A DNA stretch of 32,000 nucleotides. Origin: Candidatus Saccharimonadota bacterium (GTDB lineage Bacteria; Patescibacteriota; Gracilibacteria; BD1-5; UBA2023). This document shows positions 1 through 32,000 of this stretch, piece by piece. Below the pieces are notes generated by a model. That model was not told where the DNA came from and searched no databases. It saw nothing but the letters and a program-made list of their open reading frames with translations. Numbering within the stretch: the stretch's first letter is position 1; the number at the start of each line of letters is the position of its first letter. The position numbers and the translations under genes are program-made. The DNA lies in NCBI GenBank assembly GCA_046350815.1, contig JAXLZO010000001.1:900001-932000 (forward strand), read 5' to 3'.

Positions 1-25
1 GAAAATTCATAGAGGAATTTTTGGA

Positions 26-53
26 ATAAAAAAAGCCCTACGTGGTGTAGGGC
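26..53 (-). terminator. rho-independent terminator after CDS 77..445
   Basis: GCCCTAC-N5-GTAGGGC stem (35-53), followed on the minus strand by a T run (plus-strand A run 26-34). Confidence 0.6.
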
Positions 54-76
54 AAAGGGTGCTAGCAAGACGAGTT

Positions 77-445
77 TTAGTGAATAGTCACGCCGGAACC
101 AAGGGGGAATTCAATGGACTCCTCCGAAAAGTTCGGTTGCAATCCAGTTTTCACACAGATTGCTGTCATCACCGTTTCTTCATTTGGACGAAAAATCGGA
201 ATGAGTGCGACGATACCGTCCAGATCTTGCGTACACAACGATGCAGCTGCCGCGAATACCGCAGCAATGCGATAGTGCGTCTTTGAACGCTTTGCATCCA
301 GAGATGCTTGAAGCAGGTAGTCCCGTGCACGATCATTGAGATTCCAGGAACGAGCCATGGAATTCACAATCGAACGAACGAGATCTTCACTGCGTTCTTC
401 CTGGGTTATGCACTCAAGAAGTTGCTCCAGTATGGATTGAGACAT
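77..445 (-). CDS. hypothetical protein (122 aa), last gene of the phage-like module in this window
   Basis: Intact ORF with a TAA stop and no internal TGA; co-oriented with the phage replication genes; terminator directly downstream. Confidence 0.55.
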   Translation of the reverse strand: MSQSILEQLLECITQEERSEDLVRSIVNSMARSWNLNDRARDYLLQASLDAKRSKTHYRIAAVFAAAASLCTQDLDGIVALIPIFRPNEETVMTAICVKTGLQPNFSEESIEFPLGSGVTIH

Positions 446-521
446 GATTTACTCCTCTTTATTCGTGTCTGTTTCTATATTTTATGTATATTTATATACT
501 AGTCAATATAATTATATGCTA

Positions 522-692
522 CTATCATGTTTTCTCCTTTCTCTTCTGCCAATCCTTGAATCCGTTTTTGAGACTCTCTGGAGAGTGATATGGGACTCTC
601 ATATTTTGACGAATTCCTTCGGGAGTGTGGATTACCTGCCCAATATCGATGAGATATTGCATGTAGCTATCCTTGGTTGGATCTGCAATCAT
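522..692 (-). CDS. small hypothetical protein (56 aa)
   Basis: ATG at 692, TAG stop, one terminal TGA read as Gly. It fills the gap between two co-oriented genes. No recognisable motif. Confidence 0.3.
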
Positions 693-793
693 AGAGCTAG
701 ATTGTTATCACCTTGAAGGCGAGAAATAAAAGAAAAATGCCCATCATAAGTAGGCATTTGTCGAGTTCGTGAGCGTGGGATGTTGGGATTCGT

Positions 794-1315
794 TTACGCA
801 TGTTTTTGTGTGCTGTAAGTTACGATCTCGGTGCTCGAACGTCGTCGATCTTCTCATCGCATCACAATGACGGTAGCATTATGGAGCACACGAGATACGA
901 TGCGTTCATTGAGTTTTTCTTTGAGTTCTTTTTCGGTGAGATTGGTGGTGAATATGGTCGGGAGTTTCTTGATCGATCGCTCATCGAGAATATAGGTAAG
1001 ATCTCGGATATATGCATCAGTGACATCGGAAACTCAGATGTCATCGTAGAGAACGAGTGATGAGCGAATGAGCATCTCGAGTGGATACATCTGGATAGAA
1101 CATTGCCATTCATCGGGTTTTCGATGATTCATGAGTCCTGAGGCAATGTATTTTTTGAATTTTGCATCACTGATTTCATACTTGATACTCTCACTGTTGT
1201 ATTTCTCCATGAGCTTCTTGGCAATGTATGTCTTGCCAACCCCTACCGGTCAACAGATCACAAGATTCTTCGAGAAGTCGAAACTCTCAAAAAAATCAGA
1301 AGTAATTTCAGTCAT
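794..1315 (-). CDS. DnaC/IstB-like AAA+ helicase-loader ATPase (173 aa)
   Basis: ATG 1315, TAA 794-796, three in-frame TGA. Walker A 'C-G(TGA 1250-1252)-PVGVGKT', Walker B 'LVLYDDIG', 'TIFTTNL'. Lies immediately after the replisome-organizer gene. Confidence 0.75.
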
Positions 1316-1323
1316 AGGAAAAA

Positions 1324-1962
1324 TTAGAAGTTGAAATTGTCTCGATCTCTCTCGTGAGATGGTTTTTCTTTTTTTGCGGAACTTTTCTCAAGCCAGTTTT
1401 TTGTAGTAAGAAAAAGAGATTTGTATTTTGTATTTCCCTTATAGTTTTCTATCTGGTCCAAAATCTCATCGATCTGAACTTTTGAAAATCATAGGGTGAT
1501 GAGTTTTTGAAATTCATCCTGCGAAATTGAAAGATGTGCGAATTGCCTATATGTATTAATACTAATATTTATATTAGTATTATTCTTTCTTTCTTTAGTG
1601 GTGGTTATCCGTTGGTTATTTGCTGGTTGCTCGTTTGTTGCTTGGTTGGTTATTTCACCTTGATACAAATCATATTTTTCTATTGTCAGCTTGGTGTAGT
1701 AGCTGGTTGTTTCGCTGGTTATTTCGTTGGTTGATTTTAACCGAGTGAGACACGTGCGAATTTGTTGGTCTGAGAGGCCTGTTTCCTTTGATAATTTGTC
1801 TCGAGAGGTGATAAATTCTCAGCGTTTTATCATTTTTCCTTTCCATTTTTTATCCGCATAATTTGCCTTGAGGAGGATATGGAGAAAGAGTCGCATAGTG
1901 TTAATATCGTCATACCACTCCCACTCAAGCATTTTTCGATGGAGTTTGATATAACCTTCCAT
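1324..1962 (-). CDS. phage replisome organizer / DnaD-like replication initiation protein (212 aa)
   Basis: N-terminus 'LHRKMLEWEWYDDINTMRLFLHILLKANY..WKG..KRGEFITS' and C-terminus 'FAHLSISQDEF..L..GFS...IDEILDQIENY..YKSLFLTTKNW' are typical of phage replication proteins. Two in-frame TGA. The low-complexity linker carries the iterons. Confidence 0.65.
1557..1582. repeat. AT-rich perfect palindrome (12-bp arms, 2-bp spacer)
   Basis: TAATACTAATAT-TT-ATATTAGTATTA read directly from the sequence; lies next to the iteron cluster. Confidence 0.7.
1601..1737. repeat. iteron-like array: about 8 copies of (C/T)TGGTT(A/G)TTT
   Basis: GTGGTTATCC, GTTGGTTATTT, GCTGGTTGCTC, CTTGGTTGGTTATTTC, GCTGGTTGTTTC, GCTGGTTATTTC, GTTGGTTGATTT, all inside the replication-initiator CDS. 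Confidence 0.55.
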
Positions 1963-1965
1963 ATG

Positions 1966-2235
1966 CTAAGTATTAGAAATTGGGCGTATCTCGTAACTGG
2001 TAAAGAGCTTGATGTGTTTGTTGCCTACGGTTACTCGTTTCTTGTTGCATACGATCATTTCACCATACCTGGCAAGTCGACGACGTGCATTGGATATGCG
2101 AGCGGTAACATTTGCAATACGAAAACCATTGACGGTAATGTTTGCGAGTTGGGAGCGTGTGATGTTTGGGTGTCGACGGATAATCTCAATGATTGCTTCC
2201 GTCTGGGAGCTTACATCGGTAATGTTGGGTTCCAT
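1966..2235 (-). CDS. small putative winged-helix DNA-binding protein (89 aa)
   Basis: Intact ORF with a TAG stop. 'IIEIIRRHPNITRSQLANI...NVTARISNARRRLARYG' looks like an HTH. Start overlaps the upstream gene's end. Confidence 0.5.
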   Translation of the reverse strand: MEPNITDVSSQTEAIIEIIRRHPNITRSQLANITVNGFRIANVTARISNARRRLARYGEMIVCNKKRVTVGNKHIKLFTSYEIRPISNT

Positions 2236-2633
2236 AGTGGTGCTTCATTAGGAAGAGGGATATAAACCTTGAGTGTTTTTCCAAATTCTCGGCATTTGTT
2301 CACATAGATCCAGAAATCATCTTCATTCAAAGTGGCAGTTGATCCAACCTTGGTCATTTTTCTCCGCTTATCACTTCGAAGCCGCACCTTTGTTGTGAGA
2401 AATGCACTCTTGAGTATCTCATGCATCTCGTCAGGATCATAACCTGTCTTCTCAGAGAGCATCTCAATGATGACTCAATGGTAGTAGCGATTCTCCGCTG
2501 GTGTACGAAGTGATTTTTCAAAAGCGAAAGAGACTCGAGCTGTTTTTCCAACATGTTTTGAAAGTGTTTTTTTCATGGATTCTATCTCAGCCCACTCAAG
2601 GCCATGTGGTGTTACCGTTGCGTGGAAATTCAT
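2211..2633 (-). CDS. NinB-like phage recombination protein (140 aa; alternative start at 2576)
   Basis: 'RTPAENRYYHG(TGA)VIIEMLSEKTGYDPDEMHEILK' and 'VGSTATLNEDDFWIYVNKCREFG' resemble NinB-family motifs. TAA stop at 2211. Confidence 0.5.
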
Positions 2634-2893
2634 GTTTTTGAACTCTTAGGAGTCTGTATAGATCTATCGAGTAACCATTGGACAATCTCTGATATCTCTC
2701 TCTCATCGTTCGTGACGAATTTGTAGAGTTCTGCAATTTCATTCATACGCTTGTTTCGTGGCATTGATTCTCGTGTCATGATATAACCGACGATAACGGA
2801 AAATGGAGTGGATTTTATCCAAGCATTTCGCATCTTGATATATACCTCAGTATCTTCGAGAATATCGTGGAGTCGTGCTCTATATTTTGGCAT
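2612..2893 (-). CDS. hypothetical phage protein (93 aa)
   Basis: The track ORF 2630..3007 ends at a TGA and continues to TAA at 2612. Internal ATG 2893 was chosen to avoid a 128-nt overlap with the upstream gene. Confidence 0.4.
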
Positions 2894-3110
2894 AATGATG
2901 TGATAGTTGTTTAAGTCGTGTTTTGAGTCATCGAATGAGGAGATCAGGATTTTTCCATCCTTTTGGGTATTCTTCAATCGCCTCAATTTCTGCAAGTATC
3001 CATTCACGCTGTCTTCGGATCTTTGCTATGGCAATACGTCGATTGATTGCAAGTGTATGTGATGAGACAGTAGAGGAAATAAGCGTCTTTGGCTCGGTAA
3101 AAAAGTTCAT
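2880..3110 (-). CDS. hypothetical phage protein (76 aa)
   Basis: The track ORF 2928..3110 ends at a TGA and continues to TAG at 2880. Charged, helical-looking sequence. Confidence 0.45.
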
Positions 3111-3120
3111 AATTGGTATT

Positions 3121-3158
3121 TTTGGAAATAAAATCCCCGATTCTTTATTTCGGGGATT
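3121..3158 (-). terminator. rho-independent terminator overlapping the stop of CDS 3145..3543
   Basis: AATCCCCGA-N9-TCGGGGATT stem, followed on the minus strand by TTTATTT. Confidence 0.55.
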
Positions 3159-3543
3159 GCAGGGAGTAGATTTGAGTGTAGCTTTTCTTGTCGCTCATGC
3201 CATGCTCTTTCTCATCGAGATCAATCTTGAGTTTGAGTGTATCTTCAAGCTCTTTGAGGGCATTCTTGGCGATGAGATATTCTGGTGTGTCGATATCGTA
3301 TTTGGCTCGTTGTGATACTCTGAGGGAGTATCATGCACCAAGCTCCCCGTAGGTTTCTTGGTGTCTGATTGCTCCATCTTTCGTATTCTTCTCGAGCTTT
3401 TCGAGGGCGTTCTTGAGGCGATTGGTAAATATATAGACACGCTCGGGAGATTCCTGGGAAATCTCCTCAAGATGAGCTATGAATGAATCAATGGAACTCA
3501 GCTGTGTGCGTAGCTCCTGTGAGGTAGAAAGTTCGATATTCAT
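3145..3543 (-). CDS. hypothetical coiled-coil phage protein (132 aa)
   Basis: The track ORF 3331..3543 ends at a TGA and continues in frame to TAA at 3145. Confidence 0.55.
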
Positions 3544-3548
3544 AGTGA

Positions 3549-4124
3549 TTATTCGTGATGAAATACCTCCTCTGCGTTGATTGGTTCATTCCATGATGAA
3601 TCGAATGGATCTTCTCCATAGAAGAGTGCATTGAGATTGATATAAGTAGCATTCAATGCTATCTCAATTTCTTCAGGAAGTGGAGATGGTGGGATAGGTG
3701 ATACGGTGTATTCTGTATCGGTTCCAGATCCTGTCTTATCGATAGATATATCGTATGCTTTGACAGGATTTCCCCATCATTTCTTGGTAGTAAGTGTGCG
3801 GAGTGATTCCTGAATTCATCGCTGAGTGAGTTCAAGAATTTCAACTCGATCGGTTGCATAGTTCCATACAACCATTGCCCAGAAGTGCTTGGTCTTTTGG
3901 CTCTTTGGATCTGGATTTTTCTGTGCTTCTTTTGAAGCTTTTTTATAGTTCTCTTCGTTATATGGAAGTCGAACCGGCTTTTTGTCAGCTGTCCAATATT
4001 CCCATCCGAGAATTGGAGATGAAAGAATTCGGAAGTTGTTTTCTCCATCTTGAAGTTTCATATAGCTGGAGTTGCTTGCTGGTGAAGTGTAAGAATCCGG
4101 AAGGAAAGATGATGATTGAGACAT
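3549..4124 (-). CDS. putative phage ssDNA-binding protein (191 aa; possibly gp32-like)
   Basis: Re-joined across two TGA. 'NFRILSSPILGWEYW', 'HFWAMVVWNY..RVEILELTQRG' and an acidic/aromatic C-terminal tail 'LFYGEDPFDSSWNEP'. Sits within the replication module. The family call is tentative. Confidence 0.45.
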
Positions 4125-4146
4125 ATGTGTGAAAATAATGAACGAA

Positions 4147-4317
4147 TTAGATGCCGTAGAATTCGGCTAAAAATGGATTGGATGATGGATTTTTTCTGAT
4201 CGCATCACGCTCTTTGATATCTTTGAGTGTTTGAAGCTCTGATATGAGGCGATCTATCTCATCTGCATTGAGCGTATTCTCTGCGATGGTATAGATGATG
4301 TTTATTTTTGCTTTCAT
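4147..4317 (-). CDS. small hypothetical phage protein (56 aa)
   Basis: ATG 4317, TAA 4147-4149; fills the gap between co-oriented genes. Confidence 0.4.
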   Translation of the reverse strand: MKAKINIIYTIAENTLNADEIDRLISELQTLKDIKERDAIRKNPSSNPFLAEFYGI

Positions 4318-4332
4318 ATATGGGAGAGAATA

Positions 4333-4366
4333 CAGAAAATAGAAGATCCTGAATCAAGTTCAGGAT
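4333..4366 (-). terminator. hairpin terminator after CDS 4395..4814
   Basis: ATCCTGAA-N5-TTCAGGAT stem (4346-4366), followed on the minus strand by CTTCTATTTTCT. Confidence 0.45.
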
Positions 4367-4394
4367 GACGAATTGTTTGATGGGAAGAATACAT

Positions 4395-4814
4395 CTATGA
4401 TTGGAGTACTCGTATCAGCTCATGGAATCGTGGGAGGAAGCTTCTGATAATCTCTCTTGCTTCCTCTGCCGTATATGATCGGTTGTTGCGTATTACTTGA
4501 ACTCGAGGAGATAATACCTCGATATACTCACCGTCTTGAAGATAGGACGGCCTATCCTCAAGAATGTATGGGTAGTCATTAGAACCATGTGGCGTTATCT
4601 TCGAGGTATTCATGTTCAAGTGTGAAAAGAAGTTGTGATATGGTGTGTCCTCTGAGAAAGTGAGAGGCAACAAGTCGCATATAGCGGAGATTGCCGAAAT
4701 AATGTCGGTATGAATCGATGCTCTGTGGAAGAGCCTGGGTGCAAATAATGTGTTCCATAGGTTTGTAGAAAATATTGTTTTTGAGGAAAGGAAAAATATG
4801 TGTAGAATTCTCAT
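4395..4814 (-). CDS. hypothetical protein (139 aa; the frame stays open upstream to 4952)
   Basis: Intact ORF with a TAG stop. The C-terminal half looks protein-like and the N-terminal half less so. The start is uncertain. Confidence 0.45.
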   Translation of the reverse strand: MRILHIFFLSSKTIFSTNLWNTLFAPRLFHRASIHTDIISAISAICDLLPLTFSEDTPYHNFFSHLNMNTSKITPHGSNDYPYILEDRPSYLQDGEYIEVLSPRVQVIRNNRSYTAEEAREIIRSFLPRFHELIRVLQS

Positions 4815-5025
4815 ATATTCATTTCATCACATATGTCATATACATGCAGTTCCGTTGAGTTCCCTGAATATGGAAGTATGCAATCTGAGATATGATTGAA
4901 TGAAGGGAAATCAAAGAAATACGACATTGTCGCAGTGTTGAAAATCACTCATTTGAATTCTACGATGGAAGCGAGTGGTGATCACATATGCTCGCTAGCA
5001 TCGGATCAAACCAATTCAAAGCTAT

Positions 5026-5283
5026 CTATGTCGATAGCCAAGGCAATGCAGTATGCGATGAATAAATCGAGATATCTTTCATGACTCTCTGATTTCATAT
5101 GATTGCATCTCTCTCATAGAAAGAGGTTTTTCAGGCTTGCATAAATTCCATCTTGATAATATTCTCTCTCGGGAATCTCGGGTCTTGCTCATCGAGGAGT
5201 TCGCTGAGTATCTCTGATTGTGTATTGTGTCCGATGCTTCGAATGCTTCCATTCGCATAGACAATAAAAAGAGTTGCTGGCAT
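5026..5283 (-). CDS. hypothetical protein (85 aa), first gene of the leftward phage-like operon
   Basis: ATG 5283, two in-frame TGA, TAG stop at 5026. Preferred over the overlapping track ORF 5079..5333, whose composition looks off-frame. Confidence 0.45.
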
Positions 5284-5387
5284 AGTTGCAAAAGTAACTG
5301 AAATAAATATGATTTCAGTGTCTTAGTCGACAAGACTGGTCAGTCCAGCGAATCGCATAAACGCGATGAGTCGGACAAACTGATTTT

Positions 5388-5417
5388 CCCCACCTGAACC
5401 GTGGGGATTTTCTTTTT
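5388..5417 (+). terminator. rho-independent terminator (plus strand) in the switch region
   Basis: CCCCAC-N7-GTGGGG stem followed by ATTTTCTTTTT. Confidence 0.5.
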
Positions 5418-5663
5418 CATTGAATTGTTTGTATTGTGAGTGAAACTACTAACAATAAAAGACAAATAAAAAAGACGTGTTATTCGCTATGAATGTGCTA
5501 ACGTCTCAAGTTTGGGGCTTTTGCCTTGGCTCTGTGATAGTTGCATCGGTATAGCGTGCAGGTCGTTAATGATCAGAGTGATGGTTTCTTATGTTTCCCT
5601 CACTTGGCATTACTATTGTATATGAATTTACTAACAATGCAAATTTATTTGTTATAATTTTAG

Positions 5664-5692
5664 TTGACAATTTGTACATTTATAAATATAAG
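5664..5692 (+). promoter_or_regulatory. sigma70-like promoter for the XRE repressor gene
   Basis: TTGACA (5664-5669), 17-nt spacer, TATAAG (5687-5692), 17 nt before the ATG. Confidence 0.5.
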
Positions 5693-5709
5693 TCTATATA
5701 ATAAACGCT

Positions 5710-6072
5710 ATGTTTGATGATAAAACCCCGCTCCTAAAAGAAATTTGAAGGTATTTTTCTGTGGAAAAAGAGCGTAAATGATTAACGAATACCCAGCTCG
5801 CAGAAAGAGTATGATCAACTCAATGATATATTAGCACTGTTCTCAATGGAAAGGCTTCTATATCAATCGAAAAGCTTTCTGAAATTGCTCTTAATGGGCT
5901 TTGAATACCAAAGTCTACTTTTGATGCAAAAGTTCAAGAGATCACCCGAAGACTCGTCGGAGTAGGGGAGAGCGACAATGATCCATATTCTCTCCTTGCA
6001 AAAGATGGTGTGAAACCTGAGGATATAGAGAAAGTGAAAGATTTTGTGCAATTTATAAAGAGCAAGTATTAG
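5710..6072 (+). CDS. XRE-family HTH transcriptional regulator (120 aa), CI-like position
   Basis: 'KERKG(TGA)LTNTQLAERVG(TGA)STQG(TGA)YISTVLNGKASISIEKLSEIA' is a canonical Cro/CI HTH. Five in-frame TGA, all at plausible Gly positions. Divergent from the phage replication operon. Confidence 0.85.
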
Positions 6073-6086
6073 GAGTAATAGAAATT

Positions 6087-6623
6087 ATGAAAAAACCATA
6101 CAATATTGCATTTATCGATGGACAAAATTTAATACTGAGTACTAAGAGGTGTGGTTGGAAGGTTGATATTTTCCGATTCAGAAAATTTCTTGAGGATAAG
6201 TATAGTGTAAGAGAAGCTTACTATTTTTTGTGATGTGTACAAGATGCTCAAGAAGATCTCTATTTTGATCTTCAAAGGGCCTGATTCATTGTTCAATTTC
6301 GAGAGCATTCATCCAATATGGCATGACTCAAAAAGTGAAATGTAGATACTGATATCGTTTTTGAAGTAATGCGAAGAGTAATCGAGTCAAAAGAGAATGA
6401 TGAAGATAGTTTTGATAAATTTGTTCTTGTTTCTGGAGATGGTGATTATATAAAAATGGTAAAGTTTCTTATCAAGAAAGAATTATTTGATAAGGTGCTT
6501 TTTCCTTGACCAAGATATTCATCACTCTATAAGCCAGTAAAAGAATTAGGTCTCACGGCTGCCCTCTATGATCCTGAGACTCAAAATAAAATTGAGTACA
6601 AAAAAACGAGAGAAGCGTCCTAG
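6087..6623 (+). CDS. NYN-domain (LabA/DUF88-like) putative ribonuclease (178 aa)
   Basis: 'AFIDGQNL', 'G(TGA)NVDTDIVFEVM', 'VLVSGDGDY'. AGGAG Shine-Dalgarno 12 nt upstream. Five in-frame TGA. Confidence 0.8.
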
Positions 6624-6639
6624 AGCACTAACGCTTTTC

Positions 6640-7266
6640 AGAACTTCTCTCAGTGGTGATGTACTACGATATTAGCACATACTCTGAAAAATGCAAATTT
6701 ATTTCCATCCTTGGGTCCAAAACCCTGTTTGCTTTCAAGCCGATTGTAACTAGAGTGTCAAGTGTATACATGACTCAATATAAATCAACATGGTGTACCG
6801 AAAAGCATCACATGCTGTCTATGACTGCAGGTATCACATAGTATGGATTACGAAATATAGAAGAAAATGTCTTACGAAACCAATTCAAGAATCAGTACAA
6901 CGAATCATAGAATGAATCTGCAAAGAACTCTACATCACACCCATTGCTATTGGTATGGAAGAAGATCATATACATGTATATCTGAGTATTCCTCTTGTAC
7001 ATCCAATTCCATTTGTAGTCCAAATGTTTAAATGAAGAAGCTCACACCATATATGGACCGATACAATATTTAAGTCTCATCTAAAAAACTTCTATTGGTG
7101 AGAAAAGAAATCTCTCTGGGCAGTGTGATACTTTTGTACAACAGTCTGAGCAGTAGATGGAGATATCATCAAAAAATATGTAGAACAACAATGAAAAGAA
7201 GATGTCGAAGGTGCAGAAATAGAAATTTAAAGCAAAACAAAAGCCACGGCGCTTTAGACCGTGGCT
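6640..7266 (+). mobile_element. IS200-type insertion sequence (tnpA only); the left boundary is approximate
   Basis: Y1/HUH transposase gene plus a 3' subterminal hairpin AGCCACGG-N9-CCGTGGCT (7242-7266). No tnpB. Confidence 0.6.
6790..7230 (+). CDS. tnpA: IS200/IS605-family Y1 (HUH) transposase TnpA (146 aa)
   Basis: 'YDCRYHIVWITKYRRK', 'DHIHVYLSIP', 'KG(TGA)RSS', 'YWG(TGA)EKKSLWAVG(TGA)YFCTTVG(TGA)AV', 'KKYVEQQ'. Six in-frame TGA. Confidence 0.9.
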
Positions 7267-7895
7267 AGATCGGTTGAGAGATTTTTACTTCATAAGTAAA
7301 ATTTTTCGTATTCTTCACCCTGAAAACTCTCCTCCATCACACTCTTTCCCACTCGCTCCACATCCTCGATATTTGCCTTGAGCAGGCTGATCTGACTATC
7401 AATATTGCCAAATACCTCATCGAGCTTCGCGACGATTTTGGATTGGGTGGAGAGGGGTGGGAGGGGGATTTCGACTTCTTTTAACTTTGTAGAAGAAAGC
7501 TCCTTAAAGGTCGTACCTGATCCTAAACTATTCAATAAATCTCTAGAATTGAGCAAGAAGTAATAGAGATAAATATAGTTTAATTCGCTTCATGGTACTA
7601 ATCATTTGCATCATTGATTTGTACACATTGGTACTGTATTAATAGCAAGATGACCAATAGGAGCACGAGATGAAAGAATAACAGAATTTATAGGAACTAT
7701 TTTTACTGATGAGTTATCAACTCCAGATTGTGTAATAGTTCTTGATGTATCCGATACATAAATATCCCCAAGTTGTCACATATCTTTCGGAGTAATCCAA
7801 AAAATACCCCCACTCCAATATTCTTGAATAGTTGTATCAGGAGTTCATCAATTTATAATTTCACAGACTTCGAAGAGTTTTTTTGTTGGGTACAT
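7254..7895 (-). CDS. hsdS: type I restriction-modification specificity subunit HsdS, single-TRD half-size form (213 aa)
   Basis: 'INGGTP..EYWSGGIFWITPKD', 'SSRAPIGHLAI', 'CTNQGCKGLVPG', 'FLLNSRD..GSGTTFKEL', 'IPLPPLSTQSKIVAKLD'. Many Gly are encoded by TGA. The TAA stop at 7254 lies inside the IS200 end hairpin. Confidence 0.85.
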
Positions 7896-7896
7896 T

Positions 7897-8004
7897 GATT
7901 TTATCAAATAACGATCAAATAAAGAATTGGCTTCTATAAAGGAAAATATTGAAATATATCTGAAATATCTAGGAATTTATCAAATAACCATCAAATAAGA
8001 ATTA
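7897..8004. repeat. two copies of a ~28-bp direct repeat flanking the hsdS upstream region
   Basis: TTTATCAAATAACGATCAAATAAAGAATT (7898-7926) versus TTTATCAAATAACCATCAAATAAGAATT (7977-8004): one mismatch and one indel. Each unit contains ATCAAATAA twice. Confidence 0.6.
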
Positions 8005-9468
8005 ATTTACCCAAAAAGGTATATATTTTCTATGTTTTCTTGTCTTACTATTTGGATCAAATGGCTTAATCTTTCATAAATCAACTGCTCATTTTATCAG
8101 TCTCGATGCAATTGCTGAATTCTGCTTTTCGATATTAAAACGATCACAGACAGAATCATTTGTCATAGCTTCATTTTCGAGGATGTAAGTAAGTACACAA
8201 TGCCAATAAATTGCTTGTGCTTTTTCATCATTCGTGAGCTTCGAAATCGACTTATAACGATAAAGTGTCACTCGTGTAAAATCATCACTCTTCTCTATTT
8301 TTGGATTTGGTAGTTTTTCTACCTGGAGTGCTGCTAACGCTCGATCAACTCAACTTCATCTTTTTTCACAGTGTCCTGCTCGTCTCATAAAATCAGCAAT
8401 AATCTCATTTCTTGATTTTGGGGGATGATCAAGAAACCTATCAACTTCGATCAACGGAGTCCCAGGGTTTGAGATCTCAATTCTATCATCATAAATTTCG
8501 ATAAGCACTTCAGATCACTTTGTATGAAAATCCTGATGAATAATAGCATTTGCTATAAATTCACGAAGCGTCACTTTAGGGTAATTCGTTTCACTTTTAC
8601 GAATGATCTCAATGTTTTCGATTTTTGGGATCTGTGAAATGACATAATTGATAAGACCCGGAAATGCGATAGCAAATCACTTGGATCATTTTTGATCATT
8701 TATGGTATGAAGTTTGTTGTTTCATCTGTATGTTACCACCCTTGGAGACTTGCTTTTTAGTCCAAAATTTGCAAGGTCTCTTGCAAAGAGAAATGCACAA
8801 GCATTAGTAATATCAAAAAGTCCATCGCGAGGTATTATAAGATTTTCTTGCACAAGCTTTTCTTTGGCGTTATCTTCGGAAATGGGGTCATATTTCATAG
8901 CCTCACAGTATCATTTCCAATCAATTAATTCAAAGATATCCACCTCAGTAACACGAGACATAGCAATGTCTGTATCAAAATTAGAATGAAGAAGAGTCTC
9001 CCAAAGTTGAGCTTCTAGTGTTTTAGATTGTTTAACGGGCTTAGTATAGCTTTCGATGCGAATGTAAGATACGTTTTCATATGTCACTGGCGAGATTGTA
9101 GCGGGTTGGATAATACATACTACCATTCTTAGTGAGTCCTTGTAATCATTAACTTCAAAAAAATTGAATCAAAAAAATCAAGATAATTGTCGTTGTAAAT
9201 AGGGTATAAGATCCTCATTTCATTTTCCTTTTTGAAGTCTTGGGTTGAAAGTTGTTCCGACAGGAGAATGATCATCAGGATTGATTCCAAAAATGATATA
9301 AGCATCAGATCGTCAGTGAATTCTTGCCATATTAGCGAGAGCGGAAATATTTGCCCCCAGTTCTTCGGTAGAATGAAAGTTTTGCTTAAATTCACACCAA
9401 GGGAGTTCTAATTTTTTTCACTCAGACAGGCAATAGTCTATGATTTGAATTATTTTTGATGATTCCAT
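8002..9468 (-). CDS. AlbA_2 (Schlafen-like) + HATPase_c_4 + C-terminal wHTH ATP-binding protein (488 aa)
   Basis: N-terminus 'ELPWCEFKQNF...ISALANMA..GRSDAYIIFGI', middle 'LREFIANAIIHQDF..IEIYDDRIEISNPG..SRNEIIADFMRRAGHCEKRG(TGA)SG(TGA)VDR', C-terminus 'KYIPFWVN'. About 20 in-frame TGA. Starts 7 nt after the hsdR stop. Confidence 0.8.
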
Positions 9469-9475
9469 ATATTTC

Positions 9476-11782
9476 TTACTTACTATATAAACTCTCCTGT
9501 ACTCGGTAGTACGCCTCACGGAGTGCTTTGTTGCCTCCGAATGCCTTGGCAAGATCCGTGGTTGTCCCTTGGGCGAAGAGCTTGATCTTAGCTGAAAGAT
9601 CACTCGGTCCAAAATCTCGGATCCCATTGCGAACGTAGAGCGAGAGAAGAAAATCGATGAAATTTTGTGCGGTGAGTGACTCGTATGGTGTGATGACACC
9701 CTCAGCAAATGACCGACGTTCCTCGCGATAGTGGATCGGTGATCCAAAGGAGAGATGGGCGAGGATATCGAATATATCCGAGTCCTCAGCCTCGAACATC
9801 CTCGTGAGGTCCTCGATCTGATCATCTCCGATCCCGAATGATGAGAGATGTGAGAGGAGGGCGGTGCGGGTGTCCGGATCTGCCCAGATTTTGCGAAGCT
9901 CTGATTCATCACTGTAGAGAGATGGAAGCTTGAGTGCGAGCTTGTGGAGGAAGTCTCTCGATGAGAGGAGTTTGCCGGTCTCAGGGTCGATGTAGCGAGT
10001 CTCGATATCGATCACCTTGATCTCACGATCAGAGTCGAGTCGGACGACGAGTGTCTCGGTTCTTGGTTTTGGTTCTCTCGGTACAATATCTCACATATCT
10101 CCTCCATTTGGTGGATTGTGTGGTGGGGGAGTTGCTGGATCTTCCATAACACCACCATCCCATATCTCATCCCGAAAGGTATTGGTCGCACCAGTGAAAT
10201 CATAGATCGTGAAAAAATCCTTGCCATCATAGAGGCGAGTCCCACGACCGATGATCTGCTTGTACTCGACGATGGATCCGATATTTCGCACGAGGACGAT
10301 ATTGCGGACATTGAGCGCATCGACTCCCGTTGTGAGCATTTGAGAGCTCGTGAGGATCGTCGGGATCGTCTTGTCATTGTCCTGAAATCGCTCAAGATAC
10401 GCTCGACCAATCTCTTTTTCATCTGAGGTCACACGCACACAATAGTCTGGATCGCTGATAGTCTTGTATTTGTTGATCGCGTCTCGCATCTTGAGTGCAT
10501 GAGTCTGATCCACACAAAATATGATGGTCTTGTCCATCGGTCGGATCTGTCGGAGGATCTCCGCTGCTATGAAGTCTGTCCGTTCATCCACGATAATCGA
10601 TCGGTCAAAATCATTAGCAAGATAGACTCATTTTTTGTCTTCCCCTTGGATGATCTGATCTCCACTCGTGAGAGCGAGTTCGTCGATATTGAGCTTGATT
10701 CTTTTGATCTTGAATGACGTGAGGAATCCATCATCGATCCCTTGGGCGAGGGAGTATTCGTAGACGGGCTTGCCAAAATAGTTGTAGGTATCGACATTAT
10801 CGTCTCGCTTCGGAGTTGCGGTGAGTCCGAGGTGAACGGCAGGGGAGAAGTACTTGAGGATCTCTGCCCAGTTGCCATCCTCTCTCGCACCACCTCGATG
10901 ACACTCATCGATGATGATGAGATCAAAAAAATCTCTCTCGTATCGATTGTAATATGACTCGAGAATTTCTTCCGGGTTCTCCTCACTTGCACCACCTGAG
11001 AGCGCCTGATAGATAGCGAAGAAGATATTCGCATTCGTCGGGACGACTCATCATCGTCTCTTGATCTCGGATCCATTGATCTTGAGACAGTCTTTCTCCA
11101 GCGGGTTGAATGTATTCATCGCCTGATCCACGAGAATATTGCGATCGGCGAGGATGAGGATACGAGGTCGACGAGTGCCGATCCCATCACGAGACCACCG
11201 AGTTTGAAAGAGCTTGTACGCGACCTGAAAAGCAATCACTGTCTTACCGGTACCGGTCGCGAGGGTGAGGAGGATACGATCTCTACCTTCAGCAATATTC
11301 TCCATTACCCGAGAGATGGCGATCTCCTGATAGTATCTCGGACGCTTTGCAGAGACAAAATACGGCTCCCTGAGGAGAATCTCTTTAGCATGATTATCCG
11401 ATCCGATCACTCTCTGATAGAGCTCCTCAGGTGTCGGATATCGCTCGATAAAATCTCACTTGCCAAGGGTGAGATCAAACTCATAAATCTCCCGTCCATT
11501 CGTCGAGTAGACATATCGCAGAGCGAGAATTTTTCCGTATTCCTTGACCTGTTCGAGTCACTCAGTCGGATGGAGATCGTATTTTTTCGCTTCGATAGTA
11601 GCAAGATTGACCCCGTTGTATTTGAGAAGATAGTCGGCAAATTTTTGCTTGCCTTTGCCACCGACAAACTTGCGTCCATTGGTGAAGGTATACTCACGGA
11701 TGATGTGTGACTCGTCCCATCAGTCAGATCGTAGCTTCGGATCTATGTATTTTGCTCGGGTGTCGGATTCGGAGTGGGTCAT
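9476..11782 (-). CDS. hsdR: type I restriction enzyme R subunit HsdR (768 aa) with an EcoEI-type C-terminal domain
   Basis: 'TRAKYIDPKLRSDG(TGA)W', 'RYYQEIAI', 'LATGTGKT', 'IIIDECHRG', 'LGLTATP', 'SSQMLTTGVD', 'QIIGRGTR', C-terminus 'ELRKIWADPDTR..'. Seven in-frame TGA, TAA stop. The full frame was checked by hand. Confidence 0.9.
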
Positions 11783-11855
11783 GATGACTTGATCAATTGG
11801 CGAAATTATACGATATTTGTCAAAAAAGGAAACGGAAACAAAATAAGATTCAATG

Positions 11856-11883
11856 TTAAAAAAATTCCCGTTTTTGGGAATTT
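11856..11883 (-). terminator. rho-independent terminator after CDS 11883..12350
   Basis: AAATTCCC-N6-GGGAATTT stem overlapping the stop codon, followed on the minus strand by a T run. Confidence 0.55.
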
Positions 11884-12350
11884 TATCTGTACCAATCGGT
11901 GCATGGATAGGAGCTCTCTACCCATTGTGATGGACCATAGTAGGTTCGGTAGGTGCAAGAGTATCAATTCTGATAACTTCTACGAAGCGGTTCGCAACGA
12001 TTTCGGCTCGTATCCCACTGATAGTCATCACCACATTTACATCCACCAGATGTATTCGGGATCGACCCGATGCCGTATTCTCTTTGACATGAGTAGGTAG
12101 TCCTATCGGTCGTATAGTTATTATAATAATACGGATAGGAATAAGTAGGTGTGAAATATACTGGATTACTCGGATAAGTAACTGTATATCTCGGAGTATA
12201 ATAGTAATCGTAGTCGTTCTGGTAGTAATGATGAAACCGATGACCACTTATGCCAGATGGCTCATCATAGTATCGTGCTGCATCAACACTCAGAACTCAT
12301 CCAATCATGACTGAAAGTATGATTGTAAGAAATGCAATGAAGTATTTCAT
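11883..12350 (-). CDS. secreted Tyr-rich, Cys-containing small protein (155 aa)
   Basis: Signal-peptide-like 'MKYFIAFLTIILSVMIGGVLSVDA', then Y/T/P-rich repeats ('YYQNDYDYYYTPRYTVTYP..YSYPYYYNNY') and six Cys. Two in-frame TGA. Confidence 0.6.
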
Positions 12351-12438
12351 AAAAGAAGTTGAAAATAGTGTAAAGATTTTATGTAATAATGTTACATATT
12401 CAAGTATTGATAATTTGTCAAGTATTCAAGAGATCTTC

Positions 12439-13011
12439 TTAAGGTATTTTAACTTCTATATCATATTTTGTAAGGAGTCCAGCAATTCATGTGAGTGAGA
12501 ATTTTGCTTTTAGTATGGTGTTGTTTTCTGGATCAATAATGTAGTTAAATGACGAAGAAAAATCCGTTTTTTCAAGATTGGTACGGTGAAATATCGCACC
12601 GAAGAGATTGCACTCATCCAATACGCAAGAACTCATATTTGCACCAGTCAAGTCAACTTCTTGGAGATCGCATTTGATAAACTTGGTTTCTCTGAGGGGA
12701 AGATTGAGAAACTGTGCATATTTGAGAATACAATTTTCAAACGAAACTCACAGAAGAAAAGTACTACAAAGATCGAGTCGAAAACCAACCATTTTGCAAT
12801 CGATAAATTGTACTCCATCGAAAGTTGATCAAGAAGTTTTTACAAGGCTGAGATCACAATTCTGAAAGGTACAATTTCTCATCGTTGTATTGGATATATT
12901 TGATTCGTAGAAACTGCAATTAATGAAGTTGCAGCCTTCATATTCTCATGCCTTCAAAGGGAGAGTGGTATAATCTTCTTTCTTAAAAACAGCATTTTCT
13001 ATCAACATCAT
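12439..13011 (-). CDS. pentapeptide-repeat protein, Qnr/MfpA-like (190 aa)
   Basis: 'NAVFKKEDYTTLPLKAG(TGA)EYEGCNFINCSF..', continuous A(D/N)LxX-type pentapeptide periodicity, C-terminus 'LKAKFSLTGIAGLL'. Starts 2 nt after the corA stop. Confidence 0.85.
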
Positions 13012-13012
13012 A

Positions 13013-13921
13013 TTATCTATCAAGATATTTTGCGAGTATATAGGTGAGTCCTGCAGTAATTACAATAAAGAGTATGATCGTCACAAATATAACATCATCT
13101 CGAAAAGGGGGTGAGGCCATATTCATTCAGAAAAAACTCGTCACGAGCGTAAGTGGCAACATGAATGCTGAAAAGTAGGTGAGATATTTGATCGTTGTAT
13201 TCGTCTCAAGATCGAAGAGTGACTTCATGGTCTCTTCGAGTGATTCAATATTCTCATGAATAAGTTCAATCTCTGCAACAATCTTATCAACCTTATCTTC
13301 GAGATTCTCAAAGTAGAGCTCGAGAGAGTCTTCGTAGAGTGCATTCATTCGTTGCTCAAGTATGCGAAATACTCTCTGCTGCGGTGTGATCATATGCTTA
13401 AGCGCAATAATGTTGCGCTTCTTCACCATAATATCTCGGATTACCTGTGCTTTATTCCCTCGGCTAACGATACGTTTTTCGAGAGCGATCATATCACGAC
13501 TGAATCGATCGAGTGTTCTAAGTGTCTTATCGAGCATCAGATCAATCATATCATAGAGAAGATATCCGGTAGAGAGTGATTTTTTTTCTTTGAGTTCCTT
13601 ATTCTTGTAGATGTCATGAAGTTCATCAACGGCTGCTGACTCATAATATCGACACATCACAAGATATTCTCGTGAGAGAAATATATCAAATTCATTCTTG
13701 ATGTATTGCCGCGTCTTGGTATCGTATTTTGGAAAGTGGAGTATGACAAATATATACTCATCATAGGTATCGACACGAGCAATCGGATTGTCTTCGAGGA
13801 TTGCTTCACGATCAAGTTCATGAAAAGGAAATCGACGAAATATAGTATATATTTCGTCGTCTTGTGGGTTATTGAGATCAATCCAAAGTGTATCAGGACT
13901 GATGACTTGTTCGAGCATCAT
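13013..13921 (-). CDS. corA: CorA-family Mg2+/Co2+ transporter (302 aa)
   Basis: The track ORF ends at TGA 13127-13129, which is the Gly of the signature 'FFG-M-N'. The frame continues through a second TM helix to TAA at 13013. Confidence 0.9.
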
Positions 13922-13939
13922 AGGGGAGGAGGCTAAGAA

Positions 13940-14641
13940 CTAAACCATGATTTCTACACCATCTTCAGAGTCTGCGAGGAGCTCCGTATGCAAAAATTTA
14001 CTGATTTCAAATGCGTTTAATATTCCCTGTTCCAATTCAGATATGTTGTCATTCGACGATACAACGATGAAGAGGGGATAGAGTGCCTCTCGCATATCTT
14101 TGTTCTTGGAGAGAGTTTTGAGGAGTTCAAAAGTGCCAATACTATAGCCGTCTGCAGCATAGAGAAGATCGATATGATCATAATGAGCTTCATCTTGGGT
14201 ATTTGCAAAATCAACAATAGATCATCCAAAGGAATAACCGAATTTTCCATATGAAAAATCTGATATAGGATTGATATGTTCGAAGAAAAGTGTTGAATCA
14301 GCCTGAAGGTGACTATCTCGTTCATCAGGATCTCACTCAGCCTCAACGAGTGCACTATCTCAGCGATACATAACAACTGGAGTAACAATATCTCCTATCC
14401 ACCGTTCAGGATTAATCTTAACGATAGTATCAATTGGTATAATAACTGCATCGAAGACGGTATCTTCGATGGTTCGACGAGCATAGAGCTGAAGATCTTG
14501 TTCTGATCAGAAAGCAAGAATGATGTCTTTTGAATGGTATATCTCGAGCTTGCTTGCCTCGGATGCAAGGAGCTTCAGGTCAAAATGTGCGATGATAGCA
14601 TTTTTGAGAGTGGGATTTTTTGTGATATAAGCAATTTGCAT
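13940..14641 (-). CDS. hypothetical protein (233 aa) with a weak CheY-like receiver resemblance at the C-terminus
   Basis: ATG 14641, four in-frame TGA, TAG at 13940. 'HIDLLYAADGYSIGTFELLKTL......LYPLFIVVSSND' resembles the REC beta3-alpha3-beta4 region. First gene of the corA operon. Confidence 0.5.
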
Positions 14642-14696
14642 AGATTTTTTTGAGAGTTCTGATTATACTATCATTTTTTAATAAGAAAGTTTTTTT

Positions 14697-15089
14697 ATGG
14701 ATATTTGATTTGTTTTAATTTTAATTTTTGTTGGAATTATTGCTTTTGCACTTGGAATGAGTGTTGCGAAAAGTCATGAATGATCGATTCGAAAAGACGC
14801 AGTCGATCGATCAAAAAGCGTGATACTCTGAGGGGTCTATGAACATACTGCACCACTTCTCCCATGATTTCCGTATGCTCTCAAAGATATGATTTTTCTC
14901 TGAAAATGAGTGGATTATGTCGTATTTGATGGACTTTCAGAGCATGGAAGCATTCGTGAAGTAGTATTTATCGAAGTGAAAACAAATAAATCATCGCTCA
15001 ATCATCGAGAAAAAGCTATCAAGCAAGCAATTGAATCAGGGAAAGTATCATATCGAGTGATGCGTTATGATACAAATAACGAAAAATAG
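14697..15089 (+). CDS. membrane-anchored Holliday-junction-resolvase-like endonuclease (130 aa)
   Basis: N-terminal TM helix, then 'RKDAVDRSKSVILGG..EHTAPLLPG(TGA)FPY..KDMIFLG(TGA)KG(TGA)VDYVVFDGL...VVFIEVKTNKSSLNHREKAIKQAIESGKV'. Seven in-frame TGA. Confidence 0.65.
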
Positions 15090-15162
15090 ATATTCGTATG
15101 AAAAAAGTTTGACTTCAAGCCAAATTTTTATATATTTCTCCCGTCTTCAGACAAAGTGATAT

Positions 15163-15237
15163 TCCTCGATAGCTCAGTGGTAGAGCAACTGGCTGTTAAC
15201 CAGTGGGTCACAGGTTCGAGCCCTGTTCGGGGAGCCA
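15163..15237 (+). tRNA. tRNA-Asn (anticodon GTT), CCA encoded
   Basis: Acceptor stem TCCTCGA/TCGGGGA, D arm GCTC..GAGC, anticodon loop CTGTTAA, T arm ACAGG-TTCGAGC-CCTGT. Confidence 0.95.
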
Positions 15238-15258
15238 TATAGTAAATCAATCATCAAA

Positions 15259-15291
15259 AGCATGAGTATTCCGCATACTGATGCTTTTTTT
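15259..15291 (+). terminator. rho-independent terminator after tRNA-Asn
   Basis: 11-bp stem AGCATGAGTAT/ATACTGATGCT (one mismatch) followed by T6. Confidence 0.6.
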
Positions 15292-15430
15292 GCGAGGTTC
15301 TAACCTTGAAAGAGCGCTTTCTGGAGAGATCTACATTTTGGTAGACTGTATAATTTTTTTGTTTTTGTGTATTTTTATAATGAGATTATCCTCGATATAA
15401 GTTTTTAATTAAAAAAGCACTATCCCATCT

Positions 15431-15922
15431 ATGAAAAAGAAAAATATTGAGAAAACTGAAAGAACACCATTTACTTTACGCCAAGCAACCGCCGAAGATC
15501 TACACTTTCTTTTTAGAGTATCTACCGAAGCAATGAGACCGGTCAATAAGGCTATTAATCCTGGTAAAATTGTTGATTTAGAAAAAGAACTTGAAATATA
15601 TACAGCAAAATTTGATCCTGAGGAGATCGAAGTAATCCAGTATCAAGATCAGGATGTAGGGCGTTTGCGCGTCGTTCGCTTAGCTGAATCCATATATGTA
15701 GGTGGTATACAGATATTACCCGAGTATCAAGGCAAGGGTATAGGTACAGGGATCTTTACTGATCTGATTCAAGAGTCCAAAAAATCTAACAATCCTATCC
15801 TACTGGAAGTACATAATGTAAACTCTCATGCTCTGAGTTTTTATATAAAACTTGGTTTTGAGAAAAGTGGAAAAACTGATACTCAAACTATATTGCAGTT
15901 CTGACATTACCAATGTTTATAA
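15431..15922 (+). CDS. GNAT-family N-acetyltransferase (163 aa under code 25; 157 aa if TGA 15902-15904 is a stop)
   Basis: 'VGGIQILPEYQGKGIGTGIF' is acetyl-CoA-binding motif A. There is no internal TGA. The first TGA sits where homologues would be expected to end, and TAA follows six codons later. Confidence 0.8.
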
Positions 15923-16081
15923 CTGAGCTTCAACCAGAAATCTCAGATTCCATCTGGAATTTATGAATTATATATCTGCTTCAAGAAATTTCTTCAAGTT
16001 ATCTAAACCCAGGGTATCTTTGTTCTAGTGATAGGTCTATATCCCAAAAATTTGTACACTTTCAATGGTCTTTGGATTAAG

Positions 16082-16113
16082 AAAAACCCGCACTCCTCAG
16101 TGTGGGTTTTTTT
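16082..16113. terminator. bidirectional terminator between convergent genes
   Basis: ACCCGCAC-N7-GTGTGGGT stem flanked by A5 and T7. Confidence 0.6.
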
Positions 16114-16120
16114 ATAAGAG

Positions 16121-16486
16121 TTATGTATTTCACAGCTCTGATGAAGGGATAGTATCCCGAACAGACCATGAACGTACAAAGTGTGCCTGAGAAAGAAAGG
16201 CTTCTTGGTAGACGATAGCAATATTGTTTTCGATGAGCCACTTCTCCAGACAAAGCCTGTAATCCTCATGAAAGAGCATAATACTCATTCCGTAAAGCTG
16301 CTCCCGAGCGTAGAGATGTAATTGATATGCCAAGGTTTCAGCATCTTTATAATTACATAAAGAATTGATATGGTTGAGACGATATCTTTTCACAAGCGCG
16401 CTGAACCAACTTTGAATATCACGATTCATACGTCTTTGTAATTCAATCGAACTCATGCATGGGCCATATTTTGATGTATTGCTCAT
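16121..16486 (-). CDS. hypothetical protein (121 aa under code 25; 118 aa if TGA 16130-16132 is a stop)
   Basis: Intact ORF with no internal TGA. The first TGA is followed by TAA three codons later. Confidence 0.5.
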
Positions 16487-16666
16487 AAAACCTCCTCGTT
16501 ATTTATGAACTCAATGATTATACCTACAAAAAATGGATGTCAATATATTGGATAATATACACAATGAACAAACTATGAAATATTAAAGTAAGGTAAAATT
16601 CGGTACTATATAAGGCTTTCTATTGTATATTCATTCAAAAATTTTTTAGACATTGTACTATTATTA

Positions 16667-16696
16667 TTGACAATATAATTAAATATGTTGTAAAAT
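16667..16696 (+). promoter_or_regulatory. sigma70-like promoter for the M23 peptidase gene
   Basis: TTGACA (16667-16672), 18-nt spacer, TAAAAT (16691-16696). Confidence 0.45.
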
Positions 16697-16750
16697 TTGC
16701 TTTTTAAAAATTAATATGCTAGTATCTCTACGTTATTTAGATTTATCTGC

Positions 16751-18316
16751 ATGAATTTCACCACCAAACCGCTCTGGATGTCTCGCATCTATCGAAAGAG
16801 AATGTTTCATATATGGAGTGCGAATGCATTTTTGGCTGTTGTTCTTGTATCAACCCAAATACTCATTAGCTATCTTTCTGGAGCAAATGCAGGCACATCA
16901 AGTGCTCAGAATCTTAAAAGTGAGCCATTTGATGGGGTAATTATGCCTATTGCCAAGATCCCAGACTGGTCAATCGGCTATACCGATAAGAAACTTCGTT
17001 TTGATGATATACCGAAGGATATGCTTATGGATTTGCCAACATATGACCCAAATGAACTTCTTCAAGCTCCAACAAATCGTAGCATTACGAATGCACGCTA
17101 TACGTTTATAACTCCCTATATGGGTAGCTATCGTGGAAATTATCAAGAACATGATGGTTCTCATCTAGCAGTGGATATACGGGCACCACTTGGAACTCCC
17201 GTTGTTGCTGTAGCAAATGCAATCGTATCAAAAGTAAAAACTGATCCTGCTGGCGATGGGATATATGTAGTACTTAAGCATGATAGTGTGCCTCTAAGCG
17301 ATGGCAACTCATCTCTTTATTCGTCATATCTTCATCTTGAGGATACAACGGTAACACTTGGTCAGAAGATACAAAAATGAACAGTGATAGGTCATGTATG
17401 AATGACGGGTATTACAACAACGCCACATCTTCACTTTCAAGTTGATAGGGCAAGCGCTCCGTTTCATCCATATTGGCCATATGACTCAAATGATCTTAAG
17501 AATGCAGGAATATCATTTTTTGAGTGAGTCAATACTAGCCTTGGAAAGGACAAAGCTGATCTCTATACATACAGTCCAATGAGCTTTGTACAATGAAAAC
17601 TCACAACATGAGTATCGACAAATATTCCAATTCTCTCAAGTGCTCCAAATAAGCCAACATCTCAATCGCTCGCTCTTGATAATGAAGCAAAACTAAACTC
17701 TAGTAAACCAAATAATAGCATTATTCCTTCTGTTATTTTGCCAACAAAACCATCTGAATCTCTCCTAGTATCAAACGGAAATTTTAAGGATATTGATCCG
17801 AATTCATCACTCAAAAATGCTGTCGCATACCTGAAGGAGAGAGGAGTTGTTAATGGTTACCCCGATGGAAGTTTCGGTGTAGCACGAAATGTTACGCGTA
17901 AAGAATCCGTACTCCTGATATCTAGACTCTTTGGAATACAAGTAGGGGAGTGAATTTCAACACCTTTTAGTGATATACCAAAGACGGATAGTTTTGCACG
18001 AACTGCAAGTCGATTTGTTGATCTTGGCATCCTCAAAGCACAAGGAAAATTTCGCCCGAATGATATTGTAACCAAATGAGAGCTTGCAACTATGCTTGTT
18101 CGAGCAAGCTCGCTCTCTCCAGTAGCCTCACCAAATATCTATACTGATGTATCTGAGTCGAATAGTCTACGCCCATATCTCAATAGCTATGCGCTTCAGA
18201 CGAATACAAGTGGTAAATTCAACGCTGAAACCATCATTACTCGCGGTCAAACCGCTGAGATGCTCTATGGATGGGCTGAACGTGGAAAAGGATGATTTGC
18301 TCTGAATCTTGAATAG
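16751..18316 (+). CDS. M23-family metallopeptidase with three C-terminal SLH domains (521 aa)
   Basis: '[10 protein letters not shown]', 'YSSYLHL', 'IGHVG(TGA 17399-17401)[14 protein letters not shown]'. Three repeats of the 'F.DI....L..AV..L...GVV.GYPDGSF' SLH type. N-terminal TM/signal segment. About 8 in-frame TGA. Confidence 0.85.
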
Positions 18317-18318
18317 GT

Positions 18319-18693
18319 ATGGAACGACTTCTTCTCGACCCAAAAGAAGTATACGGGTTTCTTCCGCATGCGAGAGCGAGTGATGATGTTATTAGATTAA
18401 TTCAAGAACGACGAAGAGATATTCTAAAAGATGTTCCCGTATTTCCGATACCAACAGAGTATCAAGAGGATTCACCATATAGATTTCTTCTGTGCGATGG
18501 AAATCATAGAAGAGAGGGGTATGAACGATGTATTCTTTTGCTCCCAAGTGCGCTTTATGAACCAAAAGAAAAAATCGAGATTGAGAGAGATGATCTGTCT
18601 CCATTTAGAGCCGCGAATCATCCAAGAATTTTTGAACGACTCATACTCATTTTTCTAAGAAGACATGAATTCCGAAATGATTTAGAATGCTAA
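18319..18693 (+). CDS. small ParB/Srx-fold-like protein (124 aa)
   Basis: The 'FLLCDGNHRREG' motif resembles the ParB N-terminal/nuclease-like 'DG.HR' box. TAA stop, no TGA. Confidence 0.45.
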   Translation: MERLLLDPKEVYGFLPHARASDDVIRLIQERRRDILKDVPVFPIPTEYQEDSPYRFLLCDGNHRREGYERCILLLPSALYEPKEKIEIERDDLSPFRAANHPRIFERLILIFLRRHEFRNDLEC

Positions 18694-18705
18694 ATATCTT
18701 TTAAT

Positions 18706-18735
18706 AAACCTCCATTGTATGGGGGTTTATTTTTC
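18706..18735 (+). terminator. rho-independent terminator
   Basis: AAACCTCC-N7-GGGGGTTT stem followed by ATTTTTC. Confidence 0.55.
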
Positions 18736-18752
18736 TATTAACTGATCTCACG

Positions 18753-19151
18753 CTATATATATACTTCAACTACAGAATCAAAAGACTCAGGCATTTCTAA
18801 GAACTTCTTCCAGCCTTCTAAAGCTGCTTTCACTTCTGTAATAGGAAATGTTTCTATAGGCCAATTAGGATCATTATTATCGGCTAGCGAGAAATGAATT
18901 GTAACTTCATATTTTGTAGCAATGGCATCAAAATGGTTACTTGATATATCTTCATAATCAGATAGTCCTAATTGCATTCGCGATAACCCATCAATCGCCC
19001 ATTTAGTTACTATTTTACTATCAAAGTCACGTAAGTAGCTACAAAGATACTTGTCATAGCGATTAGTGGTGATATTTCCTGAGGATGTATGAATTCTTTT
19101 CTGAAGATAATCTCCAGTATCGAAATAGGTATATTTAAGAGTCATATTCAT
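18753..19151 (-). CDS. hypothetical protein (132 aa)
   Basis: Intact ORF with a TAG stop and no TGA. Starts 4 nt after the yggU-like stop. Confidence 0.55.
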   Translation of the reverse strand: MNMTLKYTYFDTGDYLQKRIHTSSGNITTNRYDKYLCSYLRDFDSKIVTKWAIDGLSRMQLGLSDYEDISSNHFDAIATKYEVTIHFSLADNNDPNWPIETFPITEVKAALEGWKKFLEMPESFDSVVEVYI

Positions 19152-19154
19152 ATA

Positions 19155-19421
19155 TTATTTTTTTATTTGTTTAAGGAGCTTCATACGACTCGTCTTTCCA
19201 CTGATAATGATATACCGTTTTCCTGTTCGCTCAAGAAGATATGCTCATATCTCGGTATTAGCTCGACCATTTTCTGGGGGTGATGCAACGCTCATCTTGT
19301 AACTTCCGTCATCAAGTTTTTCGGTAATTTCTGTCTTGGATGCGCCTGTTTTGACACGAATGTGAAGTGTTGGGAGAGTTATAATTTCATCGATGAAACG
19401 CTGGTCAGTATTGGGTGTCAT
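19155..19421 (-). CDS. DUF167/YggU-family protein (88 aa)
   Basis: 'IRVKTGASKTEI......YKMSVASPPENGRANTEIG(TGA)AYL......IIISGKTSRMK' matches the YggU pattern. Confidence 0.75.
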
Positions 19422-19537
19422 AGTGCTTATAGATAGATATGGAATGTAGATTCCCGCCTTCGCGAGGATGACGTTGTTAGTTTCAATGAATACGTTGATA
19501 GTTATTGAAAGAAGATACTAAAATGATTGAGTAATTT

Positions 19538-21148
19538 TTACAAATCTCGAATATCAAATCAGCCGTTTTTGGATCTATCTACAATTTCATCAATAATTTG
19601 CTGCCTTTGTTTTGTGTGTACTTCACGAGATTTTTCCCTATTTGCCTTGCGAGGAACCTCGGCATTATATATTTCTATATATAAGCCAATATTGGTCTTA
19701 ACAAACAATACTATATCTTTTTTAAGAAAATCTTCGAAGCTGAAAACATCAGAGTAAAATATATAGTAGCGAGCAAAAAAATCTTCATATTTTTCATAGG
19801 CATTTTCTTTGGCTCTATATACTTTCATATCAGCAATACATTTTCCAGTATCTTCAAAGTAAAAGTCATTATAATGTACCAGCGTTGAGAATCGTTTATA
19901 CTTGATCCCATCAAGAGAAAATCCTCTCGTGGAAATCATACTATAGGTATCAAAGTCATATACACCAAAAAGACGAATGCCTTTTTGTGTCGTTCATAAA
20001 AGGCGTCCAAAACAACTCTCTCACGCACGATCTCATCCAACAATTAATATATCTTCTTGTGTACCATTTTCTTTTTTAAAAGCACCTCTTTTACATATCC
20101 AAAGTCATCAGATATGTCATATACTTGTATTATCTGGTTCTCAATCTTTTATAAAAAATCCTCGAAAGTAGGTTGGATGGAGCTTCTGAAAAATATTAGG
20201 ACTGTATGTCAAAAATTCTTTGAGTTCTACTGGTATTTCTCATAGTTCTCTATAGTTTCAAAATATCTTTTTTAAAATTGTATCTCGAAGTTTTTGATTA
20301 TACTGACTCAATTCATATTTTTTTCTATCGAACGTTTTTTTCGTCGCTGAACAATCATACAATGATAAAGTTTCATCTTCAATAATCTCTATAAAATTTG
20401 TTCATTTTTTTATATATACGAAAAAAGATCGCAATCCTCCTTCTGGAGATAACGCATAGTATGCACTATCAGTAATTGTAACATCCACAAATAATACTTC
20501 GTATCAAGAAACCTCCAGTGGAAATCTATAACAAGTAGCTCAGTAGACTTCACTCTCATGAATGACATACTCAATCCACTTATCTGATCATATAGGATAA
20601 GGTGGATTGAGTTTTTCTTTGAGTACTTTAAAGCGTCTTATCTGCCAATCGATACTATCAAACAAATAATCTTTATCGCGATTATGAAATTTACTCCATG
20701 CCATATTAAGCCATGTGGTGACATCGAGTGATTCATTTTCGGGAAAGCCTCATGTTGGCATATAAAAACTTGTATTCCAACTAGGAGATACATTAATGAA
20801 TTTTCCAAATGTTTTTATTGCATATATTCCAATATCAAATGCAATACTTTTGATATTCTCAGGAAGTTGAATCCAATCAATTCAGCATGAATATATATCT
20901 TGTGATTGATATTCTTTTGAGTGATTAGTTATATATTCGTTCATTGCCTTATCAATCGCTCATAAACTCTCAATACTGTAATCAAGATAGATTTGAGGAA
21001 AGATATATCCAAGTTGTTCTTCGATCAAATCAATTCTTGCCTTCATCGAAGAGAGTATTTTTTCTTGAAATGAAAAATATTTCGAGCTAGAGGATGCGAG
21101 CTTCTTAATTTCTTTTTCTGTTTTTGGAAGAGATAATATGGTATACAT
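19538..21148 (-). CDS. large hypothetical protein (536 aa); weak SMI1/KNR4 (SUKH)-like N-terminal segment
   Basis: One continuous frame from ATG 21148 to TAA 19538, checked codon by codon, with 17 in-frame TGA. 'IDLIEEQLGYIFPQIYLDY' weakly resembles SUKH domains. No other motif recognised. Confidence 0.65.
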
Positions 21149-21178
21149 AATTTAGGGAAATTATTTGATAATTAAAGA

Positions 21179-22195
21179 CTAATCATGATGGAACAACTTG
21201 TGTGCCTCAGCAAGGCGGGCGTTGGTTACGTGGGTGTAAACCTGGGTTGTGGTGATCGATGCGTGTCAGAGAAGTTCTTGAATGATACGGATATCAGCGC
21301 CATTTCCAAGGAGTGTGGTTGCAAATGAATGTCTGAGAGTATGGGCTGAGATATCTTTTGCAATATTTGCCCTGAGAGCACGATCCTTGATCATATTCGT
21401 GATAAAGAATCGCGAAAGACGCACGTTCTCATCGCTCAGATCATGAGATGATATATTAGTGATATCAAAATTATGGCGAATGAAGAGGGGTGAAAAATGG
21501 TCACTACGAGCATTGATATACTCAATAATAACGGATTTTGCTTCATTTGTGAGGTAGACCATGCGAAGCTTGGATCATTTTCCTCTGATACTGATGCCTA
21601 CTTGGTCGCTCTCTTCTCGAATATCTGAACGATTCAGGCTGGTTAGCTCCGAAATACGTAGTCAAGTTGCATAGATACACCATATAATAGCAAAATCTCT
21701 CTTTCCCTGAATGCTCTCGCGATCGATCGATAAGAAAAGCTGCTTCACCTCATCATTCGTGAGAAATGTGACTTCTCGGTCTTTTTCCTGCATGAGGTCA
21801 ATACTTGTTGGATCAATCGTGTTGTATCCTTCTTTCTTGAGATATTTGAACCATGATCGGAGGGTGATCATGTGCGCATTCATGGTCTTTGGGCTGATAT
21901 TATGGTCGAGGAGACTTACTCTCCAAGACTTGATATCATCGAGAGTAATATCATCGAGCAGAACGGTGTAATCTTCACTCATTTCTCGAACAAGTTTTCT
22001 CATCTCAATCGATGAAAGCTTGGAAAAATCAAGAAATATCTTATATGTATACTTCTTAAACAATATGGACCTTGGGTTCAGAAACCGCATGAATCGCCAT
22101 AGATGAAAGCTATATTGTTCTACTGTTCGCGGTGAACGATCCTTGTGAATACGCAGATACACAAGAAAGTCATAGTATCATTGAATAATAGTCAT
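21179..22195 (-). CDS. Xer-type tyrosine site-specific recombinase (338 aa)
   Basis: 'YATG(TGA)LRISEL', 'GKG(TGA)SKLRMVYL', '[24 protein letters not shown](TGA)[13 protein letters not shown]' supply the R..HxxR..H..Y catalytic set. TAG stop. Confidence 0.9.
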
Positions 22196-22236
22196 AGGAG
22201 TGCGATAGGAGAGTGGGGTATCACGAAATAAAAAAT

Positions 22237-22264
22237 ACTTCACATAATGTAACTTATGTGAAGT
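22237..22264. other. dif-like Xer recombination site (11-6-11, perfectly palindromic arms); could also act as a terminator hairpin
   Basis: ACTTCACATAA-TGTAAC-TTATGTGAAGT. Compare E. coli dif GGTGCGCATAA-TGTATA-TTATGTTAAAT and B. subtilis dif ACTTCCTAGAA-TATATA-TTATGTAAACT. Lies 41 nt upstream of the xer ATG. Confidence 0.6.
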
Positions 22265-22291
22265 GAATTGCAAATCGAAATGAGGGGAGGG

Positions 22292-23104
22292 CTAATATGG
22301 AAGAAAAACTCAACCGCCATTTCGCGCTATAAGATCGAGTGTTATCTCGTAGAGATCATGTTTCTTATGTTTTTTGGAAAGAATCCTGAGGCGATTGATT
22401 GCCTGAATATAGCGCCACTCACTCGCATCTCTGAGAATCTCTTCATTGATAATAAATGGCCTCTTAAGAAACTTCTCGACTAAGAGGGTGCCAAGTTCTC
22501 CGCTCACACGTTCTGTGAGGGCTTCAAGTAGAGCGATTTCCTGAAGAGGGATACGAAATTCACAGGAATCAAATTTGATAAGTTCGCTGTATTTTTTGAG
22601 AGTTGGAAAGAGATTCTTCGCCTTCTTGCTTCGTCAGGACTCTCAGCTATCCATACTACGGGCAATCGTCCGAAAAGATATCTTGTAGCCATTTCCAAGG
22701 GAAATATCTTTCTTGGTTGATCTTGTATATACCACAAGCGTTGGGGGAGTGCTCATATCACGAAGGAGGAATTCAAGAGGTTTGTTTCATCAGAGTACGT
22801 AGTCTCCCCCACATTCATCCCGAATCACCGCTCGAGCGATCTGCCAATAGTAACGATCATAGATATCAACAATACTCATGGCACTATTATGATCTCAGAG
22901 AATCAGGAAGAGTCATTGCTTGATAACTCGCACTCTCCCCTGTTTCTGTAACTGTGAAGAGAATCTATATACCTCCTGGGGACACCGACCATCAAGGATA
23001 TCATAGTCCGGTGCTCTCTCTCGTACAATATCAAAAAGAGATATAATCTCACCCCCCTTTTTGATAAATTTGTGAACAAAATTATCAATATCATTATTCT
23101 TCAT
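22292..23104 (-). CDS. AbiEi-like antitoxin/transcriptional regulator (270 aa)
   Basis: One frame re-joined across about 9 TGA. The N-terminal wHTH 'GGEIISLFDIV.....SSQLQKQGRVRVIKQG(TGA)LFLI' fits the AbiEi_4 'L.k.G.l.rv.rGlY' pattern. No AbiEii gene is adjacent. Confidence 0.5.
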
Positions 23105-23139
23105 AATTCTTTTTGTTAATTATATTTCTTCGGTCTTAT

Positions 23140-23170
23140 TTTGCAAATATTTATACTATAATTTTGCAAA
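23140..23170. promoter_or_regulatory. two copies of the palindrome TTTGCAAA overlapping the AbiEi-like gene promoter
   Basis: TTTGCAAA at 23140-23147 and 23163-23170. On the minus strand: TTGCAA, 16-nt spacer, TATAAT, upstream of ATG 23104. Confidence 0.4.
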
Positions 23171-23183
23171 GATATATATTTCA

Positions 23184-23220
23184 ATAAAAAATGACCAAAG
23201 TGTGTTTGTGTACTTTGGTC
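23184..23220 (-). terminator. rho-independent terminator after CDS 23250..23630
   Basis: GACCAAAGT-N10-ACTTTGGTC stem, followed on the minus strand by ATTTTTTATT. Confidence 0.6.
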
Positions 23221-23249
23221 AAAGTTGGATGGAACTAAGAAGTGCTAGA

Positions 23250-23630
23250 CTAGGGTTTTGTCCCCAGAAGCCCATATTGATGAAAAAGCTTCGTTCCAGA
23301 GGGATACGCATTGAGTGCGAGCAAAGCGCGGCAATAGGTGTTCATATTGTATTTCAGCAATTGTGCCAAAATATTTTCGTACCAAAAGGTCTCAATTTTT
23401 TGACCATTTGGGTGAACGATCATAAAAACATACTTCTCCTTGGTTACTGGTGGCCGCTCTACCTCACTTACCTTTTGCTCATCATAGATTGGGACAAGTA
23501 AGGTCTTGAGAGGACCTTGTTCAGCTTCCATCTTCGTCATCTCAACCAGAAACGCTGTTTGGCTTATTCGTGACTTAAGATAGTTTTCAAGCGAAAACCG
23601 TGTTTTTTCTACAGCTGCTAACGAACTCAT
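23250..23630 (-). CDS. hypothetical protein (126 aa)
   Basis: Intact ORF with a TAG stop and no TGA. AGGAGA Shine-Dalgarno 5 nt upstream of the ATG. Has its own terminator. Confidence 0.6.
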   Translation of the reverse strand: MSSLAAVEKTRFSLENYLKSRISQTAFLVEMTKMEAEQGPLKTLLVPIYDEQKVSEVERPPVTKEKYVFMIVHPNGQKIETFWYENILAQLLKYNMNTYCRALLALNAYPSGTKLFHQYGLLGTKP

Positions 23631-23843
23631 GACTATCTCCTGTAATTAGCCCCATTCTCGGTATAAGAAGAGTAAACAATTACTGTATCAGTATATGTAA
23701 TTATAGTGATGTGTCCATGAGCATGAGATGGTGCGAAGATCAAATAATTCATGAAAGTTTGCGAAACTCAAAAAATCTATATAATTCCCTCTGTTGCTCG
23801 TGTATTTTCGGGCACATCTTTATCTAAAATACTCTTTTTGAAT

Positions 23844-24107
23844 ATGAAAAAAGAAGACAAACAGGCTCTCATTGCTGATCACGCACGTGCGGCAAAGGAC
23901 ACTGGGTCACCAGAGGTGCAAGTTGCTATCCTCACTTCTCGCATTGAGAATCTCAAAACACATCTCCAAGATCATAACAAGGATAATCACTCTCGCCGTG
24001 GTATCCTCCTCATGGTTGCAAAACGTCGAAAACTCCTCGATTATCTCAAATCAAAAGACGCAACACGATACGAAGAACTCATCAAGAAACTCAATCTCCG
24101 AAAATAA
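23844..24107 (+). CDS. rpsO: 30S ribosomal protein S15
   Basis: '[51 protein letters not shown]'. The ATG at 23844 gives the canonical ~87-aa length. Confidence 0.95.
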
Positions 24108-24121
24108 TTCGGAGATTTTTT
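24096..24121 (+). terminator. rpsO terminator
   Basis: CTCCGAA-N5-TTCGGAG stem spanning the stop codon, followed by a T run. Confidence 0.65.
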
Positions 24122-24266
24122 ACAAAAAAACAAAAAACATTTGACTTATATTACTAATTCTTTCTAGTAATAAAGAAAAGTCAACAAGGAAAACTGCTCA
24201 TGAACTGGCTTTAGCGTTTAAAATGACCGTCTTACGGGCGGCCTTATACATAATTTCTGGTCAACC

Positions 24267-24297
24267 AACCCTCACTAGAGTGAGGGTTTTCTTATTT
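24267..24297 (+). terminator. rho-independent terminator with no recognisable upstream CDS
   Basis: AACCCTCAC-TAGA-GTGAGGGTT stem followed by TTCTTATTT. Confidence 0.5.
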
Positions 24298-24331
24298 AAA
24301 AAGAAAATAACTATCACAGTATGATAGTTAT
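24297..24331 (-). terminator. terminator after CDS 24343..25584
   Basis: ATAACTATCA-N5-TGATAGTTAT stem, followed on the minus strand by TTTTCTTTTT. Confidence 0.55.
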
Positions 24332-24342
24332 TTTTGAAAGCG

Positions 24343-25584
24343 TTATTTCGTAATAGAACAATATGATATAAATATGTCCTGTACTTCTATACTATTCTTG
24401 TCTCATGATATAATATCTTGTATTTCTTCCCGTATTTCTTCCCATATATCCCTAAACATGGCCTGGTACTCAAATGGCACATTCATCTGAAGAAAATGAA
24501 TGAAAGTCTGTGAGTATACATCTATATCTTTCATCTTTAACTCTTTGATAACAACTCAAAGTTCTTTTTGACTCATAGTTATTTTGAGCGATTTTCATGT
24601 AAGAGCTCGCAAGAGCAAGGTAGTTGCAGAAAAAGAATCCAAATCATGATTTCATTGAGTAATCTTATGCCATTTACTCATAATTTCTGATTCCCCATGG
24701 CTCATAGCAAGAACACTGGTATCAGAGATATTCAAATAAGGAAGAAAATCTGGTACACCCTTTTGATGTCCTTTCATTTCAACGAGCATATGAGATACAT
24801 TTCGATGGAGTAACTGAGAAATGATTTTATATTGTTTTTCGGGTACTTTCTTTAGAATTTCATCAAATATCAGTGCTTTTTGCACGTCTTTTCAGAATCA
24901 TTTACTGCGAACATGCGCAACAATCACCTTAAGATCAGTAGTGTTCAATTGATCCATCGGTCGGTTGAATGGATGAAAATGAGAAAGAAGAAATGAGAGA
25001 ATCACATGATCAGCCATAACATGAGTATCTTTATATTCTTCATGTATTTTCTGAAACTGCATATCATCTTGATATACCTGTTTCATACACCAGAGAGCAG
25101 CTTCAACCTTTGCTTTATTTTCTTCGCTTGCTTCTTGGAGTGAAAGAAATTTAGCATATCATTCCCCTTGAAGCGAAAATTGTTGATAGAGATTTGTTAG
25201 ATCAGATGAATGTTTGAATGAATCAAACGATGCATCGAGAAAAGAGTTCGAATGAAATTCTTTAAGCATCGTTGATCATCATCGTGAATGTGCAAGAATC
25301 GATTGATTTTGAAGAGAAAGTGCTGCACGATCCAGATCACCTTCACAGGTTGCCTGAAGATAAAGACTCACAAGATTCACAATCCGAATGCGAGCCTCCT
25401 CTATACTCGGGCGTAAGTTTTTATTTCCAAATACTCCCGCAATTTGAACAATACCTTGTGGAGCTTCGTTGATAATTTCTTGCACTCGCTCCCGAGTGAT
25501 AATTCCCGATAAAACTCCATGTTGCAAAGCTTGCTCAAAAAATGGTTGATCGTTATGAATAGTGAGTTGATTATGAATTGTCAT
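24343..25584 (-). CDS. hypothetical protein (413 aa), re-joined from three track ORFs
   Basis: ORFs 25279..25584, 24898..25086 and 24652..24885 share one frame and are separated only by TGA (9 in total, including the tandem TGA-TGA at 25276-25281). TAA stop at 24343. Confidence 0.6.
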
Positions 25585-25649
25585 GTGTATGATTGAAAAT
25601 TAAGAGTAGATCTCTTCTGCTGAGGGTAGAAACATTCTATCATCCGAAG

Positions 25650-25683
25650 AAAAGATCAACCTGGAGCTCCTTGCATCCAGGTT
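25650..25683 (-). terminator. hairpin (possible terminator or attenuator) after the J-domain cassette
   Basis: AACCTGGA-N10-TCCAGGTT stem, followed on the minus strand by GATCTTTTCTTC. Confidence 0.4.
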
Positions 25684-25702
25684 GAGTTAAATTTTTATTC
25701 CA

Positions 25703-26398
25703 TTACAAAGCAGAATTTTCATCCGCTTGTTCAGGAATTTTCGGTTCATTATTCTTGTTGTTTTCTTGAAGTTCCAACGCATCAGACATGGTACGTTCTT
25801 GACGTTCCGAATTCTGCATGATGCGCGTATGCATGGATGCTGCACATTGATACACTGATTCCCAGAAATCTGGAAAGCCTTCACGGAGCTCAAAAGCAAA
25901 TTGCTTCCACTCTCCGTCCAGCACTTCACTATGAGTATCTGGTTCATCAGAGCCAAGGTTGAAAGTCATGTAACGTTGAAAATGCACGATCCGTTCATAA
26001 TTTTGTCCGCCACGACTCAGCAAATAGATTGCAAGGATATCCTCACAGCTACATTCTGAGATCTTGGTGAAAAACTCAGATCGTTCCTGCTCATCACGAG
26101 CCATCACAACAGAATTGATTAAACCTTCCAGTTTATTCAATTCGTTGTACTGGCGTTCCAGCATGAGCATTGCGATGAACTGATCAACCCCGACAAGCAG
26201 ACTCAGGGGCGAAGATTTAGAACAATCAAATTCACGCACAATCAAGCTGAGATGTTTTGGTTCCATCTCATCCAAAAGGGCGCGAAGCTGCTGATCGCCA
26301 TGCTTTTCGGCAAATGCAACCAACGAACGCTCGGCAGAACCGAATGCACCAAGCACTGCAAGCTCGGAAACTTGCGAGATTACAAGAGACTGATTCAT
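25703..26398 (-). CDS. hypothetical protein (231 aa), third gene of the J-domain cassette
   Basis: Intact ORF with a TAA stop. 10 Gly, none encoded by TGA. Starts 6 nt after the upstream stop. Acidic/polar C-terminal tail. Confidence 0.75.
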   Translation of the reverse strand: MNQSLVISQVSELAVLGAFGSAERSLVAFAEKHGDQQLRALLDEMEPKHLSLIVREFDCSKSSPLSLLVGVDQFIAMLMLERQYNELNKLEGLINSVVMARDEQERSEFFTKISECSCEDILAIYLLSRGGQNYERIVHFQRYMTFNLGSDEPDTHSEVLDGEWKQFAFELREGFPDFWESVYQCAASMHTRIMQNSERQERTMSDALELQENNKNNEPKIPEQADENSAL

Positions 26399-26404
26399 GA
26401 TCTT

Positions 26405-26899
26405 TTACTCCGAATCAATGGGATCGAGGCCGGTTAAGTTCGGGGCTTCATTCTCACCCCAGTCGCTATCCACATCGGGGCTACCGTCGTGGATGACAAC
26501 CTTTTCCTTGGCAACAGTAGACTTCTGAGTAAACAGAAATTCCATTGCAATTGCGAAAATAAGGAGAAATTCACCATTTTTGTATTTCAGAACCTGTTCA
26601 ACAAGCTCTTGATCTGCAAAAATCACATCTTCTTTCAGAATTTCCCAGGTCGGGAAATCTTCCAGATCGTTTGCAACCAGTCGTTTTACACGAGCAATGT
26701 TGGCAAATTTTATAGTGCCATGAAAAATCGGCGCCACTATTTCCGGAAAATCCGCAGACATTGGCATAAGAGTATCAAGTGATGACCGCTTTGCAGCGAT
26801 ATTCTCCTTGAATTGATCTTCACCACGAGCACCAGCAAGATCCTGAAGCTCAGCTTGGTAGGAGCCCAATGCTCCTTGAAAATAATCACTTACTTGCAT
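26405..26899 (-). CDS. hypothetical protein (164 aa), second gene of the J-domain cassette
   Basis: Intact ORF with a TAA stop. 9 Gly, none encoded by TGA. The ATG overlaps the J-domain gene's end by 10 nt, with a GAGGGTG Shine-Dalgarno upstream. Acidic C-terminal tail. Confidence 0.75.
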   Translation of the reverse strand: MQVSDYFQGALGSYQAELQDLAGARGEDQFKENIAAKRSSLDTLMPMSADFPEIVAPIFHGTIKFANIARVKRLVANDLEDFPTWEILKEDVIFADQELVEQVLKYKNGEFLLIFAIAMEFLFTQKSTVAKEKVVIHDGSPDVDSDWGENEAPNLTGLDPIDSE

Positions 26900-27174
26900 G
26901 ATAATACACCCTCAATGTAGTTTTGCCAGATTTCTCCGGCAGTTTGGAGTGGATCATCGAGTAGCATACTATTTCGTTTGGAATCATATGCAGCCCGATT
27001 TTCCGGATCAGAGAGGCATTGGTATGCCTCGGTCACAGCGTGAAATTCTCGAATAAAATCTGGATCACCCTGATTTTTATCGGGATGATAGAGTTTTACC
27101 TTACGGTGGTAAGCTAAGCGAACTTCTTCTTGCGAGGCATTCGCTGATATACCTAGTATCGTATAGTGGTCCAT
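26890..27174 (-). CDS. stand-alone J-domain protein (94 aa)
   Basis: 'DHYTILGISANASQEEVRLAYHRKVKLYHPDKNQGDP...FHAVTEAYQCLSDPENRAAYD' is a canonical DnaJ J-domain with the HPD motif. No G/F or zinc-finger region. Confidence 0.9.
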   Translation of the reverse strand: MDHYTILGISANASQEEVRLAYHRKVKLYHPDKNQGDPDFIREFHAVTEAYQCLSDPENRAAYDSKRNSMLLDDPLQTAGEIWQNYIEGVLSCK

Positions 27175-27353
27175 AATGGACCCCCCATGAAAACAAGAAT
27201 GTAAATGAACAATCCTATCTTGCGACAGGAACTTTTGTATATTATATATTATTCATAAATATGCAAGTACTATAAAATCAGATATTTTTCATAGTACTAT
27301 CAAGCGTTTTGCCTAAAATACACCAAAATAGAGTTATTTTTCACAAAGAAATA

Positions 27354-27381
27354 TTGACAATATCATTCACATCTTTAATAT
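27354..27381 (+). promoter_or_regulatory. sigma70-like promoter upstream of the first tandem RNA element
   Basis: TTGACA (27354-27359), 16-nt spacer, TAATAT (27376-27381). Confidence 0.45.
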
Positions 27382-27423
27382 GCACCTTGCAAATGATTTC
27401 TAAAATATTTCATGAGTCATATA

Positions 27424-27540
27424 CATACTTCGTTCTGGTCATACTATTTCTTTCTCGGATCTCTGAGAGGGTGTTTTATGGGCAAATAGATATATCTATG
27501 ATCCATGAAAAAACTTCTCACTGTTGGGAAGTTTTTTATT
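27424..27540 (+). repeat. tandem element copy 1 (~117 nt): conserved 58-nt core, variable tail, intrinsic terminator
   Basis: The 58-nt core CATACTTCGTTCTGGTCATACTATTTCTTTCTCGGATCTCTGAGAGGGTGTTTTATGG is identical to 27591-27648. It ends in a CTTCTCA-CTGT-TGGGAAG hairpin plus T6. Confidence 0.75.
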
Positions 27541-27590
27541 TGTGAATAAGTAGTCTCATTTTCTTTTTTATCTCGATGCATACCCATCAG

Positions 27591-27709
27591 CATACTTCGT
27601 TCTGGTCATACTATTTCTTTCTCGGATCTCTGAGAGGGTGTTTTATGGCATAGAAAGTATCTATAGTATCCATTTACAACCTTCTCACCAAGAAGGTTTT
27701 TTATTTTTT
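27591..27709 (+). repeat. tandem element copy 2 (~119 nt), ending 14 nt before the ATP-grasp gene
   Basis: Same 58-nt core. The tail shares TATCTAT..TCCAT with copy 1. Ends in an AACCTTCT-CACCA-AGAAGGTT hairpin plus a T run. Confidence 0.75.
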
Positions 27710-27722
27710 CTATCTACATACT

Positions 27723-28928
27723 ATGTCACGTACCAATATCATTAGTTACCCAGGTATTACCGCTGAGGCAGTTCCATTGCTCGATCCAACCACATGACAA
27801 TTTCTACCAGCAAAACATGCCTATGAAGCCGTACTCAATTGTGGTGGATTCTCTGTTATGCCAACACAGCTCGCGACAACCATCGCTACTAAATCAGCTA
27901 CGCACCTCAAAGAAGAGCACAAAATAGATGCTATCGGTTATATCAGTGATGAGCGAGTTCTCAATCATCCAAATTTCCTCTCTATTCGAGAAGTATTTGA
28001 AAGATTCTTCGGAAATCACATTCATACATTTGCAACGACTATAAGCAAACAGGAAAATAATCCATTCGGATTACGTGTGAATAGTACACAAGTATGCGAT
28101 GATAGTTCCATCGCTCAATTTGTGCAAGAGCATGGTGACGATGGGGTGATTCTTGCGAGTATTCCCATGAGCGATCCATGTGTGGCCAAAGTATTTGATC
28201 AACTAAGCGCATCAGATCATGATACTATTGCTGGGAAAACACTGAGAAACCTAGCACTCAACAGGGATCGATTCCTCCCAACGACGCTCGCACAAGATAT
28301 GAATGGATTTATCTGAAGCATTTCTTCTGCCGAGGAAACCATAGAACTCTTTGATACTCATCCAGATACAATCATTGTCCTCAAGTCATCACAATGATCA
28401 GCATGAGGAACAAATACATTTATTATTTCACCACATCAAAGAGCGGAATTTATGAGAAAAATAGAACAGATACACTTTCCTCTTCTGGCATACAATTTTG
28501 TTCAACCATTTTTGATAACAAATCAACAATGAAGTATTCACAGTGCTCACGTTCGATCATTTATTGTTGGCGATGAGCTTGTGGGTGGTGTGATCAAATT
28601 TCCAGGCGCTTCACTCAATAGGGAGTTATTTTGAGAAGATGGACGTATATCTCTCGATGTTTTTCGAAAAAAGAAAATTGAAGAAGTGAATAAACTTCTC
28701 AATAGCTCAAGTGGACTATCCAAATCAATGGTCTTCTCCCATGATGGTCAATTTCAATGAGGTTCTGATGGAAAATCAGGAATACTAACACTTGAAGATA
28801 CGCAATGATTGGGTATCTTTGGAACCAGTAATACTCTTCTTGATTCGATAGAAGAGATATTCAATTCAACTATTCCTCTTGTAACAACACTCCAAGAAAG
28901 AGTGAATAAACAACTACAACTTCGATAA
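27723..28928 (+). CDS. ATP-grasp-like amino-acid/peptide ligase (401 aa)
   Basis: Re-joined across 8 TGA. C-terminal half: 'IIVLKSSQG(TGA)SAG(TGA)GTNTFII', 'HVRSFIVGDELVGGVIKF', 'GILTLEDTQG(TGA)LG', reminiscent of RimK/GshB-type ATP-grasp folds. The N-terminal ~230 aa are unassigned. Confidence 0.5.
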
Positions 28929-28931
28929 TAT

Positions 28932-29762
28932 ATGCCTCACTCTACCTTATCAACCTTTGGAAATACACAGAAAGAACGAGCGGATATTCTCATCCTTCTC
29001 TTACATGCTGGGGAAGGATGAGAATATCTCGAATACGCGCAATCTGAGCTTGCTCATATTGACACTGGAATACTTCGATCCTATATGCTCCATGAAGCAG
29101 ATCGAGGTACTCATGAGGTAGGATTTCTCACTGCAGAATCCATCATCAGCAATGCCCCTCATATGAGATGTGATATATTCGAGATTCATATTCCCCGGGC
29201 ATTCCTTGATATGAATCGTCCAAAAGATGCTACCACTCCCCTCTTTCTCTCAAAGAATCACTGGAATGCATTCTATGATGATATTATGATTCATATTAAG
29301 AATGCATGTGAACAAGCAGATTATGTACTCCAGCTTCATAGTATGTGTGGGTACAATCCAACATTTCCAGGGCCACACAAACAGAATAAGATCGATAATT
29401 CTGTCCTACATAATTTTCTCAATCATTGCTATTCGGGTACAGAGCGATCATGGGATATGATTCATAGCACTCTGGATGGTCAAATACTTGCTCATCAGCC
29501 TTGGGTAGAGAGCTTTGAGAGTGTATTTCAGAAGGCATGAATTCCTCTGGAAAATAACAGTGCTTATCAACTTCTCTCTGGCTATCCAGGCACGGATATT
29601 ATGATAGAGCATCAGAGTGTGCTTATTGAGATGCCAAAAAATTGGCTCGCAAATGATGACACAAAACATCTCTTTGATACGAGTAAAATTGTATTCAAAC
29701 AAGAGAAGGTACAACAAGCAGCTGATCTCATTGCAGAGGGTTTTCTTCGTATGAAACAATAA
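28932..29762 (+). CDS. N-formylglutamate amidohydrolase (FGase)-family hydrolase (276 aa)
   Basis: 'LILLLHAGEG', 'EADRGTHEVG......IFEIHIPRAFLDMNRP', 'VLQLHSM' fit the FGase family pattern. Two in-frame TGA. Starts 3 nt after the ATP-grasp stop. Confidence 0.55.
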
Positions 29763-29790
29763 AAACACAGAGCATATGCTCTGTGTTTTT
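29761..29790. terminator. bidirectional terminator between the FGase-like gene and nrdB
   Basis: Perfect palindrome ACACAGAGCATATGCTCTGTGT flanked by A5 and T5. Confidence 0.7.
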
Positions 29791-30808
29791 AGAAATCCCA
29801 GCTCCCCTTCATACTCGTTGATTGTGTATAGTTGATCACGGTTGTTTCGAAGAAGTTTGATTTATCACCATTCGGATCTTGGAGGCGTTCAAGATGTTTG
29901 TATGGATTCGTTGTATTTGGATAGAGTGTTTCGATTCCGAGCATGGTCATGCGACTATTCGCAAGCCATTTAGTATATTGATCGGTTGTTTCTGTATTGA
30001 TACCAGGGATACGATCCGTGAGGATGTGATTACTCCACTTGATCTCTTGTTCGACTGCTTGTGCCATCATTTCTCGGATCACTGCCTCGCTATATATCTC
30101 AGGAAATTCACGTCTGATCTCACGAATAATATTCGCAAAAAGAGTTACATGGGTAAGTTCATCACGACGAATATAGGCAATCATACGACCAGTTGCCGCC
30201 ATACGACCATTGTCTGCGAGGGTATCAAAGAATGCAAATCCATTGTAGAAATAGAGTGATTCGAGGAGAAAATTCGCGATCATAGCACGGAAAAAATTCG
30301 CATCCGTAGGATCATCTCGAAAATCCTCATAAATCGATCCAATATACTGGTTGCGCTCGAGGAGAATCTTATCATCTCGCCAGAAATTATAGATCTCTTC
30401 TCGCTCAGCACTCTCGACCACACTCTCGAGAATGGTTGCATAGCTTTGTGAATGTATTGCCTCTTGGTAGGCTTGTATCGAGAGAAGGAGCTTCACCTCA
30501 GGTGCTGTGATATAGTCAGCAAAATTCGGAAGATTTACCGTCTGAATCGAATCGAGAAAGATGAGGAATGATATAATCCCCTTGTATGCACGTTGTTCTT
30601 CTTTGCTGAGTGTTGGAAATTGTGACTTGTCTGCATTGAGTCCAGAGACCTTCTCAGGAAGCCAAAAATTCCCCACCATCACCTGATAGAGTGATTTTGC
30701 CCAAGCATATCGAGTATTATTGAGATTAAAAAGTCATGTTGTATTACCATGAATGATACTCAGATGAACGTCGTCACCTTGAGGATTAAAGAGCTTATTC
30801 TTTTGCAT
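29789..30808 (-). CDS. nrdB: class I ribonucleotide reductase small (beta) subunit (339 aa)
   Basis: 'NFWLPEKV', 'IFLDSIQ', 'EAIHSQSYA', 'FYNGFAFF', 'IRRDELTHV'. One TGA in the N-terminal extension (ATG 30808). Class Ia versus Ib is not resolved. No nrdA is adjacent. Confidence 0.9.
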
Positions 30809-30817
30809 AGAGATATA

Positions 30818-31303
30818 TTATTTGCGTAACAAATTAATCTGGCGAACGAGACTCTCTTCGAGGGCTGAGAGTCGCTCAAGTTGTTTGGTTTCGAGATTTT
30901 GATGTTCTTGAATCTCCTGCAGATCATGAAGTGCTTTTTCAAAGTTCTCATACATCTCCATCTGCATCTTGCGAATATCCTTACCTTTGGACATGCGCCT
31001 CTCGATGAAGAGTGCTCCCGTATAGGCAAATATTGGAAGTGCGACAATAGCATAACACATCGCGAGTACCTTGCCTATATCCGTATGCGGAGCAAAATCA
31101 CCATACCCAACACTCGCTACCGTAATCACGGTAAAATAGAGGCTATCAAGTAGAGTCCATCACTCGATGAGATGAAATGCATATGCTCCGATACAAATAA
31201 GTGTTAGGAGTAACAGTACCTCTAACTGAATCAGTGATGGGAGCGAAAGTCTATTGAGCCAAGCCCTGAGGCGAGTTATATGAATGGTGTATTTGAGGGA
31301 CAT
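30818..31303 (-). CDS. small 2-TM potassium channel (161 aa) with a coiled-coil C-terminus
   Basis: Selectivity filter 'TVITVASVGYGD' between two hydrophobic helices. One in-frame TGA. ATG 31303, TAA 30818. Confidence 0.85.
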
Positions 31304-31380
31304 AGGAATATTAATACAAACTCTCAATTTGCCCCCTTACCATATTGATTATATTCGATACATTGTTTATTGAAACAATG

Positions 31381-32000
31381 CTACAAGCAGTATATACCAT
31401 ATATTCCAAAAATTATTCCAGAAATAATCGTAAATAGAATTAATGATAAAAGTCTTTTTCTTCTATTTTTCAAAATAATACTAATAGCAAACGCAGATAT
31501 TACTGCGATTAAAGTATTAAGTATATCCGTGATAATATACAATTGTTGTTTCCATTTATAGATTTCATTAGAGTTATATCATCAATCGATTCACGATTTA
31601 TGTTGTCCTGACGCCCATTTTATAGCATCTTGAAGTGATGTCAGAGATCCATTTATATCAAGGTGTATATTTGTTGCTATTAGATCAAATAAATAGTTAT
31701 CTACTTCAAATAATTCTCATAAAAAAAATAACAAAAAAGATACGAGCATAACATAGAGTAATATCTCAAAAAATTGGGCTAATTTTTGTTTTAAGGGTTT
31801 ATCACTCTTCCAAAACCAGAGTAGATCAAATCCAAGAATAGAAGTCCATATGAATCAACATAACCCATGCTTATTTGACTCAATCAAACTCAGCTTATAG
31901 GAATCACTCGCACGAATTTTTGGAGCTATTTCTTTCCATAAAAAATAAAGGAAATAAATAGCGAGAATAAATATGCATCAAGGCCATAATACAAAATAGA
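31381..32000 (-). CDS. hypothetical integral membrane protein, 5'-truncated by the window edge
   Basis: Frame open from the window edge to TAG 31381-31383 when TGA is read as Gly. Several hydrophobic segments. Confidence 0.4.

Follow-up and report, generated by a model that had tools for sequence, protein, structure and literature searches.

A very likely, highly divergent atcJ-atcA-atcB-atcC operon in a Candidatus Gracilibacteria genome with TGA reassigned to glycine

A 32,000-nucleotide stretch (the window) of a Candidatus Gracilibacteria genome in which TGA encodes Gly carries a four-gene unit that is very likely an atcJ-atcA-atcB-atcC ("adaptation to cold") operon. Judged by the homology of its products, it is a new and very divergent copy of the already described Atc system, whose interaction network and cold phenotype have been worked out elsewhere (PMC6715715; bioRxiv 10.64898/2026.09.07.749886). 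The hosts in those two studies are mainly Beta- and Gammaproteobacteria, with single Verrucomicrobium and Solidesulfovibrio cases, and the present locus would now extend the Atc DnaK-RNA polymerase module to a lineage of Gracilibacteria that has reassigned a stop codon. If a genome this reduced retains all four genes, the module probably matters to more than free-living psychrotrophs.

Features of the operon and its non-coding elements (window coordinates)
Feature	Position	Strand	Basis or remarks
atcJ-atcA-atcB-atcC unit, four genes	27174..24343	minus	gene order and homology of all four products
Promoter-like stretch with the atcJ 5' leader	27175..27270	minus	conservation; putative function
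atcJ homologue, 94 aa	26890..27174	minus	J-domain and C-terminal extension
atcA homologue, 164 aa	26405..26899	minus	globular N-terminal part and acidic disordered C-terminal tail
atcB homologue, 231 aa	25703..26398	minus	all-helical
RNA element of two hairpins within the 118-nt spacer between atcB and atcC	25609..25684	minus	structure and conservation
atcC homologue, 413 aa (TGA = Gly)	24343..25584	minus	fourth gene, omitted by the earlier note

Homology and layout of the four genes

An earlier note on this DNA had described three genes of 94, 164 and 231 aa as a tightly coupled cassette, and they are present as co-directional open reading frames on the minus strand, with a 10-nt overlap between the first two, a 6-nt gap before the third and a TAA stop in all three. 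However, the 413-aa gene that had been taken for a neighbour proved to be a fourth member, and the 164-aa and 231-aa proteins, which had been left without a family, are homologues of AtcA and AtcB. Since all four proteins have Atc homologues and stand in the canonical order, the locus is not the undescribed system that had been proposed; the note itself had stated that a confident match of the two partners to a complex already known would refute the idea. The J-A-B-C order also occurs in at least eight related loci and in an Undibacterium locus (L029, layout J92-A196-B257-C417), and every clade relative has the same layout, the spacer element and the synteny.

The first gene encodes the stand-alone J-domain protein that had been claimed, with a Pfam DnaJ match over residues 2-64 (2.6e-23) and the HPD motif at H30-D32. 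Its C-terminal extension contains P75-X7-W83 (PLQTAGEIW) as well as I82 and Y86, a numbering shared with Collimonas W83 and Janthinobacterium A83/I82/Y86. The NCBIfam AtcJ model NF050028 was matched along its full length (positions 3-92 of 93, 57.5 bits), and identity to Undibacterium AtcJ was 50% over 90 aa including the tail (E = 2e-31). In betaproteobacterial atc operons the AtcJ tail is near-identical (PLETATEIWKNY vs PLQTAGEIWQNY) with equal W83 numbering. Searches of PDB sequences returned generic J-domains and nothing else.

The AtcB homologue carries an Asp pair, D35 (in GD) and D58 (in FD), and an invariant C-terminal QADENSAL, whose ENSAL corresponds to EESAL in Undibacterium. The 23-residue spacing of the pair is the same in every AtcB compared (Son D37/D60, Care D28/D51, Jab D33/D56), and the pair is also present in homologues from Deefgea (D33/D56), Dechloromonas and Undibacterium. 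Among 37 AtcB homologues D58 is invariant and D35 at least 90% conserved; six of these 37 match the NCBIfam AtcB model, and one protein (P0114) carries Pfam AtcB_N. A family profile found 99 proteins in a library of 1.84 billion and reached betaproteobacterial AtcB at 1e-25 to 1e-18, with matching clusters from Undibacterium (E = 2.6e-25), Rhodoferax/Polaromonas, Deefgea and Dechloromonas. Deefgea, Dechloromonas and Rhodoferax are genera named as Atc carriers (bioRxiv 10.64898/2026.09.07.749886). The AF2 model of AtcB had a pLDDT of 82 and a pTM of 0.72, and Foldseek with this model gave no fold match (best E = 0.3, TM 0.25). A 1.28 Mb contig encodes an identical AtcB protein (locus tag U0518_04760).

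NCBIfam AtcA NF047888 matched the window protein at E = 2.8e-4 and its orthologue from the clade relative L011 at 6.3e-6, and hhalign against Undibacterium AtcA returned a probability of 98.4% (E = 7e-15). Residues 125-164 of AtcA form an acidic tail with pLDDT below 40 in the AF2 model, which has a pLDDT of 51 overall. NCBIfam AtcC NF047890 matched at E = 1.8e-4 (window protein) and 5.7e-5 (L011 orthologue), and hhalign aligned AtcC with the similarly long, end-to-end alignable 417-aa Undibacterium AtcC (Pfam DUF8235) over 392 columns at a probability of 99.9% (E = 2.7e-32).

None of the four proteins came near the equivalog cut-offs of the NCBIfam Atc models (NF050028, NF047888, NF047889, NF047890): AtcJ scored 57.5 against 150, AtcA 20.8 against 200 and AtcC 21.1 against 370, and AtcB had no match (cut-off 440). 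The Undibacterium operon likewise falls below them, indicating that these cut-offs are narrow and bound a subfamily rather than the whole system. Divergence is considerable, with only 29-38% identity of AtcA, AtcB and AtcC to the nearest operon outside Gracilibacteria. Word-indexed protein searches found relatives in Gracilibacteria only, a metagenome scan added no clades to those already known, and a scan of a genome collection with the A1 protein alignment gave 0 confirmed relatives.

Compared with Shewanella oneidensis Atc (SO_1849 = atcA, SO_1848 = atcB, SO_1846 = atcC; Maillot et al. 2019, PMC6715715), the locus shares the J-A-B-C order, the acidic AtcA tail, and a J-protein whose length (about 94 aa), HPD motif and P-X7-W peptide at the C-terminus agree. 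S. oneidensis AtcC has 298 aa and resembles the 413-aa protein over its N-terminal 200 residues, and the S. oneidensis atcJ and atcA are separated by 120 bp where the window genes overlap. The present operon also differs in its structured spacer before atcC and its Gracilibacterium host with TGA = Gly. For all four proteins, the best-scoring relatives were betaproteobacterial atc operons, a group that includes the characterised systems of Collimonas arenae and Janthinobacterium sp. B9-8 (bioRxiv 10.64898/2026.09.07.749886).

Non-coding elements of the operon

The hairpin that had been noted after the third gene is present at 25684-25657 and is GC-rich; the U-rich tract that follows it is the 5' arm of a second hairpin (25657-25609). 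Together they are the best-conserved DNA of the operon, with 95% identity to L011 compared to a mean of 71%, and they fold with a minimum free energy of -29.7 kcal/mol (z = -2.6). The distant lineage L030 retains the two helices, and its hairpin 2 shows five compensatory pairs. The spacer had no Rfam match up to E = 10, and its DNA pattern gave 0 matches in the genome-collection scan. The atcB-atcC junction of Undibacterium, by comparison, is 15 nt long and has no hairpin element. Conservation and folding make the spacer a candidate new cis-regulatory RNA. This terminator-like element splits the operon into an atcJAB part that is led by Shine-Dalgarno (SD)-like sites and free of TGA, and an SD-less, TGA-rich atcC, and may give the two parts unequal expression levels.

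Upstream of atcJ, a consensus scan found TTGCAT and, after it, a TATAAT-like box rich in AT. The leader contains a hairpin (TCCTGTCGCAAGATAGGA, 27230-27213) as well as GGGGGG, a purine-rich, SD-like run. This region is 85-88% identical to L011, again above the operon mean.

Genetic code and origin of atcJAB

Alignments of window genes show that TGA stands for Gly in this genome (code 25). TGA codons fall on invariant Gly residues of tyrosine-recombinase motifs (LLGH, RGKG) and of an M23 peptidase motif, and those of atcC align with Gly of AtcC from Undibacterium, which uses code 11. Code 4, in which TGA is Trp, was rejected because TGA aligned with conserved Gly.

The earlier note had set the three-gene block apart from its neighbours, and the signature is there: no in-frame TGA, SD-like sites and higher GC3. 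All 23 Gly codons of atcJAB (4 + 9 + 10) are GGN, compared to a TGA share of 93 of 321 Gly codons (29%) in the 18 other window genes, and atcC has nine in-frame TGA, a GC content of 35.5% and a GC3 of 0.27. A simple binomial gives P = 4e-4 for 0/23, and P rises to 0.003-0.015 when gene-to-gene heterogeneity is allowed; because the signal was picked post hoc, its significance is no more than modest when this window is taken by itself. The pattern is replicated elsewhere, as clade relatives of ~60% identity also have no in-frame TGA in atcJAB, and a second code-25 lineage, L030, has TGA in 0 of 23 Gly codons of atcJAB versus 20 of 58 in other genes (P ~6e-5). SD-like sites precede atcJ, atcA and atcB and only 1 of 18 other window genes, a pattern that also occurs in L030 and in the code-11 locus L014.

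The GC contrast that had been reported, about 50% versus 25-33%, was overstated. GC content is 43.6-44.9% in atcJAB, 38.5% in the window and 39.3 ± 4.1% in the other genes, which places the block only ~1.2 SD above their mean. Most of the excess sits in GC1 (0.58-0.61), owing to an acidic, Ala-rich composition, and GC3 is 0.37-0.43 versus 0.36 ± 0.08. Several other genes of the window (rpsO, orf126, nrdB, a K-channel gene and hsdR) are also TGA-poor or equally GC-rich.

Horizontal acquisition had been suggested for the block. A recent event does not fit, since relatives of ~60% protein identity retain the order atcJABC-rpsO-...-xerC-like, showing that the operon is not a recent island. Plasmid, phage and defence-system searches were negative, the flanks are conserved, and GC3 lies within the host range. 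An older origin of atcJAB in a TGA-stop, SD-using genome is plausible from the sequence, given stop-codon fossils, SD sites in an otherwise SD-less genome and closest relatives in Betaproteobacteria.

If so, atcJAB would have been inherited TGA-free, SD-led and richer in GC3 from such a donor, with a history that differs at least in part from that of atcC, which looks native, a reading we regard as a serious possibility that falls short of probable. Stop-codon fossils speak in its favour. In Undibacterium and L030, atcJ stops at a TGA that overlaps the atcA start, a codon that is no terminator in a code-25 genome; the window gene has TGC there and extends two codons to TAA (TGC-AAG-TAA). The atcA stop is TGA-TAG in L011 and TAA in the window, and both atcJ and atcB are still TGA-terminated in L030 despite its code 25. 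In L030, moreover, GC3 is 0.46-0.52 in atcJAB versus 0.27-0.32 in host genes and atcC. Composition is uniform over the four Undibacterium genes (GC3 0.40-0.46). The possibility that L030 is a chimeric contig was considered and is unlikely, as both of its flanks contain in-frame TGA. Against a donor, atcJAB codon usage is within the host range in the window clade, and synteny and non-coding elements are common to the clade and in part to L030. A neighbor-joining AtcB tree nested the code-25 lineages within no sampled donor group, AtcC distances show no separate vertical history, and it would be strange for a replacement in two lineages to end right at the atcB-atcC spacer.

Alternatively, selection and composition may have shaped atcJAB in place, an account that deserves equally serious if tentative consideration. 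Here translation of atcJAB would be stronger than that of atcC, or would take place in special circumstances, so that TGA is avoided and SD sites and higher GC3 are kept, and the acidic, Ala-rich make-up would yield new Gly codons as GGN. Consistent with this, the TGA share drops with rising GC3 across the window (likelihood-ratio p = 7.5e-5), rpsO, nrdB, orf126 and the K-channel gene are TGA-poor as well, and the excess GC of atcJAB is mainly GC1. Among lineage-specific Gly codons, TGA accounts for 1 of 21 in atcJAB and 7 of 12 in atcC. The conserved terminator-like element and the missing SD site of atcC fit weaker atcC expression, and in L014 GC3 declines in the same order (B > A > J > C > host) under a code in which this role of TGA is irrelevant. 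Yet 0/23 is improbable even when conditioned on GC3 (P = 0.003), rpsO and nrdB have no SD site, and the TGA-terminated atcJ and atcB of L030 are left unexplained. A limited search of the Gracilibacteria literature found TGA avoidance by highly expressed genes not addressed.

A more specific scenario, which we consider unlikely though worth stating, is that the atcJAB block crossed the code boundary from a TGA-stop, SD-using genome into Gracilibacteria with TGA = Gly, possibly repeatedly, and was grafted before a resident atcC. If true, successive stages of stop-codon repair would be represented by L030 (atcJ and atcB), L011 (atcA) and the window (both atcJ and atcA), and the junction would lie at the conserved spacer with its two hairpins. 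The contrast within the operon in TGA, SD sites and GC3, together with the TGA-terminated genes of the sister lineage, offers a small natural test of gene adaptation or movement across a code change.

Predicted function and relation to other modules

The earlier note had proposed that the J-protein recruits Hsp70 to partners encoded in the same operon, and by homology to Atc this is very probably the case for DnaK. In the characterised system AtcC is the binder of the AtcJ tail (PMC6715715; bioRxiv 10.64898/2026.09.07.749886). By analogy, AtcB would bind RNA polymerase via D35 and D58, AtcC would bind AtcB as well as the P-X7-W peptide of AtcJ, and the HPD motif of AtcJ would activate the DnaK ATPase. 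DnaK delivered in this way would limit or remodel the AtcB-RNA polymerase complex, so that the chaperone would be linked to transcription during cold or similar stress, and AtcA with its acidic disordered tail would act as an accessory component. Recognition of RNA polymerase by AtcB is reported to be lineage-specific in the Atc literature, so that binding in this uncultured organism is an extrapolation. Neither dnaK nor rpoC lies within the 32-kb window.

The Atc literature also describes overproduced AtcB as toxic in Shewanella and E. coli, where it inhibits RNA polymerase and is relieved by AtcC, AtcJ and DnaK. This behaviour would suit a toxin-antitoxin-like or anti-phage module in which AtcB is an RNA-polymerase-poisoning toxin restrained by the other components, and a type I restriction-modification system lies ~14 kb away. 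We nevertheless consider such a role very improbable, as PADLOC gave no meaningful match to any of the four proteins (one marginal match, E = 0.008, with no stretch passing alone), phage and plasmid searches returned no relatives, the housekeeping surroundings beside rpsO are conserved, the published phenotype is cold sensitivity, and inheritance is reportedly vertical for the most part.

More improbable still is an undescribed three-gene J-domain system of recent horizontal arrival that brings Hsp70 to two novel partners: Pfam was blank for the 164-aa and 231-aa proteins (in a release without the newer AtcB_N model) and the three genes are TGA-free and somewhat above their neighbours in GC, but every component including the omitted fourth gene matches Atc, flanks and gene order are kept at ~60% identity, and GC3 is unexceptional for the host. 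The false undescribed system is thereby struck from the candidates.

The Atc assignment places the locus beside other specialised J-proteins that steer Hsp70 to one client or place and are encoded beside a partner, such as HscB with HscA/IscU, DjlA, and CbpA with CbpM. These modules share nothing with the present operon beyond the J-domain, and their partners and client differ from those of Atc (RNA polymerase via AtcB). In keeping with this, the HscB and DjlA models gave marginal scores that were confined to the J-domain.

Identity of the operon

Three tightly coupled minus-strand genes for 94-, 164- and 231-aa proteins had been put forward in the earlier note as the best candidate for an undescribed system, a J-domain cassette whose two partners could not be assigned to a family. 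The gene models held, with a 10-nt overlap between the first two genes, a 6-nt gap before the third, TAA stops and a bare J-domain protein (HPD at residues 30-32). The novelty did not, since the proteins are homologous to those of Atc, a known and experimentally studied system, and the next gene downstream, for a 413-aa protein, adds a fourth member (AtcC).

Features of the window discussed here
Feature	Position	Strand	Remark
atcJ (94 aa)	27174..26890	-	ends TAA
atcA (164 aa)	26899..26405	-	ends TAA
atcB (231 aa)	26398..25703	-	ends TAA
AtcB C-terminal QADENSAL	25703-25726	-	
atcC (413 aa)	25584..24343	-	TGA read as Gly; nine in-frame TGA
Tandem TGA-TGA	25276-25281	-	atcC codons 102-103
orf126	23250-23630	-	conserved adjoining rpsO in relatives
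tRNA-Asn(GTT)	15163-15237	+	single gene
Type I restriction enzyme R subunit	9476-11782	-	ResIII, HSDR_N, EcoEI_R_C domains
488-aa ORF	8002-9468	-	AlbA/HATPase-like, judged by eye
HsdS-like gene	7254-7895	-	
98-nt direct repeat, first copy	27424-27521	+	copies 85% identical
98-nt direct repeat, second copy	27591-27688	+	

The key leads came from NCBIfam models, which matched the J-protein end to end (AtcJ), the 164-aa protein (AtcA, 2.8e-4) and the 413-aa protein (AtcC, 1.8e-4); orthologues in a relative of ~60% identity scored 6.3e-6 for AtcA and 5.7e-5 for AtcC. Because a direct NCBIfam search with the 231-aa protein gave no match, a family profile was built, which retrieved 99 proteins from a 1.84-billion-protein library. 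NCBIfam AtcB matched six of the 37 tested, one of them also carrying Pfam AtcB_N. The top profile matches (1e-25 to 1e-18) fell in clusters from Undibacterium, Glaciimonas, Polaromonas/Rhodoferax, Aromatoleum, Deefgea and Dechloromonas, and the atc carriers named in a preprint include Deefgea, Dechloromonas and Rhodoferax (bioRxiv 10.64898/2026.09.07.749886).

All four proteins could be aligned with those of an Undibacterium locus of layout J92-A196-B257-C417: AtcJ at 50% identity including the tail (E = 2e-31), AtcA at an hhalign probability of 98.4%, AtcB by profile (E = 2.6e-25) and AtcC at 99.9% over 392 columns. AtcJ has P75-X7-W83 plus I82 and Y86, positions that are numbered just as in Collimonas (W83) and Janthinobacterium (A83/I82/Y86). 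AtcB has GD35 and FD58, spaced 23 residues; the Asp pairs mutated in published work are Son D37/D60, Care D28/D51 and Jab D33/D56, and the Deefgea homologue has D33/D56. AtcA ends in an acidic disordered tail. From this four-protein homology and the diagnostic residues, the locus is identified as an atcJABC operon rather than a three-gene system of unknown function. It adds to the Atc family a new and very divergent member, from a candidate-phylum bacterium with a recoded genome.

TGA codes for glycine in this genome, as alignments show: the in-frame codons fall on invariant Gly residues of recombinase motifs (LLGH, RGKG) and of an M23 peptidase motif, and those of atcC align with Gly of a code-11 homologue. 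No tRNA-Gly(UCA) was found in the window. The 231-aa product has an identical counterpart annotated in a Candidatus Gracilibacteria MAG; one of the contigs encoding it spans 1.28 Mb.

By analogy with Shewanella and betaproteobacterial work, AtcB would bind RNA polymerase via its two Asp residues, AtcC would bridge AtcB and the AtcJ tail, and the AtcJ HPD would activate DnaK, which would limit an inhibitory AtcB-RNA polymerase complex. This scheme probably applies here. In that work, cells that lost atcJ, atcB or atcC became cold-sensitive (PMC6715715; bioRxiv 10.64898/2026.09.07.749886). The window contains neither dnaK nor rpoC. Little was gained from structure prediction: AF2 modelled AtcB confidently (pLDDT 82) as an all-helical protein with a disordered C-terminal tail, D58 falls where confidence is low (pLDDT below 50) and secondary structure is unassigned, and no solved structural relative was found. 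About half of 48 full-length AtcB-like matches end in the conserved motif (D/E)E(E/N)S[AV][LI], and every member of the Gracilibacteria clade has QADENSAL. This end, which goes unmentioned in the Atc papers cited here (PMC6715715; bioRxiv 10.64898/2026.09.07.749886), may be a terminal docking motif.

Codon use and Shine-Dalgarno sites

Among 21 window genes defined by homology or conservation in relatives, atcJAB use GGN for 23/23 Gly codons, whereas TGA makes up 93/321 (29%) in the other 18. The noted TGA avoidance is thus real, if modest in the window alone (binomial P = 4e-4; P = 0.003-0.015 allowing gene-to-gene overdispersion; P = 0.003 conditioned on GC3), and it is replicated in relatives. 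GC3 itself predicts TGA use within the window (likelihood-ratio p = 7.5e-5), and rpsO, orf126, nrdB and a K-channel gene are likewise TGA-poor. The GC contrast shrank from a proposed 50% against 25-33% to 43.6-44.9% for the three genes against 39.3 ± 4.1% for other genes, and GC3 of the three (0.37-0.43) is inside the host range; the excess sits chiefly at first codon positions and therefore reflects amino-acid composition.

orf126, which had no match in a family search, is the sole other gene combining no TGA, an AGGAG site and higher GC3 (0.44). The R subunit gene is the most GC-rich in the window (49% GC, GC3 0.55) and has 7 TGA Gly codons; its neighbours are the HsdS-like gene and the 488-aa ORF, in which TGA makes up 14/23 Gly codons.

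The dichotomy runs through the operon. Within the window clade, in-frame TGA is absent from atcJAB, where the sole TGA is terminal, in atcA of the ~60%-identity relative, whereas atcC has 5-9, four at conserved Gly positions. Shine-Dalgarno-like sites, as noted earlier, precede atcJ, atcA and atcB; they are absent for atcC and 17/18 other window genes, from which the genome appears almost free of such sites. A match of at least 4 nt to AGGAGGTG lies upstream of 1/18 non-atc genes (orf126), with none upstream of rpsO or nrdB. The tandem TGA encodes the GG of a conserved SRGGS motif and is retained in every clade member, with synonymous sites near saturation; a distant code-25 lineage (L030) has TGA-GGA there.

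The contrast is stronger in L030, where TGA accounts for 0/23 Gly codons in atcJAB versus 20/58 elsewhere, GC3 is 0.46-0.52 versus 0.27-0.32, and atcJ, atcA and atcB each have an AGGAG site. Its atcJ and atcB terminate in TGA (L030 positions 3205-4669; GCA_964638285.1) while adjacent genes carry in-frame TGA; translated with code 25, atcJ would be 167 codons long and atcB would be longer by 24 codons, which run through the hairpin. Such ends suggest that the genes were imported very recently, that the extensions are tolerated or that the assembly is chimeric.

Origin of the atcJAB state

One explanation is a foreign legacy, with atcJAB descending from an ancestor in which TGA was a stop. Besides the TGA ends in L030, the window atcJ has TGC at the exact position of the TGA stop in Undibacterium and L030, and atcA of the ~60%-identity relative ends TGA-TAG; with the codon and Shine-Dalgarno features, these look like fossils of such ancestry. 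A simple transfer is opposed by window-clade atcJAB codon usage inside the host range, by non-coding elements common to the code-25 lineages and by the same GC3 gradient at a code-11 locus (L014), and the AtcB tree gives no resolution. Given both the fossil-like features and these points, expression-linked selection plus composition carries similar weight, and the two are not mutually exclusive. A horizontally acquired module was first proposed; recent acquisition is argued against by the order atcJABC-rpsO-...-xerC-like in relatives of ~60% identity, by plasmid and phage searches that found no relatives of the operon and by defence-system models that matched none of its proteins.

The low-GC L014 locus (JGI 3300002026; L014 positions 4244-7390) holds a very divergent J89-A149-B238-C290 cluster and a 139-aa ORF. 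All five have strong AGGAGG-type Shine-Dalgarno sites and GC3 of 0.39-0.61; flanking genes have no Shine-Dalgarno sites and GC3 of ~0.25.

The atcB-atcC spacer

The 118-nt atcB-atcC spacer (the Undibacterium junction is only 15 nt) is conserved more strongly than any other DNA in the operon: a relative matches it at 95% identity, whereas the operon averages 71% in this comparison and four-fold degenerate third positions just 35-50%. A GC-rich hairpin comes first in its fold, and the U-tract behind it pairs with a downstream purine run as a second hairpin. L030 keeps both helices in different sequence, with five compensatory pairs in the second, and Rfam gave no match to the spacer. We infer that the spacer acts as a terminator/attenuator, or is a site of processing, and so uncouples atcC from atcJAB. 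This conserved spacer RNA and the codon/Shine-Dalgarno dichotomy within the operon merit modest follow-up.

The putative atcJ promoter and the leader are likewise conserved. Between the promoter region and a divergent 401-aa ATP-grasp-like gene lies the 98-nt repeat; in both copies a T-run comes after the hairpin CTTTCTCGGATCTCTGAGAGGG.

Follow-up and report, generated by a model that had tools for sequence, protein, structure and literature searches.

The window, a 32,000-nt stretch of DNA that was analysed as a whole, comes from a host in which TGA is read as glycine and Shine-Dalgarno sites are almost absent. It contains two near-identical repeat units, A and B, which lie on the forward strand between a single promoter and a pair of structural genes. 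The sigma-70-type promoter (27354-27381, forward strand) is composed of TTGACA at 27354-27359, a 16-nt spacer and TAATAT at 27376-27381, with 10 of 12 positions matching, and corresponds to the promoter that a preliminary sequence-only reading had placed before the first copy. Both hexamers are unchanged in L003, a close relative of which the ATP-grasp-like protein is 89% identical to that of the window, although the upstream sequence and the flanks have diverged there. No further promoter was detected between units A and B.

The same reading had described a perfectly duplicated 58-nt core, and 27424-27481 and 27591-27648 were indeed identical at 100%. The alignment extends to 98 nt at 85% identity, which agrees with the alignable tail proposed for each copy, although the TCCAT of this tail is a predicted pairing partner of the end of the ORF, as described below. 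The T run of the second copy, which reaches 27709, ends 14 nt before the ATG at 27723, as had been noted.

Each unit contains a leader ORF of 25 codons with an ATG start. ORF-A (27412-27489, forward strand) encodes MSHIHTSFWSYYFFLGSLRGCFMGK and ORF-B (27576-27653, forward strand) encodes MHTHQHTSFWSYYFFLGSLRGCFMA, each followed by a stop codon. Both ORFs are located between the promoter and the first structural gene, and have the same register relative to the repeated core. ORF-A has the same frame and start in L003, where ORF-B is also kept (start at 302). A run of aromatic codons, F-W-S-Y-Y-F-F, occupies 27433-27453 in ORF-A and 27600-27620 in ORF-B, and neither peptide contains a single Asp or Glu. 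TGA does not occur in frame in the leader. With these ORFs established, two earlier assignments had to be abandoned. The mini-ORFs ATG-GGC-AAA-TAG and ATG-GCA-TAG are the final codons of the 25-codon ORFs starting at 27412 and 27576, and GAGAGGG, which had been taken for a Shine-Dalgarno-like site, is the 3' arm of a hairpin within the ORF; a Shine-Dalgarno motif is present upstream of only 2 of the 26 genes in the window. A longer in-frame form of ORF-B that starts inside unit A was discarded since it is not conserved in L003. Pfam and NCBIfam searches with the leader peptides gave no match and no precursor family.

The first regulated gene (27723-28928, forward strand) encodes a 401-aa ATP-grasp-like ligase and forms an open frame only when TGA is taken as a sense codon (Gly). 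The ATP-grasp label given to it earlier was retained in part: Pfam provided no support, whereas a weak match to RimK (E 1e-3) and the fold matches of a confident AlphaFold2 model (pLDDT 86.8) argue for a predicted ATP-grasp fold. In Foldseek, this model matched PurK, Ddl, PsnB, GshB, and GspS with probabilities up to 1.0 and TM-scores below 0.3. A sequence search of solved structures (PDB) with the 401-aa protein returned noise only. The family is tiny, with 31 representatives among 1.84 billion, and no relatives were detected in a species-representative genome collection and a viral collection, indicating that the organism and its kin are absent from those sets. The matches listed in a search with a 14-sequence profile, which covered at most 8000 candidates, were mostly distant standard-code homologues, whose contexts were without the leader. 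The second regulated gene (28932-29762, forward strand) encodes a 276-aa FGase-fold zinc amidohydrolase-like protein with a weak match to PF05013. The model of its ortholog in L003 (pLDDT 92.1) gave 2odf and 2q7s as the best fold matches. P0063 and P0065 are 57-58% identical FGase-like proteins located on contigs of 8.5 and 49 kb.

Alternative helices of the leader units

In unit A, segment 1 (CUUUCUCGG, 27450-27458, forward strand) covers codons F13-F14-L15-G16 and, with a lower stem from around 27436, forms the 5' arm of an internal hairpin. Segment 2 (CUGAGAGGG, then UGUUUUA, 27463-27478, forward strand) pairs either with segment 1 or with segment 3 in the predicted folds. The hairpin 1:2 consists of CUUUCUCGG-AUCU-CUGAGAGGG followed by UGUUUUA, and its extended form (27434-27486) was calculated at -17 kcal/mol (z -3.0). 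The corresponding region of unit B (27617-27645, forward strand) comprises segment 1 at 27617-27625, a loop, segment 2 at 27630-27638, and UGUUUUA. The hairpin and T run that had been reported at the end of each unit were confirmed against shuffled sequences. Terminator A (27508-27541, forward strand; -13 kcal/mol, z -5.0) is made of segment 3 (AAAAAACUUCUCA, 27508-27520), the loop CUGU, segment 4 (UGGGAAGUUUUUU, 27525-27537), and a T run, while terminator B (27678-27709, forward strand; -8.5 kcal/mol, z -4.6) is made of segment 3 (AACCUUCUC), the loop ACC, segment 4 (AAGAAGGUU), and the T run. The whole units gave z-scores of -4.2 and -3.9 against shuffles.

The GAGAGGG arm is also complementary to the 5' arm of the terminator, and the predicted layout therefore has four segments (1:2, 2:3, 3:4). 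The alternative anti-terminator pairing that the sequence-only reading had proposed to look for was thus found: the 2:3 duplex was estimated at -8.8 kcal/mol in unit A (p 0.006 against dinucleotide shuffles) and at -11.2 kcal/mol in unit B (p 0.002). The complete antiterminator fold reached -21.6 kcal/mol (z -4.5) in unit A (27460-27524) and -18.2 kcal/mol (z -3.1) in unit B. In this fold, the TCCAT of the tail pairs with the AUGG of the ORF end.

The RNA was then masked as by a stalled ribosome, and the minimum-energy fold and the equilibrium probability of the terminator were compared across A-site positions. When the A site was placed on Y11-F13 in unit A or on T7-F15 in unit B, the minimum-energy fold changed in most cases from 1:2 plus terminator to the 2:3 antiterminator; the helices are mutually exclusive in silico. 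Under such masks the terminator probability of unit A decreased from 0.94 to 0.39-0.51. That of unit B, 0.84 without a mask, dropped to 0.03-0.14 at most of the T7-F15 positions. It returned to the unmasked level after the masked ribosome had moved past the stall positions. The effective modelled stall sites in the window are the Tyr-Tyr-Phe codons just after Trp. A ribosome on the Trp codon would stand a little too far upstream to free segment 2, and this position is marginal; in L020 and L018 Trp is well placed. We infer that the sensed amino acid is aromatic, most likely Trp and/or Tyr/Phe, but its specificity is uncertain because the modelled stalls fall on Tyr-Tyr-Phe and the Trp codon is marginal. 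The pyrimidine-rich Phe, Tyr, Leu, and Ser codons may in part be a by-product of the pairing of segment 1 with the purine-rich segment 2.

The leader in related loci

The cores of the window and L003 differ by three non-synonymous changes and one synonymous change. The radical changes G16E and G20R are among them and are present in both L003 copies. A G-to-A change in segment 2 converts a G-U pair into an A-U pair in both the 1:2 and the 2:3 helices, and the terminator stems are kept in L003 while their loops differ. The core substitutions together with the kept stems suggest that it is the RNA and the codons, and not the peptide, that are constrained. RNAalifold analysis of the four close copies of the window and L003 detected no compensatory double substitutions, the divergence being too low.

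Related metagenome loci in which TGA is read as Gly carry a homologous gene pair, an ATP-grasp-like ligase together with an amidohydrolase of the FGase-like or M20 kind, in lineages that are only ~28% identical. Their leaders have a similar plan with unlike helix sequences, and the 2:3 complementarity is kept. Compared with dinucleotide shuffles, this complementarity was clear in L020 (p 0.001), L018a (p 0.013), and L018b (p 0.033), and weaker in L016 (p 0.058) and L002 (p 0.22). The 2:3 partner lay at the 3' end of the ORF in every unit tested, and a U run follows it in the sequences. A small ORF with Trp followed by an aromatic residue was present upstream of the gene pair in six of the seven lineages (window/L003, L002, L001/L018, L020, L017, and L016), the per-locus shuffle p for this motif ranging from 0.005 to 0.14. 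Tandem pairs of units also occur in L018 and L020, and the 5' end of L001 starts with another terminator. L013-15 have a 30-codon ORF without Trp and a weak terminator, and unit b of L001 has no clear terminator. No nucleotide core was common to the different lineages; what recurs is the Trp/aromatic ORF and the helix geometry, always directly 5' of the homologous operon. The recurrence of the plan among relatives was established. The operon includes trpS in L001 (TIGR00233, 232.6 bits against a cut-off of 176.75) and in L013-15; the window operon does not.

When the distant loci L002, L016, L020, and L018 were masked in the same manner, no switch was observed, and the terminator still dominated the equilibrium ensemble; the result for L018a is uninformative, its arms having been mis-registered. 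A switch at these loci would have to be kinetic. The leader peptides are 14 to 32 residues long and show no conservation at their termini, and most of those in the relatives lack Asp and Glu. A small membrane toxin is unlikely given the shortness of the peptides (14 residues in L020), and a TnaC-like arrest peptide is also unlikely since Trp lies at a distance of 5 to 19 residues from the stop codon, depending on the peptide.

Proposed attenuation and competing explanations

The presence of a leader ORF with a codon cluster, a 3:4 terminator, an exclusive 2:3 antiterminator and, in the footprint model, suitably placed stall codons is what characterizes an attenuator. The sequence-only reading had offered tandem attenuators of transcription, which could be riboswitches or leader-peptide elements, or else a pair of paralogous sRNAs. 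The conserved short ORF, the alternative 1:2, 2:3, and 3:4 pairings, and the same plan in distant relatives favor the leader-peptide option, and it is probable that the two units are tandem leader-peptide transcription attenuators with aromatic/Trp codons. The two regulated enzymes are not known to be linked to aromatic amino acids, which counts against this assignment.

In the proposed mechanism, two serial ribosome-mediated attenuators would gate the read-through from the single promoter into the ligase and amidohydrolase operon. The 3' half of the 25-codon ORF would fold into hairpin 1:2, which together with the U-rich tract is a likely pause site. When translation proceeds smoothly to the stop codon, 1:2 would re-form or segment 2 would stay covered, so that the 3:4 terminator forms and releases a transcript of about 150 nt; such a transcript might conceivably serve as an sRNA, as a by-product of termination. 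When charged tRNA is in short supply, the ribosome would stall on F-W-S-Y-Y-F-F and cover segment 1 while leaving segment 2 exposed. Free segment 2 (UGAGAGG) would then pair with segment 3 (CUUCUCA), the terminator would not form, and the polymerase would read on. Since the read-through fractions of two units in series multiply, the response should be tighter and steeper. We infer that termination, pausing, and transcription-translation coupling take place in the host.

The small ORFs could instead encode precursor, scaffold, or carrier peptides of a RiPP-like or LysW-like pathway, to be modified by the ligase and trimmed by the FGase-like or M20 amidohydrolase. The hairpins would in that case act as leaky terminators and fix how much peptide is made relative to enzyme. 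The co-occurrence of the small ORFs with the enzyme pair across lineages of ~28% identity is consistent with this explanation, and tandem multicopy is typical of RiPP precursor genes. The pairing of the two enzymes also resembles LysX/LysK, an ATP-grasp ligase paired with an amidohydrolase. Although the ATP-grasp model matches the graspetide ligase PsnB, this match is no better than those to PurK, Ddl, and GshB, all with TM-scores below 0.3. Graspetide cross-links need Asp/Glu acceptors and Thr/Ser/Lys donors, whereas Asp and Glu are missing from the window peptides. The non-conserved termini, the variable length of 14 to 32 residues, the radical G16E and G20R in both copies of L003, and the absence of matches to precursor families in Pfam and NCBIfam likewise disfavor a peptide product. 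Such a product does not require the complementarity between segment 2 and the 5' arm of the terminator, yet this was found repeatedly. We thus regard a peptide product as unlikely. A variant in which Trp/aromatic mini-proteins are substrates or scaffolds of the ligase and amidohydrolase in a new peptide-based pathway restricted to candidate-phyla bacteria with TGA = Gly, possibly using Trp-tRNA from the trpS of the operon and with the attenuator-like RNA as a second layer, appears quite unlikely.

An identical four-segment architecture would serve if the units were ribosome-dependent attenuators responding to a general disturbance of translation, for instance by antibiotics that target the ribosome or by global starvation, instead of to the supply of aromatic amino acids, like the leader ORFs of antibiotic-resistance genes. 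A stall anywhere over segment 1 would suffice, the stall positions that are effective in the model cover several different codons, and in Streptomyces auxiliary trpS genes are known to confer resistance. However, Trp, a rare residue, recurs in six of the seven lineages, trpS is linked to the operon in two lineages, and nothing suggests an antibiotic-directed action of the enzymes, so that we give this possibility little credence. It is highly improbable that the units are tandem riboswitches or paralogous genes for trans-acting sRNAs in which the ORFs are incidental. Each unit would yield a structured, terminated transcript of that kind, and an attenuator-derived sRNA that acts in trans is known in rnTrpL (PMC6614838). 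Nevertheless, a scan of the window and five related loci against Rfam at gathering and permissive thresholds gave nothing that reached a gathering score and no match at all in the related loci, in accord with the earlier statement that the core is not a recognised riboswitch class. The sole resemblance was to Phe_leader (RF01859), with 27.5 and 22.7 bits where 55 would be needed, and Trp_leader was not matched. The lack of a nucleotide core common to the lineages, in which only the Trp/aromatic ORF and the helix geometry recur, the plain hairpins without a multi-helix junction of the ligand-pocket kind, and the invariable position directly 5' of the homologous operon also speak against a riboswitch, a T-box or a free-standing sRNA. 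The chance arrival of copies of a dispersed repeat or MITE, which had been named as a refuting observation, has nothing in its favor beyond the duplication itself and can be practically dismissed. A 45-nt core probe found only two copies in the 32-kb window (0 expected by chance), both at the leader locus, the two units have no terminal inverted repeats, and L003 has them at orthologous positions with orthologous tails.

The mechanism of attenuation is already well known, while the example and the host group are new; we found no described example of such a regulatory RNA in the literature for Gracilibacteria/Absconditabacteria-type bacteria with TGA = Gly. If the attenuator assignment is correct, it represents a clear case of classical ribosome-coupled attenuation in reduced, uncultured bacteria with this code, and the leader offers a way to approach the function of an enzyme pair that is very rare and unannotated. 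If Trp/aromatic codons gate the operon and trpS travels with it in some lineages, the enzymes probably help to supply or salvage aromatic amino acids in hosts that are unable to synthesise them. Short leader ORFs in such genomes would be overlooked under the wrong genetic code or a minimum ORF length, and the element could seed a new RNA or leader family model.

Comparison with known leader systems

The short ORFs, sometimes multicopy, directly upstream of an ATP-grasp gene are reminiscent of the graspetide pair PsnA/PsnB. The leader peptides differ from graspetide precursors in having no acidic acceptor and no conserved core or leader motif and in being far shorter, and their conservation is better explained by the alternative pairing of the RNA.

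Like E. coli trpL, pheL, and the pheST leader pheM, the window units have a short ORF with clustered codons for the amino acid or acids that would be sensed. They also share with classical attenuators a 1:2 hairpin followed by U residues and a 2:3 antiterminator that excludes the 3:4 terminator. Attenuators of this classical type are known in front of trpS and pheST, and those of Streptomyces trpS/trpS2 have been predicted (PMC1262725); the regulated operon likewise includes trpS in two of the related lineages. In contrast to the classical examples, the window leader belongs to no Rfam leader family, and its ORF spans segments 1 and 2, with the stop codon ~16 nt past segment 2 instead of between them. 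Its codon run mixes Trp, Tyr, and Phe, the operon encodes an uncharacterised ATP-grasp-like ligase and an FGase-like amidohydrolase, and the host, unlike classical ones, reads TGA as Gly and has almost no Shine-Dalgarno sites.

Two complete terminator-bearing sensors in series sharpen the response in tandem riboswitches and tandem T-boxes. The sensor in the window would be a ribosome on a leader ORF instead of a ligand- or tRNA-binding RNA. The Salmonella mgtCBR leader has tandem leader-ORF attenuators with the ORFs mgtM and mgtP (PMC3641672), and resembles the window in that two serial short ORFs in one leader each control alternative stem-loops and downstream transcription. Whereas the mgtCBR ORFs respond to different signals and are unrelated in sequence, the window units are near-identical paralogues whose identity is maintained by concerted evolution, and both possess a canonical intrinsic terminator of their own.

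Tandem leader units in a TGA-decoding host

Read with the standard bacterial code, the window is almost devoid of long ORFs. When TGA was read as a sense codon, ORFs of 150 codons or more grew from a total of 3,190 codons to 17,856, and TGA fell at glycine positions of alignments, one case being the conserved SAGGT motif in the ATP-grasp-like family encoded downstream. Because of this lengthening and this alignment, the host organism is concluded to use code 25, like Gracilibacteria and Absconditabacteria. TGA read-through is evident across the whole window (e.g. 27723–28928 and 30818–31303 on the minus strand), of which the G+C content is 38.5%. Since a Shine-Dalgarno-like motif is present within 25 nt upstream of only 2 of the 26 predicted gene starts in the window, translation initiation in the host is largely independent of such sites. 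The same scarcity argues against GAGAGGG, called Shine-Dalgarno-like in the sequence-only reading, as a ribosome-binding site.

The tandem repeat upstream of the ATP-grasp-like gene is a real feature. As that reading had claimed, 58 nt are shared without mismatch between 27424–27481 (unit A) and 27591–27648 (unit B), and the resemblance extends to 98 nt at 85%. A 45-nt core probe run against the window with up to three mismatches matched these two copies only (chance expectation, 0), leaving a dispersed repeat or MITE without support within the 32 kb. The promoter scan confirmed TTGACA-16-TAATAT upstream of the first copy (27354–27381) and found no second promoter between units A and B. The hairpin plus T run proposed for each copy also folds in both cases: AAAAAACUUCUCA-CUGU-UGGGAAGUUUUUU in unit A (−13 kcal/mol, z −5.0) and AACCUUCUC-ACC-AAGAAGGUU in unit B (−8.5 kcal/mol, z −4.6). 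An inverted repeat (AGTACTATAAAA / TTTCATAGTACT) lies at 27266–27298, ~60 nt 5′ of the promoter, and a minus-strand terminator-like hairpin was called at 27213–27230. A counterpart of the inverted repeat was not located within the 60 nt present 5′ of the promoter of the close relative L003.

Mutually exclusive pairings and the folding response

Each unit contains a 25-codon ORF starting with ATG, in a common register relative to the core: ORF-A (27412–27489, MSHIHTSFWSYYFFLGSLRGCFMGK) and ORF-B (27576–27653, MHTHQHTSFWSYYFFLGSLRGCFMA). The mini-ORFs described previously, ATG-GGC-AAA-TAG and ATG-GCA-TAG, are simply the final codons of these two ORFs. Histidines alternate at the N-termini of the leader peptides, giving SHIH (27415–27429) and HTHQH (27579–27596) in the window and NHTH and HTHTH in L003.

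Inside each ORF, segment 1 (CUUUCUCGG) pairs with segment 2 (CUGAGAGGG), which is followed by UGUUUUA; including its lower stem, this 1:2 hairpin has −17 kcal/mol and z −3.0. In both units segment 2 is also complementary to segment 3, the 5′ arm of the terminator, so that the 2:3 pairing is mutually exclusive with both the 1:2 hairpin and the terminator. UGAGAGG pairs with CUUCUCA in unit A and UGAGAGGG with CCUUCUCA in unit B (p 0.006 and 0.002, respectively, against dinucleotide shuffles). The whole antiterminator sub-fold reached −21.6 kcal/mol (z −4.5) in unit A and −18.2 kcal/mol (z −3.1) in unit B. The TCCAT tail recognised earlier in both copies is conserved, and its CCAU pairs with the ORF-terminal AUGG in the antiterminator fold.

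We modelled a translating ribosome by keeping the bases under its footprint unpaired and stepping the A site one codon at a time. With the A site at Y11–F13 in unit A or at T7–F15 in unit B, the minimum-energy fold mostly turned into the 2:3 antiterminator, S11 of unit B being the exception. The 1:2 hairpin and the terminator folded when the A site was 5′ of these switching codons, or anywhere from F14 (A) or L16 (B) through the stop codon. The equilibrium probability of the terminator, computed with a two-sided footprint, fell from 0.94 unmasked to 0.39–0.51 at the switching codons of unit A, and from 0.84 to 0.03–0.14 in unit B (0.50 at S11); it was back at the unmasked level once the A site had passed them. 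The modelled response follows classical attenuator logic, in which only a ribosome that stalls at the run of aromatic codons would free segment 2.

Related leaders and the downstream gene pair

The ATP-grasp-like protein of L003 is 89% identical to that of the window, and its leader shares the promoter and again contains two ORFs and two terminators. The paired cores are identical inside each genome (about 137–194 and 318–375 in L003) and differ at four sites between the genomes; the tails that follow the ORFs are orthologous. On these grounds, the unit duplication is old and the cores evolve in concert, a pattern indicative of gene conversion between the two tandem units, which lie about 167 nt from each other. 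Three of the four core changes are non-synonymous (T/I, G16E, G20R). A G-to-A change in segment 2 puts A-U in place of a G-U pair in both helices, 1:2 and 2:3, and the terminator stems are retained with altered loops. This pattern fits RNA and codon constraint better than peptide constraint.

The distant loci, metagenome contigs whose homologues show 28–34% identity, each carry a short ORF 5′ of the same gene pair: MTRNFVASWYMYLFIGFRGIFS in L002 (in-frame TGA read as Gly), ...QNIWYQYLSHWR in L001, ...MAYWIFFEIF... in L017, MRTQNFSFWYFISS in L020, where a second ORF is also present, and MLFSKWTFLCFINSFSKTKSFL in L016, where an M20 peptidase takes the place of the amidohydrolase partner. L018 has two units in tandem, MFSSRLNSSWHYTITSRCGIVA and MKRSQLWINIWHHYLSHWR, with one terminator apiece. 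ORFs with Trp followed by an aromatic residue were enriched over shuffles (per-locus p 0.005–0.14). The helix sequences are unrelated across lineages; segment 2, located at the ORF 3′ end with a U run next, is complementary to segment 3 regardless (CUCACGG/CCGUGAG; UGGCGG/CCGCCA; GUGGGAUUU/AAAUCCCAC; CUAAGAG/CUCUUAG). When the per-lineage p values were combined by hand with Fisher's method, the 2:3 pairing came out at about 1e-6 and the ORF motif at about 2e-5. Exceptions are L013–15, whose terminator is weak and whose 30-codon ORF lacks Trp, and L001 unit b, with no clear terminator. In the distant loci the terminator prevails at equilibrium even with the ribosome mask; any switch in them would therefore need to be kinetic.

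Several further features of these leaders were observed. The in-frame TGA of L002 (60–128) sits in the loop of the internal hairpin, and its aligned counterpart in the window peptide is the Gly codon GGA. In L001 (74–215) the frame runs on past the leader TAG stop as FFSLLFGTGFRISS, which looks like the C-terminal portion of the L002 peptide (YLFIGFRGIFS); the ancestral ORF may have been longer and left this remnant, or the similarity may be coincidental. Trp is flanked by His in L018 too (WHHYLSHW). In L020 (439–486) and L013 (5900–5992) a small ORF spans the last terminator-like hairpin directly 5′ of the ATP-grasp-like gene, stopping in L013 8 nt before its start codon; in this layout translation itself might melt the terminator.

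The 401-aa protein (27723–28928) is ATP-grasp-like, with a weak RimK-family match and no match in a Pfam search. Its confident AlphaFold2 model (pLDDT 86.8) resembles the ATP-grasp enzymes PurK, Ddl, PsnB, glutathione synthetase, and GspS; the match probabilities reach 1.0, but the TM-scores are low. The 276-aa protein (28932–29762) has an N-formylglutamate amidohydrolase (FGase) fold, as judged from the model of a close ortholog (pLDDT 92.1), for which structures of this fold (2odf, 2q7s) were the best matches (TM about 0.56–0.6) and a phage poly-gamma-glutamate hydrolase the next. The ATP-grasp-like family has 31 representatives among 1.84 billion proteins, its closer members all on TGA=Gly contigs, and the FGase-fold amidohydrolase has 16 clusters among 5.8 billion. 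In L001 and L013–15, trpS continues the operon (TIGR00233, 232.6 bits in L001, above the cut-off). Still more distant homologues of the ATP-grasp-like protein, encoded in the standard code, occur in other contexts, without the leader. The gene pair is very rare and recurs solely in TGA=Gly contigs (window; L001, L013–L020). The standard-code loci L004–L012 lack both leader ORF and FGase partner; the neighbour is a 638-aa protein containing OTCace_N, a DUF8128/TrwB-like ATPase, NDK, or purH. One standard-code cluster includes a Nanoarchaeota protein from a metagenome-assembled genome (HIQ49909.1).

Proposed attenuation and its alternatives

The best-supported reading places two leader-peptide attenuators, arranged in series, in control of the operon for the ATP-grasp-like protein and the amidohydrolase. 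Leader-peptide attenuation was an option of the sequence-only reading, and it gained support once the ORF was redrawn to 25 codons. One promoter would drive both units, and read-through into the gene pair would be gated twice. Pausing would occur at the U tract after the 1:2 hairpin, with termination expected at the 3:4 stem. In the window the modelled stall sites are Tyr-Tyr-Phe, immediately after Trp; in L020 and L018 it is the Trp codon that is suitably positioned. Trp is the residue found repeatedly from lineage to lineage, and trpS is linked to the operon. On these grounds we favour, with moderate confidence, a sensor of Trp or aromatic-amino-acid charging.

The main alternative holds that the leader ORFs, which travel with the ATP-grasp ligase and hydrolase, encode a peptide substrate of these enzymes (RiPP-like or a carrier peptide). 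However, the leader peptides contain no acidic residues, vary from 14 to 32 residues without conserved termini, and tolerate radical changes, and a substrate role would leave the 2:3 complementarity unexplained. Attenuators that sense general translation stress would share identical RNA mechanics with charging-sensitive ones, but we consider this improbable. The window element belongs to no curated RNA family, the best Rfam hit being Phe_leader at 27.5 bits against a threshold of 55; the riboswitch suggested earlier thus lacks support, as do stand-alone sRNAs. A T-box likewise received no support from an Rfam search of the window and related loci.

The significance of the proposed tandem attenuators lies mainly in the host lineage and in the clue to a rare, unannotated enzyme pair. 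The proposed mechanism matches that of the classical trpL, pheL, and pheST leaders, and likewise that of attenuators predicted 5′ of trpS in Streptomyces (PMC1262725). For attenuators with leader ORFs in tandem, Salmonella mgtCBR is a known case (PMC3641672). The window units differ from known attenuators in that the stop codon is located after segment 2, the aromatic codon run is mixed, the units are near-identical tandem paralogues whose likeness is maintained by concerted evolution, and the host lineage and regulated genes are different.
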